A stretch of DNA of 64,000 nucleotides, taken from positions 3,817 through 67,816 of the forward strand of contig JAUHYP010000013.1 in assembly GCA_030426265.1 (NCBI GenBank), given 5' to 3'. Shown piece by piece: positions 1 through 64,000 of the stretch; the stretch's first letter is position 1, and the number at the start of each line of letters is the position of its first letter. A program made the position numbers and the translations under genes. The notes under the pieces are model-generated. The model was not told where the DNA came from. It worked only from the letters and a program-made list of their open reading frames with translations, and did not search any database. This stretch comes from Gammaproteobacteria bacterium (GTDB taxonomy: Bacteria; Pseudomonadota; Gammaproteobacteria; Xanthomonadales; SZUA-36).

Positions 1-93
1 GCGGGTGTCGCCGGGTTCGGCGGCCGTCGCGACCACGGCAGCGGCGGCTAAAGAGAGGGCGATCAAGTTGGCAGTGAAGCGGAAAGAGGGCAC
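1..93 (-). CDS. 5' end of a gene for an exported protein running off the window (signal-peptide-like N-terminus only)
   Basis: The minus-strand frame from GTG at 93 reads VPSFRFTANLIALSLAAAAVVATAAEPGDTR. AGGA lies 8 nt upstream. The segment is too short for the ORF track. Confidence 0.3.
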   Translation of the reverse strand, partial: MPSFRFTANLIALSLAAAAVVATAAEPGDTR

Positions 94-237
94 GGCATTG
101 ATCCTTCTTGTTCGGTTGCCCGTACCCTAGCCGCCCACGGCTCCGAAAGCCATGGGGCCAGCGTCAGGGGGCCGGGGGCAGTCTATACTGCCTTTCTCCC
201 ACGGCATTGCGGATTCACCAATGATCAATTCCGAACA

Positions 238-681
238 ATGAACTGGACCGCCGCCTCGATCGTCATCGAACTCGTCGGCGTCATCGTCGTCGTGGTGACC
301 CTGTGGTACGTGGCCATACAGATCCGTCAGAACACCAACGCGCTGGTGGCCAGCACGCGGCAAGGCTTGCTCGATGCGGATCTCGGCCTGATTTCAGACT
401 TCATCGAGTACGGCATCGACCCACATTTGATCGGCGATGATATCGAACTGTCGGATCTGGACGAACGTCGGTTCACCTGGATCGTGATCAAGGCAATCCG
501 GGTCCGGGAATTCGCATGGCACCAGTATCATGCAGGGAATCTCGACGAGGAAACCTTTCAGTCCTATATGGCGCCTGTGCCTGGTATTTTTTCGACCGAA
601 CGTGCGAGGGCTATTCTGAAGTTCTACACAGGTAGTGAGGCGTTTCTGAAAATCCTCAAGGAGCATGCGGGGTTGAGTTGA
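238..681 (+). CDS. small membrane protein, function unknown
   Basis: 147-aa ORF with an N-terminal hydrophobic helix AASIVIELVGVIVVVVTLWYVAI. The overlapping antisense ORFs look like Arg/Gly/Pro-rich shadow frames. Confidence 0.55.
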   Translation: MNWTAASIVIELVGVIVVVVTLWYVAIQIRQNTNALVASTRQGLLDADLGLISDFIEYGIDPHLIGDDIELSDLDERRFTWIVIKAIRVREFAWHQYHAGNLDEETFQSYMAPVPGIFSTERARAILKFYTGSEAFLKILKEHAGLS

Positions 682-809
682 GCCAGCTGTGACTGGCCAA
701 CAACAGGGACATCGACGAACCCGTCCAGGGGAGGCCCCGGAATGAACACCAGCAAATTGCAGGCAGGCAGCGCGGTTCCCGCGCTCATCCAGGGAGACAG
801 GTCATCAAC

Positions 810-1877
810 ATGACAGCCAAACTGAACCCAATCATTTCCCAGGGGATGACCCGCCGGCAGCTCCTCGGCGCGGGCCTGGCGCTCGGTGCATCCTCGGTGG
901 CAAATGCCGTAACGCCCTGGCCCGGAGCGCCGGTGCGTTACCCCGATCCGCGACTGGTCAGCCTGGATCCGCGTTTCGACCGCTACCGCATCGGCAATAC
1001 GCCGGTGCAGCGCCTGCATACAGGAAACCTTTGGGCCGAGGGGCCGGCCTGGAACGCCGTGGGGCGCTACCTGCTCTGGAGTGACATTCCCGGCAACCAG
1101 CAATGGCGCTGGCTGGACGAGAATGGAGCCGTCAGCGTGCTGCGCAATCCTTCCAATCACAGCAACGGCAACACTTTCGATTTTCAGGGGCGCCAGATCA
1201 GTTGCGAACACCTCCGGGCGCTGGTGCGCTACGGGCACGACGGTGAACGCACGGTGCTCGCCGACCGCTACGACGGCAAGCGCCTGAACGCCCCGAACGA
1301 CGCGGTGGTGCATCCGGAGGACGGCGCGATCTGGTTCACCGACCCGGGCTACGGCAGCATGGGCGATTACGAAGGCGAACTCGGCGAGCTGGAGCTGAAG
1401 GAAGCGGTATACCGGCTCGACGTGCAGACCGGAGCGCTGGACAAGGTGACGGACGAACTGCACAAGCCGAACGGCCTGTGTTTCTCGCCGGATTACCGGA
1501 CCCTGTACATCACCGACACCGGCCTGCCCGAAGACAGCGCCGACGCGACCGGCATCATGGCGTGGGACGTGGACGGCAAGCGGCTGCGGAACCGCCGGCC
1601 GTTCGCTTCCATGACGCTCGACGGTCGCCGGGGGGCGGCGGACGGAATCCGGGCCGATGTCGATGGCAATATCTGGGCCAGCGCAGGATGGGTGGGCGAA
1701 GGTTACGACGGTGTGCATGTGTTCGCGCCCGACGGCCAGCGCATCGGCCAAATCCACCTCCCGGAGATCTGCTCGAACGTGTGTTTCGGTGGTGCCCGGC
1801 GCAATCGCCTGTTCATGACGGCCAGCCAGTCCGTGTACGCTGTCTACGTCGGTACCCGGGGCGCGCACATCACCTAG
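810..1877 (+). CDS. SMP-30/gluconolactonase/LRE-family (lactonase-like) protein, Tat-exported
   Basis: Twin-arginine signal MTRRQLLGAGLALGASSVANA. Family-typical strings are AEGPAWN, NAPNDAVVHPEDGAIWFTDP, PNGLCFSPD and ADGIRADVDGNIWAS. Confidence 0.85.
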   Translation: MTAKLNPIISQGMTRRQLLGAGLALGASSVANAVTPWPGAPVRYPDPRLVSLDPRFDRYRIGNTPVQRLHTGNLWAEGPAWNAVGRYLLWSDIPGNQQWRWLDENGAVSVLRNPSNHSNGNTFDFQGRQISCEHLRALVRYGHDGERTVLADRYDGKRLNAPNDAVVHPEDGAIWFTDPGYGSMGDYEGELGELELKEAVYRLDVQTGALDKVTDELHKPNGLCFSPDYRTLYITDTGLPEDSADATGIMAWDVDGKRLRNRRPFASMTLDGRRGAADGIRADVDGNIWASAGWVGEGYDGVHVFAPDGQRIGQIHLPEICSNVCFGGARRNRLFMTASQSVYAVYVGTRGAHIT

Positions 1878-2016
1878 GCGGCTAAAGGCAGTCGGTCAGA
1901 CCCCGTCCGGAACCTGAAGGGATCGGCAGCATGTCGGGTGTCAACCGGGGCTGGAGGGCGCAGCAGGGAATTCAGTCGTCACACGACACTCGATATCGAG
2001 ATTCCCGATCCCGGTA

Positions 2017-4485
2017 TCAACGCGCATCGCCGTTCACCAGTTCGTTGGCGGCGTGGGCCAGGAACAGGTAGCTGCCGCCCAGGTTGATCACGTACTCGTT
2101 CTCGCCCCAGAGGAACGGCCAGTCCTCCTTGTTCTCCGGCAGGTCCGGTTTCAGGATCAGCACGCCGGGCACGATGCCTCCGGCGATGAACGAGAAATCC
2201 GCGCGGTTCATTCCGTACGCCACGCGCTTGGACTCCGCGCCGACGGCGGACACGAAGGAAATGTCGGAATCGGGATGCGTCCCGAACACGTAGTTCAGTC
2301 CGCCCAGCACGTCCTCGGCGCTGAACAGGTCCGGCCAGGCCTTGTGCAGGTACCAGTTGGCCACCGCGATATTGATGATCGCGCCATTGCCGGCCCAGCC
2401 GCCTTCCGTGATCAGAACGCCGAACGGATTTGCGGTGCGCATTTCCGCCCAGCGCTCCGCATGAGCCTCCGCCATCGAACGCACCTGTTCCCGGAATGCC
2501 TGGTCCATTTTCGGCAGCGCCTTCAGCACCGGGACCACGTGAAAGGCGAACTGCGACTCGATGGTCGACAGGTCGGCGCGCAGTGCATCGGCAAACCGTG
2601 ATTCACCCGTTGCGAGCAGGAGTTCAGCGTTGGCGCGAATGCGTTCGCCTTCCAGCGAGCCACCGGTGGTGTTGCCGTGGCGGAAAAGGTGCGGTTCGTG
2701 GTCCTGCTCCTCTTCCCAGGCGCGCAGGGCCGTTGCCAAGGCCTTGTCCGCCAGCGCATCGTCGAAGCCACGCAGCGCTCGGCTGGCGGCCGCCAGTCCG
2801 GCGACCGAGCCGTAGTTGAGCGCGGATGACCGGCTGGTGAAGGCCCAGCGGTCGTCGAATTTGCCCGAGCGACCGCCTTTCACTTCCAGTTCGCCCAGGT
2901 CGGGGTCGTACACGAGGTTGTCGGTCATGGTCAGGCCGTCGCCCAGGTGGGTGTACTGCGACAGGTCCGGCACGATGATGCCGGGGATGGCGTGCCCCAC
3001 CGCCTCGTGCTGGGCCAACAGCTGCAGGGCGCCGTGCGTGATCTGTTGCAGGATGTCCGGCCTGCCGTCAGGCACGTGAAGGTCGACGTACTTGCGGTCA
3101 TAGTCGACCAGGGTGTTGTCCCGTTCGGGGCGGAACGTCTCCCAGGTCGCGACCAGGCCCAGTACCGCGGAATACTGCGTCTGCGTGCGGATGTCGTAGT
3201 CCCCGGCGTCGTACCAGCCCCCGACATTCAACCCGGGGATGTGTTCCCCGGGCTGGAACGGCGATTCGGTGGTCGGTCCCTGGGCGTAGAGATCGAAGTG
3301 CTCGTGATTGACCGGTGCCTGCAGGGCATCGTCGAGGTGCGAGGCGCCGTGCCACACCCGGTAGGCCTCGTTGACCAGGACATGGTCCATCTGCACGGGA
3401 AAGAAGACGTCCAGGGTCGGCTGCCAGGTGTTGGCGTAAGCGTCCGAGGCGATCCGAAACGGCGCGGTAACGACGTCGCCGAATTCCAGCCGGTACAGGC
3501 CCGGTGTATCGACGTCGCTGAAGTCGAACGTGGCGTAGTCGTAGCGTTTCCACCGGCCCCAGGGTTCGGGCGTGGCGGACTTGACGGTTTCCGTCCCGTT
3601 CGCCCCGATGCGCACCAGTCGGGCCTCACCCTCGTCCGTGTCGTTCGGGTCGCGTTCGATCACCGCGACCTTGTGGAAGCCGGGCGCGTAACCGACCTGC
3701 GAATGCGCGATGACGGGCGCGCGCGTCCAGCCCTCGATGGCGTTCGCAGTGAGTGACCACTCCAGCACCTTGCCGCTGCGCTCGGACGGCAGCAGCGAGC
3801 GCACCACGAACCAGCCGTTCTGCGCCTTGGCGCGCCCGTCGTACAGCGCCATCTCGACATCGGAAACCAGCGAGACCCGACGCTCCGGATCGCCGGGGGC
3901 GAGCACCAGCCGCTTGCCGGCGGCCAGCGGGACGGGCGCGACGCCATCGACGCTTTCCTTCGGACCGGTGGGGTACAGGGGAAACTGCCCGGTGGCGTCA
4001 TCGGCGATGAAGGCCCGGCCGAAATAGGCCGATGGCAGGAACTCCAGGTTGAATCCGGCGACGCCTTCCAGTGCTTTGGGAAGGGGTTCTGGCAGGTGCA
4101 CGGATACAGTGATGGCTTCGCCGTCGCCCCGCGCCTCGATGGTGAATTCGAAGTCGTGGTCATCGTAACGCGACGTGGCCCGGACCACCCCGGCATCCGG
4201 GTCGACTTCGCGCCCCTGGAACGCGGGAATCGCGTCCCACTGCTCCGGGGTGGCGTGCAGGCGCACATCGCCGTTCGTCGCTGTGCGCCGTCCGTGGTGG
4301 ACCAGTTCCATGCCGCTGATCTTCGAGTCGCTGAACAAGCCGTCGTACCAGTTGCTGAACACCAGCCAGTTGACGCCACGCGTCTCGAAATACTCCTTGT
4401 CATTGAGCTGGAGCGCCGCATCGGCCTTGGAGGCTGGCATGGCAAGGAAAATGGAAAGCAGTGCCAGGGTGAGCCGCTTCTGCAT
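2017..4485 (-). CDS. glycoside hydrolase family 9 (endoglucanase-like) with N-terminal Ig-like region
   Basis: Signal peptide MQKRLTLALLSIFLAMPASKADA. GH9 hallmark GGWYDAGDYD lies in the catalytic core and NEYVINLGGSYLFLAH near the C-terminus. Confidence 0.85.
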   Translation of the reverse strand: MQKRLTLALLSIFLAMPASKADAALQLNDKEYFETRGVNWLVFSNWYDGLFSDSKISGMELVHHGRRTATNGDVRLHATPEQWDAIPAFQGREVDPDAGVVRATSRYDDHDFEFTIEARGDGEAITVSVHLPEPLPKALEGVAGFNLEFLPSAYFGRAFIADDATGQFPLYPTGPKESVDGVAPVPLAAGKRLVLAPGDPERRVSLVSDVEMALYDGRAKAQNGWFVVRSLLPSERSGKVLEWSLTANAIEGWTRAPVIAHSQVGYAPGFHKVAVIERDPNDTDEGEARLVRIGANGTETVKSATPEPWGRWKRYDYATFDFSDVDTPGLYRLEFGDVVTAPFRIASDAYANTWQPTLDVFFPVQMDHVLVNEAYRVWHGASHLDDALQAPVNHEHFDLYAQGPTTESPFQPGEHIPGLNVGGWYDAGDYDIRTQTQYSAVLGLVATWETFRPERDNTLVDYDRKYVDLHVPDGRPDILQQITHGALQLLAQHEAVGHAIPGIIVPDLSQYTHLGDGLTMTDNLVYDPDLGELEVKGGRSGKFDDRWAFTSRSSALNYGSVAGLAAASRALRGFDDALADKALATALRAWEEEQDHEPHLFRHGNTTGGSLEGERIRANAELLLATGESRFADALRADLSTIESQFAFHVVPVLKALPKMDQAFREQVRSMAEAHAERWAEMRTANPFGVLITEGGWAGNGAIINIAVANWYLHKAWPDLFSAEDVLGGLNYVFGTHPDSDISFVSAVGAESKRVAYGMNRADFSFIAGGIVPGVLILKPDLPENKEDWPFLWGENEYVINLGGSYLFLAHAANELVNGDAR

Positions 4486-4540
4486 GGTGCGCGTGACCTA
4501 CGTTGTCATCATCTTTCCCGAAGCATACCAAGCCGTGAGG

Positions 4541-5857
4541 TCACAGCGGCCAGGGGCCGTAGATCTTCCAGGGACCGGAGGATTCCCGGCGCAGGGGAAT
4601 CCGGTTGTCCGGTTCCACCTGTACGCCGCGTTCGTCGTAGCGAAGAATCCGCACGGTTGCCTGTTCGACCAGGGGCTTGGCGCGCGCGGCGAGATCGGAC
4701 TGGTCGTCTTCGCTGAGGAATACCGACTCGAGGTCATTGGCCCGCTCACCCTGGATGACCACGTCGCTGACCACCTCGTCGGGTTCGACGTGCACGTACA
4801 GGTCGCGCAGCCGCCTCTGGGTGATGTCCCAGTAGTAGCGCAACCGCTCCCGGCTGCGGTCCGTTTCCTTCCAACTGTCGTGGATCAGCGACAGGTAGAG
4901 CTCCCAGTTGCGTTCCTTGATGGCCGCTACGTAGGCCGCCATCACCTCCAGCGGTGGCGCGTCCGCGCGAACCTCCGTCACCGAATAATTCGCCGATTTC
5001 AGCGATTCGAGGGTTTCCTGGCCGGCAAATCGGCCGGGTTCGGTTCCCGTACCGGCCAGTGCCACGGTCCGGCCCGGCACGCGCAGGGCGACGGGTTCCA
5101 CAACCCACCCGAAATGCGCGGCCGTGACGGGTTCCGCGCCCGCTTCAGGCACCATCAGGTCGATGCCTTCGATGGTGCCCAGCAGGCTCCAGGGACCGGC
5201 GGTGTCGGCGCTGACCTGGCTCTGGTACTCGCGCAGGGCCCGGTAGGCGGTGGCCCAGCCACGTCCGGACAGGTCGACGAACCAGAGGCCTTCAGAGGGT
5301 GATCCCACCGCCAGCCAGGATTTACCCGCGCTGGTGAACTGGCGCGCCGGGTAGTCGATCAGGCCGTCGAGCACCACGGTCCGGCCCTGCAGGGCGGCGG
5401 AGGAGGTGGACCGGTAGTCGGGTGCGGGCAGGGCAGGGCCTTCGAGCGCCTGGTCGGCGCGTGATTCCAGCAGTTGGGTCCAGGCCTCGTCCGCAGTGCC
5501 GGCGAGCTGATCGACCAGGGCCTCCTGGGCGGCGCGGTAGGCCACCATCTCCGGGGTGATCTCGAACACCGTGCCGCGACTGGCCAGCAGCGCGGCCCGG
5601 ACGCGGTCGAACAGGTCCTGCACGCGCGGGTCATCCGGATTGGATTCATTGAGCGCGGCGACCCGGCGCATGGCCTCCTTCGCGTCATGACCAGGGTTGA
5701 AAGGCGCGCCGTCCGCCCGTTCAACCTGCAACTCGAACTCGGACAGGTAGCGCTCGGCGGCGGACAGGGCCGAGGGTGACGGGGCATCGGACTGGGCGTT
5801 CACCAGCAGGGGTGCGGCCAGCAGGACAATGGTAAAAATGCGGTTCAGCCGGTTCAT
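4541..5857 (-). CDS. secreted protein, function unknown
   Basis: 438-aa ORF with signal peptide MNRLNRIFTIVLLAAPLLVNAQS. Its start overlaps the stop of the upstream gene (ATGA at 5854-5857). I recognise no domain. Confidence 0.7.
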   Translation of the reverse strand: MNRLNRIFTIVLLAAPLLVNAQSDAPSPSALSAAERYLSEFELQVERADGAPFNPGHDAKEAMRRVAALNESNPDDPRVQDLFDRVRAALLASRGTVFEITPEMVAYRAAQEALVDQLAGTADEAWTQLLESRADQALEGPALPAPDYRSTSSAALQGRTVVLDGLIDYPARQFTSAGKSWLAVGSPSEGLWFVDLSGRGWATAYRALREYQSQVSADTAGPWSLLGTIEGIDLMVPEAGAEPVTAAHFGWVVEPVALRVPGRTVALAGTGTEPGRFAGQETLESLKSANYSVTEVRADAPPLEVMAAYVAAIKERNWELYLSLIHDSWKETDRSRERLRYYWDITQRRLRDLYVHVEPDEVVSDVVIQGERANDLESVFLSEDDQSDLAARAKPLVEQATVRILRYDERGVQVEPDNRIPLRRESSGPWKIYGPWPL

Positions 5858-6921
5858 GATGACAGCACCTCCCTGGCTTGTTGCACGGCGGCGGCCCAGC
5901 GCCGCGCCAGTTCCTCGTACCGTGTCGACAGGTCATCGAAGCTCTTGATGCCCAGCGGCAACCGCACCTCGCTGCCGAACTCGCCGGTCCGCAACGGCAG
6001 GGTGACCTCTTCGAGGTCGTCCACACTCCTGGTGAAGGTCTCCCGGCGTTGCAGGACCTCCTTGATGAACTTCTCGTAGAGTCCCGCCGTGCCTCGGGAA
6101 CCGGTGAGGCTCGCGGGCAGGCCGGCAATCAGGTCGTCGTAGACTTCCTCGCGCTCCTCCAGCCAGTCGAGGTAGTCCGAGTAGGCGGATTCCCGGCGGC
6201 CGCCGGCTTTCACCGTGTTCTCCAGCAGGGAGATCTCGGTGGGGTAGACGTGTCTCGCATCTTCTTCCACCTGAAACTGCGCCAGTTCGCTTCGCTCAGC
6301 GTCGGTCAGCGTTCGTCCCATCCTCGCCTTGGACAGGATGGGTTCAACCTCGGCCAACGTGTCGTCGATGTCCTCGATCAGGGTGGCCGCGAACTCCACG
6401 TTATCGACGAGCGTGTTCCAGCTCTTGGCGGCGTGGCCGGTCGATTCCTGCAGCCACTCCGTCTCCTCCTCGAGTTGGTAGAAGACGATCGCCGCCGTGC
6501 TGCCGTGTTCGCACAACTGGCTGACGGCCTCGGTTTCGTCGGCGATCCAGTCGGTGACCTCGGATGACAGGCCGGCATCCCCGGGCGCGGCATCCTGCAG
6601 CTGCCCCAGCAGATCCACGAGGCCGACCAGCACCTGGTCGCAGTGGTCGTCCCAGTCATGGCTGGGTTCGTCGCCATCGGCATCCAGCGAAAAGTACCGG
6701 GTCATGGCGTTCAAGGCCGAGTACCAGGTGTTGCGATAAAGGATGAAATAAGGCTGTCCCCAGGGCGGAATGCGGGGCGGAGACTCGGCCGAGGCCCAGA
6801 CCATCCCGGTACGTTCTTCCGTCCGGGCATCTTTCTCCGGGTCCCAGTCGATCTGGGCGTCGGAGAGAGGACTGATCAGCAGGCCGGTCAACAGCACGGC
6901 AATGGATGTCGGGTGGCGCAT
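5854..6921 (-). CDS. secreted acidic helical protein, function unknown
   Basis: 355-aa ORF with signal peptide MRHPTSIAVLLTGLLISPLSDAQ and GAGGAA SD upstream. I recognise no domain. Confidence 0.7.
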   Translation of the reverse strand: MRHPTSIAVLLTGLLISPLSDAQIDWDPEKDARTEERTGMVWASAESPPRIPPWGQPYFILYRNTWYSALNAMTRYFSLDADGDEPSHDWDDHCDQVLVGLVDLLGQLQDAAPGDAGLSSEVTDWIADETEAVSQLCEHGSTAAIVFYQLEEETEWLQESTGHAAKSWNTLVDNVEFAATLIEDIDDTLAEVEPILSKARMGRTLTDAERSELAQFQVEEDARHVYPTEISLLENTVKAGGRRESAYSDYLDWLEEREEVYDDLIAGLPASLTGSRGTAGLYEKFIKEVLQRRETFTRSVDDLEEVTLPLRTGEFGSEVRLPLGIKSFDDLSTRYEELARRWAAAVQQAREVLSS

Positions 6922-6992
6922 GACGGATTCCTCGTATCCGGAAAAGTGGCGGGCGGACTCCCCTTGTCCGCCCGCCGTTCCCCTTGGAGCCC

Positions 6993-7706
6993 CTACGGGT
7001 GGCGAGCGGAAAGTGGCAGCGTGGCGGCGGAGAAGCTCACGCGGGTTTCGGGGTCGAGCGACAGGGGCGCCACGATGAGCAGGCTGTCGGCCGGGCCTTC
7101 GTAGCTGGCGCCGTCGGAGCCCCAGACGGCTTCGAGCACCTGCTCCGGCGTGGCGGCGCCCTTGCCGCCGACACCGCGGCGGTAGGCGCGGGTGGCGCCG
7201 GGGTTGAACAAGACGCCGTCGGTCCCCCAGACCGCTTCCAGTGGCCCGCCCAGGATGCCGAACAGCGGATCCTCGAAGCCGAACAGGGGGTCCTCGAACC
7301 CACTGGGCGGCGCGACCTTGCCGAACAGCGGGTCCTCGAATCCGAACAGCGGGTCTTCGAAACCCTGCCAGGGTGAGCGCAGCCGACCCTTGCCGGCCAG
7401 CTGAAGGCTTTCCTGGCCGGCCACGGCCGTCATGGGCTGTGACAGGGCGCCATAAAGGATCTTTCCGCTGCGCATGTCGAGCACGCCGGCCACCAGGATG
7501 AAGTCCTCGCTTTCGCGCACGGCGGCTGACAGGCGGGTGTTTTCCAGTACCAGTTGTGCCAGGTCAGGCAGGTTGTCGTAGCGTCGTTCGGTGATGTCTT
7601 CGTCGAACCAGGCGGCAACCAGGTCCTGGCGCTGGGCCATTGCCTGGGTGGACAGGGCAAGGGCCAGGGTGGCCAGGCCCAGGTTTCTGAGTACGTTGAA
7701 TCTCAT
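6993..7706 (-). CDS. secreted protein with GFEDPLF tandem motifs, function unknown
   Basis: The first ATG with a good SD (GAGGAGGAAACC) is at 7706, giving MRFNVLRNLGLATLALALSTQAMAQ. The ORF-track start at 7907 is an upstream extension. The protein contains GFEDPLFGFEDPLFG twice and LEAVWG(T/S)DG twice. Confidence 0.65.
   Translation of the reverse strand: MRFNVLRNLGLATLALALSTQAMAQRQDLVAAWFDEDITERRYDNLPDLAQLVLENTRLSAAVRESEDFILVAGVLDMRSGKILYGALSQPMTAVAGQESLQLAGKGRLRSPWQGFEDPLFGFEDPLFGKVAPPSGFEDPLFGFEDPLFGILGGPLEAVWGTDGVLFNPGATRAYRRGVGGKGAATPEQVLEAVWGSDGASYEGPADSLLIVAPLSLDPETRVSFSAATLPLSARHP
7258..7365 (-). repeat. in-frame tandem coding repeat (4 x GFEDPLF in two pairs)
   Basis: Nucleotide units CCGAACAG(C/G)GG(A/G)TCCTCGAA recur at 7258-7301 and 7321-7365, read directly from the sequence. 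Confidence 0.8.
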
Positions 7707-7845
7707 GGTTTCCTCCTCGTGGTTCGGTGCCGTGCCGGAACCGGAACAAGCGGTCATGACAAGGCCATCGATGATGCTTTCCCCTCTGTCCACACGCGGG
7801 CGGGGGAAAAGGTGACACGCCAGGAGAAAAAAATTTCTTGGGAGG

Positions 7846-10284
7846 TCAGTCCAGGGAGTGGGCGGCCAGCAGTTCGCGGAAGGGTTCGTCGTCCATTCCG
7901 GCGTCACGGAGGGTGTCGACCAGGGGTCGCGCCTCTTCGTAGCGACCCAGATGCACCAGTGCGGTGGCCTGGGTGTACTGGTAGTACTTGTTGTCCGGCT
8001 CCCGGGCCAGGACGGGCGTCATCAGTCTGGATGCTTCGCTCCAGAGCGCCACGGCCTGCTCCCTGGTACCGATTCGGGCCAGCACGCTACCCAGGCTGAC
8101 CAGGTCGATAGCCAGGTCATTGGCCGCGGTAAAGCTGCCCGAGTCGGCTTCGGCGAGCTGGCGCGAGATGTCCAGGCTCTCTTTGTACAGCGCTCGCGCC
8201 GCCTCCAGGTTGCCCTGGCGCTCGGCGATCTCCCCGCGCGTGGTGAGTGAATAGGCCAGCTCCCGTTCGTACTCGAGGTTCTGTGGCGCCATGAGCTGCA
8301 GCTGGCGGCCGGTTTCGATGGCCCGGTCCGCCGCGGCCGCAGCCTCGGCGGCGCGACCCTCCTGGGTCAGCATGAAGGCCAACTGGTTGAGCACGATGCG
8401 CAGGTTGTGGTGGGTTTCAATGACGTCTCCGGCCTCAGCCACGGCCCCTTCCGCCTGTTCGATGGCGCGGCGCATGGCGGGCTCGGCTTCCGCGGCGTCG
8501 CCATAGTCGTAGGCGTACCAGGCCAGCGCCTGCCAGCTGTGGGATCGGTTGATCAGCCAGTCATGGGTCTCGACGCCCACCTGCTGTGTATTGGCGAGTT
8601 CCAGGGCTGCCTGTAGTTGTTCCTCGGCCTGTTCTGGCCGGTCGTATTCCATCAGGTACCAGCCCAGCAGCAAGCGTGCTTCCCACAGCAGGGCGTGGCC
8701 TTCATCGTATTGATCCACCAGGCGCCCGGCACGGTCCACCGCTTCGCGCAAAAGGGTCTCCGTGACGGCGCCCTGACCTTCGGTGGCGCTGGACTCGCTT
8801 TCGAGGATCAACAGGGTCGCCCGCTGGCGCAGCCAGTCGCGCTCCCGCCCGGGCGCCTGCTCCAGCGGCGCCAGGTTCAGCGCGGCCTGTTCGAAGGCAT
8901 GCTGGGCCCGGGTGGGTTGTTCCAGGGCATCGAGCACCTGGCCGGCGTTGGCGTAGGCGGCCGAGGTCAGCAAGCGGGCGTCATCGTCCATGATGCCGGG
9001 GTCCTGCTGCGACAGATGTTCCAGGCTGCGGTCCGCGACCAGGGAGAGCAGGTCGATGCGTCCCAGGTCGGTCAAGCGCTCGAACAGGTCGCCGAGCATG
9101 AAGTTGATCAGGGTGTCGCTTTGCTTCTTCTCAGCCAGGGTGGCCGACTGCAGGCTCCTCACGTCCATGGTGTACTTGAACGTGAACGCCACGCCAGCGA
9201 ACAGCGCAAGGGCCGCCACCGAGGCGGCCAGGGCATGACGCCGCAGGGCCTTTACGACGACGTGAAACAGCCGGTGCCGACTGGCCTCCAGGGGAAATCC
9301 GTTGAGCCAGGCGTCGAGGTCGATGCGCAGGGCCTCCGCCGACGCGTAGCGATCCTCGGGATGCTCTCGGGTGCATCGCTCGATCACATCCACCAGGTCT
9401 CCGGGCACGCCATGCGCGGACAGGGCGCGACGCCGGGCATCCCGGGTCATGCGGCCAGCGTTGTCCGTGTCGCCGTCGAGCAGCACCTGGGCCAGCAGTA
9501 TCCCCAGGGCGTACAGGTCGGCGCGCGGGTCCACGGCTTCGCCGGCCAGTTGTTCCGGAGCCGCAAACCCCGGCGTGCCGAAGCGAACCCCTCGTCGTGC
9601 CTGTCCAAGGCCGGCGGCTTCCAACGCGATGCCGAAATCGATCAGAACGGGATAGGCCGCGCCACTGATGTCGCGGATGAGGACATTGGCCGGCTTGATG
9701 TCCATGTGCACGATGCCCCGCAAGTGCACGAAACGCAGGGCATCGCACAACTCGCGAAACATCCGCACGACCGAACGCGTGTCGGATGCATGCTGACGGA
9801 AATACGCGTCAATGTGCGGTCCGTCGATCTTCTCGAGCACCAGCCAGGGGCGGCCGCCCGCACCGAAGCCGCCATCGAGGATCTGCACGATGCCGGGGTG
9901 GCCCAGGTCCGCCAGCAACTGCATCTCGCGCAGCAGCTGTTCCCGGGCCGTGTCCTGGTCGTAACGCGCAGCGAGGAGCTTGATGACGACCGTCCGGGCG
10001 TACACGCCGTCCGCGCGCTCCGCCAGGTAGACATCGCTCTGGCCGCCGGTGTCCAGGCGCTCCAGTACGCGATAGCGCGTGCCGCCGATCTCGGCGGTGG
10101 GTGGTTCGTCCTCGAAGGCTTGTCCGAGCAGGCTGCCCAGGCGGTCCTGGAGGGCGGGGGGCGCCAGGGGCGCTTCGATGCCCAGTTGGCGCAGGCAATC
10201 TTCGGGATCGAGGCTGTCGTCGTCGTCAAAGGCGGCATCGATTCGCCGCCAGAGTTCGTGGGTGTTCCCGGGTGGCTCGTTCAT
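7846..10284 (-). CDS. membrane Ser/Thr protein kinase with extracytoplasmic TPR-like repeats
   Basis: Hanks kinase motifs are present: VVIKLL Lys, HMDIKPANVLI catalytic loop, DFGIA and APE. One TM helix (LAASVAALALFAGVAFTF) is followed by about 430 aa of helical TPR-like repeats. An ATGA overlap with the sigma gene lies at 10281-10284. Confidence 0.9.
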   Translation of the reverse strand: MNEPPGNTHELWRRIDAAFDDDDSLDPEDCLRQLGIEAPLAPPALQDRLGSLLGQAFEDEPPTAEIGGTRYRVLERLDTGGQSDVYLAERADGVYARTVVIKLLAARYDQDTAREQLLREMQLLADLGHPGIVQILDGGFGAGGRPWLVLEKIDGPHIDAYFRQHASDTRSVVRMFRELCDALRFVHLRGIVHMDIKPANVLIRDISGAAYPVLIDFGIALEAAGLGQARRGVRFGTPGFAAPEQLAGEAVDPRADLYALGILLAQVLLDGDTDNAGRMTRDARRRALSAHGVPGDLVDVIERCTREHPEDRYASAEALRIDLDAWLNGFPLEASRHRLFHVVVKALRRHALAASVAALALFAGVAFTFKYTMDVRSLQSATLAEKKQSDTLINFMLGDLFERLTDLGRIDLLSLVADRSLEHLSQQDPGIMDDDARLLTSAAYANAGQVLDALEQPTRAQHAFEQAALNLAPLEQAPGRERDWLRQRATLLILESESSATEGQGAVTETLLREAVDRAGRLVDQYDEGHALLWEARLLLGWYLMEYDRPEQAEEQLQAALELANTQQVGVETHDWLINRSHSWQALAWYAYDYGDAAEAEPAMRRAIEQAEGAVAEAGDVIETHHNLRIVLNQLAFMLTQEGRAAEAAAAADRAIETGRQLQLMAPQNLEYERELAYSLTTRGEIAERQGNLEAARALYKESLDISRQLAEADSGSFTAANDLAIDLVSLGSVLARIGTREQAVALWSEASRLMTPVLAREPDNKYYQYTQATALVHLGRYEEARPLVDTLRDAGMDDEPFRELLAAHSLD

Positions 10285-10817
10285 GCCCCCGCGGCCGCCA
10301 GCATCGCCTGGGCCTTTTTCCAGTCGCGAATCGCGGTGCGCTTGCTCACGGTGAGCACGTCGGCCACTTCATCCAGGGTCATGTCCCCGAAAAACCGATA
10401 GGTGAACACTTTCTCCAGGCGGGGCGAATAGTCGCGCAAGGCGCGGAGTTGGCGCTCCAGGTCGATGAGAAACTCGGACTGGTCCTGGACCGCATGTTGC
10501 TCGGGAGCGGATGCCTCGTCGACGAAAGTGACCAGCCGGTTGCGTCGCGCCTGGTTATAGAGAATGTGGCGCATGGCGAGGGCGCAGTACGCGTAAAAAT
10601 GGTTGCGGTCGTTGAAGGCGGTCGGCTTTTCGCGATGCTTGAGCCAAGCTTCGTGGACCAGCGCGGTCGTGTCGATCTTTCGTCCATGCACACGGAATCG
10701 CTGGCCACGCGCCACCGACTTGAGCTGCTGGTACACATCTTCCATGGTGCGCTGCTGCTCCGGCGTCAACGACGCCGGATCCATGTTCACGATCTCCGTG
10801 ATCGGCAGGCCATCCAT
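10281..10817 (-). CDS. ECF-type RNA polymerase sigma factor (Sigma70_ECF-like)
   Basis: Region 2 strings are ALVHEAWLKH and FYAYCALAMRHILYNQARRNRL. The region 4 HTH is MTLDEVADVLTVSKRTAIRDWKKAQAML. The first ATG is at 10817 with GGGGAGA SD; the track start at 10838 is TTG. Confidence 0.85.
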   Translation of the reverse strand: MDGLPITEIVNMDPASLTPEQQRTMEDVYQQLKSVARGQRFRVHGRKIDTTALVHEAWLKHREKPTAFNDRNHFYAYCALAMRHILYNQARRNRLVTFVDEASAPEQHAVQDQSEFLIDLERQLRALRDYSPRLEKVFTYRFFGDMTLDEVADVLTVSKRTAIRDWKKAQAMLAAAGA

Positions 10818-10942
10818 GCCCCATCTCCCCAATTGCAACTGCTCGTCGGTCAGTATAGCGATGTGACCGGGATGTCAGTGTTCAGGGGCGATGTGAACCC
10901 ACACACCTTCCGCTCGAACCGCCCCGGTGACGCCGGGCTGCT

Positions 10943-11866
10943 TTACAGGGCCCGATCCCACTCCGGTCGCCAGGTTTCGATCACAGTGACGAACCCTGGG
11001 GCGACATCGGTCATGCCGGTGAACGGCAGCGGCGCCGCGTGGGGTGGCTGCGGCGGAGTGAGGGACCTTGCAAGGACACCGGCGATCACTGACTGATTGA
11101 CCACGCCGTCCATGTACTTGGCCAGTTGCCTGGCCACACTCTCGAAGACCTGATTGCCCACGCTCCTGGCGCCCGGCTGGAGCAGGTTGTCGTAAAGGCC
11201 GAGCCAGTGGGGGTCAGCCGCGTTGGCCAGCTTCGACTGGATGCTGGGTTCGTTGAGCAGGTGGGCGTTCGTTCGCCCCAGGTCTGACAGGAAGGAGTGA
11301 CTGTTGGGCATGCCGGGGACGTAGGCGGGAAGGATCGCTGCGTAAGGCGGGTACCAGGACAGGCCCAGCGGTGCGAGGCCGGCCCTCCAGTTCTCGAAAT
11401 GCCTGGCCAGTGCGTCCACGGCTTTCAGGCAGAATTCCCTGGCCTCTTTCCTGGCGGGTGGGCCGCCACCGCCCGGAGCCATGTGAGTCCGGCTCAGGAG
11501 GAGGGTGCTGAGCGGCGCAGTGGCCGTGACGCAGCCGGGCGAACCCTGGACGATGGCCATGGTGACCTTGCACGGCTGGAGCATGAACGACTTTATCCAC
11601 TTGGGAATCGCCTCCGCGAAGCTGTCCACCAGGAAGGCCTCCGACTGGGCCCACAGGGCCGCGTACTCGGGTGGCGTGACCAGATCACCCGGGTGAATGG
11701 GCTGCGCCTGGGGCCCCGGCCGCATGCCGACATTCCTGCCTGTTCCGCCCAGTTTTTTCTGGAGTTCGTCGGCGCGCTGGCGGATGGACTTCTTTTCCTT
11801 CTGTGCGGGCGGCGCGACAGCGGGTGCGCCCGGCGTCGGTTTGTTGGTGATTCCGTTATTACTCAT
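10943..11866 (-). CDS. hypothetical protein
   Basis: ATG at 11866 is preceded by AAGGAG, giving MSNNGITNKPTPGAP. It has a Pro/Lys-rich N-terminus and no domain I recognise. Confidence 0.6.
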   Translation of the reverse strand: MSNNGITNKPTPGAPAVAPPAQKEKKSIRQRADELQKKLGGTGRNVGMRPGPQAQPIHPGDLVTPPEYAALWAQSEAFLVDSFAEAIPKWIKSFMLQPCKVTMAIVQGSPGCVTATAPLSTLLLSRTHMAPGGGGPPARKEAREFCLKAVDALARHFENWRAGLAPLGLSWYPPYAAILPAYVPGMPNSHSFLSDLGRTNAHLLNEPSIQSKLANAADPHWLGLYDNLLQPGARSVGNQVFESVARQLAKYMDGVVNQSVIAGVLARSLTPPQPPHAAPLPFTGMTDVAPGFVTVIETWRPEWDRAL

Positions 11867-12014
11867 CGGTCGTGGCTCCTTGATTTTTCTTGGGCGTGTC
11901 CCCGTAGCCAGCATAGGTCAATTGAGGTGTTTGCACCGAGGGTTGCGGGCCGGGTCGACGGTGGCGGCTGGCTTTGTGTGAGAATCGTCGCTTCTCACTG
12001 GGTGGAGCCCTTCG

Positions 12015-12479
12015 ATGTCACGGTACCAGGCAACGATTCACTGGGCGCGTCGCGAAGGCGAGGCGTTCACCGACAACCGCTACAGCCGAGGCCACCAATG
12101 GCAGTTTGACGGGGGGCTGACCGTGCCCGCGTCTTCCGCGCCGGACGCGGTGCCGCTGCCGTACTCCGTGGCCGAGAACGTCGACCCCGAGGAGGCACTT
12201 GTGGCCTCCCTGTCGTCCTGCCACATGCTGTTTTTCCTGGCCTTCGCCGCCAAGGGGGGCTGGCGGGTGGACGACTACAGTGACGAGGCGGAAGGCATCA
12301 TGGAGAAGAACGCCGCCGGCAAGATCGCCATGACCCGGGTGACCCTGCGGCCCAGGGTCCGCTTCGACGGGGCATCACCGGATCGCGCGGCGCTGGAAGA
12401 CCTGCATCATCGCGCCCATGAGCACTGCTACATCGCCAACTCCGTCACCGCCGAGATCGTGACGGAGATTCAGGACTGA
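12015..12479 (+). CDS. OsmC/Ohr-family peroxiredoxin-like protein
   Basis: 154 aa with two conserved Cys contexts typical of the fold (LSSCHMLFF and AHEHCYIANS). Confidence 0.8.
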   Translation: MSRYQATIHWARREGEAFTDNRYSRGHQWQFDGGLTVPASSAPDAVPLPYSVAENVDPEEALVASLSSCHMLFFLAFAAKGGWRVDDYSDEAEGIMEKNAAGKIAMTRVTLRPRVRFDGASPDRAALEDLHHRAHEHCYIANSVTAEIVTEIQD

Positions 12480-12493
12480 GCGAAGGGGCCGCC

Positions 12494-14884
12494 TCAGAAA
12501 CTGAACTGCGCGCTCAGCCAGTAGTTTCGGCGTGCGTCCTTGACGTTGTAGTCGTCGGTGAAGATGACTTCGCTGACGGCCCCGCGACCGGTGGCCAGGG
12601 TGTAGATCCCGTCGCCGTCGATGTCGATGAAGTCGGTCTGGTACGAGGTGAAGTCTTCATCCAGCAGGTTGTTCACGCGAGCGAACACCGAGATGTTCTC
12701 GGTGATGTCGTAACGCAGCCCGAGGTTCCACACGTGGTAGTTCTTGTAGTACAGCGGCCGGTCCAGGGTGTTGTCCCAGCCCCGGTAGCGGTCGGAGCGC
12801 AACTCGGCCTGTAGCGACACCGAGAGCGGTTCCAGCGCCTGCCAGTCCAGGCTGGCATTGGCCATGTGTTCCGCGGTGTTGGTGAGTGGCTGGCCGGCCT
12901 CGGGTCCGCTTTTCTGCTCGCTGTCGGTCCAGGTGTAGTTGCCCCGCAGCGTCCAGTCGTCGCTGATCTGCAGCAGACCGGCCACTTCCACGCCCTGGAT
13001 TTCCACCTTGTCGATGTTGATCTTCTGGCTGTAGGTGCTGTAACCCAGTTCGTCGTAGGCGCCCAGGTTGACGCAGGGCCGCTGGCCGCCGGTCACCGTG
13101 CAGCTGTAGATGGTGTCGCCACTGGCGATCTTGTCGTCGAAGTGGGTCAGGAAGTAGGTGATGTTGAAGTTGTGGCCACGCGGGCTGGTCCAGTAGAGCG
13201 CCGCTTCGCTGTTGACGCTGGTTTCCGGTTCCAGGTCCGGGTTTCCCGCGAACGGCGAGGTGCCCTGGCCGCCGAATCCGGTGATGCCGTCGTAGAGGTC
13301 GGTGGTCTGCGGGGTCTTGTAGCCGGTGCTGACGCCCCCCTTGACGGTCCATTGCTCGCTGATCGTGTACACCGCGTACAGCCGCGGTGACACCTGGCCG
13401 CCGAACACGTCGTGGTGGTCGTAGCGAACGCCGCCGGTAAGGGTCAGCGGCGTGGTCACGGTCCAGCTGTCTTCCACGAACAGGGAGGCCATTTCCTGGT
13501 CCTGGGTGCCGCCGGGTTCACCGCTTTCCATACCGAACACGCCGTCCTCCAGTTCACCGTCGATCACCTGGGCTCCGACGACCAGCATGTGCTGTCCGGC
13601 GGCCTCGAACGGGATGTCCAGGCGGGCATCCAGGGTGTACTGGCTGCTGTTCAGCGGCCGCGCCGGACGGGGCAGGAAGGTGCTCTCGGCCAGCGCCTTG
13701 CGTTCCTCTTCGGGCATGCCGGCATAGTCTCCGACACCGTCGTACATGTCCTGCAGCAGAAGGCGCTCGGCCACCGTCAGGGGCAGGGTACGTCCTTCGT
13801 TGGCGGTATCCACATAGGACAGCGCCAGGTAGCTGGTGCCGAAGTCCCAGGTCGCGTCATGCACCACTGACCACCAGTCGCGTGAAAACTCCTGGTCCGC
13901 CGCATAGCCGGCGCGGGGATTGACCTGGCCCCGGCTGGCTTGCCACAGGGCCTCGATATTGTCCTTGGTGCCCAGTGGATAGCTGATCGTGCCGGTGTCC
14001 GGGTCGATGAAGGGGGTGTTGTCGTAGACCTGGCTGGAGGTGTCGTAGTCGAAGCGCAGGGTCTGCCTGTCACTCAGGGCCCAGGTGAGGGTGGCCCCGA
14101 GCTCCTGGACTTCGCTGTCCACCGTCCGGCCGCCACCACCGAAGCCGAGCGACCGCACATGCACCGTGCCGTTCGGGTCAACGGCGGGTTCGAACTGCGG
14201 TGACGACGCATCGCTCTCGTAATAGCTGCCACGCAGCGCGACCGAAAGCGTGTCGGCGACGATCGGTCCGTTCAGGTAGAACTCGCCCTGCAGGTCGTTG
14301 CCGAACTGGTCGTTCTCCTGGAGGGTGCCGGCGAGATTGACAGTGCCGAACCAGCGGTCCGCCGTCTTTTTCGTGATCACGTTGACGACCCCGCCCATGG
14401 CGTCCGCGCCGTAGAGCGTGGAGGCGGGACCGCGCAACACTTCGATGCGTTCGATGGCCTCGGTCGGCGGCAGGTGCCCGAAGGCGTTGCCGCCGAAATT
14501 GTTGGGGTAGATGTCGCCGTGGTTGTTCTGGCGTTTGCCATCGATCAGCAGCAGCGTGTACTCGCCGGTCAGGCCACGCATGCTGACGCTGCCTTGGCCC
14601 GTCTTGTCGCGGGTGGTGCCGATGTCGATGCCTTCCTGGTACTTGAGCATGTCCAGCAGGTTGTTGTGGGGCCGTGACAGGATCTCGTCCTGGGAGACCA
14701 CGGAAATGCTGGCGGGCGCGTCGGTGATCTTCTGCTCGAAACCCGTGGCTGTCACCACGACTTCTTCCAGCATTCCGTCTCGCTCTTCTTCGGCAGCGTC
14801 CCCATCCGCGAATGCGCCGGTTGAAGCCAGGATGGTGGCGGCCAGCATGCCGCGGCGCCCTCCGGCGGCCAGGAAAATCCCCAT
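12494..14884 (-). CDS. TonB-dependent outer-membrane receptor
   Basis: Plug-domain start EEVVVTATGFEQKITDAPASISVV, a long beta-barrel and a C-terminal aromatic end (LSAQFSF). Confidence 0.9.
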   Translation of the reverse strand: MGIFLAAGGRRGMLAATILASTGAFADGDAAEEERDGMLEEVVVTATGFEQKITDAPASISVVSQDEILSRPHNNLLDMLKYQEGIDIGTTRDKTGQGSVSMRGLTGEYTLLLIDGKRQNNHGDIYPNNFGGNAFGHLPPTEAIERIEVLRGPASTLYGADAMGGVVNVITKKTADRWFGTVNLAGTLQENDQFGNDLQGEFYLNGPIVADTLSVALRGSYYESDASSPQFEPAVDPNGTVHVRSLGFGGGGRTVDSEVQELGATLTWALSDRQTLRFDYDTSSQVYDNTPFIDPDTGTISYPLGTKDNIEALWQASRGQVNPRAGYAADQEFSRDWWSVVHDATWDFGTSYLALSYVDTANEGRTLPLTVAERLLLQDMYDGVGDYAGMPEEERKALAESTFLPRPARPLNSSQYTLDARLDIPFEAAGQHMLVVGAQVIDGELEDGVFGMESGEPGGTQDQEMASLFVEDSWTVTTPLTLTGGVRYDHHDVFGGQVSPRLYAVYTISEQWTVKGGVSTGYKTPQTTDLYDGITGFGGQGTSPFAGNPDLEPETSVNSEAALYWTSPRGHNFNITYFLTHFDDKIASGDTIYSCTVTGGQRPCVNLGAYDELGYSTYSQKINIDKVEIQGVEVAGLLQISDDWTLRGNYTWTDSEQKSGPEAGQPLTNTAEHMANASLDWQALEPLSVSLQAELRSDRYRGWDNTLDRPLYYKNYHVWNLGLRYDITENISVFARVNNLLDEDFTSYQTDFIDIDGDGIYTLATGRGAVSEVIFTDDYNVKDARRNYWLSAQFSF

Positions 14885-14939
14885 TGAACGCTCCTTTGCA
14901 GTTCTTGCTTGGTATTGGAAGGAAGCGCCAAATAGTAAT

Positions 14940-14958
14940 GAAAATGGTTCTCATTAAC
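14940..14958 (-). promoter_or_regulatory. candidate Fur box upstream of the TonB-dependent receptor
   Basis: The minus strand reads GTTAATGAGAACCATTTTC. By hand this matches 15 of 19 positions of the classical GATAATGATAATCATTATC. It lies 56-74 nt upstream of the start at 14884, inside an AT-rich patch. Confidence 0.5.
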
Positions 14959-15056
14959 AAGAAAGAAATGGAGCGGGTCGGTGGATGACACGGTGGTTCC
15001 GACGGAGGTGAGGAAATCGGACGGTGCGCCAGAAGGCGCACTTTCGATTTCAGCGA

Positions 15057-16457
15057 TCAGGGATCGATTGTCGGGGTGGTTTGCCTGGCGCGTTCCTCGC
15101 GCAACAGCGCCCAGACCAGGAAGCCCACCAGTCCCACCGCCGCGAGCAGACCGGTCCAGACCAGCACCGTGCGCCAGCCCCATCTCCGAACCTCGGTGAG
15201 CGCCCGCTCACCCGCGCCGATCCGTCGCGCGCCGATGGTCGCCAGGCCCGGTTCGCCCGCCTGTTCCAGCATGGAGAACAGCGCCCCGTCCCCCATCTGC
15301 CGATCCTGCGGGAATTGCTCCAACTGGTCCCGGGCGCGCCCGCTCGCCAGCGAAAAGGGCGCCTCGCCCTGCGCCAGGAACAACAGTCGGTCGGGCCGCC
15401 AGCCCAGCCGAAGCCGCAGGTCGCCGTCGACCTGCCCGGACCGTAGCTGGACGCGCCACTGCGTGCTGCGCGTGGGCTTCAACACCGCCGGGCTCGAGAC
15501 CAGCTCATTCCCGGAAGGCGCAATGCGATAGAACATGTCGTCGTGGCGCTGGCGCCACTCGTCCTCGGGACCGTCACGCACCTCGACCGATGCCCGGACC
15601 ACGCCGCGCCCGCCGGGAAACGCCAGGTCGACGCGGTCCACCGGTGGATAGCCATCCAGGGCGTAGATGAAGGAACGGCCGTCCTCGCTCCGCTCGACCG
15701 GCGGAATTTCCAGCCATTCCCGTTCCGCCGCGGGCCCGAGCTCCCGGCGGATGGCCGTCATCGATTCCGGTCGCCAGCCGGACGGCATGCCGCGCCAGGT
15801 CACGCGCAGGTAGTCGCCCGGCTGGCGGTCGACGTCGATACGCTTCTGCTCGATCCGGGCCTCCTCGTAGGCCAGGTCCGCCAGCATGCCCTGCGCCAGG
15901 GGCGCCCAGTTCGCCAGGTCGTAACCGTCCTCGATGATGACCGTCCCGATGAAGCCACCAGGCGCGCCGGAGCCGCTGAATTCCAGGGCGGATATCCGGT
16001 CGTCGTGTTCACGCAGGTCGACGATGAGGGCGCGCAATTGAAGCTGTGGATCGGCAGGCTCGGGCAGCTCGGACTGGAACTTGAGGCTGGTTCCGGGCTC
16101 GTCGATCTGCATCAGCAATTGCAGGCGGAGCGCGGCTTCGGAGATCTCGCCGTACAGCGGCAGCACCCCCAGGGGCGCCCGGGTCTCCAGCATCTCGACC
16201 TGCTCCTCGGGGCGCTCGAAGGTACGCGGCACCGCGCGCCCGGCGGCGTTGTAGACACCCAGGTCCCGCAGTTCGGGGTCGGTCACCGAGCGATAGACTT
16301 CGAACGGTACGTCCAGGGCCTGGAACTCGCCAGGCGCCACGATGTCGAGCGGGAAGTGCCAGGCGTATTCGTCACGATCCGGCACCTGGCCGGCTGCGGC
16401 AGCTGCGTAGCCCGCCGCCAGTGCCGCCAACGCCAGGCGTGTCACACCCAATCTCAT
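15057..16457 (-). CDS. exported protein, DUF3999-type partner of the upstream membrane protein (family assignment from memory)
   Basis: Start MRLGVTRLALAALAAGYAAAAAGQ at 16457 forms an ATGA overlap with the upstream stop (16454-16457). There is a C-terminal TM helix. The ORF-track start at 16628 is an extension. Confidence 0.7.
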   Translation of the reverse strand: MRLGVTRLALAALAAGYAAAAAGQVPDRDEYAWHFPLDIVAPGEFQALDVPFEVYRSVTDPELRDLGVYNAAGRAVPRTFERPEEQVEMLETRAPLGVLPLYGEISEAALRLQLLMQIDEPGTSLKFQSELPEPADPQLQLRALIVDLREHDDRISALEFSGSGAPGGFIGTVIIEDGYDLANWAPLAQGMLADLAYEEARIEQKRIDVDRQPGDYLRVTWRGMPSGWRPESMTAIRRELGPAAEREWLEIPPVERSEDGRSFIYALDGYPPVDRVDLAFPGGRGVVRASVEVRDGPEDEWRQRHDDMFYRIAPSGNELVSSPAVLKPTRSTQWRVQLRSGQVDGDLRLRLGWRPDRLLFLAQGEAPFSLASGRARDQLEQFPQDRQMGDGALFSMLEQAGEPGLATIGARRIGAGERALTEVRRWGWRTVLVWTGLLAAVGLVGFLVWALLREERARQTTPTIDP

Positions 16458-19237
16458 TCGTCCTCCTCCCTGGCGCGCGGCGGCGCCGGTGCGAAATAGC
16501 CCACCACCAGCAGCAGCACCCCGACGCCGATGAAGGAAACGATGCGTTCGATGGTGCCGGAGTTGCCCAGGTCGACCAGGAACAGCTTCAGCACCACCAG
16601 GGCCATGAACCCGGCGCCGATCAGCCACAACTGGCGGTGCGCGCGCCGGGCGCCCAGCACCATGGCCGTAAAGCCCAGCACACCCCAGTAGATGGACAGT
16701 GCGGTCTGGGCCACGACCGAGTCGTACAGGCGATCGAAGTCCCAGGGAACGCCGGCCACGTGATGCACCCCGCGTAGCAGGGCCGCGGTGGTCAGGATGA
16801 AGAAGGCGATGGCCAGGAAGCCCTTGTACACCGGCAGTCCGTCCTGGATTCGGCTGACGGCGACCAGCGAGATGTCACGCCCCAGCACCAGCAGCGACAT
16901 CACCGCCACGACGGCCGCGAACACCGTGGCCAGGTCCAGCGGATTGAGCACCGGGAGGTAGGGCAGGGGCCCCGGGTCACCGGGCAGCGCGATGCTCAAC
17001 ACGCACAGGTGGAGCACCTGTCCCGCCACCAGGAACAGGCTCAGCGCCCGGTAGGTAACCGGGTGCGCCGGAACCGGCCAGGCCGGGCGCTCACGGAATC
17101 GCCAGATGGCCAGCGCGATGATGCCGGGAATGGCGTTGGACGCGGCCTCGGCCCAGGCCCCGGGAACGATAGGGCGTACCTGGTAGCGGACCTCGACGGC
17201 CAGCATGAGGGTGAGCAACAGGGTGGTCCCCACGTGCCATCCGCCGGCCAGGCGGTGCACCCGCTTGTCCATCAGGCGGGTGAGCCATGCCTGGACCGCG
17301 AGCGCCAGCGGCCAGGACAGCCAGCCCGGACCGGAAAGGAAGTGTCGCTCGAAATCGACGGTCTGAAGCGCCATCAGGGCCAGTACCGGCAGCCACAAAA
17401 GGGACAGGTACCGCGCCATGCGCCAGTCCCGGTGTGCGCCAAGCCAGGCCGCCATCGCGGCGGTGGCGGCCAGGAACAGTACGGCGACAGGCAGTTCATG
17501 ATCGCGGGCCAGGCGATCGGAGATTTCCACCATGCCCGTCGCCACCCACCAGGTCACCCCCCAGGCAAACAGGCCCCAGGCCATGACGGCGTAGAAGCGT
17601 CCGACGGGAGGCAGCCGGAAGTCCTCCAGTCGGCGCGCCGCGAACAGTGCCGACAGGCTGATCAGGACGCCATTGAGCACGTTGCCGTTCAGTACGGGCC
17701 AGCCTTCGTCACTGCGCCATCCGTGCAGCAGGAAGGACACACCGCTGAACACGATCAGCGCGGCGCCGGCGAAATTGGCCAGGTGCTGACGCTGCCGCGT
17801 GGCCACCCACACCAGCGCCGCGCCTTCCAGCGCCCAGGCCGTCGCTGTCCAGCGGGCATCCAGCGCCAGCGGGATGGAGATGGTGGCAAAGGCCACGGCC
17901 AGGGCGATGAAGGAATCCCTGAGCACCCGCAGGGTCGCGCCGTGTTTTTGATGCAGCCAGGTGGCCAGCAGGGCATAGAACACCGCCAGGACCGCTGCGC
18001 TGATGGCCAGTCCGTACTCGAAGTCGCGCACCAGCGCGGCCTGCAGCGCGAAGGCGATCACGGGGGTGCCGAACACCAGAGTACCGTCGACCAGGCCGAT
18101 ACGGCTTGGCGGCTGGCGCAGGGCGAACATGATGGCGATGGCCTGGTAGAGCAGGAAATGGATGACCAGGAACGGCTCGGTGCTGGCGAACAGTTCCGGG
18201 CGGTAGTAGCGGTAGCCCCAGAAACTGCCGATCACGAAGGTGAACACGAAGCCGACGAGGTTGACCGAGCGCCAGGCCTGGAACCAGGCCACCGCGAAGA
18301 TCAGCGCATTGAGCACCAGGTAGTAGCTGAACAGCGCGACATGGCTGCCCTCGCCTGTGGAGGTGAGCACCGGCGCGAGAAAGCCGCCGATCGCGCCAAG
18401 CAACACCAGGCCCCGTGCCTTCTGCAACACCGCCAGCGCACCCGAGAAGGCGGCCAGGGCCACCAGCAATGCAAAGGCGAATCCGGCCGGGACCAGCTGC
18501 CAGATCCTGAAGGCCGCGAACAGCGTCAGGAACAGGATGCCGATGCCGCCGCCCTGCAGGCTGATGCCGTATACGCGCATCCGCGTTCGCAGTCGCCAGC
18601 CGATGACGACCAGTGCCACGCCCGCCGCGGCGACCGCCAGGAGGCGGAATTCGATGGGCAGCGTGAACAGCTCGTTGTCGATGGCGTACTTGAGAAAGAA
18701 CGCCACGCCGATGAACGAGAGGATGACACCGACCTTGACCGGCACGTTGCCCGTCGTGAACCAGGCCGTGAGTCGTTGTCCGAGATCGTTGACCGTGGTC
18801 GTGAAGCGTGAGGGGGCCTTCGGGGTGCCGATGGCAGCAGGTTCGCTCACCGACATCGCGGCTGCGGCGCCTGCGATGGGTGGGGGACTGGACGGGGAAG
18901 GGGGCGGGGCCGCCGTTGGACCGGTGGATTCCGGACCTGCACCCGGTGTTTCGGGGCGGACAGGCGGGGCAGGCGAGGCGACGGGCGCGGCAGGAGCCTG
19001 AACGCCCGGATCAACTGGCGCCGTTGACGAATCCGTCGCGGCCGGCACACTCGATACTCCACGCCGAGCCAGGTCATCGAGTGTCGCCTCCAGCGCCCGC
19101 GAACGTCGCTCGAGCAGGACGACCCGGGACACCAGGAAGCCGATCACCGCGCCGCCCAGCGGGCCCAGCAAATAGCCGCCACCGGCCGCAAACGCCAGGC
19201 CGATGAAAAAACCCACCAGGGTCAGGGCAATCGCCAT
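16454..19237 (-). CDS. large polytopic membrane protein, DUF2339-type (family assignment from memory)
   Basis: About 925 aa. An N-terminal TM is followed by a Pro/Ala-rich linker and more than 20 hydrophobic helices. The first ATG is at 19237; the track start at 19243 is TTG. Confidence 0.75.
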   Translation of the reverse strand: MAIALTLVGFFIGLAFAAGGGYLLGPLGGAVIGFLVSRVVLLERRSRALEATLDDLARRGVSSVPAATDSSTAPVDPGVQAPAAPVASPAPPVRPETPGAGPESTGPTAAPPPSPSSPPPIAGAAAAMSVSEPAAIGTPKAPSRFTTTVNDLGQRLTAWFTTGNVPVKVGVILSFIGVAFFLKYAIDNELFTLPIEFRLLAVAAAGVALVVIGWRLRTRMRVYGISLQGGGIGILFLTLFAAFRIWQLVPAGFAFALLVALAAFSGALAVLQKARGLVLLGAIGGFLAPVLTSTGEGSHVALFSYYLVLNALIFAVAWFQAWRSVNLVGFVFTFVIGSFWGYRYYRPELFASTEPFLVIHFLLYQAIAIMFALRQPPSRIGLVDGTLVFGTPVIAFALQAALVRDFEYGLAISAAVLAVFYALLATWLHQKHGATLRVLRDSFIALAVAFATISIPLALDARWTATAWALEGAALVWVATRQRQHLANFAGAALIVFSGVSFLLHGWRSDEGWPVLNGNVLNGVLISLSALFAARRLEDFRLPPVGRFYAVMAWGLFAWGVTWWVATGMVEISDRLARDHELPVAVLFLAATAAMAAWLGAHRDWRMARYLSLLWLPVLALMALQTVDFERHFLSGPGWLSWPLALAVQAWLTRLMDKRVHRLAGGWHVGTTLLLTLMLAVEVRYQVRPIVPGAWAEAASNAIPGIIALAIWRFRERPAWPVPAHPVTYRALSLFLVAGQVLHLCVLSIALPGDPGPLPYLPVLNPLDLATVFAAVVAVMSLLVLGRDISLVAVSRIQDGLPVYKGFLAIAFFILTTAALLRGVHHVAGVPWDFDRLYDSVVAQTALSIYWGVLGFTAMVLGARRAHRQLWLIGAGFMALVVLKLFLVDLGNSGTIERIVSFIGVGVLLLVVGYFAPAPPRAREEDE

Positions 19238-19256
19238 CGGCAAAGTCTAGCGCAAG
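19229..19256 (+). repeat. left copy of the direct repeat bracketing the TIR/caspase island
   Basis: The 15-nt core AAAGTCTAGCGCAAG (19242-19256) is identical to 29610-29624. The 13 nt to its left match 7 of 13 by hand alignment, and a shared ATCGAT lies a few nt to the right. Confidence 0.55.
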
Positions 19257-19314
19257 AATCGATTTTCCAAGGAAATAAGGCGGAATGGGTGGCGTGCCCG
19301 GCATGCTGCGTTGA

Positions 19315-19521
19315 GGCATTGTCGCCGGGTGGGAACTCCTGGATGCACTGTCGCAATGGATCGACGCCTTCGCGGGCGGAGGTGGGATCGACATCGCCGT
19401 GCTGTTCGCCAGCGCCCTGGCCGTGACCATCTACTGCAAGCTGATGGCGAAAACCCTGGCGCCGAAGCACGTCCGGGTGAATGTCGTGACGCTAGCTGGT
19501 TTCAGAATGCCGCCGGCTTGA
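19315..19521 (+). pseudogene. possible remnant of a short-chain dehydrogenase gene
   Basis: This open frame has no start codon and reads GGGGIDIAVLFASALAVTIYCKLMAKTLAPKHVRVNVVTLAGF. It matches the SDR pattern (Y-x3-K, then A-K-x2-A-x3-[IV]-R-V-N-x4-G) seen in the intact SDRs of this window. Both ends are truncated and the segment overlaps the 3' end of the TIR gene. Confidence 0.3.
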
Positions 19522-21460
19522 GGTTTCGCGAATGCCAGACCATGCCGTTCTCGTCGGTGCCCTGGTAGTAGTCGCCGACCCGCCTGTGAAAGGGAATTCG
19601 GATGTTGAGCGGTTCACCTGATGTTACGACCAGTCCGCTCAATTGAACGCCGAGGTGAATCGGGTTTGTCTGGTGGTCTCCGGCATCGAGCAAGGGATAC
19701 CCGCTTCCGTGAATCTGTTGCGCTGATTTGCCCGGAAGGATCAACTGCCCGTCGAATTGCTGATCGGAGGCCAGTTGGAACTGTAGTTCGATCACTCCAT
19801 GGAGGCTCGCCGCCCGTGCTTCCCAGTGGCCCTCGTACCGGACCTCCTGAACTCCTTCGTCATTGACCTGGCGGGCCGGTACGAATCGGGGTAAGTGTGA
19901 AGTGTCCGCCTTGCTGCTCAGGTCTTCCCCGGTCGCAAGTCGCTGCTCGATACTCTCAAGGTCTTGCTGGGTTTTGCGCGAGGAGGCGGCCTCCCTCTCC
20001 AAAAGGTCGACGAGGTCCTGGACCAGGTAGGGAAATTCAGACCTGAACCGGCTTTCGTTCAATCCAACAGCGTGCAGTGTGGTCAGCCGCTTCAGGGAGC
20101 TGGGAAGTTCTTCAATCGCGGGCATATCGGCGCCATTCAGAAGTACCGGAAGGATCGCACGGAAACTCTCGAAGGCGGTTTCCACCTCCCTGCGGACCAC
20201 GTCCTGGACGGTCATTATCCCGCCATTGCGAGTCCAGTCCTTATCGATCAGGACCAGTACCACGTTTGCCCGGCGTATTTCGTCGCGAATCGCTTGGGTC
20301 CAGTCCGTTGCTGCTACGTTGTCCGCCACGTCCTGGAACACCTTCATGCGGGGAAAACGCAGCTCCAGTTCGCGTTTGATCTGTCCCGCCAGCGTCGAGG
20401 CGCCGGAGCGGCGGTAGGACAGGACAATGCGTGTCTCGCGCTGGCGGACATAGGCATCCTGTTGCAGAGGTTGCATCCATGGCCTCGCGGCGGGCTCGAA
20501 CTCGTCTGCCAGGTCGGGAGCGGTCGAACTATAGTCACCTGGCGCCAACCCCTGGCTGAGCATGAGAGCGGTGGCAATCCGCGCCAGCTGGCCGTACTCC
20601 TCGAAACCGGTCGCTTCGGGATGCGTGGCATTCCGCGACAGGGTGACGTAGGCCTCCAGGGCCGAGGGGAAGGCACAGAGTTTGCAGAGATCCCGCAACA
20701 GATTCGACCGCAGGCTGGGCCTGTGCGGGTCCAGGTGAATGCCGAACAGGTTTTCACGCAGGGAATCTGTATGTCGACCCATCTTGCTGTACACCACCGC
20801 CAGGGTGCCACGAAAGTAGGCGTCGTAGGGATTGAGCTGTTTGAGGCCTTCAAATCCCTCTCGCGCCGAGTCGATGTCGCCGCGCTTTAGCGCCTGAAAG
20901 TGTTCTTCCGCCCTGTCGTAGGCTTGTTCCATGGTCACGCGTTCCACCACGGACCGCGCCTCGCCGTCGACCAGGAGACTGGCCAGTTCCCGTTCCGCAT
21001 CGTCGAAGAGTCGACTGAGGCCCGATCCGGCCAGGTCGGCGTACAGGCGCAGCGCTCGTTCGGTATCGGCCCGTTGATCGGGTCTGGCGATTCGCATGTG
21101 CGTCACCAGGCCATTGCCAAGGACATCCGGAAGCTGGTCTGCACAGTCAGCGTAGGACCAGGCATCGATGGGATCCAGCTGTTCAAACCGGGCATTGGTG
21201 AATGCATTGAGCGCTCGCATCGACCGGACCAGTGCGATCTGTGTGAACTGGACTTCGAGCGCGGCCGGTCGATCACCGAAGCGCTGCAGGAAGGTTGCTA
21301 TCGCGTTGCTGGCGGCGGTGAGTGATTTCGCGTCCAGTGCGAGGGGACGGGTGCACCCCAGCAGCTCCTGTTCGTCGCCAGGAAGCAACGCCTGTCCACA
21401 GTGCCGACAGAAGGCGCTGTCGTCAGGATTGTCGCCCTGGCATTGCGTGCACTGCGTCAT
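19502..21460 (-). CDS. zinc-ribbon / TPR-like / TIR-domain protein with unknown C-terminal domain
   Basis: Start MTQCTQCQGDNPDDSAFCRHCGQ (CxxC...CxxC zinc ribbon). Helical TPR-like middle region. The TIR domain lies at about 19997-20434 (RIVLSYRRSGAS ... VVLVLIDKDW ... REVETAF). About 135 aa of unassigned beta-rich C-terminus follow. Confidence 0.8.
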   Translation of the reverse strand: MTQCTQCQGDNPDDSAFCRHCGQALLPGDEQELLGCTRPLALDAKSLTAASNAIATFLQRFGDRPAALEVQFTQIALVRSMRALNAFTNARFEQLDPIDAWSYADCADQLPDVLGNGLVTHMRIARPDQRADTERALRLYADLAGSGLSRLFDDAERELASLLVDGEARSVVERVTMEQAYDRAEEHFQALKRGDIDSAREGFEGLKQLNPYDAYFRGTLAVVYSKMGRHTDSLRENLFGIHLDPHRPSLRSNLLRDLCKLCAFPSALEAYVTLSRNATHPEATGFEEYGQLARIATALMLSQGLAPGDYSSTAPDLADEFEPAARPWMQPLQQDAYVRQRETRIVLSYRRSGASTLAGQIKRELELRFPRMKVFQDVADNVAATDWTQAIRDEIRRANVVLVLIDKDWTRNGGIMTVQDVVRREVETAFESFRAILPVLLNGADMPAIEELPSSLKRLTTLHAVGLNESRFRSEFPYLVQDLVDLLEREAASSRKTQQDLESIEQRLATGEDLSSKADTSHLPRFVPARQVNDEGVQEVRYEGHWEARAASLHGVIELQFQLASDQQFDGQLILPGKSAQQIHGSGYPLLDAGDHQTNPIHLGVQLSGLVVTSGEPLNIRIPFHRRVGDYYQGTDENGMVWHSRNLKPAAF

Positions 21461-21501
21461 GATCGTTCCGATCCAATCGTCTACCCGAACAGGAGGGACC
21501 C

Positions 21502-22482
21502 TCAGATCCGCCCCTTCTGAACCAGCCGCCGGTAGTGCTCGCCCAGCTCCGTCAGCCTGCACGCTGTGCGCTCCATCGCGGCATGCCACATGTTGGCCTT
21601 CGAGGCGCCCACGGGGACGACCAGGTTCAGGCGGTTCATTTTCTGCAACAACAGGAACCTGGCGACGTTTTCCGGGTCGGGAGGCGGCGCGTCCGGTTCG
21701 CGGCCGGCCATTTCCGGTTCGAAGCTCGGGTCCAGCGCGAACTCGCTGCCGGGTTCGGGGAAGAATTTCAGGATCTTGCGCAGCTCAGCGAGCTCGATCG
21801 GCGGCGGGACGTTTCTCAGCGACACGAACTTCTTGATATTGGTCCGGAACAGCGGGCGCTGCTCGAAGCCGCCCAGTGATTCGTCGATGTGCGCGTAGAC
21901 GCTGCCGGGCGATATGGCGCCCAGCAGATTCGCGGCGCTGCCTTTCAGGGCATCCACGAACAGGGTCGTGAACACTCCGCGCCCGTCCTTTTCACTCGCA
22001 TACTGCTCCGCGGTGGATGCGGTGAGCACTGTCAGGCCTTCGGACAGGACCACGAGGTCCTTGTGCAGGGGCGCGGCGCCCGCGATGCCGGAGTGGCAGC
22101 TGTCCAGGATGACGAGCTTGTTCCGGGCCGGTGAAAGGTTGGCGTAGGTCAGGACGTCGTTGAGCGAGAGCCCTTCGTCGCCCCGGCTCGAGTCCGAGGT
22201 CAGCAGGTAGCCGCCCGTCGCCTCGATGTGCCCATGGCCGGCGAAGTAGAACAGGGCCACGTCCGCGTCGATGGAGAACACTTCCTTGACGGCGTCGCGC
22301 AGCTGCCTCCGTCCGAGGCCGCTGGCAGCGTCCTTCGCCAGGAACGGCTTGCAATCGAAGTTGCGGGAACCATCACCGTTCCGACCCAGGACATCGAGCA
22401 CGGCACGGGCATCCTCGACGCACCCGAACAAGGGCCGCCCGTGTTGGTAGTAATTGATTCCGACAACCAGCGCGACGCGCAT
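21502..22482 (-). CDS. caspase-like (Peptidase_C14 / orthocaspase-type) protease with unknown C-terminal domain
   Basis: MRVALVVGINYY start. The catalytic His sits in FYFAGHGH (codon 22234-22236) and the Cys in ILDSCHSG (22096-22098). About 115 aa of unassigned C-terminus follow. An alternative GTG start lies at 22491. Confidence 0.85.
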   Translation of the reverse strand: MRVALVVGINYYQHGRPLFGCVEDARAVLDVLGRNGDGSRNFDCKPFLAKDAASGLGRRQLRDAVKEVFSIDADVALFYFAGHGHIEATGGYLLTSDSSRGDEGLSLNDVLTYANLSPARNKLVILDSCHSGIAGAAPLHKDLVVLSEGLTVLTASTAEQYASEKDGRGVFTTLFVDALKGSAANLLGAISPGSVYAHIDESLGGFEQRPLFRTNIKKFVSLRNVPPPIELAELRKILKFFPEPGSEFALDPSFEPEMAGREPDAPPPDPENVARFLLLQKMNRLNLVVPVGASKANMWHAAMERTACRLTELGEHYRRLVQKGRI

Positions 22483-22653
22483 TTCGTCCACTCACGATCG
22501 AATTGTCTATAAATGTAGCAAGTGCGGAGCATCTTGCTCGTGCGCGCAGGTCTTTGTTTTTCAAAGCGACAGGGCGCAGACTATGGGCAGGCCGGTGGGT
22601 GGTTGGTGCTATTCGCCGGACACGCCGCACGCTGTACGGAACGAGGCGCCCTT
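22483..22653. promoter_or_regulatory. divergent control region between the two TIR/caspase operons
   Basis: About 170 bp, locally AT-richer. It holds a TATAAA element at 22508-22513 and an inverted repeat AGCAAG-N10-CTTGCT at 22517-22538. No promoter could be called confidently. Confidence 0.3.
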
Positions 22654-25554
22654 GTGAATGACATCCACATACCCGGCTACGAAATCCTCAAGCAGTTGGG
22701 GATCGGGGGCATGGCCAGGGTGTACAAGGCGCGCCAGTTGTCGCTGGAGCGGGAAGTCGCCATCAAGGTCTTGCGGGCCGATCTCGGGGACGACGTCGAG
22801 TCCTTCAAGAGGCGGTTTTTCAACGAGGGCAGGATCCTCGCCAGCATCACGCACCCCAACATTGTCGCCGTCTACGACCTCGGCGAGGCGGGGGACGCGC
22901 TCTACATCGCCATGGAGCTCGTGCCCGGGGACACCCTCGAGGAGATGGTCCGCAGGGACGGCGTGACGCTGGAACAGGCCATCGGAATCTGCCGGAAGAT
23001 TGCAGGCGCCCTGGATCGGGCGCACGCCAAGGGCGTGATTCACCGCGACATCAAGCCCTCGAACATCCTCATGGAAGACCTGGACACGCCGAAGCTGGTC
23101 GATTTCGGCATCGCCCGGGGTCGCCAGGCCGATGTCGGCATGACCCAGGAAGGCGTCATGCTCGGCACGCCGTTGTACATGAGTCCGGAGCAGGTCCAGG
23201 GCGTCGCCATCGACGAGCGTACGGACATCTATGCGTTGGGCGTCACGCTGTACTGGCTCCTGGCGGGCCGCCATCCTTTCGAGGGGGACGCCGCGCTCGG
23301 CATCGCACTCAAGCACCTGCATGATCCGATCCCCGAACTTCCCGAAGCGGTGGCCGGACTGCAGGCCATCGTCGAGCGCGCGATGGCCAAGGACCCGGCA
23401 GATCGTTTCCAGAGCGCCAGGGAGTTTGCCGATGCCCTCGACGCGGTGGAACTCGATGGTCCGCCGCTCCATCTCGGTGTTCCGACCGCCGATCCGGCGG
23501 GACCCACGCTCGGTCGCACCCAGCCGGCTTACCCGACCCTCGAGGTGCCCCGCAGGGGCGCCTCGCCCGCGACGAAACGCGGTGGTTGGCTCAGCGCCAT
23601 CCTCGGCTGGTTCGGGAAGTCAGACGACGGGGGTGAAGCCGGAACGACCGGGCGCGCATCCGCTCAAGCTCCCGCGGCGCCGGACCCGCAGGCGCAGACC
23701 CACCCACAGATGCCCTCCGTCTCCGGTTCCGAAAAGGGTGCAACGCCGGCCCCCACGCCGGCCCCCTGGCAGGAGTCCACGGGCGCCGCCACCATCCTGA
23801 GTCCCATCACGCCGCCCGCCGAACCCGAATCCCCACCCACCCTCCCCGGGGAACTGGCGCCGCCGTCGGGTGATGACACGCAGTTCCTGGTTCCCGGCGA
23901 GGCCGGCACGGAGCAGGGGCTGGTCGTCAGCCTCGCCGTGACGAGCTCGCCTGACCCATCGTTCGTGGGCACCCGGGTCCAGTGCCAGTCGTTCCCGTTC
24001 CGGATTGGCAGGGGCGGAGAGGCCGATCTGAAAATCGAGCGCGACAGCGCCATCTCCCGGAACCATGCCGAGATCTTCAAGATCGGCTCGGGGTATTACC
24101 TCAAGGACACCAGCGCCAACGGCATCGTGGTCAACGGACAGCTGGGCAAGGACCAGTCCGTGCCCCTGCCGTTCAACAGCTCGATCCAGCTCTCCGATTC
24201 GACGACGCTGACGTTCCAGCCCCACCTCGAACTGCTGCCGGACCTGACGGGCCAGCGCATCGGCGACCGTTTCGACGTCGAGAAAGCCCTCCACCACAGC
24301 ATCAAGGCCTCCACCTACCGCTGCCGGGACCTCGACATGCCGCGCACCGTGGTGGTCAAGCTGTTCTCCCCGCACCTCATGTCCCTGGAGCAGTTCCGGG
24401 ACGAATTCGAACGGCAGGCGAGGCTGACCATGAAGTTCACTTCGCCGCACATCGTCAAGGTGCTCGAGTTCAAGGAGTTCCCGATCCCGCAGATCGCCGC
24501 CGGCAAGCCGGTTTCCTACGTGTGCACCGAGTACATGGAAGGCGGCAGCCTGGCCCGGCGCATGGATGACGAGGACTTTCCGGAAGCGGAACAGGCGCTG
24601 AACTGGGTGGTCGTGCTGGCGCGCGCGTTGGACCATGCTCACCGGCGCGGTGTCGTGCATGGCGACCTCAAGCCCAGCTGCATCGTGTTCGATGCCGACG
24701 GCGCGCCCTACGTCACGGATTTCGCCATGGCGGTGACGGAAGGGGAGGGCAAGGACAGCGCCCGGACCGGCACGCCGGCCTTCTGGGCGCCGGAACAGTG
24801 GGACCGCCAGGCGGCGACCGAGCGCACGGACCAGTACAGCCTGGCCGTGCTGGCCTACTTCATGCTCTCCGGCGCCCGGCCCTTCGAAGGCCAGTCGCAG
24901 CCCCGGATTCGCGAGCGAAACTTCCGCCGCGGCCCCGAGCCGGTGCACGAGGTGGCCGAGCGACGGCGCGGACTGGCGCTCAACAGCAACCTGTCCCAGG
25001 TTCTGGCGCGGGGCATGAGCGTCGACCCGGAAGCGCGCTACGAGTCCGTGACCGCCTTCGCCACCGCCCTGTCCCAGGCAGCGCACACGGCCGAGCAGCG
25101 CCGCAGCACCCCGCGCGTGTTCATCAGTTACCGGCGCAAGGCCAACGCGGGTTGGGCGAACCTCTTTGATTACAACCTCAGGAACCAGTTCGGGTTCGAG
25201 GTGTTCATCGATGCGCGCGCGGTGGACGGTTCGCCGCAGATCCCGACCCGGGTGCGGAACGAAATCGATCGTTGCGATGTCTTCGTCTGCCTGCTCCACC
25301 CCGAGACACTGGAGTCGGACTGGGTGCGGGCGGAGATCAAGCTGGCGCACGAGGCCCGCAAACCCATGGTTCCGGTGTTCTCGGAACACTTCCAGCCCGG
25401 CGCCTACAAGGAGGCGGCGGCCGAAATCCAGGCCCTGCTGGACCACGAGGCCGTCATCTTGCTCGACCAGAAGAACGTCTACCTGGATGCGGCCCTCAAG
25501 ATGCTGGCCGACCAGGTGCAAAAGCTCGTGGGGCCGAGCGGTCGCGTGCACTGA
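22654..25554 (+). CDS. Ser/Thr kinase - FHA - kinase-like (possibly pseudokinase) - TIR fusion protein
   Basis: - Kinase 1 (about 22678-23445): GIGGMARVY loop, VAIK Lys 22765-22767, HRD Asp 23047-23049, DFG, SPE.
- Pro-rich linker.
- FHA (about 23950-24225): FRIGRG, SRNHA, ANG.
- Second kinase-like domain (about 24250-25075): no Gly-rich loop, HGD at 24658-24666, DFA instead of DFG.
- C-terminal TIR (about 25111-25530): RVFISYRR ... SDWVRAEI.
- The start is inferred as GTG 22654 (GAGG upstream); the track start at 22522 is an upstream GTG. Confidence 0.85.
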   Translation: MNDIHIPGYEILKQLGIGGMARVYKARQLSLEREVAIKVLRADLGDDVESFKRRFFNEGRILASITHPNIVAVYDLGEAGDALYIAMELVPGDTLEEMVRRDGVTLEQAIGICRKIAGALDRAHAKGVIHRDIKPSNILMEDLDTPKLVDFGIARGRQADVGMTQEGVMLGTPLYMSPEQVQGVAIDERTDIYALGVTLYWLLAGRHPFEGDAALGIALKHLHDPIPELPEAVAGLQAIVERAMAKDPADRFQSAREFADALDAVELDGPPLHLGVPTADPAGPTLGRTQPAYPTLEVPRRGASPATKRGGWLSAILGWFGKSDDGGEAGTTGRASAQAPAAPDPQAQTHPQMPSVSGSEKGATPAPTPAPWQESTGAATILSPITPPAEPESPPTLPGELAPPSGDDTQFLVPGEAGTEQGLVVSLAVTSSPDPSFVGTRVQCQSFPFRIGRGGEADLKIERDSAISRNHAEIFKIGSGYYLKDTSANGIVVNGQLGKDQSVPLPFNSSIQLSDSTTLTFQPHLELLPDLTGQRIGDRFDVEKALHHSIKASTYRCRDLDMPRTVVVKLFSPHLMSLEQFRDEFERQARLTMKFTSPHIVKVLEFKEFPIPQIAAGKPVSYVCTEYMEGGSLARRMDDEDFPEAEQALNWVVVLARALDHAHRRGVVHGDLKPSCIVFDADGAPYVTDFAMAVTEGEGKDSARTGTPAFWAPEQWDRQAATERTDQYSLAVLAYFMLSGARPFEGQSQPRIRERNFRRGPEPVHEVAERRRGLALNSNLSQVLARGMSVDPEARYESVTAFATALSQAAHTAEQRRSTPRVFISYRRKANAGWANLFDYNLRNQFGFEVFIDARAVDGSPQIPTRVRNEIDRCDVFVCLLHPETLESDWVRAEIKLAHEARKPMVPVFSEHFQPGAYKEAAAEIQALLDHEAVILLDQKNVYLDAALKMLADQVQKLVGPSGRVH

Positions 25555-25688
25555 ACGCCTGGCGGGTGCGGCGCAGGGCGAGGCAGGGGCCTGCCCGAAC
25601 CAGCGAATTTCCCGGCGCTGTCCTATAGTCGAATTCATGCGGATCATTTCAATGATTCGTTGTCGACACGGAAGGAGGTCAGAGGGAA

Positions 25689-27533
25689 GTGGCCAGGAAA
25701 GCGGCCATCGTGATCGGGGTGAACACCACGGGTGGCCTCACCCCGTTGCGCTCGGCGGCGCGCTGCGCCGACGAGGTGGCGGAGTGGCTCGAGGCGGAGG
25801 GCTATGACGTCGCCTGCCTGACGGACGCGGACGAACCGGTCACCACCGGCCGCGTCACCGACGCCATGGACCGGTTCGTGACCGTGCCGCCGCGCTATGC
25901 GCAACTGGTGGTGTACTTCACCGGACACGGGTACTGGCACGCCCGGGCCGACATCTGGCTGCTCAGCAAGGCGCCGGTCCGGACGGAAGAAGCCATCAAC
26001 CTCGAGGGCGCCATCGACCTGGCCCGCTATTCGGGCATCCGCAACGTCATCTTCATCTCGGACGCCTGCCGGTCCCTGCCCGACGTACGGTCCGGCGCGC
26101 TGGTCCAGGGCATCGACGCTTTTCCCAACTTCGCCGACATCACGACCCAGTCGAAGATCGACGTGTTCCGCGCCACCAGTGACGCCCAGGCGGCCTACGA
26201 GGCGGAGGTGGACGGCCAGCCCACCAGCCTGCTGACGCACGCGCTGCGTGCGGCCTTCCGCGAACCCGAGCCCGACATGCTGCGGGACGTGGGCGGTCAG
26301 CAGGTCGTCCCGAACCGGCGGCTCGAGAAGTACCTGCAGCGCAAGATCGACACCACCCTGGGGGCCATCGACCTCAACCTGCGCCAGCGCATCGAGGTCA
26401 ACGTCCCCTCGGATGACGACATCTACATCGCGACCGCCGCCGTCGCCCCGAGCCGACCGCCACCCGGCGAAGTCGTGCATCGTGGTGCGGGCGACGACTT
26501 TGGGATGGACGACCTTCCCATGACTTCGGGTGCGGAGCCGGCATCCCCGGAACCGGAGCCCCCGAAATCGGTGCCTCCCGCAGAGGCCGTTCCCCCCGCG
26601 CCTTCGGTGCTCGGGGACATCCGCGGCAACCTGGATCGCGTGTTCTCCGAGCCCATGGGCATGTCCGACTCCGCCACGATCAATTTCACGATGGACATGA
26701 CGGAGACCGTCGACCGCCTGTCCGGACTCATGCCCCGACCGGACGTGGCGGATCACTTCGAATCCCATTGCGGGTTCACGATTTCCGGCGCCCGGATCGA
26801 GGAGGCCATCTGCGGCGGCGCCGCGGACGGGGTCTTCATCGAACGGTTGTACGAGGGCGATGGCGCGGACCAGCCGGCCGTGGTCCGCCTGTGGGACGCC
26901 GCCCCCGGCGCGACCGTGTTGCTGCGCACGGACGACGGTCGCGTCCTGGTGCTGGCCGGCTTGCCCGATTTCATCGGGCACGCGACGGTCGGCGAAGCCG
27001 GCCTGAAGAACGTGAGCTACATCCCGTCGTCCAATGCCGGCGAGCTCTACGATTTCTACCGGGAAAAGCAGGAGCGCATCGATCGCTTCCGCGCCCTGGT
27101 CGCCCTGGCGGCCAACGAAAACGAGTTCCGGCTGGAATCCGATGACGCGGCCATCCGGCTGGCGGACGAGATCCGGATGGTCAAGGCCCTGGATCCCACG
27201 CTGGGACTGTACGCCGCCCATGCCTACGCCCAGGCCAGCAAGGTGGAAAAGGTGGCCAGTGTCGCCGACGCCATGCGCCACGACCTGCACATCGACCTGT
27301 TCGACCTGGTCGTATTGACCTCGCGCCGTGGCGATCCCTGGCCGGACCGCCCGGTCATGCCGTTCTGCCCGCTGCTCACGCAAACCTGGAACCTGCTCCG
27401 GCCCCGCGGAATCGAGCTGCATCCCGCGCTGGCGGAAGCGTCCGCCTACCTGCGCAACGCCCTGTGGACGACCTTCGAGGCCGAGGCCTGGGATCCGCTC
27501 CGCGCGGCGATGGAATTGGGAGAGTTGAGATGA
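25689..27533 (+). CDS. caspase-like protease domain with a ~400-aa unknown C-terminal region
   Basis: GTG start with AGGAGG SD. KAAIVIGVN is followed by His in VVYFTGHG (25926-25928) and Cys in FISDACRS (26067-26069). A Pro-rich linker leads into an unassigned C-terminal region. Confidence 0.8.
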   Translation: MARKAAIVIGVNTTGGLTPLRSAARCADEVAEWLEAEGYDVACLTDADEPVTTGRVTDAMDRFVTVPPRYAQLVVYFTGHGYWHARADIWLLSKAPVRTEEAINLEGAIDLARYSGIRNVIFISDACRSLPDVRSGALVQGIDAFPNFADITTQSKIDVFRATSDAQAAYEAEVDGQPTSLLTHALRAAFREPEPDMLRDVGGQQVVPNRRLEKYLQRKIDTTLGAIDLNLRQRIEVNVPSDDDIYIATAAVAPSRPPPGEVVHRGAGDDFGMDDLPMTSGAEPASPEPEPPKSVPPAEAVPPAPSVLGDIRGNLDRVFSEPMGMSDSATINFTMDMTETVDRLSGLMPRPDVADHFESHCGFTISGARIEEAICGGAADGVFIERLYEGDGADQPAVVRLWDAAPGATVLLRTDDGRVLVLAGLPDFIGHATVGEAGLKNVSYIPSSNAGELYDFYREKQERIDRFRALVALAANENEFRLESDDAAIRLADEIRMVKALDPTLGLYAAHAYAQASKVEKVASVADAMRHDLHIDLFDLVVLTSRRGDPWPDRPVMPFCPLLTQTWNLLRPRGIELHPALAEASAYLRNALWTTFEAEAWDPLRAAMELGELR

Positions 27534-28405
27534 GAATCCTGTTCATTCACGGACGCGCCCAGGGTGGCAAGGACCCGGTCGCCCTGGCGAAACTCTGGAA
27601 CGACACCCTGAAGCTGGGCTTGGAATCGGCCACGGAGGCCCTGCCGGACGGGGTCGGGGTGGACTTTCCCTATTACGGCGATGCGCTGGACGACTTCACC
27701 GCGCGCGCCGATCTGCCGTCCCCGGACGAGGTGGTCGCCAAGGGGCCGGGCCAGGACGCCGGCTTCGAATCGTTCATGCAGAGCGCCCTGGACGAGATGT
27801 ACCAGAAATCCAGCCTCACCGAGGACCAGGTGGAAGCCGAGATGACCACCGGCCAGGTGCAGGAGAAGGGCCCGCAGAACTGGGGCTGGGTGCAGGCCAT
27901 CGCCCGGGCCCTGGACAAGCATGTCACGGGAGCGGCGGACTGGACCATCGACCGATTCCTGAAGGACGTGTACCTGTACGTCAACATCCCGACCGTCACC
28001 CGCGGCATCAACGCCATCGTCGAGGACATGATCACGGATGAGCCGACCGTGGTGGTCGGCCATTCCCTGGGCACCGTGGTGGGCTACAAGGTCATCCAGG
28101 AGAACCAGGGCAGGCTCAACGCCTGCAAGTACATCACCCTGGGCTCACCCCTGGGCATTCGCGCCATCAGTTCGAAACTGGGCCTCCCGGAAAACCTCGC
28201 CAAACAGGGCTGGTACAACGCCTACGACGACGGCGACGTGGTGGCCCTGAACCCGCTGGATGACCGGTATTTCCCGACCGACCCGGAAATCGTGAACAAC
28301 AACGGCGTCCACAATTTCACGGACAACCAGCACGGCATCGCCGGCTACCTGAACGACGCCAGGGTGGCGGCGGAGATCGTCAAGGCGGTGCGCGGTCACC
28401 CTTAG
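27530..28405 (+). CDS. alpha/beta-fold hydrolase (lipase/esterase-like)
   Basis: ATGA overlap with the upstream stop (27530-27533). MRILFIHGRAQGG start. The nucleophile elbow is VVVGHSLGT (Ser codon 28064-28066). There is no signal peptide. Confidence 0.75.
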   Translation: MRILFIHGRAQGGKDPVALAKLWNDTLKLGLESATEALPDGVGVDFPYYGDALDDFTARADLPSPDEVVAKGPGQDAGFESFMQSALDEMYQKSSLTEDQVEAEMTTGQVQEKGPQNWGWVQAIARALDKHVTGAADWTIDRFLKDVYLYVNIPTVTRGINAIVEDMITDEPTVVVGHSLGTVVGYKVIQENQGRLNACKYITLGSPLGIRAISSKLGLPENLAKQGWYNAYDDGDVVALNPLDDRYFPTDPEIVNNNGVHNFTDNQHGIAGYLNDARVAAEIVKAVRGHP

Positions 28406-28432
28406 TCCCGGTCGATTCCGGCTGTCGGGCGA

Positions 28433-29551
28433 TCAGTCCTGGTCGGATTCAGTGATGCGAATGTCGCGGAGCAGTCGCTCCAGGGCACGCTCATAGCTCG
28501 TGGCGTCCTGCCAGTTCGAGAAATCACCGATCTGCCGCGCGTTGCGAATGTCCGAACTCCAACCTGATTCCACATCGAGAATCGAGTCGTCGAGCCGGAT
28601 CGGCAGGAGGACGCCGATCTTCAGTTTGGTTTCCTTGCGAAAAGCGGTTTCGACTTCCTTTTCGATCCACGGGCTCTCAAAGGAATTCGCGGACAGCACG
28701 AGCAGCAGGTGATCGTGTTGCCCGATGGCTTCGTCGATGCGGTTGCGAATACGGTCGCCGATTCTCATGTCTTCCGGAGCGAACCAGCAGCGAACCCCTG
28801 CGGCCTGCAGGTCCCCGTACAGCTTCCGGACGAAGGCTTCGTCACGTTGGTTGTAACTGATGAAACAGGAGCGGTATTTCTGAAGCTGGGCGACCTCTTC
28901 GGTATACAGCGCGATCACCCTGTCCGGCATGCCGCAACCTCGCAGAAATTCCGGAACGGCATGCCCCATCCAGCGAACGGTGTCGTGATCCAGGGAACTG
29001 GGGCCGAGATGAACCGTGTCGTCGAGTCCGGTCGCTTCGCGAAAGTCGGTCCGACCGAAGACGGTATCCAGGAAACTCGCCCGGCCAAGCGCCGCGCGAT
29101 AGAAATTGGTTTTGCGAAGGTCTGCGCCCGCCAGGTTGCTCCCGGTCATGGTTGCGCGAACCAGGCGGGCCCTGCGCAGGCAGGCCTGGCTGAGATCTGA
29201 ATCGATGAGATAGGCGCGCTCCAGGTTCGCGCCGCTGAGGTCTGCCTGGTACAGGGTCGCGTGATCGAGCGTCGCCTTGCTCAGGTCAGCCCCTCCGAGA
29301 TTGGCCTTGACCAGCCGTGCGCCCGTCAGGTTCGCGCCACAGAGGTTCGCGTAGGTCAGGTTGGCATGGCCCAGATCCGAGCCGGAAAGATCGGTGCCCA
29401 GGAGCATCGCGTCCTGCAGGTCGATGTGACCCAGGTCCTTTCCAGCCAGGTTGGCGCCGGACAGGTTGGCGTCTTCCCCTCGGCGCTGTTTCCACTCGTT
29501 CCATGCGAGAACGCCGGCTTCGAGCTTGCGCAACTGCTTGGGGTTCGCCAT
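28433..29551 (-). CDS. pentapeptide-repeat - TIR-domain protein
   Basis: ATG at 29551 (MANPKQLRKLE). About 28 pentapeptide units (ANLSGANLAGKDLGHIDLQDAMLLGTDLSG...) span about 29053-29473. The C-terminal TIR lies at about 28570-28870 (SCFISYNQRD ... LLLVLSANSFESPWIEKEVETAF). Confidence 0.85.
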   Translation of the reverse strand: MANPKQLRKLEAGVLAWNEWKQRRGEDANLSGANLAGKDLGHIDLQDAMLLGTDLSGSDLGHANLTYANLCGANLTGARLVKANLGGADLSKATLDHATLYQADLSGANLERAYLIDSDLSQACLRRARLVRATMTGSNLAGADLRKTNFYRAALGRASFLDTVFGRTDFREATGLDDTVHLGPSSLDHDTVRWMGHAVPEFLRGCGMPDRVIALYTEEVAQLQKYRSCFISYNQRDEAFVRKLYGDLQAAGVRCWFAPEDMRIGDRIRNRIDEAIGQHDHLLLVLSANSFESPWIEKEVETAFRKETKLKIGVLLPIRLDDSILDVESGWSSDIRNARQIGDFSNWQDATSYERALERLLRDIRITESDQD

Positions 29552-29596
29552 GCGGTCGTTTCCTTTGACCTCGATCCCGGCCGAGGGATCCAGTCC

Positions 29597-29624
29597 GATC
29601 ACCACCAAAAAAGTCTAGCGCAAG
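29597..29624 (+). repeat. right copy of the direct repeat bracketing the TIR/caspase island
   Basis: The core AAAGTCTAGCGCAAG at 29610-29624 is identical to 19242-19256. A perfect 7-bp inverted repeat CGAACGG-N5-CCGTTCG follows at 29636-29654. Confidence 0.55.
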
Positions 29625-29724
29625 TTGTTATCGATCGAACGGATCACCCGTTCGTGGGGGCGCGGTCGGGCGAACTTCGAATGGCGAGGGCGTCTCCGGG
29701 AACCTAAGCTTTGGTCATCATCCT

Positions 29725-30246
29725 ATGATGCCATCCGGTGATGCCAACATGAGCCACGCACGTCCGATCCCTTCAGAGGTCCGCTACCGCGACCCGGCCT
29801 TCGAGCAGGCACTGGGGAGTCTTGGTGGCCCCGTGAAGGGGCAGGGCGCCACGGTCTGGCTGTTTACCGGGATGCCGGGCGCGTTCCTGCGCAAGGAAGC
29901 CCAGTCCGTGGCGGCCCGGCTGGGCAAGCGCCTGGTCACGGTCGACCTGAAACCCGCCGGCAGCCGCTACATCGGCGAAACGGAAAAGAACCTGTCCCGC
30001 ATGTTCGGCGAGGCCAGCCGCTCCGGCTGGATCCTGTTCTTCGACGAGGCCGACGCCCTGTTCGGCAAGCGCAGCAACGTCCAGGACGCCCACGACCGAT
30101 ATGCCAACCAGGAAGTCAGCTACCTGCTGCAATCCATCGAGGCGCACCAGGGCCTGGTCATCCTGGCGACCAACCATCCTTCCGCGGCGAAACCGGCGTT
30201 CAAGTCCAGCCGGACGCGGAGCATGGTGGTGAAGTTTCCGCCTTAG
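29725..30246 (+). CDS. truncated/degenerate classical-clade AAA+ ATPase module
   Basis: The core is strongly AAA-like: SRYIGETEKNLSRMFGEA, Walker B ILFFDEADALFGKR (30031-30054) and DRYANQEVSYLLQ. The Walker A position reads GMPGAFLRKEA (29869-29895) instead of GxxGxGK[ST]. The protein is only 173 aa. Confidence 0.7.
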   Translation: MMPSGDANMSHARPIPSEVRYRDPAFEQALGSLGGPVKGQGATVWLFTGMPGAFLRKEAQSVAARLGKRLVTVDLKPAGSRYIGETEKNLSRMFGEASRSGWILFFDEADALFGKRSNVQDAHDRYANQEVSYLLQSIEAHQGLVILATNHPSAAKPAFKSSRTRSMVVKFPP

Positions 30247-30445
30247 TGCGCAGGCCTCACGCCGATCAGGTCCGTTGATCGTTATCGGCCCGAAACGCCT
30301 GAATGGGCCGGCTCAGCCCGCCTTGCAGCGATAGACCCCATAGGTTCGGCTGCCGCCCTCGACCCCGGTGCAACGGTCCGGCGGGCGGCATAGTATCCAT
30401 CCACGGGGCCATTTCGACAAAGCGAATCCATGAACCAGCGAGAGG

Positions 30446-31327
30446 ATGACGGCAGTGAGAACTGAAGACCCGGGCGCCTTCCTCGAAGGCTTCGACGACC
30501 CGGCCAACAAGTGGCTGTTTGCCGGTTCGATCGGTCTGTTCATCGCCCTGTTCATGATGGCGTTCCTGCCGTTCGGCGTCACCAACCACGACCCGGATTT
30601 CAGGCTCAACCTGGCTTTCGTCACCATGCTGCTCGGCTTCGGTGCGGTGGTTGCCCTGGTGCTGGCGGCCAACGAGTTCCTGTTGCGGCCCCTGTTGTTC
30701 AGCGTGCTCACCCCGGCCCGCCTGGTCGCCTGGATCGCGTGGGTGTACGTGCTGGTCGGCTCGGTTGTCTTCCTGCTCTACAACTTCGTCGGGGGGTGGC
30801 ACGATTTCATCTTCGCCAGCTGGCTGGGGTTTCTGCGGGACGTCGGCATGATGGTGACGTTTCCCATTGCCGGCTTCCTGTTCTATCTGCGGCACGAGGC
30901 CCTGAAGTCCGAGTACACACGGTTGCAATCGAGCCCGCCGGAGCCGAGTGACGCCCTGGTCACGTTCACGTCCGAGAACGGCAAGGACCCGCTGGTGGTG
31001 TCGCTGCGGGACCTGCTGTACCTGGAATCCGAGGACAACTACGTCAGCATTTCCTACCTCGAGGGCGAACAGGCCCGATCCCACCTGGTCCGCTCCAGCC
31101 TGAAACGGCTGGAGGGCATGCTGGATGATCCCAACCTGGCCCGCTGTCACCGCTCCTTCATCGTCAACCTGGCCCGCGTTCGCAGCTGCCGGGGCAACCG
31201 GCACGGGCTGCACCTGAAACTCTCAGGGATGGATGGAATGGTGCCCGTGTCGCGGAAATACACCGAGAACATCCTTGCGGCCCTGCGTGTGGAGCCTGCC
31301 GAAGGTCATGCCGCGCGTGGTCAGTAG
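30446..31327 (+). CDS. membrane-fused LytTR-family DNA-binding protein
   Basis: About 4 N-terminal TM helices, then a LytTR domain (LLYLESEDNYVSISYLEGEQARSHLVRSSLKRLEGML ... CHRSFIVNLARV). No receiver domain is present. Confidence 0.8.
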   Translation: MTAVRTEDPGAFLEGFDDPANKWLFAGSIGLFIALFMMAFLPFGVTNHDPDFRLNLAFVTMLLGFGAVVALVLAANEFLLRPLLFSVLTPARLVAWIAWVYVLVGSVVFLLYNFVGGWHDFIFASWLGFLRDVGMMVTFPIAGFLFYLRHEALKSEYTRLQSSPPEPSDALVTFTSENGKDPLVVSLRDLLYLESEDNYVSISYLEGEQARSHLVRSSLKRLEGMLDDPNLARCHRSFIVNLARVRSCRGNRHGLHLKLSGMDGMVPVSRKYTENILAALRVEPAEGHAARGQ

Positions 31328-31426
31328 TCCCTGAGCAGCCCCATTCGTCCCAAACACCCCTGGGCGCCTTCCCGCCCGGCACCGCCCGCGCTAGTTTTCC
31401 GGGGAACCCAACCCGGAGAGAGCGCA

Positions 31427-32092
31427 ATGCATGTCATGGCCAACGAATCGACCTCGAACGCCTGGATTCGCAATGGATCGCTGATGGGGCTGACGGCCGC
31501 CCTGATCTATTACTTCATGGTGCTGCCACCGGTTCCCGACCGGTTGTCCGAGTTCCTCGCCCTGATCTTTCCAGGCCTGCTGCTGTGCGGCCACGTGGCT
31601 TTGTTCCACTGGTTCCAGCGCAAAGGACCCTCGGCCCTCAATCAGGCAGCGTTGATCTTCGGCATCGGCGCGCCCGTGCTCTTCTCGGCCATGGTCTGCG
31701 CCCAGATGTCCATGGTCGACTACATGCAAAGGTACTACCACACCCTCGACGAGGCCGGCCGCGCGGCGCAGATCAACATCTGGCGCGCCACGGACTCCAT
31801 CCAGCTCGGCATCGACGTGGCCTGGGACATGTTCATCCTGCCCACCATCATCATGTTCGCCATCCTGGCGTTCCGGCACCTGCCCTTCGGCAAGCTCCTG
31901 GGTTCGGCCGGGGTGGTGATCGGCCTGGGCGGGCTGGCGTTCAACATCTGGACCTTCCCGACGCCGCCCATCGACGTGGGCCTGCCCGACGTGGGTCCGT
32001 TCGCGATGGCCTGGTACGCCCTGTTCTTCATCACGGTGTTCGTCCATCGCGATGCCGGCCCGGTCGTGGCCGGGCAAGCGGCGCGGGCGTAG
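31427..32092 (+). CDS. integral membrane protein, function unknown
   Basis: 221 aa with about six hydrophobic helices. It is co-directional with the LytTR gene. Confidence 0.6.
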   Translation: MHVMANESTSNAWIRNGSLMGLTAALIYYFMVLPPVPDRLSEFLALIFPGLLLCGHVALFHWFQRKGPSALNQAALIFGIGAPVLFSAMVCAQMSMVDYMQRYYHTLDEAGRAAQINIWRATDSIQLGIDVAWDMFILPTIIMFAILAFRHLPFGKLLGSAGVVIGLGGLAFNIWTFPTPPIDVGLPDVGPFAMAWYALFFITVFVHRDAGPVVAGQAARA

Positions 32093-32116
32093 CCACTGAA
32101 CCACGGGGAGTCCGCC

Positions 32117-32785
32117 ATGTTCGCCCGCATCAAGCGCACCGGTCCGCGCAACTTCGTCGTCGAGATCCTGATGATCGTGATCGGCATCAGCATCGCGCTC
32201 TGGTTCGAGGGGCTCTACGAGGAGCGCCAGGAGCGCGAGGCCGAGCGCAGCTATCTAGAAGGCCTGGCAGAAGACCTGCGCACCGATCTCGCCCAGCTGG
32301 ACCTGACGCTCGCCCACAGCGAAGCGAAGGTCCGGGGACTGCAGGAAATCATTCCCGGGCTTCAGGCGCTGGCGGAGGCCCCACCGGAGACGCAGGCGCA
32401 GACCGTCTTTGCGCCCTCGTCCTACCACTTCTTCGAGCCGGCGAACGTGACCTACCTGTCGATGCGTGAAAGCGGTGACTTTCGCTTGTTGTCTCAGCCG
32501 CTGATCAAGGAGTCGCTGCTGTCGCTGATGCGCCGCTACGACCAGATCACGCTGATGCAGGAGAATTTCCTCCAGGCCATCGATGACGGGTACATTCCAC
32601 TGGTGATGGGTGGTTTCGACCTGGTCGAGTTCCGGATCACGGATCCGGGCTTGCTGGACGACCAGAAATTTCGGAACTTCTATGTCTACACCCTCCAGGA
32701 CATCGGGCAGCGCCTCGAGACCTTGAAATCGGCCCGACGACAGGCCGCTGAACTCCTGGAGGCCATCGAAACCCAGCTGGGATGA
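32117..32785 (+). CDS. membrane-anchored helical protein, function unknown
   Basis: N-terminal anchor FVVEILMIVIGISIALWF followed by a charged helical region. It resembles DUF6090-type proteins from memory, unverified. Confidence 0.6.
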   Translation: MFARIKRTGPRNFVVEILMIVIGISIALWFEGLYEERQEREAERSYLEGLAEDLRTDLAQLDLTLAHSEAKVRGLQEIIPGLQALAEAPPETQAQTVFAPSSYHFFEPANVTYLSMRESGDFRLLSQPLIKESLLSLMRRYDQITLMQENFLQAIDDGYIPLVMGGFDLVEFRITDPGLLDDQKFRNFYVYTLQDIGQRLETLKSARRQAAELLEAIETQLG

Positions 32786-32801
32786 GTGACAACGCCGACC
32801 C

Positions 32802-33419
32802 ATGAATGACCTGGAACGGATCCGCCGACGCACCCTCGCGGTGTACGACCGCAACGCCGAGGGCTGGGACCGACACCGGCCCCGCGTATTGATCGAGCGG
32901 GCCTGGCTGGAGCGGTTCACCGGTCTGTTGCCGGCGGGCGGGCGCGTGCTGGATGCCGGATGCGGGGCCGGTGAACCCATCGCCGCCTATCTGCTCGGGC
33001 AGGGCTTCGAGCTGACCGGCATCGATGCCTCCGAGCGCATGCTGGCGCTGTGCCGGGCGCGTTTTCCCGACGCGAACTGGCGGCAGATGGACCTCAGGGA
33101 ACTCGACCTCGACCAGCGCTTCGACGGCATCGTCAGCTGGGACGCCAGTTTTCACCTGACCCAGGACGAGCAGCGGGCGCTGTTGCCACGCTTCGCCGCC
33201 CACCTCGCCCCCGGCGGCGCGCTGCTGATGACCATCGGCCACGAGGCGGGTGAAGTGCAGGGCACGGTGGAAGGCGAGGCGGTCTACCACGCCAGCCTGG
33301 CGCCCGAGGAATACCGGGAACGCCTCGGCGAATTGGGCCTGGACATCGTCCAGATGACCCTGGAGGACCAGGGCTGCGACTTTCACTCGGTGCTGCTCGC
33401 GGCGCGGCGACCGGTCTAG
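32802..33419 (+). CDS. class I SAM-dependent methyltransferase
   Basis: Motif I is VLDAGCGAGEP; post-I/II strings are DGIVSWDASFHL and PGGALLM. Confidence 0.85.
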   Translation: MNDLERIRRRTLAVYDRNAEGWDRHRPRVLIERAWLERFTGLLPAGGRVLDAGCGAGEPIAAYLLGQGFELTGIDASERMLALCRARFPDANWRQMDLRELDLDQRFDGIVSWDASFHLTQDEQRALLPRFAAHLAPGGALLMTIGHEAGEVQGTVEGEAVYHASLAPEEYRERLGELGLDIVQMTLEDQGCDFHSVLLAARRPV

Positions 33420-33435
33420 TCGCCCGCAGGGAACG

Positions 33436-34122
33436 TCAGCCCAGGGAACCCCAGGTCGCCGGTCCCACGATCCCGTCCGGCTTCAGCCCCTTGTCCACCT
33501 GGTAGGCGATCACCGCTTCGAAGGTGCCGCGGCCGAAGATGCCGTCCTCCAGCAGGTTTGCGCCGTGCCGGTTCAGCAGGATCTGCAGGATCATCACGGC
33601 GTCACCGCGGTCGGTCAGGCGCAGCACCGGTCGCTCGAGTTCCGGGGACACGGGGTCTTCGCGGTCCGTGATGGGTGGCTGCGTCATCGAGCCGTCCTCG
33701 CTCAGGCCCAGCACGCGGGCGAAATCGAACACGGGGCAGGACTTGCTCGAGACTTCCCGGTGCCCGTGAAAGGTCACCTGCGACTCGTAGGCCGCGTCGA
33801 TCTCCTTGCACAACTTCACCAGGGCATTGAACTGGTGCCCGGTGAACCGGTGGTTCTCCAGCCCGTGCACGCAAATCGCGATGGTGCGGGTGTTGTGGCC
33901 GGCCTGGGCGGCCGGAGTTTCCTCCAGCGGGCGGCCTTCTTCCAGCCGGCCGGTCTTGCGGATGAAGTAGTGATAGCCAATGTCCCGCCAGCCGCGGCCC
34001 TGCGGTTTGGGGTCGGTATGCCAGCGACGCATGACATCGACGTCGTCGTGATGGGGGTGGTCACTGGCACTGCAGTGGATGAACACGCGCTCGACGGTTC
34101 GCTGGGGCTTTTGAAAAGGCAT
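33436..34122 (-). CDS. N-acetylmuramoyl-L-alanine amidase (Amidase_2 fold) with C-terminal peptidoglycan-binding domain
   Basis: N-terminal VFIHCSASDH, GWRDIGYHYFI and SCP strings are typical of the T7-lysozyme/AmpD fold. The C-terminal PG_binding_1-like string is GDAVMILQILLNRHGANLLEDGIFGRGTFEAVIAYQVDKGLKPDGIVGPATWGSL. No signal peptide is evident. Confidence 0.8.
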   Translation of the reverse strand: MPFQKPQRTVERVFIHCSASDHPHHDDVDVMRRWHTDPKPQGRGWRDIGYHYFIRKTGRLEEGRPLEETPAAQAGHNTRTIAICVHGLENHRFTGHQFNALVKLCKEIDAAYESQVTFHGHREVSSKSCPVFDFARVLGLSEDGSMTQPPITDREDPVSPELERPVLRLTDRGDAVMILQILLNRHGANLLEDGIFGRGTFEAVIAYQVDKGLKPDGIVGPATWGSLG

Positions 34123-34256
34123 GGTCTGCGCCTCCCGGTGCTTGCACCCTCACCCCAAGCGTAGCAACTGGCGCGGGATTCGCTCGCCGGGGAGTTCCTG
34201 CGTGTCGGTTCTGACTCGGCGCCGGGCGGCAGCTTTCGCTGCGCTGCCTATACTCA

Positions 34257-36062
34257 ATGAACGCCGATCATGGAGTGAACGGCCTTGAGACGATGCCAGT
34301 TCCCGCCACCCGGGCCGACGATAGGTCGCGCCTTCCTTCCCATGCTGCTCCTGTGACGAGGCTCTCCAAACCTGCGGGCGAGATTCGTGATCGCTACGAC
34401 GTGGTCGTGGTCGGGTCCGGCTATGGCGGCGGCGTGGCGGCCTGCCGGCTGGCCGCGGCCGGACGGCGCGTGTGCGTGCTGGAAAGGGGACGGGAACTGC
34501 AGCCTGGCGACTACCCGAACGACACGCGTTCCATGGCCAGGGAGGTCCAGGTCGACACGGGGCTCGGCCACTTCGGCTCCGAGTCCGCGATGTTTGACCT
34601 GCGCGCCTACGAGGACCTCAACGTGGCGATGGGCTGTGGCCTGGGTGGGACGTCCCTGATCAATGCCGGGCTGTGCCTGCGGCCCGATCCCCGCACCTTC
34701 GAAGACCCCCGCTGGCCCGATGAACTGGGGGAACCGGGCGTTCTGGACTCGTACTTTCAACGCGCGGAGGCGGTGCTCCAGCCGGCGCCGTGGCCTGAGG
34801 CCTTCGGCCAACCCGCCAAGCTCGGGGCCCTGGAGCGCATCGCCCGCGAGCTGAACGCGCCCATCAGCCGGGTGCCCATGGCTGTCAACTTCGAGGCGCT
34901 GCCGGACGGGCTCAACCGGGCGGGCGTGGCGCAGCAGCCCTGCGTCGGCTGTGGCGACTGCCTCACGGGTTGCAACTACGCCGCCAAGAACACCGTGTTG
35001 ATGAACTACCTGCCCCAGGCGCGACGGCACGGCGCGGAACTGTTCACCGGGGCTAAGGTGGCCCATGTCGAGCAGTCCAGCGCAGGCTGGCGCGTGTGGT
35101 TCCAGGTGGCCGGGCCGGATGGAAAGCACTTTTCGGATGACCTGCGCAGCGTCATCGCCGACACCGTCGTGCTCTCGGCCGGCGCCCTGGGCAGCACGGA
35201 AATCCTGTTGCGCTCGCGAACGTCCGGGCTCGCGCTCTCACCGGCGCTCGGCCACCATGTCTCCGGCAACGGCGACACGGTGGGCCTGGTCTACAACGCC
35301 GATGTGCCCATCCACGGCATCGGCCATGGCAAACGGCCGGCGGAGGGCCGCAAGCGCGTGGGCGCCTGTTCCACCGGCATCATCGACGGGCGTATCGGGA
35401 CGGCGCTCGAAGACGGCTGGGTCCTGATCGATGGCGCCATTCCGGGCGCCCTCGGCAAGTGGTTGCCAGCAATGGTTGGTGTGCTCGACCTGTTCACCGG
35501 CCGCGACACCGATACCGGATTCGGGGATCACTTCCGCGAGCGGCGCCGGGCCTGGCAGAGCAAGCTGTTCGGCCCCTATACCGGCGCCGTGAACCACACC
35601 CAGGCCTGCCTGATGGTGACGCAGGACGACGCCAGCGGTGAACTGCGCATGGAGGGCGACCGCCTGGTGCTGCACTGGCCGGATGTGGGCCGCCAGGCGC
35701 CATTCCGCAATGCCGATGCCACCATGCACGAGGCCGCCCGGGCGCTGGGCGGCACCTATGTCCCCAACCCCGTCTGGCACGAACTGCTCGGGCGCAAGCT
35801 CATCACCGGCCACCCACTGGGTGGCAGCGCCATGGCCAACGATGCCCGCGACGGCGTGGTGAACCATCTCGGGCAGGTCTTCAGCGAAGCGACCGGGACC
35901 GCCGTGCACCAGGGCCTTTTCGTCATGGACGGAGCAGTGGTGCCGAGGTCGCTGGGCGTCAATCCACTGATGGCCATCACGGCACTGGCGGAGCGGAGTG
36001 TGGACCACCTGATTCATGCCAGTGACGCGTCCAGGCTGGCAATCGCTCAGGGCCTTCGCTAA
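34257..36062 (+). CDS. GMC-family FAD oxidoreductase (cholesterol-oxidase-like)
   Basis: Rossmann motif YDVVVVGSGYGGGVAACRLA. The C-terminal GMC region reads ITGHPLGGSAM ... LFVMDGAVVPRSLGVNP. The exact start is uncertain. Confidence 0.85.
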   Translation: MNADHGVNGLETMPVPATRADDRSRLPSHAAPVTRLSKPAGEIRDRYDVVVVGSGYGGGVAACRLAAAGRRVCVLERGRELQPGDYPNDTRSMAREVQVDTGLGHFGSESAMFDLRAYEDLNVAMGCGLGGTSLINAGLCLRPDPRTFEDPRWPDELGEPGVLDSYFQRAEAVLQPAPWPEAFGQPAKLGALERIARELNAPISRVPMAVNFEALPDGLNRAGVAQQPCVGCGDCLTGCNYAAKNTVLMNYLPQARRHGAELFTGAKVAHVEQSSAGWRVWFQVAGPDGKHFSDDLRSVIADTVVLSAGALGSTEILLRSRTSGLALSPALGHHVSGNGDTVGLVYNADVPIHGIGHGKRPAEGRKRVGACSTGIIDGRIGTALEDGWVLIDGAIPGALGKWLPAMVGVLDLFTGRDTDTGFGDHFRERRRAWQSKLFGPYTGAVNHTQACLMVTQDDASGELRMEGDRLVLHWPDVGRQAPFRNADATMHEAARALGGTYVPNPVWHELLGRKLITGHPLGGSAMANDARDGVVNHLGQVFSEATGTAVHQGLFVMDGAVVPRSLGVNPLMAITALAERSVDHLIHASDASRLAIAQGLR

Positions 36063-36152
36063 CCTACGCCACCCCCGAACAGGCACCCGGCGCGATATTC
36101 GCGTTCAACCGAATCCAACTTTGATCTCGATTTCATCCTGGAACAGGGTGAC

Positions 36153-37115
36153 ATGCCCAGGAGCACATCAGCACCCATGAACCGGTTGATACGCATCCTC
36201 AAATGGTTCCTGCTCCTGGTGATTGGGCTGGTGCTGCTCCTGGTGGCCTACGCCTTCCTTGCACCCATTCCCGAAAGGCCGGACATCAATGTGGCGACGC
36301 TGCGCGAGGAAGTGACCCAGCCCTACCACCTGTTGGAAACTTCGGACGGTGAAACCCTGTTCATTCGTCGCTGGGATCCGGTGGTTCGCCCTGCCAGGCG
36401 GGATGTGGCCGTACTCATCCTCCACGGGATCACGGCCCACAGTGGAGCCTACGATTTCATGGCCGAGCCGCTGGCCGCGGCGGGATACACCACGTTCGGG
36501 CTGGACTACCGGGGGCACGGCCTATCCGGGGGTACGCGTGGGGACAGCCCGGGCAAGGATCGCTCCCAGGCCGACCGCGTGGAGGCGCTGCGCTTCATCG
36601 AGAACCTCGGATTCTCAAAGGTCGTCGTGCTGGGCCACAGCCTGGGCGTGGCTTCGGCCATCTATCTGGCCAAGGAAGTCCCCGGGGACATCGCTGGACT
36701 CGTCCTGCTTTCCGGCGCATACCAGAGCAAACTGCCGCCCCGGAAATTCGGGTTTTTCGAGCGCCTGACCATTCTGACGAATGCCGTGCTCCGCCCGGGC
36801 AGGGCGGTGATCGAATATCAGCGCGAAGGCCATGTGAAAAGCAAGGACCCCCTGTTCACCTATGCCTACACGCTGCGCTTCGTGACCATGCTGGACATGG
36901 ATGAACTGGTATTTGACACAGCACCTCCTTATCCGGTCCTCGTCGGAATGGGTGACCAGGATGAACTGTTCAGCGTGGCGGCGGCCCGAGAGCTCTACGA
37001 GCGAATCCCGGGAGAGGACAAGGACTTCTGGGTGATGAAGGGGGCCTTGCACGCCACCTTCCCGCCAGACACCTGGTTGGAGTTGGTGGCCTGGCTGGAT
37101 GCGCAGGGCTTCTGA
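36153..37115 (+). CDS. alpha/beta hydrolase (lysophospholipase / monoacylglycerol-lipase-like), membrane-anchored
   Basis: N-terminal TM helix, LILHGITAHSG, and nucleophile elbow VVVLGHSLGV. Confidence 0.85.
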   Translation: MPRSTSAPMNRLIRILKWFLLLVIGLVLLLVAYAFLAPIPERPDINVATLREEVTQPYHLLETSDGETLFIRRWDPVVRPARRDVAVLILHGITAHSGAYDFMAEPLAAAGYTTFGLDYRGHGLSGGTRGDSPGKDRSQADRVEALRFIENLGFSKVVVLGHSLGVASAIYLAKEVPGDIAGLVLLSGAYQSKLPPRKFGFFERLTILTNAVLRPGRAVIEYQREGHVKSKDPLFTYAYTLRFVTMLDMDELVFDTAPPYPVLVGMGDQDELFSVAAARELYERIPGEDKDFWVMKGALHATFPPDTWLELVAWLDAQGF

Positions 37116-37130
37116 GCGGGGGGCTGTTCC

Positions 37131-38801
37131 CTAGTCGCCGCCAGGCGGCGGAACCGGATCACCGATCCCGGCCCGAAGACCCCAAGGCTGGTTGCCTGAG
37201 CGTCGCTGCCGCTGCATGACCTCCTCGTGCAATTCGAACATGCCCGGCATGACCTGGGGTGAGACGACGGGCGTTGCCTCGAATCGCATCCAGGGCCGCT
37301 CCGGCGCGTATTGCGGCCAGTCCGGGTGCCCCGGGGCCGTCGGAGCGCCATCGCGTGCAAACGAGGTCCAGTAGGCCAGCATGGCCTGCGACAGGGCCTT
37401 TTCGACCGGGCCTTCCGGCGCAGGCCAGTTCGGTGTCAGCGGCGAGCCCTTGTCGACATGACCGAAGATGAAAGGCAGTTCCGCCGCGTGAAAGGCATGC
37501 AGCTGTCGGTCGAGCGCGGCGGGGTAGGTGTGCTCGAACAGGTAGGTGTAGGAAGGCTGGCCGGCGTCGGCCATGCTCCGGGCCACGCGCTCGGCGCTCC
37601 ATCCCATCGACACGTCACGTGCCGCGGCCATCATGCTGGCCCTGACGTCTTCGCCCGGGTACAGCGCCAGGTAGGCGGAGGCGAGATCGCCGTAAATGCG
37701 GCGAACGCCGCTTTCGTAGGCTTCGGCCGATGGGGGCAAGGCCGGCATGAGGCCCATCAGCGTCTCCATCTCGTCGCGGTTGAAGCCGACCATCGTGGGG
37801 ACCTTTGCCTGTTCCCCGTGATCGAACACTTCCACCAGTTGCCGTTTCAATACGTGGCCATCGACCGTGCCCTTGAGAAACAGGCGGCTGCGCAAGGCCG
37901 CGCCGGTCACGGCGTGTCCGTCCATGGCGCGCAAGGCGCCGAGGTCGTCCGTACCGGTGGCCTGGAGCAGTCGCGACCCTTGGGACTCGGCGGAGGGCAG
38001 ACCGTGCCGCGCCGCATCCAGCTCGGGAATGGCGTAAATGGCGAAGCTCTGCGCGATGGCCTTGTGAAACAGCCCCTTCGCCAGGGGCGTCGCCAGCAGG
38101 TAGGCGACGCTCATCCCGCCCGCCGACTCGCCCATGATGGTCACGTTGGCGGGGTCGCCGCCGAAGGCAGCGATGTTGTCCCGAACCCACGCCAGGGCCT
38201 GGACCTGGTCCAGCAGGCCGTAGTTTCCGGAGACCTGGTCCGGCGACTCGGCGCTCAGCTCAGGCAGGGCCAGCCACCCCAGGGCGCCGAGCCGGTAGTT
38301 GATGGTCACGAACACGACACCCTGCTCCGCGAAGTGCGTGCCGTCGTAGTAGGGGTCGCCACCGCTGCCGCGCACAAGGCTGCCCCCGTGGATGAAGACG
38401 ATGACCGGCGCACCCCGTGCTTCGGCGGGCGACCAGATGTTCAGGAACAGGCAGTCTTCGCTGGTCGGCGCCGGTGGAACGGCGAAGATGCTCTGTGCGG
38501 GCCAGGGAGGCTGGATGCAGCCTGCACCGAACTGCGTCGCATCGCGAACACCTGCCCAGGGTTCCGGGGCAGTGGGCGCCGTCCAGCGGAATTCGCCCAC
38601 AGGCGGCCGGGCGTAAGGAATCCCCTTGAAGACCCGTATCCCGCCGGGCCCGGCGGTTCCCTCGAGCGAACCCTGGGCGATACGGGCCAGGGCCATGTCC
38701 GGTGCGGCGTCTATGGGGGCAACGGGCGCGTCGCACTGTGCCGTCGGGACCAGGAAGAGGCCCCCGATCATCCACATCAAGCCTGCCAACATTCTGCTCA
38801 T
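37131..38801 (-). CDS. type-B carboxylesterase/lipase, secreted
   Basis: Signal peptide, then FKGIPYARPP, EDCLFLNIW and nucleophile elbow GESAGG. Confidence 0.85.
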   Translation of the reverse strand: MSRMLAGLMWMIGGLFLVPTAQCDAPVAPIDAAPDMALARIAQGSLEGTAGPGGIRVFKGIPYARPPVGEFRWTAPTAPEPWAGVRDATQFGAGCIQPPWPAQSIFAVPPAPTSEDCLFLNIWSPAEARGAPVIVFIHGGSLVRGSGGDPYYDGTHFAEQGVVFVTINYRLGALGWLALPELSAESPDQVSGNYGLLDQVQALAWVRDNIAAFGGDPANVTIMGESAGGMSVAYLLATPLAKGLFHKAIAQSFAIYAIPELDAARHGLPSAESQGSRLLQATGTDDLGALRAMDGHAVTGAALRSRLFLKGTVDGHVLKRQLVEVFDHGEQAKVPTMVGFNRDEMETLMGLMPALPPSAEAYESGVRRIYGDLASAYLALYPGEDVRASMMAAARDVSMGWSAERVARSMADAGQPSYTYLFEHTYPAALDRQLHAFHAAELPFIFGHVDKGSPLTPNWPAPEGPVEKALSQAMLAYWTSFARDGAPTAPGHPDWPQYAPERPWMRFEATPVVSPQVMPGMFELHEEVMQRQRRSGNQPWGLRAGIGDPVPPPGGD

Positions 38802-38858
38802 GGTGAAGTCCTTCGGGTGTACCAGGCGGACACGCGCCTACTCTGCCAGCCCGGTCGG

Positions 38859-40439
38859 CTAGTGTGCAGGCGCATGGTTGGGTGGAACATAGGTGGACGT
38901 TTCGTCGTAGCGATCCCGCCAGTCTTCCGGTGGCAGCGGCAGGGCCCGGCTGTCCTCCGCCCGCGCCGGGGTGAAGGCCGCGCGGGGCTCGTCGGATCGC
39001 AGCTGCTCCAGCCAGAACACGCCATCGAGGGATCCACTGTTGCCACGCGTGGCGACGAAGTCGATGTCGCCGTCCCCGTCGATGTCGCGGGGGATGAACA
39101 GGTCGACCATGCCGCGCACGCGACGTGAAACGTCGTGGCGATTCCAGGCGACGCCAGGGATGCCGGGGTTTTCGAACCACGCGATGCGCCCGACGGTGGA
39201 GGCCGCCGTGACGCGGGGGTCGTCATGGTCCCGCGAGGCGCCGGAATACGCACCGGTCAGGATGTTCAGGCCCGAGTAGCCGCCCGTCATCACGTCCGGG
39301 TCGCCGTCGCCGTCGATGTCGGCGACCGCCAGGCCGACGACGACATCGGGGAGCGTATCGCCGATCCGGAAATAGACCCAGGGCTGGTCCAGGCGATGGG
39401 GCTGGCGCAGCCAGCCAACCGCCAGATCATCCCGCCGTTCGGTGCCGTCCCCGGACGTTTCGGTGACACCGACGACGAGGTCCGGGCGTCCGTCAGCGTC
39501 CAGGTCGGCGAACACCGACTGGATGGCCCCCGACGAGGCCTGCCGATCTGCTTCCGACGTGACGCCGGGAACGACCTTGATGGGGTGGGGCTGCAGGCTC
39601 AACCCGTCGCCGGTGTCCAGGCCCAGGACTTCCAGCATCGTCATCCGCCGTTCCAGCCGGTCGGCCGTGAAGATGTCTTGGTCGCCGTCACCGTCGATGT
39701 CTACGGGCATCGCGGTATTGGGCACCCCGGTGCGGAACAGGACTTCCTCGCGCCAGGCGTCCGGCTGCAATGGGTCCCCGTCGATGCGGAACAGCGAAAC
39801 CGCGCGGCCGGTGGAGTGATCCGCGTCCGGGTCGATGATGTCCGCCGCGCCCTTGTTTGGCGCCACCACGTCCAACCGGCCATCCTGGTCAAGGTCCGTG
39901 ATGAAGACGCGCAGCCAGGAGCCACGATCCTGCGTGATCGGCAGTACTAGGCGCGGCCAGCGCACGGACCGTTCCCCTTGCCCCGGGTTCTGGAAATACA
40001 CGAGGTGCGCGTCCTCGCAGGCGCCGACCAGGTCTGGCCAGCCGTCACCATTCAAGTCGCCGATGGCGACGTCCTCGATGGCGCCGACGACGCTGCCTTC
40101 GCCCACAGTGACCCGATCCATGAATTCCGATGTTCCCGTCCCGAAGGCGATTCGGAGGTGGTTCGAATCCTCGTGGACCGAGACAATGTCCTCGAAACCA
40201 TCCAGGTCGATGTCGGCCATGGCAAGCCCGTCGCCGCCGCGGATCGCCGTCCCGCCATTGAGTGCTTCATCATCGATCCGGTGCTCCACCCAGGAAATGG
40301 TCCGTCCGTCCGGCGTACGCGCCTTGCTGGCCGTTTCCGCGACGGTCAGGGGTTCGTTCGGGCGCAGCCCGGCGTCCGCCTCTGCGAACGACATGGCAGA
40401 TGGCGCGAGCACCAGGATGCAGGCGAGCGTGCGGATCAC
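38859..40439 (-). CDS. FG-GAP/VCBS-repeat (beta-propeller) protein, secreted
   Basis: Signal peptide. Seven Ca-binding-like D-x-D-x-D-G repeats are present: DIDLDGFEDI, DLNGDGWPDL, DLDQDGRLDV, DIDGDGDQDI, DLDADGRPDL, DIDGDGDPDV and DIDGDGDIDF. Confidence 0.8.
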   Translation of the reverse strand: MIRTLACILVLAPSAMSFAEADAGLRPNEPLTVAETASKARTPDGRTISWVEHRIDDEALNGGTAIRGGDGLAMADIDLDGFEDIVSVHEDSNHLRIAFGTGTSEFMDRVTVGEGSVVGAIEDVAIGDLNGDGWPDLVGACEDAHLVYFQNPGQGERSVRWPRLVLPITQDRGSWLRVFITDLDQDGRLDVVAPNKGAADIIDPDADHSTGRAVSLFRIDGDPLQPDAWREEVLFRTGVPNTAMPVDIDGDGDQDIFTADRLERRMTMLEVLGLDTGDGLSLQPHPIKVVPGVTSEADRQASSGAIQSVFADLDADGRPDLVVGVTETSGDGTERRDDLAVGWLRQPHRLDQPWVYFRIGDTLPDVVVGLAVADIDGDGDPDVMTGGYSGLNILTGAYSGASRDHDDPRVTAASTVGRIAWFENPGIPGVAWNRHDVSRRVRGMVDLFIPRDIDGDGDIDFVATRGNSGSLDGVFWLEQLRSDEPRAAFTPARAEDSRALPLPPEDWRDRYDETSTYVPPNHAPAH

Positions 40440-40455
40440 CGCGACGGCCCGTCCA

Positions 40456-41808
40456 TCAGGTGGACAGTTTCGCGATGTCCTCGCGCACGCTGCGGGCCGC
40501 GATCACGTAGTGCACGCAGGCCCAGACCGCCGCGATGACGCCGACCGTCAGCATGGCCTTGCCGAGCGGCCCTTCAACGCCGGAACGGGACAGGTGATCG
40601 CTCAGCATCCCGACACTGGTCGGGCCGAGCCCCATGCCGATGAGGTTGATGGCAAAGAACAGGATCGCCGACGTGAGCGCCCGCATCCGCAGGCCGACGA
40701 GGTTGTGCGAAACCGCCAGCACCGCGCCGAGATAGGCGGCGGTCAGGAAGTTGAGCGGGCCGACGAGCACCAGCCCCAAGACCATGGAATCGGTGCCGAG
40801 AATGGTGACCATGACCGGAATGGCGAGGGCCGTCAGCATGGCTGGCGCCCACAGGTACCAGCGCGCGTCCCGGGCGCCCAGGCGATCTGCGATCCAGCCA
40901 CCGAAGAAAGAGCCGAGCCCTCCGCCGAAACCCGTGGTCAGCGCCATCCAGGTACCTAGATGGCCGATGCCGATGTCGTGGGTGCGCAGAAAATAGGAAG
41001 GCAACCAGTTGCCGATCGCGTAAATGATGAAGGCCTGCAGGCTCGCCGCTATCGCGATGTGCCGAAAGGAGTTGCGCGACCACAGCAGCCGCGCCACTTC
41101 CATCAACGGCGGTGCTGGCGTCGCCTGCTGTGCCCGGCCTTCGGACCAACCGCGTTGCGGTTCGCGCACCGTCATCCGCAGCAGGATGGCCAACAGCACC
41201 CCCGGCGCGCCGACCACGAAAAAGGCCAGTCGCCAGCCAAAGTACTCCGTGATCCAGCCGCCAAGCAGGTAGCCGCCCAGGATCCCGATATAGATGCCGA
41301 CGGAGTAGATCGACAGGGCTGTCGCGCGGTGCTTGCGGTCGAAGATGTCGGAGATCATGGAGTGGGCCGGCGGGCTGCCACCGGCTTCACCGACACCGAC
41401 ACCCACCCGGGCCAGCAGGAGTTGGGTGTAGTTCTGCGCCAGCCCGCTGATGGCGGTCATGACGCTCCAGACCGTCAGGGCGAGCGCGATGATGCTGCGT
41501 CGTACGCCCTTGTCCGCCCACCGTGCGATCGGAATGCCGCAAACGACATAGAACAACGCGAAGGCGAAGCCGGTGAGCAGCCCGAGTTGCGTGTCCGAGA
41601 GACCGAGTTCGGCCTTGATGGGCTCCTGGAGAATGACCAGCAACTGCCGGTCGATGAAATTGAAGGCGTACACCACGACCAGTATCGCCAGCACGTAGTA
41701 GCGATAGAGGGCGGATTCGTAAGGTGTGGTCTCCGGTGCGGCGCCAGCGATTGCGTCGTTGGCGCGGTCCGTCGTACCGGCGTCCCCGGATTCGGTCGTT
41801 TCGCTCAT
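40456..41808 (-). CDS. MFS transporter
   Basis: ATG at 41808 (MSETTESGDAG). About 12 TM helices and a loop 2-3 motif GIPIARWADKGVRR. The track start at 41898 is TTG. Confidence 0.85.
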   Translation of the reverse strand: MSETTESGDAGTTDRANDAIAGAAPETTPYESALYRYYVLAILVVVYAFNFIDRQLLVILQEPIKAELGLSDTQLGLLTGFAFALFYVVCGIPIARWADKGVRRSIIALALTVWSVMTAISGLAQNYTQLLLARVGVGVGEAGGSPPAHSMISDIFDRKHRATALSIYSVGIYIGILGGYLLGGWITEYFGWRLAFFVVGAPGVLLAILLRMTVREPQRGWSEGRAQQATPAPPLMEVARLLWSRNSFRHIAIAASLQAFIIYAIGNWLPSYFLRTHDIGIGHLGTWMALTTGFGGGLGSFFGGWIADRLGARDARWYLWAPAMLTALAIPVMVTILGTDSMVLGLVLVGPLNFLTAAYLGAVLAVSHNLVGLRMRALTSAILFFAINLIGMGLGPTSVGMLSDHLSRSGVEGPLGKAMLTVGVIAAVWACVHYVIAARSVREDIAKLST

Positions 41809-42310
41809 GGTGGCACACGTCCTCTCTTGTGAATTGTTGTACAGCGTGGCCGACACAGCAGCGACACCCGGAGGATCAGCAAACGCTCCCGGAGCCAATT
41901 GGGGACGCTGCTCACGCCTGGTACGCCCGGGTTCGATGCACCCATGGCGCCCTCTGACACGATCTCAAACAAAAACTTGACGAGTCCAGACAATCATACA
42001 ATACTAATTCACACATTAATGAATATAAAACCAGAAGCACTTTGGGACGTCATGGCTCGTGAAGTTCGTTACTACAAAAGTGCTGTTGACGCCGGGCTTT
42101 TACTGCCTTGCGCAGGTCGTGCATGCACGGCCGTGTAACGGGGATACAACTGACCGCGTCGACCCCTTTGGCCTCTGGTTCGCAATCAACCCAGGAGAGA
42201 ACAGTCGCCCCATGCATCCGTGACGCCACGTCGGACCCAGGGTCGGACGACGGAGCGGGCTGTAGCGGCATTGCGATGACCTGGACCGGCAACCGGGAGG
42301 TTAGGCTCAC

Positions 42311-44575
42311 ATGAAACACACAGCTATTGCAGTCGCGTTCTTCATTGTTTCTGGTTCGGCCCTCGCACAGGATGTGGATTCCGATTCCGCGGGGGACCGC
42401 GAACTCGATGCCGTGCTCGAAGAGGTCATCGTCACCGCGACGCGGCGTTCCGAACGCCTTCAGGATGTGCCCCTGAGCATTACCGCCTTCTCCCAGGATG
42501 ACCTGACGGAGAAGGGCATTGTTGATTACCAGGGCCTGGCCCACAACACGCCCGGCACGATCATCAACCGGGCGTCCGCGAACTTTAACAACTTCAGCGT
42601 TCGCGGCATTTCCACCAATGGCTACTCCGCCGGTTTGCAGAGTTCCGTCGCGATCTACCTGGATGAACTTCCGATTTCGTCCAACGGCAACTCGACCATC
42701 CTGGATCCGAATCTCTTCGACGTCGAGCGCGTCGAGTTCCTGCGCGGGCCCCAGGGCACCCTGTTCGGCGCCAACTCCCTCGCCGGCGCCGTGCGCATCC
42801 TTTCCAACCACCCGGATCTCGATGAATTCGATGCCGCGGCCTTGGTGGACTTCGGCCTGACGGATGGTGATTCCCTGCGACAGCGCTACAACGGAATGAT
42901 CAACGTACCGCTGGTCGAGAACACCCTCGGATTGCGGATGGTGGGCTTTTACCGGGATGAAGAAGGGTATATCGACAACATCGGTACGGGCATCGACGAC
43001 TCGAACACGCTGGTCGACTGGGGTGGCCGCGTCATGCTGCGCTGGGAACCGACCGAGCGCTTCACGGCGCAGTTGACCTACATGCGCGAGGACAGCGAAC
43101 CCGAGGATTCCTCGCTGGTGGCCCCCCACCTCGGTGACAAGGTGCGCCTGTCGGACCGTCCGGACCTGTTCCAGGCCTACCTGGAGTCGACCAACCTCAC
43201 ACTCGGCTACGAGTTCGACGGCGCGGACCTGACCAGCTCGACGACATGGTCGACCTATGACGGCAAGTTCTACGTCGACCTGGCCGGCAGTTACGGGCAG
43301 CTCTTCCCCTTCGCGCTGGACGCCTTCGGTTATGACGACACCTTCGTCGAGGAAATCCGCCTGGTGTCCGACTCTGGCGGCAAGTTCGAATGGGTGCTCG
43401 GTGGCTACTACCAATCCAAGACTCGTACCGTCGACTACGCCTACCGATCCACCCAGGAATTCCTGGACGCGCGGGGCATCACCGGCCTGCCGGATGAGTA
43501 CTACTCTCGCTACGAGGCCTATTTCGATACGCACGAACTGGCGGGCTTCGCCTCACTCACCTACCATTTCAATGATGACCTCTGGCTTACAGGTGGTGTC
43601 CGCTACACCCAGACCGACGTACAGGGGTTCTTCTACACCGCGCCGGGTGGCTACACGAGCAACTACCTGACCCTGGCCTACTTCGGCCTGTCGGGACCGG
43701 TGACGATTACCCCGCTGGCGTATGCCGAGGGCCTGAAGGTCGAGGAGAGCGGCCCATCCTTCAAGCTCAGCCTGTCGTGGAGTCCGGCGGACAACGTGAC
43801 GACGTACGCCTCGGTGTCCAATGGTTTCCGCACACCGGTCGCAAACGCGCGGGCAGGGCAGCCCAGCGCCCTCGATCCCAACGACATCATCATTCCGGAT
43901 GGGGCGGACTCGGATGAGTTGACAAACTACGAACTGGGCGTGAAAGGCACCTGGCTCGATAACTCGATGACGGCCCACTTCGCCGTGTACTACATCGACT
44001 GGAGCGACATCCAGGTCCAGGCCAACCGCGTGTCCGACACGGTGCAGTTCGCTACCAACATCGGCCAGGCCATCAGCAAGGGCGTCGAGGCCGAGATCAC
44101 CTACGCGCCGGCCCCGGGGTGGCTGCTCGGCTTCAACGGTTCCTACAACAACTCCGAAGTGACCGAGCTGACGCCCGAGGAAGCGGCGATCTCTGGCGCG
44201 GCCGAAGGTGCGCAGCTCGCGTTCCCCGAATGGCAGGGCAACGCCTATGTGCGCTACGACTTCAGCTATGGCGCAAACCGGGGTGGCTTTGTGACGGCCA
44301 ACGCACAGTACGTCGACGGTTATCCCAACATGTTCCCGTACCGGCCGGGCGTTCCGGGCGTTCCCAGCCCCACCTATGATGAGACCGACAGCTATACCAG
44401 CGTCGACATGAGCCTGGGGACCATCCTGAACGAGAACTTCACGGTGACGGCCTACGTCGAGAACGTGTTCGACGACGACTCCTACATCTACGTGCATCCC
44501 GAAGCCTTCATCGAGAGCCGTTACGGGATCCAGCGTCCGCGCACCATTGGCGTCCGCGTCCTGTACCAGTACTAG
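42311..44575 (+). CDS. TonB-dependent outer-membrane receptor
   Basis: Signal peptide MKHTAIAVAFFIVSGSALA, plug start EEVIVTATRRSERLQDVPLSITAF, and a C-terminal aromatic end (VLYQY). Confidence 0.9.
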   Translation: MKHTAIAVAFFIVSGSALAQDVDSDSAGDRELDAVLEEVIVTATRRSERLQDVPLSITAFSQDDLTEKGIVDYQGLAHNTPGTIINRASANFNNFSVRGISTNGYSAGLQSSVAIYLDELPISSNGNSTILDPNLFDVERVEFLRGPQGTLFGANSLAGAVRILSNHPDLDEFDAAALVDFGLTDGDSLRQRYNGMINVPLVENTLGLRMVGFYRDEEGYIDNIGTGIDDSNTLVDWGGRVMLRWEPTERFTAQLTYMREDSEPEDSSLVAPHLGDKVRLSDRPDLFQAYLESTNLTLGYEFDGADLTSSTTWSTYDGKFYVDLAGSYGQLFPFALDAFGYDDTFVEEIRLVSDSGGKFEWVLGGYYQSKTRTVDYAYRSTQEFLDARGITGLPDEYYSRYEAYFDTHELAGFASLTYHFNDDLWLTGGVRYTQTDVQGFFYTAPGGYTSNYLTLAYFGLSGPVTITPLAYAEGLKVEESGPSFKLSLSWSPADNVTTYASVSNGFRTPVANARAGQPSALDPNDIIIPDGADSDELTNYELGVKGTWLDNSMTAHFAVYYIDWSDIQVQANRVSDTVQFATNIGQAISKGVEAEITYAPAPGWLLGFNGSYNNSEVTELTPEEAAISGAAEGAQLAFPEWQGNAYVRYDFSYGANRGGFVTANAQYVDGYPNMFPYRPGVPGVPSPTYDETDSYTSVDMSLGTILNENFTVTAYVENVFDDDSYIYVHPEAFIESRYGIQRPRTIGVRVLYQY

Positions 44576-44600
44576 TACCTGTCACAAGCTCGTTCGTGGC

Positions 44601-44631
44601 GAACACGGCCGGCATGACGCCGGCCGTGTTC
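44601..44631. terminator. GC-rich hairpin between convergent genes (candidate bidirectional terminator)
   Basis: Perfect 13-bp stem GAACACGGCCGGC / GCCGGCCGTGTTC with loop ATGAC. Only a weak T-tract (GTTT) follows. Confidence 0.45.
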
Positions 44632-44641
44632 GTTTCGGGGC

Positions 44642-45412
44642 TCAGTACAGGCGGGTCGTGCTTCCACCGTCGATGGCCAGCACCGCGCCATTCACGTAAC
44701 TCGCCTGTTCCGAACACAGCCACACAATAGCGTTCGCCGTCTCCTGCGCCGCACCCAGGCGGTTCATGGCGGAGTGGCGGGTGACCAGGGTGCCGTAGAT
44801 ATCACCCCCGGGCCGGTCCGGATCCACCATTTCGGTTTGCGTGAATCCGGGGGCGACGGCATTGATCCGCAACCCGGTCTGGCCGTAGTCTACCGCCGCG
44901 GATTGCGTCAGCCCGATCACCCCGAACTTGCTGGTGGCATAGACCGCGTTGCCGATGTCGGCGGGTTTGTACCCGTAGATCGATGCGACATTGACGATGG
45001 CGCCATCCCCGTGGGCCAGTATGGCGGGAATCTGGTATTTCATGCACAACCAGACGCCTTTGAGGTTGACGCCCATGACCTTGTCCCAGCCCGCTTCGGT
45101 GACCTCCGCCACCGGAATGGCGCTGGGTCCGACGATGCCGGCATTGTTGACGGCGCAGTCCAGGCGGCCGAAGCGTTGCACCGCGGCTTCGACCATCGCT
45201 TCGACATCTTCCGCCCGACTCACGTCGGCCTGGACGTGGAATCCCTCCGACCCGGCGGCTTCGATGCGCTCGACGACCCGTGCGCAGTGATCGGCACGGC
45301 GGGCCGCAATCACGACCCGGGCGCCTTCCTCCGCACACTTCAACGCGGTGGCCTCGCCGAGACCCGAACTTGCACCAGTCACCAGGGCGACTTTGCCGTC
45401 AAGCATCCCCAT
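44642..45412 (-). CDS. SDR-family oxidoreductase
   Basis: TGASSGLG, NNAGI and YATSK (Y-x3-K). The start is chosen at ATG 45412, 9 nt after GGAGG. It overlaps the 3' end of the upstream SDR gene. Confidence 0.85.
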   Translation of the reverse strand: MGMLDGKVALVTGASSGLGEATALKCAEEGARVVIAARRADHCARVVERIEAAGSEGFHVQADVSRAEDVEAMVEAAVQRFGRLDCAVNNAGIVGPSAIPVAEVTEAGWDKVMGVNLKGVWLCMKYQIPAILAHGDGAIVNVASIYGYKPADIGNAVYATSKFGVIGLTQSAAVDYGQTGLRINAVAPGFTQTEMVDPDRPGGDIYGTLVTRHSAMNRLGAAQETANAIVWLCSEQASYVNGAVLAIDGGSTTRLY

Positions 45413-46325
45413 TTGCGTCATCCTCCACGTATCCGGCCTTGGCCAGTTCCAGGCGCGCCTGTTCCCAGCCCTGCGCCGGTACAATCTCGCCCTGGCGGTC
45501 GGCGAGTTCGTCCCATCGAAGGAGCAGTGATTCCGCCGTGGCGGCTTCCCCGGCCAGGTGAATGCCTTGCGTCAGGGTGATGTGCGCCATCTCAAAGCTC
45601 CCGGCGCCGGCACAGACGATGGCCCGCGTCGGGGCCTCGTCGGAGACCAGGGCCAACACCGCGGGGCTGACCCGCTCGGGCTGCAGCAGGTCCAGCTGGT
45701 CGGCAGGAAACAGACCTTCGAGCATCTGCGTGGACGCCGTGGGGGCGATGCAGTTCACGCGTATGTCGTACTTTGCGCCTTCGAGCGCCAGGGTCTGCAT
45801 GAGGCCAACCAGCGCGAGCTTGGCCGCAGCATAGTTCGACTGGCCGAAGTTGCCGTACAGCCCGGAAGAAGAGGTTGTCATGACAATACGCCCGTAGTTC
45901 TGATCGCGCATTGTGTTCCAGACCGCCCGGGTGCAGTACACCGAGCCCATCAGGTGTACATCCATCACCAGGCGGAAGTCGTCCAGGTCCATTTTCGCGA
46001 AGCTCTTGTCGCGCAGGATGCCGGCGTTGTTGACCAGCAGGTCGACGCGGTCCCAGGCGGCGAGCGTGTCATCCACCATCTGCTGCACGAATGCGGGGTC
46101 TGATACTGAACCGACGGCGGCCCGCGCTTCGCCGCCTGCTTCCCGGATCTCTCGGCAAACGGTTTCAGCGCCTTCACCGAGGTCGTTGACCAGGACTCGG
46201 GCGCCCCGTCGCGCCAGCAATTGTGCGTGTGCCTTTCCGAGGCCGCTGCCGGCGCCGGTCACGATGGCCACTCGGCCTGTCAGATCAATCACTGTTCGGT
46301 TCCTCTCCCAGGGTGGGTTCGACAT
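45399..46325 (-). CDS. SDR-family oxidoreductase (hydroxyacyl-CoA-dehydrogenase-like)
   Basis: TGAGSGLG, NNAGI and YAAAK. It resembles the dehydrogenase module of multifunctional beta-oxidation enzymes. Confidence 0.85.
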   Translation of the reverse strand: MSNPPWERNRTVIDLTGRVAIVTGAGSGLGKAHAQLLARRGARVLVNDLGEGAETVCREIREAGGEARAAVGSVSDPAFVQQMVDDTLAAWDRVDLLVNNAGILRDKSFAKMDLDDFRLVMDVHLMGSVYCTRAVWNTMRDQNYGRIVMTTSSSGLYGNFGQSNYAAAKLALVGLMQTLALEGAKYDIRVNCIAPTASTQMLEGLFPADQLDLLQPERVSPAVLALVSDEAPTRAIVCAGAGSFEMAHITLTQGIHLAGEAATAESLLLRWDELADRQGEIVPAQGWEQARLELAKAGYVEDDANGDA

Positions 46326-46489
46326 GGGCCGGGATGACGGCCGGAATTTGCATCACGCCGCTAGATTAACTCATGGTAGAATGAATGTTTAGGTGCAGGC
46401 CGCCGCCGTGCATCGGTTTCCGCTGGATGGTCGACCCTGGCCCGTCGCGGAGATGAAGGTCAATAGGGGGATCAGGGAAGCGTTCGTTC

Positions 46490-48127
46490 ATGCAGTCCTA
46501 CACTCTGACAATCGACAAGTTCCTGGACCATGCCGCCAAGTGGTCGGGTGCTCGCCAGGTGGTGACCGCCCGCGAGGGGCTCGAGCCCCGGCGCATCGAT
46601 TACCAGGCGGTCCGGGAACGCAGCAATCACCTGTCGGGAGCTCTGAGGGCCATCGGCCTCGCGCCGGGTGACCGGGTCGCGACCCTGGCGTGGAACACCC
46701 AGCACCACTTCGAGATGTATTTCGCCATCATGGGCGCGGGGTACGTCTGTCACACGCTCAATCCCCGGATCACGGTGGCGCAACTGGCCGCGATCGTCAA
46801 CGAAGCGCAAGACCGCGTGCTGGCGGTCTCCGCTGACCAGGCGCCGTATTGCGAAGAACTGCTGCCCCTGTGCCCGACCGTAGAACACGTCGTGGTCATG
46901 GATGGTGTGCTCGCGGGCCGATCTCCGGGCGATACGGCGCTCGGGGTTCGCTGGTGGACCCACGAGTGGCTGATCGAGGAACTCGGGGCACCCGTCACCT
47001 GGGGCGAATTCGACGAGGAAACGCCGGCGGGCCTGTGCTACACGTCCGGCACAACCGGGTGCCCGAAGGGCGTGATGTACACCCATCGCTCGAACTACCT
47101 GCACACGCTGCGCGCCCTGCAGGCCGACTCCATGGCCGTCACGGGCAGCGACGTGTTGCTGATCGCGGTGCCCATGTTCCACGCCAATGCCTGGGGATTG
47201 CCCTTCGCCGCGCCGGCCGTCGGTGCGGGAATGGTTCTGCCCGGCCGTCACACGGATGGCCCGGGCCTGGCGAAGCTGATGCGGGAAGAGCGGGTCACGC
47301 TCGCCGTGGGTGTCCACACGGTCTGGCTGGGCGTTGTCGAACACCTCGATGCCATTGGCGGAGAGTTGCCGGACCTGAAACGCGTACTGATCGGCGGTTC
47401 GAAGTGCCCCGCCGCCCTGATCCGGCGCCTGGAGTCGCGCCTCGGCGTGACAGTCCAGACCAGCTGGGGCATGACGGAACTCTCGCCCCTGGGCACCATC
47501 GCCGCGCCGGACGCGCCGCCGTCGGATTCCTGGGCCTCCGGCCGGCCACCCCTGGGCCTCGACCTCAAGCTCACCGACGCGGAGGGAAACACGCTAGAGA
47601 CCCAGCGGGGCGTCGTCGGTCATCTCAAGGTCAAGGGCGCCAGCGTCATCGATCGCTACTATGGCGCCGAAACGACCGCGATGGACGAAGAAGGGTACTT
47701 CGACACGGGTGACCTGGCCCTGATCGACGAGGCCGGCAACATGTCCATCAGCGGGCGCTCAAAGGACCTGATCAAGTCCGGCGGGGAATGGATCAATCCC
47801 GCGGAAATCGAGGACATCGTGGGCCATCACCCGACTGTCGGGCAGGTCGCCGTCATCGGTCGGCCGGACGACAAGTGGGGAGAGCGGCCCGTGCTCGTGG
47901 TCGAACCCTCCGCTGGCGAATCCCTCGACCCGGCGTCACTGCTCGAATCCCTTCGCGGCAAGGTCGCGAAGTTCTGGATTCCGGACCAGGTCGTCGAAGT
48001 GCGATCCATGCCGTTGGCGGCGACCGGTAAAATCGACAAGAATCGCCTCAGGGCTGAACTGTCACGGGCGTATTCCGATGATGAACACACTCTGGTTGAC
48101 TTCAACGAAATCACCTATTTAGACTGA
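46490..48127 (+). CDS. acyl-CoA synthetase (AMP-forming fatty-acid--CoA ligase family)
   Basis: AMP-binding motif YTSGTTGCPKGV, plus WGMTE and SKDLIKSGGEWINPAEIE. Confidence 0.9.
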   Translation: MQSYTLTIDKFLDHAAKWSGARQVVTAREGLEPRRIDYQAVRERSNHLSGALRAIGLAPGDRVATLAWNTQHHFEMYFAIMGAGYVCHTLNPRITVAQLAAIVNEAQDRVLAVSADQAPYCEELLPLCPTVEHVVVMDGVLAGRSPGDTALGVRWWTHEWLIEELGAPVTWGEFDEETPAGLCYTSGTTGCPKGVMYTHRSNYLHTLRALQADSMAVTGSDVLLIAVPMFHANAWGLPFAAPAVGAGMVLPGRHTDGPGLAKLMREERVTLAVGVHTVWLGVVEHLDAIGGELPDLKRVLIGGSKCPAALIRRLESRLGVTVQTSWGMTELSPLGTIAAPDAPPSDSWASGRPPLGLDLKLTDAEGNTLETQRGVVGHLKVKGASVIDRYYGAETTAMDEEGYFDTGDLALIDEAGNMSISGRSKDLIKSGGEWINPAEIEDIVGHHPTVGQVAVIGRPDDKWGERPVLVVEPSAGESLDPASLLESLRGKVAKFWIPDQVVEVRSMPLAATGKIDKNRLRAELSRAYSDDEHTLVDFNEITYLD

Positions 48128-48161
48128 CGGGTTCGGTTTCCCCGCGAAGGCTGGCGGCAGT

Positions 48162-48845
48162 TTGGCACAATCGTCCACAAAAAAGCGTCCGCGCAAGAGC
48201 AAGGCGGAACAACGCGCGCAGAGCATCGAGCAGATCCTCGATGCGGCCGAATTCCTGTTTTCGCAGAATGGCCTGCATGGCGTGACACTGCGGGACGTGG
48301 CCAAGCGCGTCGGCATTCACACGACGCTCGTCCATTACTATTTCAACGACAAGCAGCACCTGTTCGAGGAAGTCTTCGCCAGGCGGGCGGGCATTACCAG
48401 TGGTCGCCGGATGGCGGCGTTGGAGGAATACGAGGCACTGGTGGGCGACGCACCCACCGTGGAAGGTGCGCTGCATGCCTTTCTCGACACCGACCTCGAC
48501 CTTTACTACGAGGGTGGTGAGCCCTGGATGAACTACGCCGCGTTCTGCGCCCGGGTCAGCAACACGCCCGAAGGCGCCGAGCTGATGGACCTGCACTTCG
48601 ACCCCGTCGTGCTGAAACTGGTCGAGATTCTCAGGCGCGCACTACCCAACCATTCGGACGAAGACATCTTCTGGGGTTACCACTTCGTCACGGGCGCCTT
48701 CATGAACACCCTGGCGCGGACGGGGCGCATCGATCGCCTGTCCGACGGCATCTGCCACTCCGACGACTTTCCCGAGGTCAAGAAGCGCATCGCACGGTTC
48801 ATGGCCGCGGGGTTTCGCGCCGTCATCGAACCGGAAACGCAGTAA
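48162..48845 (+). CDS. TetR/AcrR-family transcriptional regulator
   Basis: N-terminal HTH is LFSQNGLHGVTLRDVAKRVGIHTTLVHYYFNDKQHLF. A TTG start is the only start codon ahead of the HTH. Confidence 0.8.
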   Translation: MAQSSTKKRPRKSKAEQRAQSIEQILDAAEFLFSQNGLHGVTLRDVAKRVGIHTTLVHYYFNDKQHLFEEVFARRAGITSGRRMAALEEYEALVGDAPTVEGALHAFLDTDLDLYYEGGEPWMNYAAFCARVSNTPEGAELMDLHFDPVVLKLVEILRRALPNHSDEDIFWGYHFVTGAFMNTLARTGRIDRLSDGICHSDDFPEVKKRIARFMAAGFRAVIEPETQ

Positions 48846-48849
48846 CGAA

Positions 48850-48899
48850 GCCGGGACAGCGATCGCGTCCCGGCCCTCCCGGTCGCCTCGTCGGCGACC
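48850..48899. terminator. two GC-rich hairpins between convergent genes
   Basis: GCCGGGAC-N9-GTCCCGGC (48850-48874) and GGTCGCC-N5-GGCGACC (48881-48899). No U-tracts are present. Confidence 0.4.
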
Positions 48900-48900
48900 C

Positions 48901-50586
48901 TCAGCGGCAGACCGTGTCGTCGTCGACCGCGAGCGGTGGTGAAATCAGGCCCGTGTTCCAGTGCCAGGGCCAGGTGCCGCTGGCCTGTCGACGGCACACC
49001 GTCGTTTCGTGCAGTTCATACATCCCGGGCATCAGGTCCGTGGCGGGCTCTGGCGTTTCACCCAGCAACAGGTAGGCACCGGCATCGTCGTCGCCATAGG
49101 CGGGCCAATCGGCCTGGTTCGCGGCCGTGGGACGGCCATCGCGCGTGAAGCTGCTCCAGTAGCCGACCAGGGCATCGGAAAAGGCCACCTCGTCGTCGGT
49201 GTCGGGAATGACCGGCCAGCTCGGCGGCGTGCGGTCGAGGTTCCCCCAGGTGTAGGGCAGTTCGCTGGCGTGGAAGGCATGCAGGCCGGCTTCGTCCGCG
49301 GCCGGGTAGCCGTGGTCGAACAGGTAGAGATACGCCGGCTGCCCCAGCGCGGTCTGGTTCCGTGCCAGGCGTTCCGCCGTCCAGCCGTACAGCGCGTCCC
49401 GCGTGGTCGCGTAGATGCTTTCCTGCAGCTCGTCACTGGGGTAGAGCGCCAGGAACGCGTCGGCGAGGTCGGCGTAACGATCACGAATGACCGCCTCGTA
49501 GGCCTCCGCGCTGGCGGGAGCGGATGGGGCGAGAATGGGCATGGAACGGATTTCACCGCTGTTGAAACCGGCCAGGATGGGGACGGCCGCCTGCTCGCCC
49601 CGGTCGAACACGTTCACCAGTTGGTCCGTCAGAACGACGCCGTCCACCGTGCCCATCGCCAGGTAACGGTTGACGGCGGCGCCGTCTGTCAGCGCTTGTG
49701 CATCGAGCGCCCGCAAGGCAGCGAGATCCGGGGCGTTCAGGGCCGCGCCCAGGCCGACGCCCGTCGCTTCGGCCGTCGGGTAGCCGTGGCGGGCCTCGGC
49801 CAGGGTGGGCATGGACACCATGTAGGCGCTCTGCATGATGGCCCCGGAGAAGAGACCTCGCGCTTCCGGCGAGGCCAGCAGGTACATGACACTCAGGGCG
49901 CCGGCGGACTCACCCGCGATGGTCACCCTCGATGCGTCACCGCCGAAGGCGGCGATGTTCGCCTGGACCCAGCGCAGGGCTTCGATCTGGTCCAGCAGGC
50001 CGTAGTTGCCCGAAATGCCACGCGGTGATTCGGCGCTGAGTTCGGGATGGGCCAGGTAGCCGAGCACGCCGAGCCGGTAGTTGATCGAAACCACGACCAG
50101 GCCGCGACGGGCCAGTTCACTGCCGTCGTACAGGGTTTCCTTGCTCGAGCCGTGGATCAGGGCACCGCCGTGAATCCAGAAGTACACAGGGGCATCGCTC
50201 GCGTCGGCCGGCGCCCACACATTCACGGTCAGACAGTCTTCGCTGTGCGGCGTGATGTCCGAAGCGTAGATCGAGGCGACGACCCGCGTGGGCGCGATGC
50301 AGGAGGGTCCGAAGCTCGTCGCCTGGAGGACGCCGTCCCAGTCGGGCACTGGTTTGGGTGGCGTCCAACGCGCCGCGCCCTCGGGGCTCGCGGCATACGG
50401 GATTCCCTTGAACACATGGACCGAGTCCTCCGCGACACCCTGTACCGAACCGGCCGTCGTTGCCACGACGAGTCCGTCGGCCCCGGCGTTCGCAGGCACC
50501 GATGTGACCGAATGGCAGGCGGCAACGAGCAAGGTGGCGCAGGTCGCCATGGCGCTGATGGCGATGAGTCGATTCATTGGGGTCAC
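48901..50586 (-). CDS. type-B carboxylesterase/lipase, secreted (paralogue of 37131-38801)
   Basis: Signal/lipoprotein-like N-terminus (LLVAAC), then FKGIPYAASP, EDCLTVNVW and GESAGA. Confidence 0.85.
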   Translation of the reverse strand: MTPMNRLIAISAMATCATLLVAACHSVTSVPANAGADGLVVATTAGSVQGVAEDSVHVFKGIPYAASPEGAARWTPPKPVPDWDGVLQATSFGPSCIAPTRVVASIYASDITPHSEDCLTVNVWAPADASDAPVYFWIHGGALIHGSSKETLYDGSELARRGLVVVSINYRLGVLGYLAHPELSAESPRGISGNYGLLDQIEALRWVQANIAAFGGDASRVTIAGESAGALSVMYLLASPEARGLFSGAIMQSAYMVSMPTLAEARHGYPTAEATGVGLGAALNAPDLAALRALDAQALTDGAAVNRYLAMGTVDGVVLTDQLVNVFDRGEQAAVPILAGFNSGEIRSMPILAPSAPASAEAYEAVIRDRYADLADAFLALYPSDELQESIYATTRDALYGWTAERLARNQTALGQPAYLYLFDHGYPAADEAGLHAFHASELPYTWGNLDRTPPSWPVIPDTDDEVAFSDALVGYWSSFTRDGRPTAANQADWPAYGDDDAGAYLLLGETPEPATDLMPGMYELHETTVCRRQASGTWPWHWNTGLISPPLAVDDDTVCR

Positions 50587-50852
50587 GGAGTGGTTCCTCC
50601 CGTTTGTGATGGGTCCCTGCGTGCGAATTCCTTTCGCGAAACGATCCTTGAGCCCTGGCAGGGAAGTTGGGTCCCATGATGCAGCCAGGCCACGGCCTGG
50701 TCAATATTCACTAACACGTGTATTAAGATATGATCCACTGTCCCGGCCGGGTATGTTCCACTGCGTGACGCCATCCCATGGCGCCGCTGGAAATCCCGGA
50801 ACGGGCCAGGACCAGGCTCGAACTTTGACGACAGAATTTCCTTGGATTCAAC

Positions 50853-52649
50853 ATGACACGATACCGTGCACCCCTGCTTGACCTGAAGTTTCTCCTCAAT
50901 GACGTGCTCGACCTCGATGCGCGACTGCGTGAACTGGGCCGCGACGACATCAGCCCGGAGTTCATCGAGACGGTGCTCGAAGAAGGGGCCCGGTTCGCCC
51001 AGGACCGTTTCGCGCCATTGAATCGCCCCGGTGACGAAATCGGGGTCACCTGGGACGATGGCGAGGTCACCACGCCTCCGGGATTCCGCGAGGCCTACCA
51101 GGCGTATTGCGACAACGGCTGGTCCTCAATGAGCGCCCCGCCCGAGTTCGGCGGGCAGGGCCTGCCCGTCAGCCTCGCCGGCCCGTTCCACGAGATGGTG
51201 GCGGCCGGCAACCTGTCACTGCGTTGCTACCTGAGCCTCACCGAGGGCGCGGTGGCCGCCATCGCCGCGCATGCGGACGATTCGCTGAAGCAGACCTACC
51301 TTGAAAAGATGGTCGCCGGCCACTGGTCCGGCACCATGTGCCTGACCGAGCCGCATGCCGGAACCGACCTGGGCATGCTTCGCACCCGGGCCGAGCGCGC
51401 CGGCGACGGCAGCTACCGCATCACCGGCAACAAGATCTTCATCACCAGTGGCGAGCACGACCTGAGCGAGAACATCATTCACCTGGTGCTGGCCAAGTTG
51501 CCCGACGGCCCCGCGGGCGCCCGTGGCATCAGCCTGTTCCTGGTGCCCAAGTTCCTGCCGGACACCGATGGCGGGCCCGGCGAACGCAACGGTGTGCGCT
51601 GCGAATCGGTGGAACACAAGATGGGCATGCGCGCGTCGGCCACGGCTGCACTGAACTTCGACGGGGCCACTGGCTGGATCGTCGGGCCCGAACACCAGGG
51701 CCTCGCCTGCATGTTCACCATGATGAACGGCGCCCGGTACGACGTGGGGATGCAATCCCTGGGCCTTGCGCAACAGGCGTTCCAGCACGCGGTGAGCTAC
51801 GCGAACGAGCGCCTGCAGTCACGTTCGCTGTCCGGCGCGAAGGTCCCCGACCAGCCGGCGGACCCCATCATGGTCCACCCTGACGTCCGTCGGATGTTGC
51901 TGACCCAGAAGGCTCTGGTCGAGGGCGGCCGCTGGCTGGCTGCCCGTGCCTCCCTGCTGATCGATGCAGAGCGCCTGCTCCCGGACGGCGCCGAGCGCGA
52001 ACGGGCGGCGCGCCTGCTGGCGCTCCACACCCCCATCGTCAAGGCCTTCCTGTCCGACATGGCGCTGGAAGTGACGTCCCTGGCCATCCAGGTTCATGGT
52101 GGCCACGGCTATATCCGTGAGACCGGCGTCGAGCAGTTCTACCGCGATGCCCGCATCCTCGCCATCTGGGAAGGCACCAATGGTGTGCAGGCCCAGGACC
52201 TGGTGCGACGCAAGCTGCTCGGCGACGGCGGTGAGGCCTTTGATGCACTGATCGAGCGCCTGCGTGTCGAGGCCGACGAATCGTCCGGGGCCGCTGAGCT
52301 CGCGGACTTCCGGTCGACGACCCTCGGCCTGCTGGCCGAATGGTCGGCACTCGGCCGTGAGGTCATGGAGGCCGCGGCGCGTGATCCTGAAGAAATCGGT
52401 GCCACCGCCCATGATTTTCTTCATTACAGCGCGCTGGTGCTACTGGCCAACGGTTGGTTGCAGATGGCCGCGGCCGCGACACGACGTCTTGCGGAAGGCA
52501 AGGACCGCGACTTCTGCGAATCCAAGCTCGCAGCGGCCGGGTTCTTCTTCGATCGCCTCCTGCCCCGGGCCGCGGCGCACCGTGCGGCGCTCGTCTCGGG
52601 TGCGTCAAACCTGATGAAACCGACGCCTGAACAGTTCCTGTTCACCTGA
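50853..52649 (+). CDS. long (FadE-type) acyl-CoA dehydrogenase
   Basis: 598 aa. ACAD core strings are LTEPHAGTDLG and YANERLQ, with a C-terminal extension typical of long ACADs. Confidence 0.9.
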   Translation: MTRYRAPLLDLKFLLNDVLDLDARLRELGRDDISPEFIETVLEEGARFAQDRFAPLNRPGDEIGVTWDDGEVTTPPGFREAYQAYCDNGWSSMSAPPEFGGQGLPVSLAGPFHEMVAAGNLSLRCYLSLTEGAVAAIAAHADDSLKQTYLEKMVAGHWSGTMCLTEPHAGTDLGMLRTRAERAGDGSYRITGNKIFITSGEHDLSENIIHLVLAKLPDGPAGARGISLFLVPKFLPDTDGGPGERNGVRCESVEHKMGMRASATAALNFDGATGWIVGPEHQGLACMFTMMNGARYDVGMQSLGLAQQAFQHAVSYANERLQSRSLSGAKVPDQPADPIMVHPDVRRMLLTQKALVEGGRWLAARASLLIDAERLLPDGAERERAARLLALHTPIVKAFLSDMALEVTSLAIQVHGGHGYIRETGVEQFYRDARILAIWEGTNGVQAQDLVRRKLLGDGGEAFDALIERLRVEADESSGAAELADFRSTTLGLLAEWSALGREVMEAAARDPEEIGATAHDFLHYSALVLLANGWLQMAAAATRRLAEGKDRDFCESKLAAAGFFFDRLLPRAAAHRAALVSGASNLMKPTPEQFLFT

Positions 52650-52681
52650 GACAGCGTCCCCGGAACCGGAGCCCCAGATTC

Positions 52682-54795
<2,114 letters not shown>

Positions 54796-54799
<4 letters not shown>

Positions 54800-55980
54800 G
54801 AGAAGCCGTCATCGTTTCGACCGCACGCACGCCCATTGGCCGTGCCTTTCGCGGCGCCTTCAACAACATCAAGTCACCTACTCTGGCCGGGCACGCCATT
54901 CGCCATGCCGTCGAGCGCGCCGGTGTCGCCGTTGATGAGATCGACGACCTCGTGCTCGGCTCGGTGCTGACGGCCGGCACCGCGGGCGGAAACATCGCGC
55001 GCAACGCCGCACTGGCGGCGGGGCTGCCCGTGAGCGTGGCGGCGCAGACCGTTGACCGGCAATGCGCGTCGGGCCTGATGGCCATTGCCATCGCCGCGCG
55101 CCAGGTCATGGCGGATGGCATGAACGTCGTGGTCGCCGGCGGGCAGGAGAACATTTCCGCCGTGCAGGGACCCTATTTCGAGTGGACGGACCAGGCCAGG
55201 GACGAGAACGTCGTCGCCCGGGCGCCCGAGGCCTACATGCCGATGCTGCTGACCGCCGAGCACGTCTGCCGGACCTACGACATCTCCCGCGACGCCCAGG
55301 ACGTGTATGCCCTGTCGTCGCAACAGCGCACCGCCGCGGCGCAGGCGGCCGGTCGCTTCGACGACGAGATCGTGCCTCTGGACTCGGTGCAGCGCATCAA
55401 GGATCGCGAGACCGGCGAAGTCAGCGAACGCACGGTGCGGCTTGAACGCGACGAAGGCAACCGACCGGACACCACGCTCGAGGGGCTGGCGGGCCTGTCA
55501 CCGGTGATCGAGGACGGAACGATCACGGCCGGCAACGCCAGCCAGTTGTCCGACGGCGCTTCGGCCTGCGTGGTCATGGACGCCCGCCTGGCTGAACGTC
55601 GAGGTCTGCAGCCGCTGGGCATCTATCGCGGCATGGCGGTGGCCGGCCTGGCGCCGGAAGAAATGGGGATCGGGCCGGTGTTCGCCGTTCCCCGGCTTCT
55701 CGAGCGGCACGGGCTGCGGGTCGACGATGTCGACCTGTGGGAACTCAACGAGGCCTTTGCCTGCCAGGCACTGTACTGTCGCGACCGTCTGGGCATCGAC
55801 CCGGACCTCTACAACGTGAACGGAGGTGGGATTGCCATCGGCCACCCCTATGGAATGACCGGTGCGCGCCTGGTGGGACATGCCCTCATCGAGGGAAGGC
55901 GCCGGGGCGCCCGGTACGTGGTGGTCACCATGTGCGTGGGTGGCGGCATGGGCGCCGCCGGTCTTTTCGAGGTCGCCTGA
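54796..55980 (+). CDS. acetyl-CoA C-acyltransferase (3-ketoacyl-CoA thiolase)
   Basis: ATGA overlap with the upstream gene. The active-site Cys context is VDRQCASGL; C-terminal strings are [18 protein letters not shown] and MCVGGGMG. Confidence 0.9.
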
Positions 55981-55988
55981 AGCGGGGG

Positions 55989-56753
55989 CTAGAGCGTCAT
56001 GCCGCCGTCCACAACGATGCATTCGCCCGTGGTGTAGCGGGCAGCGTCGGACACCAGATACAGCACGGCGCCCGACATGTCGTCGGGCTCGGCATGGTGA
56101 CGCAGGGGAATCTGCGACATCATCCGGCGATAGAGGTCCTCGTCCTCGAACAGGGCGCCGGCGAAACGGGTCCGGGTCAGGCCCGGGAGGAGGGCGTTGA
56201 CGCGGATGCCGTCGGCCGCGCATTCCTTGGCGAAGGCGCGGGTCATGTTGACTACGGCGGCCTTGGAAATCGAATAGATGCCCAGGCCGATGCCCGGCTG
56301 AAGCGCGTTGATCGAGGCGGTGTTCACGATGGCACCGCCACCGTTTTCACGCATCAGCTTCCCGGCGGCCACGGACATGTAAAAGTAGCCGCGGACGTTG
56401 ACCTCGAAAGTCTTCTGGAATGCGTCCGGCGGGGTGTCGAGAATGGGCCCGAAGTACGGGTTGGCCGCGGCGTTGTTGACCAGGATGTCCAGCCGGCCGT
56501 GGCGCTGGCGAAGGGTGTCGAAACAGCGTTCGATGTCGTCCATGTCGCCCACGTGGCAGGCGAGCGCCTCGGCGGCGCCACCGTCGGCGATGATGGCGTC
56601 GACGACCGCCTGGCAGCCTTCGAGATAGCGGCTGGAAACGACGACCTGCGCGCCGCTGGATGCGAGGCGCCGTGCGATGGCCTCGCCGATGCCGCGACTG
56701 GCGCCAGTCACCAGGGCAATGCGCCCCTCCAGGTTGAACGGATCACGGCTCAT
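55989..56753 (-). CDS. SDR-family oxidoreductase
   Basis: ATG at 56753 after GGGAGGG. TGASRGIG, NNAA and YSISK. The ORF-track extension up to 57569 is antisense to the ligase gene and is rejected. Confidence 0.85.
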   Translation of the reverse strand: MSRDPFNLEGRIALVTGASRGIGEAIARRLASSGAQVVVSSRYLEGCQAVVDAIIADGGAAEALACHVGDMDDIERCFDTLRQRHGRLDILVNNAAANPYFGPILDTPPDAFQKTFEVNVRGYFYMSVAAGKLMRENGGGAIVNTASINALQPGIGLGIYSISKAAVVNMTRAFAKECAADGIRVNALLPGLTRTRFAGALFEDEDLYRRMMSQIPLRHHAEPDDMSGAVLYLVSDAARYTTGECIVVDGGMTL

Positions 56754-56849
56754 GGCGAAGCCCTCCCGCATGGGTTTCGCCCATTCGACCACACCGCATT
56801 GCCGAATAGAAGATGAACCCGCCACAGGGACAACAAGAGGAATGAACTG

Positions 56850-58493
56850 ATGGAGCTCACCATGACGGCCACACCTTCCGCCCACGACTGCCCCCTGCTG
56901 ATCGGGACCATCCTGACCCAGGGCGTGGCGCGGGCGCCCGGGCAGGAGATCGTCTATGCCGACCGTGCCCGGTACAGCTACCGTGAACTGGAAGGTCGCG
57001 TTCACCGCCTGGCGGGGACGCTGGCGGCGCTCGGCGTGCGGCCCGGTCACACCGTCGGCGTGATGGACTGGGACAGTCACCGGTACCTGGAATGCTTCTT
57101 CGCCATCCCGATGATGGGCGCGGTGCTGCACACCATCAATGTCCGTCTGAGCCCTGAACAGGTGCTTTACACCATCAACCATGCCCGGGATGACGTGCTT
57201 CTGGTCAACCGCGAGTTTCTGTCGATGCTGGCGGCGGTCGCCGACCAGATCGAAAACACGAACACGCGATTCGTCCTGCTCGATGATGGTGACGTGTCTC
57301 CACTCGAGGGATTCGATTTCGAAGGCGAATACGAATCCCTGCTGGCGGCGGCCCCGGAGCGGTACGCGTTCCCGGAACTGGACGAGAACACACGCGCCAC
57401 CACCTTCTACACCACCGGTACGACCGGGCTGCCCAAGGGTGTGTTTTTCAGTCATCGACAGCTGGTGCTGCATACCGTCGCCGGTCGGGCGCTGGAACGC
57501 GGTACGGCGCAGGGTGAACTGACCACCAATGACGTCTACATGCCTCTGACGCCGATGTTCCACGTGCATGCATGGGGTGTCCCGTACCAGGCGACCCTGA
57601 AGGGCGTGAAACAGGTCTATCCAGGTCGATACGATCCCGCCAGGCTGGTGCGGCTATTCCAGGAAGAAGGAGTGACTTTTTCCCATTGCGTCCCGACCAT
57701 CTTCCAGATGATCGTGGGCTGCGAGGCCGCACGCGGGGTGGATTTCAGCGGATGGAAAGTGACCATCGGCGGCGCCGCGTTGCCGCCGTCCATGTGCCGC
57801 AAGGCCCTGGAGCAGGGCATCGACATCACCGCCGGCTACGGGATGAGCGAGACCTGCCCGATCCTGACCCTGGCCCTGCTGCCACGCGACCTGGTCGATG
57901 CCGACATCGACACCCAGGTTGCTTACCGTTGCCGTGCGGGCCGTCCCGTCCCCATGGTGCAGCTGCGTGTAGTCGACGCCGACATGAACGACGTGCCACA
58001 CGACGACAAAACGCCCGGTGAAATCGTGGTCCGGGCGCCCTGGTTGACCCAGGGCTATTTGCACGACGCGGAGCATTCCGAAGTCCTGTGGGCCGGTGGC
58101 TGGCTGCACACCGGCGACATCGGGGTCATGAGCGCCGATGGCTGGCTGCGCATCACCGACCGAATCAAGGACGTCATCAAGACCGGTGGTGAGTGGGTCT
58201 CGTCCGTGGACCTGGAAAACCTGATCCTGCAGCATCCCGCCGTTGCCGAGTGCGCGGTGATCGGCGTACCAGACGAGAAATGGGGTGAACGCCCGCTGGC
58301 GCTGGTCGTGGCGCGGCCGGACCTGGCCATCGAACCGGACAGCATCATCGAGTTGCTCCAGACCCATGTCGACCGGGGACACATTCCCCGCTACGGCATC
58401 CCTGACCGGGTGGCTGTCGTCGAAAGCTTGCCCCGCACCAGTGTCGGCAAGCTGGACAAGAAGTTGATGCGACAGACACTTGCCCAGGAATAA
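56850..58493 (+). CDS. acyl-CoA synthetase (AMP-forming)
   Basis: YTTGTTGLPKGV, GYGMSET and DRIKDVIKTGGEWVSS. Confidence 0.9.
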   Translation: MELTMTATPSAHDCPLLIGTILTQGVARAPGQEIVYADRARYSYRELEGRVHRLAGTLAALGVRPGHTVGVMDWDSHRYLECFFAIPMMGAVLHTINVRLSPEQVLYTINHARDDVLLVNREFLSMLAAVADQIENTNTRFVLLDDGDVSPLEGFDFEGEYESLLAAAPERYAFPELDENTRATTFYTTGTTGLPKGVFFSHRQLVLHTVAGRALERGTAQGELTTNDVYMPLTPMFHVHAWGVPYQATLKGVKQVYPGRYDPARLVRLFQEEGVTFSHCVPTIFQMIVGCEAARGVDFSGWKVTIGGAALPPSMCRKALEQGIDITAGYGMSETCPILTLALLPRDLVDADIDTQVAYRCRAGRPVPMVQLRVVDADMNDVPHDDKTPGEIVVRAPWLTQGYLHDAEHSEVLWAGGWLHTGDIGVMSADGWLRITDRIKDVIKTGGEWVSSVDLENLILQHPAVAECAVIGVPDEKWGERPLALVVARPDLAIEPDSIIELLQTHVDRGHIPRYGIPDRVAVVESLPRTSVGKLDKKLMRQTLAQE

Positions 58494-58533
58494 GTCTCGA
58501 TGATCAATTTGGGTAGAAATGAAGTGCTATTTC

Positions 58534-58692
58534 TTATGTCGGGCGTCTATCGGAACTGCTGGACCAGGTGAGTAGCATTTGTGCCAGCGCGGCGCGCCCC
58601 AATGCGCCGTAGGGGCTGGCCAGTGTCTCGATGACCTCGAAGTGGTTGTAAATGCAGATGTGGTCATGCACGACGTGGTGGTGTCTAGGCAT
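58534..58692 (-). pseudogene. 3'-terminal remnant of an alpha/beta-hydrolase gene (paralogue of 63192-64000)
   Basis: The frame reads MPRHHHVVHDHICIYNHFEVIETLASPYGALGRAALAQM..., versus ...RVVAEHYNHFEVIETLASPYGVLGRAALRQMGLG in the intact gene. At nucleotide level 58585-58650 matches 63213-63278 at about 61 of 66 positions by hand alignment. Confidence 0.55.
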
Positions 58693-58875
58693 TTGGACGA
58701 TGTTACTTGACCCGAGACAGTGCTAAACACATTCTTCGCTGTGAAGAAGAGATTTACGCCCCTCTTCGCGAACCCCGCTTGAGGCGGGTTCGTGCCAAGA
58801 CTCCTTAAGAGCACGGCTTCCGTTTCGCACTCGTTAGGGGCGGTCGGACACTTGTGTCTCAACAAGGAGCCGACG

Positions 58876-59280
58876 GTGCCCTCATCCCTTCAAAGAATCC
58901 GATCAAGAGCGTTCCACCGACAGTCCGGTCGATGTTACTACTGTGGCTTCCCCATGTGGAACGAAGACCATCCGGGCTTCGCCAGGAAATTCAGACTCCC
59001 ACTGCGGGCTTCCGCAAGATTGAAATGCACAGCCGAGCATCTGGTCGCTCGACAAGACGGTGGCACAAACCGCCGAGCGAACATCGTTGCGGCCTGTCAG
59101 TTCTGCAATCAAACACGTCACACGATTTCATCTCCACCCGCGCCTGATGTGTACCTCAAGCGCGTCAGAAGACGTGTCGGCAAGGGCAAATGGCACCCGA
59201 AACCGCTGCATTTGGGTGGAACAAGTGACCAGCATTCACTAACTTGTGACCAATCTGGGTGGAGGTCTTCAGGAAAGTGA
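58876..59280 (+). CDS. small HNH-family endonuclease
   Basis: GTG at 58876 lies 6 nt after AAGGAG. Two CxxC pairs (CYYC, CQFC) and a His/Asn/His pattern (TAEHLV, ANIVAAC, QTRH) are present. The track start at 58792 is an upstream GTG. Confidence 0.6.
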   Translation: MPSSLQRIRSRAFHRQSGRCYYCGFPMWNEDHPGFARKFRLPLRASARLKCTAEHLVARQDGGTNRRANIVAACQFCNQTRHTISSPPAPDVYLKRVRRRVGKGKWHPKPLHLGGTSDQHSLTCDQSGWRSSGK

Positions 59281-60266
59281 ATCGGCGCAGTTGGATCACG
59301 CTGTCTTGCCTGATTGTTGTGGGCATTTCGCTGTTCATCGCCTGCATACATGGTTTTCGCTTCAGTCCTTCGAGTGCATTCGTCGCTCATGACGACGCTC
59401 CGCAGTTTTCGAAAGGTCGAGGTGAATTGGCGCCAATGGGCACACAGCGCCCGGCATTGACCGCCTCCGACACAGATGAGCGAGAGGCGATCGAGTCTCT
59501 CCGGGTCTTCGACCGGAACACGTTGGCGGGGTTGCTGGGCCTGACCGCCGAGCCGTTTGAACAGGCAGAAGGGTCCTTTGCCGCCCGCCTCGTTCGGCTC
59601 GAAGCGGGTGATCGGGGCGAGGCGCGTGACTTCTCGAGCCGCCTCAGTGAGTGTCGCTCCATGCTGCGCAACCGGGCGCTTCGTCATTTGCTGGGAGAGG
59701 ACGCCGGGTCAGAAATGCAGGCGCCGTCCGAGAAGGACCTGGCTGAGTTACGCGCCGGTATTCCCCGGTGCGCCCCCTTCCTGCAACAGGGCGACCAGGC
59801 GCTGAGGGATTTGCTCGAGCAGTGGGCGGATGCTGGAAACGTGGCGGCGCGGGCCGTCTACGCGCTCTGGCCTCCGCACCGGGACCTACAGCATCCCTCG
59901 CACGCCACCCTGCGCCACTGGGAACTGCGGGCCATGGAGTTCTCACTGGCCAACCTGGCGCTTGGGGAATCCCTGGGTTTCCACGTTTTTGCAGAGAGCT
60001 TTCGGTCAGGGCTGTTCACGCCGGGAAGCCCGCTCCTCAGCCTGGATTTCAGGTTGGCGAGTATGCGGTGTGGCTTTTCAGGGCCCGAAAACATCCTTGA
60101 GTCCCTGCAGCACCTGTCCCGACACCACCAGTATGAAAGCATTCCCGCAACGTTCCTCGACATGTTGAACCAGCGATCAGAGCAACTCCGCGCTTATTGC
60201 CGCTCCGGTCATTGGCTGGGGACGGAAGCAGCGACCGCATTGATTCAAGAGGCATGGCCGCCATGA
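59259..60266 (+). CDS. membrane-anchored protein, function unknown (paralogue A)
   Basis: N-terminal hydrophobic helix WITLSCLIVVGISLFIACI. The start is uncertain: GTG 59259, or GTG 59277 overlapping the HNH stop. It shares collinear motifs with the next gene. Confidence 0.5.
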   Translation: MEVFRKVNRRSWITLSCLIVVGISLFIACIHGFRFSPSSAFVAHDDAPQFSKGRGELAPMGTQRPALTASDTDEREAIESLRVFDRNTLAGLLGLTAEPFEQAEGSFAARLVRLEAGDRGEARDFSSRLSECRSMLRNRALRHLLGEDAGSEMQAPSEKDLAELRAGIPRCAPFLQQGDQALRDLLEQWADAGNVAARAVYALWPPHRDLQHPSHATLRHWELRAMEFSLANLALGESLGFHVFAESFRSGLFTPGSPLLSLDFRLASMRCGFSGPENILESLQHLSRHHQYESIPATFLDMLNQRSEQLRAYCRSGHWLGTEAATALIQEAWPP

Positions 60267-61261
60267 CTGGGTCACGCCTTCTGTTCCTCGGTGTCGCCTT
60301 GCTGTTGCTGGTGGGCTTGTTGAGTGACCTGGATGCTCCGGTCGAGACGTCTGAAACAACGCTTTCACCAGCGAGGCTCTCGCGCCAGCCATCTGGAACT
60401 GCCGGGGCGCCGGACAAGGCACTCGGCCCGAATGGCCCCATTGCGGCGGATCACCTTGAAGAAACCGCTCTCGATTGCCTGAATGCGTACAGCAGAGTGA
60501 CCTGCCTGTCACCGGGTGAAACCCTGGCAGGCCCACTCGACGAGGCGCTGGATCTCCTTCGAGGAGGGGAACTGTTGGGCGCGATCAAGCTGTACGAGAT
60601 GCTGATCCACTGTATCCGGTACCCGCGGACCGAACAGGCCTTCGCCTATCGGCTGGCATCGGGTTGGGCCCTGCCGGTGGAGTCATTCAGCTATTTCTCT
60701 GAATCCGCCCTGGTGCAGGGCAGGGAGCAGGAACCCTACCACCAGGAGCAACATGCGCTGTATGTGGCCTACTACACCGAGAGACTACTGCGTTGCGCCC
60801 CCGTCCATGGCTTGGTTGAAGGTGGGTTCCGCTCGACCGTGGCGGAACTGGCTGTCGCCGGGAACGAAGCGGCACAACTGCTGTACAGCCTCTGGCAGCC
60901 GCGGGATGGAACGACGTTCGAGGCGTTCGTCGATTGGCAGATCACTGCGGAAGGTTATGCCCAGGAAGGTCTGCGGCAGCGCCGGCCTTTGGGTGTCGTG
61001 GCCTACAGCTACGGATACTTCGGAATTTTCGTGCCCTACCATTTCATGACTGCCTGGTCGTTCGCCCGGGCTGCTATGGCCTGTGGCATCGACAAGCAGC
61101 TGATTCCGAGCGCTTTCACAACCATCGATCCCGACGAAGAAACCGACCAGTTTGTTCATGGCCTGTTTGCCCAACAGGGAAGGGACGAGTGGACCGAGCA
61201 ATTTACGGCATCGTGCATGCCCCGCGCGACGGACGATTTGGGCCGAAGTGCCGAGCGGTGA
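60263..61261 (+). CDS. membrane-anchored protein, function unknown (paralogue B)
   Basis: ATGA overlap with the upstream stop (60263-60266). N-terminal helix LLFLGVALLLLVGLL. It shares RCAP-N18-AGN-x-AA-x3-Y-x-LW-x-P and A-x-M-x-CG with paralogue A at equal spacing. Confidence 0.55.
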   Translation: MTGSRLLFLGVALLLLVGLLSDLDAPVETSETTLSPARLSRQPSGTAGAPDKALGPNGPIAADHLEETALDCLNAYSRVTCLSPGETLAGPLDEALDLLRGGELLGAIKLYEMLIHCIRYPRTEQAFAYRLASGWALPVESFSYFSESALVQGREQEPYHQEQHALYVAYYTERLLRCAPVHGLVEGGFRSTVAELAVAGNEAAQLLYSLWQPRDGTTFEAFVDWQITAEGYAQEGLRQRRPLGVVAYSYGYFGIFVPYHFMTAWSFARAAMACGIDKQLIPSAFTTIDPDEETDQFVHGLFAQQGRDEWTEQFTASCMPRATDDLGRSAER

Positions 61262-61305
61262 AGAGCGTAGTACCAAAGGCGCCTGCTGTGTCGTGCAGCA
61301 TCTGA

Positions 61306-61431
61306 TCGCCGTATCAAGGCCTCTACGTCATGGACGGAGCAGTGGTGCCCAGGTCGCTGGGCGTCAATCCACTGATGGCCATCACGGGACTGGCGGAGCG
61401 GAGTGTGGAACGGTTGGTGGGTGCCCCGTGA
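61306..61431 (+). pseudogene. 3'-terminal remnant of a GMC oxidoreductase gene (copy of the end of 34257-36062)
   Basis: The frame reads SPYQGLYVMDGAVVPRSLGVNPLMAITGLAERSVERLVGAP-stop, with an in-frame stop immediately upstream. 61326-61409 matches 35921-36004 at 82 of 84 nt by hand alignment. Confidence 0.65.
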
Positions 61432-61437
61432 GACGGA

Positions 61438-61821
61438 TCAGATCACGCGCTGGATCGTCTCGTAGACGATGCTCCACTCCTGTTGCAGGACATCCTGGTC
61501 GACTCCTTTCGCCCGACCCGAAATAGCGAAGACCGGGGCGCCCATTCGGTCATAAGCGGTGATCTCGACCGTTTTACCTTGCCGGATCCGCTGGGACGCC
61601 ATGGGTCCGTTCGGTTTCTTCAAGCGAAAAGTCACCCCGCGCTTGCCGGTATTCCTTTGCACGAATTGCGCCAGATGCTGCATCCCCTGGGGACTGGAGG
61701 CGTGGTGCGGGTCGACCTTGGTGGAAATGCCCTGGAGTTCGGAAAAGCTTCCGATCTGGACGCCATCCATGGAGATTCCGAATCGGGACGCGGCAATGGG
61801 TGTATCGGGGGGCATGAACAT
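61438..61821 (-). CDS. orphan phage-tail-tube-like protein (T4 gp19 / contractile-injection-system tube family), tentative
   Basis: 127 aa. The N-terminal SRFGISMDGVQIGSFSELQGIS fits the family pattern [FY]RF-x-V-x-I-x-G-x5-F-x-E-V-S-G-L. The mid string is VTFRLKKPNG. No other tail genes lie nearby. Confidence 0.5.
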   Translation of the reverse strand: MFMPPDTPIAASRFGISMDGVQIGSFSELQGISTKVDPHHASSPQGMQHLAQFVQRNTGKRGVTFRLKKPNGPMASQRIRQGKTVEITAYDRMGAPVFAISGRAKGVDQDVLQQEWSIVYETIQRVI

Positions 61822-61988
61822 TCCTCCTGCGGAACGACGGCTTGCCGGTCAGGGCAAGGACTCGAGGATTCTGTTCAAAGTATAGGAGGGCTTGGTGGGA
61901 TTGCCCCTGCTGTGATGCGGGCGACGGCTGAGGGCAGATGGGACGCGAAACCAGCCAGGCGCTCACGTTGGACCCCTGGGGGCCTGCT

Positions 61989-62017
61989 GGAGCGCTGAAC
62001 GTCACGTTCAGCGCTCC
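61989..62017. terminator. strong hairpin just downstream of the glycine-rich protein gene
   Basis: Perfect 13-bp stem GGAGCGCTGAACG / CGTTCAGCGCTCC with loop TCA, 9 nt beyond the stop at 62026. No clear U-tract follows. Confidence 0.5.
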
Positions 62018-62025
62018 TTGTCCGT

Positions 62026-63045
62026 TCAGTCCGGTCGTCCAAACCCTCGGTAGCCGAGGAACACCAGGCTCAGGATGAGCGCGAGCAATCCGGCCATCGA
62101 AAGCGTGGGAATGACCTCGGTGGGCGCGACTGGCGGAGCCCCGGGCGCTGCGTTGACCATGAAGCTCAGGACGATCTGCCCGTCGCCCAGGTTGATGTCC
62201 GGGGTGACGGTACCCGTCAGCAGGCCACCGGAGTAGCTGGAACCGCCGCCGCCGCCGCCGCCGCCAACGCCTGAACCATTGCTGGCGCCGCCGCCACCAC
62301 CACCACCGAAGTAGCCGCCGCCACCGCCACCGCCGGCCACGTCATACAGGCCGTTCGATCCGGTGCCCCCGACGCCGATGGCGCCGGCGGTGCCCACGTT
62401 GGTGGCGCCGCCGTCCTGGGGTCCACCCAGGCCGCCGGTGGTGTCACTGCCGCCCGATCCGAAGTTGATGCCGGAGCCCGCGTAGGCAAAGCCGCAGTTG
62501 AACGCAGGATCGCCATCGAGGCCCAGGATGTCGCCGGCCGAACCGCCCGCACCACCGCAGCCGCATGGTTGGCAGGTCCCGTTGCAGTAGTCCCTGCCGC
62601 CACCACCGCCGCCGCCGGCCACGGCCACGCGGTCCGCCAACGTGTTGCCGCCCTGGCGGATGTCGGAAGCGCCGCCGCCGCCGCCGGCGGGGCCGCCACT
62701 GCAACCGCTGCCGGCCTGTCCGTTGCCACCGGCGCCGCCGCCGTTGAAGCCGCCTGTGCCGGTGTTGCTGCCCATGCCTCCGACGTAGAGGTACAGGGTT
62801 TCGCCAGGTGTGACCTGTAGGGTGCCGACCAGTTGAGAACCGAGTCCGCTGCCGCCGAGGTCCTCCCGCCGGTCGAGCGCCGCAGCGCCTTCCCCGCCCA
62901 TGAGTTCGATATCGACCTCGTTTACACCGGGCGGAACGACCCAGGTCTGCTCAGCGCCTGTGAAATTGAAGGTCTGAATGGTTTGCGACAGGCCGACTGC
63001 AGGTAGCAGCAAGCCGCTCAGTACGAGCACGGCACGAAATGACAT
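62026..63045 (-). CDS. secreted glycine-rich protein with IPTL-CTERM-type sorting signal
   Basis: Signal peptide MSFRAVLVLSGLLLPAVGLSQ. The N-terminal TFNFTGAEQTWVVPPGVNEVDIELMGGEG is typical of bacterial glycine-rich-domain proteins. Long GGGG tracts follow. The C-terminus reads VIPTLSMAGLLALILSLVFLGYRGFGR (IPTL motif, TM helix, basic tail). Confidence 0.75.
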   Translation of the reverse strand: MSFRAVLVLSGLLLPAVGLSQTIQTFNFTGAEQTWVVPPGVNEVDIELMGGEGAAALDRREDLGGSGLGSQLVGTLQVTPGETLYLYVGGMGSNTGTGGFNGGGAGGNGQAGSGCSGGPAGGGGGASDIRQGGNTLADRVAVAGGGGGGGRDYCNGTCQPCGCGGAGGSAGDILGLDGDPAFNCGFAYAGSGINFGSGGSDTTGGLGGPQDGGATNVGTAGAIGVGGTGSNGLYDVAGGGGGGGYFGGGGGGGASNGSGVGGGGGGGGSSYSGGLLTGTVTPDINLGDGQIVLSFMVNAAPGAPPVAPTEVIPTLSMAGLLALILSLVFLGYRGFGRPD

Positions 63046-63191
63046 GAATTATTCTCCCCAAGTACTTACTCTCCCAAGGGAAACAATAGCATGTTTGTTG
63101 CTGCGATCGGAGGGGAAATTCGCTCCGGCCAAGGCCCCGTGACATGGGTTCTGCAGGGGCCCCCGGCTCCACTTTCGAAAGACTTCGGACT

Positions 63192-64000
63192 TCAGCCGAG
63201 TCCCATCTGCCGCAGCGCGGCGCGGCCCAGCACGCCGTAGGGGCTGGCCAGGGTCTCGATGACCTCGAAGTGGTTGTAGTGCTCCGCAACCACCCTATCG
63301 ACCGGTTTTCCGGCGGCGCGCACCGCCACGACAAAATCCCTGGACTGGCGCTGGAATTCGGGGCTCTCGAGCGTGCCGTAGGCGACGACGATCGGCGCGT
63401 TCAGCCGGTCGAGGTGCCGCTGGGGGCTGAGATCCTGGATCGTCGGGTCGTCGAAATGGACGTACTCGCGCCGGCTGGAGCGGCTGACCGGCTCGAGGTC
63501 GAACATGCCGCTGCAGAGCAGACCGCCTTTCACGAGCCTGGCCGGCAGGCCGAATGTCCCGGCCCAGTCGGTGGTCATTGCCACACCGGCCAGGTGCGCG
63601 CCGGCCGAGTGGCCCGAGAGATAGATTCTTTCCGGGTCGACGTTCAATGACACGGCATTCCGGTAGATCCAGGCCAGAGCGCGCCGCACCTGGTCGGCCA
63701 ACGGCATCAGCCGTGCGTCGGTGTCGTTCACCGAGGCATAGTTGACGGCGATGAAATGGGCGCCCGCGTTGACGAAATTCTCGGCCAGGAAGGCGTAGTC
63801 GCGCGTGTGGCCGGTCACCCAGGCGCCGCCGCGGATGTAGACGTGCACCGGCGCTGCCGCGGAACCCTCGCTGGTCCCCGTGGCCGGATAGACGTCCAGC
63901 GTCTCGGCCTCCGTGTCGCCGTATGAAAAGGTCCGGGGCTCGCCCAGGCGGCTGCGTGCGAGCTCGCTGTTGCGGCTGTAGCGCTGAAGCACGTCCCGCA
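63192..64000 (-). CDS. alpha/beta hydrolase (esterase / arylformamidase-like), probably continuing beyond the window
   Basis: HVYIRGGAW oxyanion region, nucleophile elbow LSGHSAGAHL, and the C-terminal YNHFEVIETLASPYG. The frame is open to the window edge. Confidence 0.75.
   Translation of the reverse strand, partial: RDVLQRYSRNSELARSRLGEPRTFSYGDTEAETLDVYPATGTSEGSAAAPVHVYIRGGAWVTGHTRDYAFLAENFVNAGAHFIAVNYASVNDTDARLMPLADQVRRALAWIYRNAVSLNVDPERIYLSGHSAGAHLAGVAMTTDWAGTFGLPARLVKGGLLCSGMFDLEPVSRSSRREYVHFDDPTIQDLSPQRHLDRLNAPIVVAYGTLESPEFQRQSRDFVVAVRAAGKPVDRVVAEHYNHFEVIETLASPYGVLGRAALRQMGLG

Follow-up and report, generated by a model that had tools for sequence, protein, structure and literature searches.

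Introduction

When the stop codon of a caspase-like protease gene overlaps the start codon of an α/β-hydrolase gene, the question arises of how the two products are related, and whether the protease acts on the hydrolase or only beside it. Such a pair of genes was found in the stretch of gammaproteobacterial DNA that was analysed here, which is 64,000 nucleotides long and is called the window. An earlier, sequence-only reading had suggested that the two products form a stoichiometric effector pair, perhaps with its own regulation, in which the hydrolase would be a lipase-type executioner.

Kaur, Burroughs, Iyer and Aravind (2020) had noted a caspase domain that always occurs with a neighbouring α/β-hydrolase gene in MoxR-vWA (VMAP) and GAP1 ternary conflict systems (PMC7159879). 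A pair of this type was later tested in Lysobacter capsici AZ78 by Evans et al. (2025), who reported that LcCaspase, with Cys129 as its catalytic residue, cuts LcHydrolase between Arg73 and Gly and between Arg117 and Gly (PMC12642450). [quoted passage not shown] Sensors of the WD40 and STAND types are described on such proteases in the same paper, which reports neither a phage-defence phenotype nor a hydrolase substrate for the module; its text, as far as searched, makes no mention of a tail domain, of Tat-exported versions or of partner swaps.

Results

The coordinates of the protease and hydrolase genes, their domains and the short motifs discussed below are collected in Table 1.

Table 1. 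Features of the protease/hydrolase locus, in positions of the window
Feature	Position	Strand	Basis
Perfect 6-bp inverted repeat ATCATT-TC-AATGAT in the upstream gap	25643..25656	.	Probably not meaningful
Shine-Dalgarno sequence GGAAGGAGG, strong, 10 nt 5' of the GTG start	25670..25678	+	Sequence
Protease gene (614 aa, 66.9 kDa, caspase and tail)	25689..27533	+	GTG start; family of full-length homologues
Caspase (Peptidase C14) domain, aa 1-248	25689..26432	+	Pfam PF00656
Pro/Ala/Ser/Gly-rich linker, aa 249-344 (~96 aa)	26433..26720	+	Alignment columns 416-560; composition
Conserved C-terminal tail domain, aa 345-614 (270 aa)	26721..27530	+	Alignment, AF2
ATGA stop/start overlap of the two genes	27530..27533	+	Sequence
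α/β-Hydrolase gene (291 aa, 31.7 kDa), putative zymogen effector	27530..28405	+	Sequence, AF2
HG oxyanion dipeptide, His7-Gly8	27548..27553	+	Codons verified
Predicted cleavage site 1, Lys71-Gly72, end of helix 65-71	27740..27745	+	Orthologue conservation
Predicted cleavage site 2, Lys113-Gly114, loop 103-117	27866..27871	+	Orthologue conservation
Nucleophile Ser179 (GHSLG)	28064..28066	+	Codon verified; conservation
Triad acid candidate Asp233	28226..28228	+	Codon verified
Triad acid candidate Asp236	28235..28237	+	Codon verified
Triad His268	28331..28333	+	Codon verified

The N-terminal part of the protease was matched by the Pfam family Peptidase_C14 (PF00656) over aa 3-195, with an E value of 3.1e-9 and a score of 37.3 bits against a cut-off of 21.4. 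This bore out the caspase-like domain of the sequence-only reading, with its FTGHG histidine and SDACRS cysteine, which are His80 (codon at 25926-25928) and Cys127 (codon at 26067-26069). Both residues were invariant in an alignment of 33 protease homologues, the dyad is intact, and the homologues begin at the residue equivalent to the GTG start. An assignment to the EACC1-associated caspases (NCBIfam NF047832) was rejected, as the score was 31.8 bits against a cut-off of 140 and the neighbouring gene encodes an α/β-hydrolase. Searches with Pfam, NCBIfam and PADLOC found no known sensor domain on the protease.

The region of about 400 aa behind the caspase domain, which had been called unassignable, was found to consist of two parts. 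About 96 of these residues form a linker that differs in length and sequence among the protease homologues, while the remainder is a conserved domain of 270 aa, and it is for this domain that the lack of any domain or fold match held. Structure prediction and a Foldseek search, as had been proposed, gave for this domain a confident AF2 model (pLDDT 92, pTM 0.89), with a β-sandwich (aa ~362-446; 26772-27026) ahead of a helical bundle (aa ~452-609; 27042-27515), but no relative at E<0.001 among the solved and viral structures of PDB and BFVD. The searches of Pfam, NCBIfam and PADLOC gave no match outside the caspase domain, and thus none in the tail, and a sequence search against PDB gave no match either. 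A profile search returned a weak HEAT-like/alphaRep match to one helical stretch (E 0.0015) and no significant stretch. A relationship to the C-terminal domain of another caspase in the window, which is Thoeris-like and 329 aa long, was rejected at an hhalign probability of 0.1%. The tail itself was present in 938 cluster representatives, always at the C-terminus, and a caspase domain preceded it in all eight full-length proteins that were sampled.

The AF2 model of the hydrolase (pLDDT 92) showed a complete α/β fold with an intact triad, and a search for its family gave 2366 matches. Ser179, Asp233, Asp236 and His268 were invariant or nearly so among 60 homologues and 67 orthologues. The protein opens directly with strand β1 (MRILFIHG) and has no signal peptide, and its close homologues use the same start Met. 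The description of a 291-aa hydrolase with a GHSLG motif and without a signal peptide was therefore accurate. The top Foldseek matches were lipases, phospholipases and esterases, and these matches were weak (TM 0.27-0.5, best E 3.7e-4, 11-19% identity); the Pfam score for Abhydrolase_6 fell below the cut-off. The best structural matches, at TM 0.3-0.4, were minimal lipases and phospholipases, namely B. subtilis LipA, the A. fulgidus lipase, a Francisella FTT258-type carboxylesterase and the DDHD domain. The hydrolase shares with the minimal lipases the GxSxG nucleophile elbow, the HG after strand 1 and the Ser-Asp-His triad, but it differs from them in a helical insert of about 130 aa that bears both predicted cut sites. 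That the enzyme is a lipase-type membrane executioner is plausible from this weak resemblance of the modelled fold, and a membrane lipid as its substrate is a guess to which we give rather less than even confidence.

Conservation of the two genes as neighbours had been set beforehand as one of the results on which the pairing would stand or fall. Of 78 related loci, about 68 have a hydrolase orthologue directly downstream of the protease gene and in the same orientation, and these linked loci span seven phyla (Pseudomonadota, Nitrospirota, Actinomycetota, Acidobacteriota, Bacteroidota, Gemmatimonadota and Chloroflexota). Across 49 loci the pairwise identities of the two proteins were correlated, with r 0.84 for the caspase domain and the hydrolase and r 0.78 for the tail and the hydrolase, showing that the two genes are inherited together. 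A third conserved gene was not found: the largest cluster of flanking ORFs in an all-against-all clustering covered 6 of 69 loci, and in a Pfam scan of the 128 nearest neighbours no family occurred in more than three.

Two [K/R]-Gly motifs stood out in the hydrolase orthologues. At position 71 a Lys or Arg was present in 67 of 67 sequences and was followed by Gly in 66, and at position 113 a Lys or Arg was again present in all 67 and was followed by Gly in 60. The residues that flank both motifs are variable, and Lys and Arg alternate freely across the family. A stand-alone homologue of the hydrolase, encoded without a caspase neighbour, lacks both motifs. Since two invariant [K/R]-Gly sites lie at the positions where a hydrolase of the homologous type is cut, the most likely relation between the two proteins is that of a protease to its zymogen substrate. 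A functional protease/hydrolase effector pair is supported, but the stoichiometric relation that had been proposed is not, as the relation is most likely that of enzyme to substrate.

A near-monophyletic sister clade carries predicted twin-arginine signals on both proteins; under a strict test 20 of 64 loci belong to it, it makes up 26 leaves of the hydrolase tree, and both proteins are predicted to be Tat-exported in about 40% of the related loci. With such signals on both, the two proteins of this clade would act in the periplasm. The exported clade conserves the tail to the same degree, and the export of both proteins in so many loci fits poorly with a cytoplasmic phage sensor. A small subclade of 560-aa proteases keeps the tail and has as its partner, instead of the hydrolase, an unrelated protein of 276 aa, for which no match was found in Pfam, PADLOC, NCBIfam or PDB. 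Because the tail is retained with this unrelated partner, it is not specific for one effector.

The ATGA overlap that had been noted between the two genes is present, and overlaps of -4 or -1 also occur in the cytoplasmic clade of the related loci. One clade separates the two genes by 80-280 nt, and translational coupling is therefore not universal. The inverted repeat in the 134-nt upstream gap exists as described; over the whole window, however, perfect inverted repeats of 6 bp whose spacer is at most 6 nt number 0.46 per 134 nt, and one turns up in 18% of shuffled versions of the gap. The repeat is thus at chance level, and the proposal that it gives the pair its own regulation is unsupported. 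No sigma-70-like promoter was found in 25300-28700, and terminator-like sites were not commoner than in shuffled sequence and were placed on the opposite strand.

Near the pair, the window encodes three TIR proteins, the 329-aa Thoeris-like caspase and an IetA-like ATPase fragment. All three of the TIR-domain proteins are encoded within 6 kb, as is a Ser/Thr kinase-FHA-TIR fusion, and the gap between the kinase gene and the caspase gene is the 134 nt at 25555-25688. A TIR gene lies immediately upstream of the pair in one related locus (L004), and a homologue of the 329-aa caspase in another (L008). Among the 128 nearest neighbours of the related loci TIR was found twice, and the kinase was not conserved; the TIR and kinase neighbours in the window are not conserved partners of the pair. 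Most related loci sit among housekeeping genes and not in obvious defence islands. The distribution of the pair is patchy and tied to mobile elements, with IS66 (in L008), a RAQPRD gene (in Dokdonella) and plasmids, and on a conjugative Sinorhizobium plasmid the pair adjoins an S8-protease/MBL-hydrolase pair. Near the pair in the window there were no signatures of horizontal transfer in the form of tRNA genes or a clear GC shift. A location on phage genomes was rejected, since the pair was not found on the viral contigs of IMG/VR and the sole 'phage' match was a stand-alone, distant hydrolase on a contig that looks bacterial.

Discussion

We assign the pair to the known protease-plus-zymogen module because its predicted cut sites match those of LcHydrolase and because the pairing was noted by Kaur et al. 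(2020). The likeness to LcCaspase and LcHydrolase begins with the gene order, in which a protease with an N-terminal caspase domain precedes a hydrolase of about 290 aa. It extends to the catalytic cysteine (Cys127 in the window protease and Cys129 in LcCaspase), to the basic-Gly motifs (71 and 113 compared to 73 and 117) and to the sizes of the fragments, which were computed as 7.6, 4.6 and 19.5 kDa for the window hydrolase and lie close to those of LcHydrolase. In both hydrolases the same helix ends at the first site, and the nearest fold relatives are lipases. From these motif positions, sizes and architecture we infer that the two pairs are homologous. They differ at P1, which is Lys in the window hydrolase and Arg in LcHydrolase, and the WD40 and STAND sensors of the proteases in PMC12642450 are not found on the window protease.

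As a whole, the locus is best explained as a self-contained protease/zymogen death module, which we consider probable. In such a module, the caspase-like protease, with its His80/Cys127 dyad, would be specific for basic residues and, once activated, would cut the co-expressed hydrolase after Lys71 and after Lys113. This double cut would free an inhibitory middle segment of 4.6 kDa, and the 7.6-kDa N-terminal and 19.5-kDa C-terminal fragments would together make up an active hydrolase with the triad Ser179-Asp-His268. Its action would kill the cell or arrest it, most probably in abortive-infection defence. The 270-aa tail on its flexible Pro-rich linker would be a regulatory or assembly part and not a docking site specific for the hydrolase. 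In the Lysobacter pair, cutting at two Arg-Gly sites and a toxic effect of the N- plus C-terminal fragments were demonstrated, and by analogy both may be expected in the window pair, which is of the same type.

Three other explanations were weighed against this one. The protease could serve to mature the pro-enzyme of an ordinary esterase or lipase, used in envelope lipid remodelling or nutrient acquisition, so that cleavage would be a routine activation and not a matter of suicide or defence. The Tat clade with both proteins in the periplasm would fit such a role, as would the mostly housekeeping neighbours, the absence of the pair from viral contigs and a protease without a recognisable sensor, whose tail is too conserved for a fast-evolving phage sensor. 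The window pair, however, is without signal peptides, and an unregulated lipase-like enzyme in the cytoplasm would do harm; in the Lysobacter pair, the hydrolase fragments are lethal to E. coli (PMC12642450). The TIR, caspase and IetA-like neighbours in the window, the S8/MBL module beside the Sinorhizobium plasmid pair and the patchy, mobile-element-associated distribution also argue against routine maturation, which we regard as unlikely. Mutual processing would be absent altogether if the two proteins were parallel, independent effectors that are only co-expressed, with the protease degrading proteins of the cell and the hydrolase acting separately. The caspase-like proteases of type IV Thoeris and PCaspase do cut many cell proteins after Arg, and the hydrolase as modelled already has its complete fold and an intact triad. 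Yet the [K/R]-Gly motifs, which lie in surface segments that otherwise vary, persist in 67 of 67 orthologues and are lost in the homologue without a caspase, and direct, site-specific cleavage has been demonstrated for the Lysobacter pair (PMC12642450), which makes independent action a most improbable reading.

It has also to be considered that the pair might serve the surrounding TIR/kinase island as its executioner arm, in which case a nucleotide made by a TIR protein, or phosphorylation by the kinase-FHA-TIR protein, would act on the tail and switch the protease on. The three TIR proteins and the kinase-FHA-TIR fusion within 6 kb, the short gap that alone parts the kinase and caspase genes, and the upstream genes in L004 and L008 would be in keeping with such an arrangement. 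In the related loci, however, the TIR genes are rare and there is no conserved kinase. The tail is dissimilar to the C-terminal domain of the Thoeris-like caspase and equally conserved in the Tat clade, where it would be beyond the reach of cytoplasmic nucleotides and kinases, and we consider this explanation very unlikely. A type IV Thoeris caspase effector was rejected on two grounds, the 2 TIR genes among 128 neighbours and a tail unrelated to the C-terminal domain of the 329-aa caspase. In type IV Thoeris, N7-cADPR switches on the caspase, which is itself the effector, has many targets and a small C-terminal domain, and has an obligatory TIR partner (bioRxiv 10.1101/2024.10.24.620036). The window pair resembles that system in the TIR genes nearby but differs from it in its predicted dedicated zymogen substrate and in its unrelated 270-aa tail.

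The window pair shares with the MoxR-vWA (VMAP)/GAP1 systems a caspase-superfamily domain that is obligatorily paired with an adjacent α/β-hydrolase gene. There, however, the caspases are fused to or encoded beside VMAP, vWA, MoxR or GAP1 components, whereas neither the window pair nor the ~68 related loci have such a conserved component, and the pair stands alone. The bacterial gasdermin, MBL-nuclease, Pepco and EACC1 modules follow the same logic, in that a neighbouring protease frees a latent toxic protein by site-specific cleavage; the effector in the window would differ from these in being an α/β-hydrolase that is cut twice, and not a pore former or a nuclease. A protease/zymogen module of this kind was predicted in 2020 (Kaur et al.) and tested in 2025 (Evans et al.), and the window pair is a further example.

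A more speculative and somewhat unlikely proposal is that the tail is a gate of new fold, which would control the caspase in response not to a cytoplasmic phage molecule but to a signal that exists on either side of the inner membrane, for example damage to a membrane or to the envelope, and that the hydrolase is a phospholipase-type enzyme that would destroy the inner membrane from either face. A two-sided signal and an enzyme that acts from either face would explain why the same caspase-tail-hydrolase design occurs in cytoplasmic and in Tat-exported versions.

Genome pipelines at present label the two products 'caspase family protein' and 'hypothetical protein' or 'alpha/beta hydrolase'. The comparison yields exact predicted cut sites, K71-G72 and K113-G114, and catalytic residues for the window hydrolase. 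The widespread tail, the Tat-exported sister clade and the subclade with the 276-aa partner bear on what may trigger the protease and on what the hydrolase may target. The window pair would offer a clear bacterial example, open to checking, of a zymogen that is activated by a caspase, a logic that is common to animal cell death.

The protease-hydrolase gene pair and its conservation

The G+C content of the window was 65%. Pfam placed a Peptidase_C14 (caspase) domain at amino acids 3-195 of the protease (E 3.1e-9, above the curated cut-off), with no assignment for the remainder of the protein, and the hydrolase matched Abhydrolase_6 alone, below threshold. The codons for His80 and Cys127 of the protease, and the GHSLG motif of the hydrolase with Ser179 at 28064-28066, were found exactly where the sequence-only reading had placed them. 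In alignments of orthologues, hydrolase residues Ser179, Asp233/Asp236 and His268 were invariant or nearly so.

Features of the gene pair, its surroundings and related loci
Feature	Position	Strand	Remarks
Protease ORF, 614 aa	25689-27533	+	GTG start, TGA stop; ORF reading
GGAAGGAGG	25670-25678	+	upstream of the protease GTG start
Hydrolase ORF, 291 aa	27530-28405	+	ATG overlaps the last codons of the protease (ATGA)
Predicted cut sites, window hydrolase	K71/G72 and K113/G114	+	[K/R]-Gly motifs
Caspase with small C-terminal domain, 329 aa	21502-22491	-	Pfam C14 4e-16; PADLOC 'caspase' 2e-19
Zinc-ribbon/TIR protein, 695 aa	19502-21589	-	follows the 329-aa caspase
Kinase-FHA-kinase-TIR fusion, ~1000 aa	22522-25554	+	real start probably near 22654
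Pentapeptide-repeat/C-terminal TIR protein	28433-29608	-	PADLOC PDC-S66, 1.6e-16
AAA ATPase fragment, IetA/IteA-like, 173 aa	29725-30246	+	apparently truncated
Swapped-partner gene, locus L007	11683-12516
Swapped-partner gene, locus L006	11759-12570
Tat-signal loci, strict pattern			L010-L013, L018, L020, L022, L024-L028, L030, L034-L036, L042, L053, L054, L058
Tat-signal loci, further			L017, L029, L038, L043, L051, L057

Relatives were sought with a protease alignment in one genome per GTDB species, which gave 78 loci. By tblastn, about 68 of the 78 had a hydrolase orthologue as the next gene downstream, in the same orientation, across seven phyla, so the two genes proposed as a pair are kept as neighbours in other genomes. 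The exceptions were mostly contig ends, caspase-only relatives or loci with a swapped partner. Across 49 loci, pairwise identities of the hydrolase correlated with those of the caspase domain (r 0.84) and of the conserved C-terminal tail of the protease (r 0.78).

The pair was also present on rhizobial and Hymenobacter plasmids and was absent from IMG/VR viral contigs when these were searched. On the Sinorhizobium medicae conjugative plasmid NZ_CP149882 (39026-50729), the tailed caspase is accompanied by a hydrolase annotated as 'hypothetical protein' (hhalign E 6.9e-90 to the hydrolase family). Back to back with this pair are the genes of an S8 serine peptidase and an MBL-fold hydrolase, a further protease-plus-effector module. 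In Dokdonella koreensis the pair adjoins a RAQPRD-family gene.

Conserved cleavage sites in the hydrolase

Kaur et al. (2020, PMC7159879) noted that caspase domains in some NTPase-centred conflict systems never occur without an alpha/beta-hydrolase gene next to them. Such a pair from Lysobacter capsici was tested by Evans et al. (2025, PMC12642450). The caspase, with the catalytic residue Cys129, cleaves the hydrolase at two Arg-Gly bonds, after Arg73 and after Arg117, giving fragments of 8.1, 4.7 and 19.8 kDa. Both sites are conserved in 161 homologues, and the cut was described within helix 64-73. The substrate of the hydrolase was not identified in that study, where HHpred indicated lipases and oligopeptidases (PMC12642450).

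In 67 hydrolase orthologues taken from our related loci, position 71 was K/R in 67/67 and position 72 was G in 66/67, while position 113 was K/R in 67/67 and position 114 was G in 60/67; the residues flanking both motifs vary. The orthologues thus share the two-site signature of the L. capsici hydrolase, as compared by site positions and sizes. Cleavage of the window hydrolase at both sites is predicted to give fragments of 7.6, 4.6 and 19.5 kDa. In the structure model (pLDDT 92), site 1 ends helix 65-71, in agreement with the L. capsici cut, and loop 103-117 holds site 2. Neither motif is present in a distant homologue that stands alone, with no caspase gene beside it. Its record, 'Acinetobacter phage MD-2021a' (CAKLQH020000003.1, 187780-196661), looks like a bacterial chromosome despite the phage label, because gltX, lysP, tRNA genes and metal-efflux genes surround the homologue.

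Since the 67-orthologue signature, the predicted fragments, the model and the catalytic residues all fit, we conclude that the window pair is probably a protease and a zymogen of the published type, likened to it by motif positions and fragment sizes. The interpretation given in the sequence-only reading holds in part: the protease/hydrolase effector pair is real and conserved, but it is best explained as a caspase-activated zymogen and not as a stoichiometric pair.

When the hydrolase was compared with the PDB (Foldseek), lipases and phospholipase-like enzymes came first, including an A. fulgidus lipase (E 3.7e-4), the Nir2 DDHD domain, B. subtilis LipA and a Francisella carboxylesterase/phospholipase. 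A membrane-attacking executioner would be a reasonable but unproven role, because the lipase-type matches rank first yet have TM-scores of just 0.3-0.5 and identities of 11-19%.

A fixed tail domain, an exported clade and a partner swap

An alignment of 33 homologues divided the protease into three parts: a conserved caspase domain (aa 1-248) in which H80 and C127 are invariant; a linker (aa 249-344), variable in length and composition, with much Pro, Ala, Ser and Gly; and a strongly conserved 270-aa C-terminal tail (aa 345-614). The tail of about 400 aa described earlier as unassignable indeed has no Pfam assignment, but it is in fact this linker plus the conserved domain. The motifs of this 270-aa domain include DHFES-x2-GF, GYIGH, NVSYVPS, DPTLGLYAAHAY, DLFD, PFCPMLTQxW and SLWTTF. 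The AlphaFold2 model (116 sequences, pLDDT 92, pTM 0.89) showed a beta-sandwich of eight strands and, after it, a helical bundle, with no Foldseek match at E<0.001 in the PDB or the BFVD viral library; a profile search against PDB sequences gave a sole, marginal HEAT-like match to one helical stretch. D502, Y508, D539, W567 and W593 are among the invariant residues, which form no obvious catalytic set, and the His of GYIGH is substituted in several homologues.

When 1.84 billion cluster representatives were scanned in full with phmmer, 938 proteins had the tail (713 at E<=1e-10). It was C-terminal in all among the 150 matches listed, at about residues 320-610 of full-length proteins of 560-680 aa, and an N-terminal caspase domain was present in 8/8 sampled long tail-bearing proteins. 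Tail and caspase domain thus go together consistently in this lineage.

Twin-arginine signals (for example MRRRDFLA... or MxNRRxFL..., ahead of a hydrophobic stretch) were found at the start of both protease and hydrolase in 20 of 64 loci by a strict pattern and in 26 on inspection. The two genes of such loci do not overlap but are separated by 80-280 nt, and the 26 leaves form a near-monophyletic group in the hydrolase tree. The window pair falls in the signal-less group with overlapping genes. The Tat signals on both proteins imply that this sister clade would be a periplasmic version of the module; the text of Evans et al. (2025) mentions neither periplasm nor signal peptides (PMC12642450). 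The signal of the hydrolase in one member, L038, has a lipobox-like LAGC at its end. Indirectly, a substrate reachable from cytoplasm and periplasm alike would fit the inner membrane. The tail is equally conserved in the exported and cytoplasmic groups, which argues against a role in sensing phage molecules or TIR-made nucleotides in the cytoplasm.

In two Actinomycetota loci (L006 and L007), whose caspases belong to a 560-aa Actinomycetota subclade, the tailed caspase is followed by an unrelated protein of about 276-277 aa instead of the hydrolase. The two genes share an ATGA overlap in L007, and the partner gene in L006 is apparently broken by stop codons. This partner had no match in Pfam, PADLOC, NCBIfam or the PDB. 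Its small family comprises 19 clusters, several with source contigs exactly equal in length to those with 560-aa tailed caspases. Because the tailed caspase also pairs with an unrelated partner, the tail does not serve specifically for docking the hydrolase, and a role within the protease, in regulation or assembly, is more likely.

The surrounding island

Pfam, PADLOC and NCBIfam scans found several further conflict-type genes at about 19.5-30.3 kb, and this region, with its caspase, TIR, kinase-TIR and IetA-like genes, looks like a defence island. The 329-aa caspase and the zinc-ribbon/TIR gene resemble, in their two-gene layout, type IV Thoeris (TIR plus caspase-like protease). The two caspase domains of the window are 27% identical, and a comparison of their C-terminal parts found these unrelated. 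In the kinase-TIR fusion, the first Ser/Thr kinase looks active, the second is kinase-like, and the TIR is C-terminal. The pentapeptide-repeat/TIR gene and the hydrolase gene are convergent, 27 nt apart.

The kinase-TIR gene ends 134 nt before the protease gene. The inverted repeat in this gap (25643-25656), taken earlier as a hint of separate regulation, is present but carries no weight, because 6-bp inverted repeats occur in the window at 0.46 per 134 nt and in 18% of shuffled gaps. Another, GGCAGG-GG-CCTGCC (25582-25595), directly after the kinase-TIR stop, has no T-run and was not called by a terminator scan.

A functional link of the TIR or kinase genes to the pair could draw on two loci, L004 with a TIR gene upstream and L008 with a homologue of the 329-aa caspase, but island genes travel with the pair elsewhere just these two times, and none is a conserved neighbour in the 78 loci (tblastn). 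In all-against-all clustering, the most widespread flanking-ORF families reached no more than 6 of 69 loci; these were ABC ATPases, dehydrogenases and the like. Among the 128 nearest flanking ORFs no Pfam family occurred more than 3 times; TIR, CHAT, caspase and AAA_16 were found twice each and nSTAND1 once. Together with the equal conservation of the tail in the exported group, which speaks against TIR-made nucleotide sensing, this makes such a link unlikely as a general mechanism, although it may exist at the window locus itself.

The idea of a caspase-activated hydrolase is already published, so the window pair is not a new concept and adds another example. Interest now centres on the unassigned tail domain, the sister clade with Tat export, the exchange of partners, and the module's trigger and substrate.

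Follow-up and report, generated by a model that had tools for sequence, protein, structure and literature searches.

In this study, we describe a complete gene for a pentapeptide-repeat-TIR protein (PRP-TIR) in a 64,000-nt stretch of DNA (the window), and show that its combination of folds is not unusual, since it belongs to a large and widespread family. PRP-TIR is a single-gene unit, and the family most likely acts in anti-phage suicide defence.

The reading frame of the gene is intact, with the ATG at 29551 and the stop codon at 28433-28435 of the minus strand, and this ATG was favoured as the start because the N-termini of relatives also read 'MAN'. The gene is monocistronic: a 291-aa gene converges on it (end 28405) and an AAA fragment diverges from it (start 29725). 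Its codon usage is atypical (GC3 0.75 vs 0.85-0.90), and three strain SNPs are listed in it, two synonymous and one causing I312M. The 15-nt sequence AAAGTCTAGCGCAAG found upstream has a second copy at 19242-19256 and no third within the window; it could belong to a promoter or mark a boundary of the island. The coordinates of all features are listed in Table 1.

Table 1. Features of the PRP-TIR gene and its upstream region (positions in the window)
Feature	Position	Strand	Basis
Complete PRP-TIR gene, 372 aa plus stop codon	28433..29551	-	ORF reading, Pfam
AGGA, Shine-Dalgarno-like, 9 nt 5' of the ATG	29561..29564	-	sequence inspection
15-nt AAAGTCTAGCGCAAG, 59 nt 5' of the ATG (assignment to the gene uncertain)	29610..29624	.	
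Two-helix cap at the N-terminus, residues 1-26	29474..29551	-	alignment of relatives, AF2
Pentapeptide-repeat beta-helix, residues 27-179	29015..29473	-	Pfam, AF2, Foldseek, repeat register
Conserved helical linker, residues 180-227	28871..29014	-	alignment of relatives, AF2
TIR domain, residues 228-365 (TIR_2: 230-361)	28457..28870	-	Pfam, relatives, AF2, solved structures
Codon of E299, predicted catalytic Glu (W295+4)	28655..28657	-	alignment with relatives and solved TIRs

The architecture of pentapeptide repeats, linker and TIR domain, which the first-pass annotation had read from the sequence, was confirmed by Pfam, AF2 and Foldseek; the repeats, put there at ~140 residues, are present but slightly longer, at about 150. 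Residues 30-179 form 30 uninterrupted pentads in a single register, amounting to ~7.5 coils, with L (24 pentads), F (4) or M (1) as the centre residue, Ala at i-2 in 20 of the 30 and D or N at i-1 in 17. The in-register tandem pentads, the L/F centre and the small residue at i-2 that characterise pentapeptide repeats are thus all found, and Pfam matched the Pentapeptide family (PF00805) in five stretches with an E-value of 5.3e-34 and 115.8 bits against a cut-off of 20.2. At the N-terminus, residues W17, N18 and W20 of the cap are invariant across the family, and the linker carries the motifs H181-x-G-P-S185 and F202-L-R-G-x-G-x-P209, its conservation being equal to that of the TIR domain.

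Structure prediction with AF2 gave a confident beta-helix and TIR fold (mean pLDDT 89.3). The repeats were predicted as a right-handed quadrilateral beta-helix, with a pLDDT of 93-99 and one strand per five residues over residues 25-180, and the TIR domain as a flavodoxin-like fold with strands at 229-232, 255-257, 281-286 and 315-319 and helices between them, at a pLDDT of ~85-93 outside the BB loop (residues 261-269), where it is low. The pTM was 0.63, and the mutual arrangement of the repeat and TIR domains is not fixed by the model. Foldseek matched the repeat part to Np275/276, HetL, MfpA, AlbG and QnrB1 at a probability of 1.0, and the TIR part to the TIR of SPARTA. Matches to PADLOC models (PDC-S66, SAVED_TIR, Aga_TIR and, weakly, ThsB models) were confined to the TIR part, and none spans the PRP-TIR architecture.

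The TIR domain is probably an enzyme that destroys cellular NAD+, a prediction drawn from its motifs and from the solved structures that it resembles. Residues 230-361 matched TIR_2 (PF13676) with an E-value of 1.5e-25 and 90.5 bits against a cut-off of 28, and carry the motifs FISY, RCWFAPED..G (BB loop) and S293-x-W295. Like the Pentapeptide match, this score is far above what chance would give. The best sequence matches among solved structures are all bacterial (PdTIR 3h16, AaTir 7uwg, AbTIR 8g83 and TcpB/BtpA), and the entry 8g83 bears the name NAD(+) hydrolase. PRP-TIR and these solved TIRs can be aligned over the FISH/Y, BB-loop Gly and W...E motifs; in PdTIR, AaTir and AbTIR, the Glu of the last motif is the counterpart of E299. 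W295...E299 provides the W-x-x-x-E of helix C that marks an enzymatic TIR, and in the alignment of relatives the predicted catalytic position is Glu in 93 of the 94 and Asp in the remaining one.

The first-pass annotation also noted that the motif region of this TIR closely resembles that of another TIR of the island, and suggested that the two arose by duplication. Both motif strings are present (SPWIEKEVETAF here, RREVETAF in the TIR encoded at 19502-21460), but their likeness is not a sign of closely related domains, and the duplication was contradicted by pairwise BLAST and a family HMM, which place the three TIRs of the island in different subfamilies. BLAST of the PRP-TIR domain against the Zn-ribbon TIR aligned only a 28-aa segment (E 0.06) and against the kinase-linked TIR gave no match, while the family TIR HMM scored 230 bits on itself, 12 on the kinase-TIR and 3 on the Zn-ribbon TIR.

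In database searches, the linker and TIR module by itself matched 1,126 clusters (50% identity) at E<=1e-30, and the genomes of no fewer than 366 species from many phyla contain relatives. Acidobacteriota, Chloroflexota, filamentous Cyanobacteria and Chlorobi are rich in family members, and TIRs from other phyla are ~50-60% identical to that of the window protein. Cap, linker and TIR are conserved across the family, whereas the rod varies widely in both sequence and length: the repeat number ranges over ~16-55, the length of the repeat region over 84-278 aa and its net charge from -21 to +5 (median -6), most being acidic. Tandem arrays, in which the immediate neighbour is a paralogue, account for 14 of 148 immediate neighbours, and between tandem paralogues identity is 67-80% in the cap and 51-77% in the linker and TIR, against 35-42% in the repeats. 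Such a contrast between a variable rod and a constant cap, linker and TIR is in keeping with a conserved NADase driven by a variable platform for recognition or assembly. The data fit a repeat domain that provides variable recognition and is coupled to the activation of the TIR, a more general form of what had been proposed. The variation in repeat number could also stem from neutral expansion and contraction of repeats, without diversifying selection. One relative (P0102) carries an EAD7 domain at its C-terminus, and no EAD was detected by Pfam in the window protein; EADs are described as adaptors that bring effectors to NTP-dependent conflict systems (Kaur et al. 2020; PMC7159879). In full-text searches of the literature that paired pentapeptide repeats with TIRs, NADases or defence against phages, no description of a PRP-TIR fusion was found. 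Mobility of the family is not obvious, given its near-absence from phage, plasmid and viral-contig collections: IMG/VR viral contigs yielded only four PRP-TIR loci, weak or partial, and PLSDB plasmids and GenBank phages gave no full-length match, only repeat-only proteins.

The reading that we prefer, with moderate confidence, is that of a stand-alone TIR NADase of the abortive-infection type, governed by the rod. The protein would be a cytoplasmic, self-contained NAD+ glycohydrolase controlled by its N-terminal beta-helix, with the TIR kept at rest below the self-association threshold needed for the composite active site of TIR NADases. The TIRs would be brought together when a macromolecule from an invader binds to the rod on its variable outer faces; alternatively, a ligand may cause rods to associate laterally or end to end by way of the conserved cap and linker. 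Once assembled, the TIRs would cleave NAD+ and perhaps produce a cADPR isomer as well, and the collapse of NAD+ would lead to cell death or arrest and so halt phage replication. A systematic survey of Thoeris dropped standalone TIRs as likely NAD+-depleting effectors rather than signal producers (10.64898/2025.12.03.692087).

The status as a single-gene unit rests on the neighbourhoods of relatives. When the ORFs lying up to 7 kb away were clustered all-against-all for 80 loci, no neighbour family occurred in more than six of them, and by tblastn each of the window neighbours occurred in 0-4 of these loci. The 134 immediate neighbours that are not paralogues are heterogeneous by Pfam and PADLOC. 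They include type I and type IIG R-M, DISARM DrmA/D, Mrr, PIN toxins, DRT UG13a and other TIRs, and an integrase/IS91, a SLATT or a TIR-NB-ARC-WD40 protein lies within a few kb of other relatives; housekeeping genes (aconitase, SmpB, dehydrogenases, phosphorylase) are also common. This defence association is guilt by association, scored from one gene on either side of family members with no background control. P0003, the closest relative, lies 750 bp upstream of a SLATT gene; this gene and the NDT-like neighbour of P0003 were considered as partners and rejected as not recurring, SLATT being found in none of the other loci searched. In the window itself, many genes of the surrounding cluster are of the conflict type: there are two caspases, a kinase-FHA protein and, besides PRP-TIR, another two TIRs. 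The three TIR proteins lie within 10 kb. Both caspases are within 8 kb of PRP-TIR, and an operon of caspase614 and the 291-aa gene stands tail-to-tail with it. The caspases of the island resemble the EACC1-associated type.

This setting bears on an alternative that we regard as unlikely, in which the TIR, like ThsB, makes a cADPR-type messenger that activates a separate effector, either one of the nearby caspases, as in type IV Thoeris, or one encoded elsewhere in the genome. The Pfam ThsB_TIR profile matched marginally (24.3 bits against a cut-off of 21.2), operons of TIR and caspase are a validated defence system (10.1101/2024.10.24.620036), and, besides the two window caspases, a caspase-like ORF lies ~1 kb upstream in L067, one of the 80 loci; the SLATT gene near P0003 is of a kind listed beside TIR genes in the Thoeris survey (10.64898/2025.12.03.692087). 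However, PRP-TIR is encoded on the strand opposite to the caspase operons with an upstream region of its own, each caspase is already paired with a TIR in its own operon, and no effector-like neighbour is conserved, caspases being present in 2 of the 80 loci. Another account would give the protein a non-immune role, with NAD+ consumption or signalling in, for example, stress-induced dormancy, developmental cell death or kin conflict of surface-attached or multicellular bacteria and the rod binding a host protein. The phyla in which the family abounds and its many housekeeping neighbours are in keeping with this, as are HetL, the sole functionally named cyanobacterial relative of the repeat domain, named for heterocyst differentiation, and the link of EACC1-type caspases to a multicellular habit. 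We nevertheless give it a low probability, since the patchy distribution, tandem paralogue arrays and atypical GC3, together with nearby R-M, DISARM, TA and integrase genes, point rather to an accessory conflict gene. The TIR domains of animals had for a long time been regarded as adaptors, and the three TIR proteins clustered in the window would suit a catalytically silent TIR serving only for protein-protein interaction (for example in recruiting the other island TIRs), with the rod as a scaffold. This is highly improbable, as the catalytic Glu and the surrounding motifs are conserved in all but one of the 94 relatives, most loci are without other TIRs (TIR_2 in 3 of the 134 non-paralogue immediate neighbours) and the three island TIRs are not of one subfamily.

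The remaining alternatives concern what the rod would bind. The first-pass annotation had proposed DNA-mimic bait: the rod would imitate B-form DNA, phage proteins that bind or process DNA would attach to it, and the TIRs would cluster and cleave NAD+. This is a special case of the rod-governed NADase with the trigger specified; it is weakly disfavoured, and we consider it rather improbable. [quoted passage not shown] On the other hand, PRP-TIR falls below all NCBIfam Qnr and MfpA cut-offs (Qnr 40.5 bits vs 240; MfpA 37.4 vs 360), and its repeats are nearer to Np275/276 (E 5e-41) and HetL (6e-39) than to QnrB1 (2e-21) and MfpA (3e-13). Moreover, the window rod is acidic only in coils 1-2 (-6), the remainder being +2 and the net charge -4, and the span of charges in the family and its roughly threefold range of rod length fit poorly with a fixed DNA-shaped ruler. 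A further variant, which we consider quite improbable, holds that the rod is an integrated decoy of a nucleic acid or of a target in the host, for example the surface with which enzymes of the gyrase/topoisomerase type bind DNA, so that phage DNA-binding or anti-defence proteins would crosslink rods and assemble the TIR NADase. If true, tandem paralogues with differing rods would be a small bait repertoire, the mechanism would be a bacterial counterpart to the integrated decoys of plant NLRs, and thousands of orphan pentapeptide-repeat proteins would gain a first general function.

Among known systems, the closest TIRs are AbTir, AaTir, PdTIR and BtpA/TcpB (8g83, 7uwg, 3h16, 4c7m, 4lqc; E 6.6e-10 to 6e-6), which share the motifs described above and, like PRP-TIR, have no visible tie to a partner gene, although identity is low, at roughly 30% over ~90 residues. 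Their N-termini are coiled-coil or unstructured, in contrast to a pentapeptide beta-helix with a conserved cap and linker. The TIR-NB-ARC/NACHT-WD40/TPR, Avs-type and bNACHT proteins likewise fuse a TIR effector to superstructure-forming repeats that vary between relatives, and the sensor repeats of bNACHT include pentapeptide repeats (10.1101/2022.07.19.500537). PRP-TIR differs in that no STAND/NTPase switch was found in it by Pfam, PADLOC or NCBIfam, its repeats are N-terminal to the TIR and, at 372 aa, it is far smaller. The right-handed quadrilateral beta-helix is common to Qnr, MfpA, AlbG and McbG, but these are stand-alone proteins of ~180-220 aa, whereas the PRP-TIR rod is joined to an enzyme domain, has only a mild acidic character and is highly variable in length within the family. 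The closest natural repeat sequences and folds are those of Np275/Np276 and HetL (2j8k, 3du1), which share the A(D/N)LxG-type consensus and are without TIR and without the conserved linker; the HetL model scored 85.6 bits on PRP-TIR against a cut-off of 260. Thoeris ThsB (types I-XI) is also a TIR with a catalytic Glu, to whose profiles PRP-TIR matches weakly, and the caspase-like genes of the window recall type IV. Thoeris, however, combines a TIR with a dedicated effector in one operon (ThsA, ThsC to ThsL), unlike the monocistronic PRP-TIR with no conserved neighbour in 80 loci, and standalone TIRs are explicitly outside its definition (10.64898/2025.12.03.692087). No SAVED or STING domain and no APAZ/pAgo partner was found in PRP-TIR or its neighbours, which places it outside CBASS, Pycsar and SPARTA.

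To our knowledge, pentapeptide-repeat proteins are very numerous, with partners known for few of them (Qnr/MfpA, HetL). The rod of PRP-TIR is coupled to a predicted NADase, whose action can easily be followed as NAD+ loss, and the family could therefore reveal the targets of such rods. A TIR NADase under minimal control, free of any NTPase, would also be an addition to the known repertoire. It is the family that is of value; the window copy is one more member. Systematic TIR surveys have deliberately left out standalone TIR proteins (10.64898/2025.12.03.692087), and the family seems to be missing from common laboratory taxa, from plasmids and from phages, which may explain its neglect.

We also considered whether the island is excised between the two 15-nt repeats, and rejected this, as island depth equalled flank depth and no empty-site joint appeared in contigs of four metagenome runs; the runs are labelled biofloc, aquaculture or food. 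The flanks of the island encode TonB-dependent receptors and beta-oxidation genes, which, together with a GC content of ~65%, suggest a high-GC Gram-negative bacterium. No tRNA genes were found in the window.

Because an AGGA sequence lies 9 nt 5' of the ATG at 29551 and the alignment gives 'MAN...' as the N-terminus of all relatives, translation of the pentapeptide-repeat and TIR protein (PRP-TIR) is likely to begin at this ATG, rather than at the TTG of an alternative longer ORF extending to 29608. Pfam searches identified Pentapeptide (E 5.3e-34) and TIR_2 (E 1.5e-25, residues 230-361), and residues 30-179 comprised 30 pentads in a single register without a break, with Leu (24/30), Phe (4/30) or Met (1/30) at the centre and Ala at i-2 in 20. 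The anatomy in the table combines the alignment (A1), which covers 40 relatives, with an AlphaFold2 model of mean pLDDT 89.3; at a pTM of 0.63, the model does not fix how the two domains are oriented to each other. The order of repeats, linker and TIR domain reported by the first-pass annotation at 28433-29551 was confirmed by the Pfam E-values, the pentads and the model, and the architecture is real, far beyond chance. The repeats were also predicted to form the expected beta-helix, and Foldseek searches of the PDB matched them, at probability 1.0 in every case, to the pentapeptide solenoids of synthetic beta1, Np275/276 and HetL, followed by those of MfpA, AlbG and QnrB1; the TIR part was matched to the SPARTA TIR. 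The W+4 glutamate, E299, aligned with the matching Glu of PdTIR, AaTir and AbTIR, and the position was Glu in 93 of 94 relatives.

Segments of PRP-TIR (by residue) and features of the surrounding DNA (by window position)
Feature	Position	Strand	Remarks
PRP-TIR gene	28433-29551	minus	372-aa ORF, likely start ATG 29551; stop 28433-28435
PRP-TIR two-helix N-cap	residues 1-26		W17, N18, W20 invariant (40-relative alignment)
PRP-TIR beta-helix (rod)	residues ~27-179		pLDDT 93-99; short strand per pentad; ~7.5 coils
PRP-TIR three-helix linker	residues 180-227		H-x-G-P-S, F-L-R-G-x-G-x-P; conservation equals that of TIR
PRP-TIR TIR	residues 228-365		FISY; RCWFAPED..G (BB loop, low confidence); S-x-W295-x-x-x-E299
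Caspase, 329 aa	21502-22491	minus	first gene of minus-strand operon
Zn-ribbon...TIR protein	19502-21460	minus	second gene, after 329-aa caspase
Kinase-FHA-kinase-TIR, 1,010 aa	22522-25554	plus	first gene of plus-strand operon
Caspase, 614 aa	25689-27533	plus	second gene of plus-strand operon
Hydrolase-like protein, 291 aa	27530-28405	plus	third gene; GHSLG motif; ATGA overlap with caspase stop
AAA+ fragment, 173 aa	29725-30246		
Ser/Thr kinase, 812 aa	7846-10284	minus	
AAAGTCTAGCGCAAG, copy 1	19242-19256		immediately 5' of DUF2339
AAAGTCTAGCGCAAG, copy 2	29610-29624		59 nt 5' of PRP-TIR start

Database searches found the architecture widely. With PRP-TIR as query, a word-indexed search gave matches to 3,534 clusters (E<=1e-5), and the best 120 were all Pentapeptide + TIR_2 proteins (303-538 aa, 39-53% identity); source names among relatives included 'YjbI with pentapeptide repeats', 'TIR domain/Pentapeptide repeats' and 'toll/interleukin-1 receptor domain-containing protein'. 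A search with the linker and TIR alone (192 aa) over 1.84 billion representatives of 50%-identity clusters yielded 1,126 matches with E<=1e-30, and 5,108 when the threshold was relaxed to E<=1e-10; clear pentapeptide repeats were present in 108 of 146 newly retrieved top representatives, the others being fragments or having different N-terminal regions. When contigs were restricted to one genome per species, relatives were found in at least 366 stretches (best identity among matches listed, 47%), from phyla including Acidobacteriota, Chloroflexota, Cyanobacteria, Chlorobi, Verrucomicrobiota, Proteobacteria and Desulfobacterota. The family was nearly absent from IMG/VR (4 loci), and no full-length PRP-TIR match was found in PLSDB plasmids or GenBank phages. 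Judged by sequence databases, the architecture is commonplace, and the window copy is an unexceptional representative of its large, uncharacterised family, with ~52-53% identity to its nearest relative among those listed.

At 80 related loci, every ORF lying up to 7 kb from the gene was included in a clustering, with neighbouring genes called by ORF heuristics. With the family itself and antisense shadows set aside, no neighbour cluster occurred in more than 6 loci, the commonest being, as judged by eye, a tyrosine-recombinase-type integrase, and the neighbours of PRP-TIR in the window were present in 0-4 of the 80. Paralogues in tandem arrays accounted for 14 of 148 immediate neighbours. The 134 non-paralogues were heterogeneous, with conflict-type genes (three each of ResIII, PIN and TIR_2, two Mrr, DRT UG13a, type I and type IIG R-M, DISARM DrmA/DrmD) as well as housekeeping genes (two SmpB, aconitase, phosphorylase, dehydrogenases), and these raw counts are suggestive of an association with defence-type genes. 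Annotated contexts of three relatives differed among themselves: the closest, P0003 (L087 342-7009, 52% identity), has on one side a 330-aa protein faintly resembling a nucleoside 2-deoxyribosyltransferase and on the other a SLATT/DUF4231 gene, beyond which are genes for a transposase (IS91) and a phage-type integrase; P0052 is accompanied by T6SS toxins and a TIR-NB-ARC-WD40 protein, and P0028 by housekeeping genes. As the neighbours are heterogeneous and do not recur, the PRP-TIR unit is a single gene. In the window it is monocistronic, its 3' end convergent with the 291-aa gene ending at 28405 and its 5' end divergent from the AAA fragment starting at 29725. Arrays of 2-3 paralogues were seen at loci L019 (3455-8565), L034 (8548-13441) and L043 (8314-12528), and also L012, L018 and L024, in genomes of Chloroflexota, Ktedonobacteraceae, Acidobacteriota and Calditrichia, some with short TIR-only ORFs.

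The first-pass annotation had taken a close resemblance between the TIRs of PRP-TIR and the Zn-ribbon protein to suggest duplication within the island. The common 'EVETAF' motif was upheld; close relatedness was not, BLAST aligning only 28 residues around the motif (E 0.06). BLAST gave no match between the TIR of PRP-TIR and the kinase-linked TIR, and the Zn-ribbon and kinase-linked TIRs shared 25% identity over 129 aa. An HMM of the family TIR scored 230 bits on PRP-TIR, 12 on the kinase-TIR and 3 on the Zn-ribbon TIR, and the linker and TIR of relatives from other phyla were ~50-60% identical to those of PRP-TIR. Duplication within the island was ruled out by the pairwise BLAST, the HMM scores and these closer relatives.

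Architecture, intact active-site motifs, single-gene status and a variable rod were established here for PRP-TIR. Between tandem paralogues, identity was 67-80% in the N-cap, 51-77% in the linker and TIR, and 35-42% in the repeats, which also differed in length; by our estimate the last value is about the level of any two pentapeptide proteins. Such a variable rod with constant ends would resemble the pattern of immune receptors with a diversifying recognition part; alternatively, it could arise from neutral repeat turnover. In TIR NADases (SARM1, AbTir, TIR-SAVED, SPARTA, plant TIRs), TIR-TIR assembly is needed for catalysis. We propose that the rod keeps the TIRs of PRP-TIR separate, or in an inactive oligomer, and that the TIRs would be assembled by a ligand binding to the outside of the rod, or by rods associating in response to a ligand via the conserved cap and linker; the assembled TIRs would consume NAD+ and so abort infection.

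A rival version of the trigger, raised at first reading, is that the rod mimics DNA as bait for phage proteins. The repeat sequence was nearest to Np275/276 (5e-41) and HetL (6e-39), with QnrB1 (2e-21) and MfpA (3e-13) farther, and no curated pentapeptide model of NCBIfam reached its cut-off on PRP-TIR (Qnr, 40.5 bits against 240; MfpA, 37.4 against 360; HetL, 85.6 against 260; PipB2, 85.9 against 354). Net charge over residues 25-180 was -4 (first two coils -6, rest +2), and family rods ranged from 84 to 278 aa in length and from -21 to +5 in net charge (median -6). The missed cut-offs, the mild charge and this variability speak against the family being defined by conserved DNA mimicry of fixed geometry, but DNA mimicry is conceivable for some members. 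PRP-TIR might otherwise be a ThsB-like signal generator supplying the nearby caspases, a protein with a non-immune NAD+-linked role, or a silent adaptor. The 477-aa relative P0102 carries EAD7 (effector-associated domain 7) as an additional domain at its C-terminus, described as an adaptor recruiting effectors to conflict systems (Kaur et al. 2020; PMC7159879); its presence fits PRP-TIR as an effector module and ties at least some family members to adaptor-coupled conflict systems.

PRP-TIR belongs to the TIR_2 and Pentapeptide superfamilies, and it is outside Qnr/MfpA, Thoeris (operational definition), TIR-STAND, CBASS/Pycsar TIR effectors and SPARTA. Comparable proteins are the standalone bacterial TIR NADases and the NLR/Avs-type sensor-TIR fusions, although the NTPase switch of the latter is missing from PRP-TIR. 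Standalone TIR proteins were explicitly left out of a recent systematic survey of signalling by TIR systems (10.64898/2025.12.03.692087), and the family therefore fell between studies: it is large and common in databases, and full-text literature searches found no paper describing or testing a pentapeptide-TIR fusion.

In the window (~65% GC, TonB-dependent receptors encoded), PRP-TIR forms the right-hand end of a 10-kb cluster bounded by a DUF2339 gene on one side and the AAA fragment and a LytTR gene on the other. The two caspase-plus-TIR operons of the cluster resemble the arrangement of type IV Thoeris (TIR + caspase-like protease), and both caspases matched the 'EACC1-associated' caspase model with scores under the cut-off. 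GC3 was 0.75 for the PRP-TIR gene, 0.71 for the Zn-ribbon TIR gene and 0.85-0.90 for genes between and around them, which hints at separate, more recent acquisition of the two edge TIR genes. The six-gene cluster is flanked by an exact 15-nt direct repeat, AAAGTCTAGCGCAAG, with only 2 copies in the 64-kb window (0.07 expected by chance) and weaker similarity ~20 nt beyond; the pair could be a target-site-duplication relic or a common promoter element. The host bacterium is dominant (~290x depth) in biofloc or aquaculture metagenomes and, to judge by the GC content and the TonB-dependent receptors, is probably a high-GC Gram-negative. In contigs of four metagenome runs, cluster depth equalled flank depth and no excised form or empty-site joint was found. 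A ~1% divergent strain, present in other metagenome runs, also carries the cluster, and the three listed differences in its PRP-TIR gene, at 28442 (D370, synonymous), 28574 (D326, synonymous) and 28616 (I312M), are consistent with a maintained gene.

The AAA+ fragment, a relative of the anti-phage ATPase IetA/IteA, keeps an intact Walker B (ILFFDEAD); it has a degenerate Walker A (GMPGAFLRK), lacks the customary N-terminal region and is probably a remnant. The 812-aa kinase, a second large one ~18 kb away, partially matched the MADS6 defence kinase model, far under the cut-off. Repeat-only proteins matching PRP-TIR residues 3-202 (cap and rod, ~39% identity) were observed on small Salmonella plasmids (4.9-kb; H1-H15), and repeat-only matches also occurred in many phages (H16-H25), including mycobacteriophages and Rheinheimera, Caulobacter and Staphylococcus phages.
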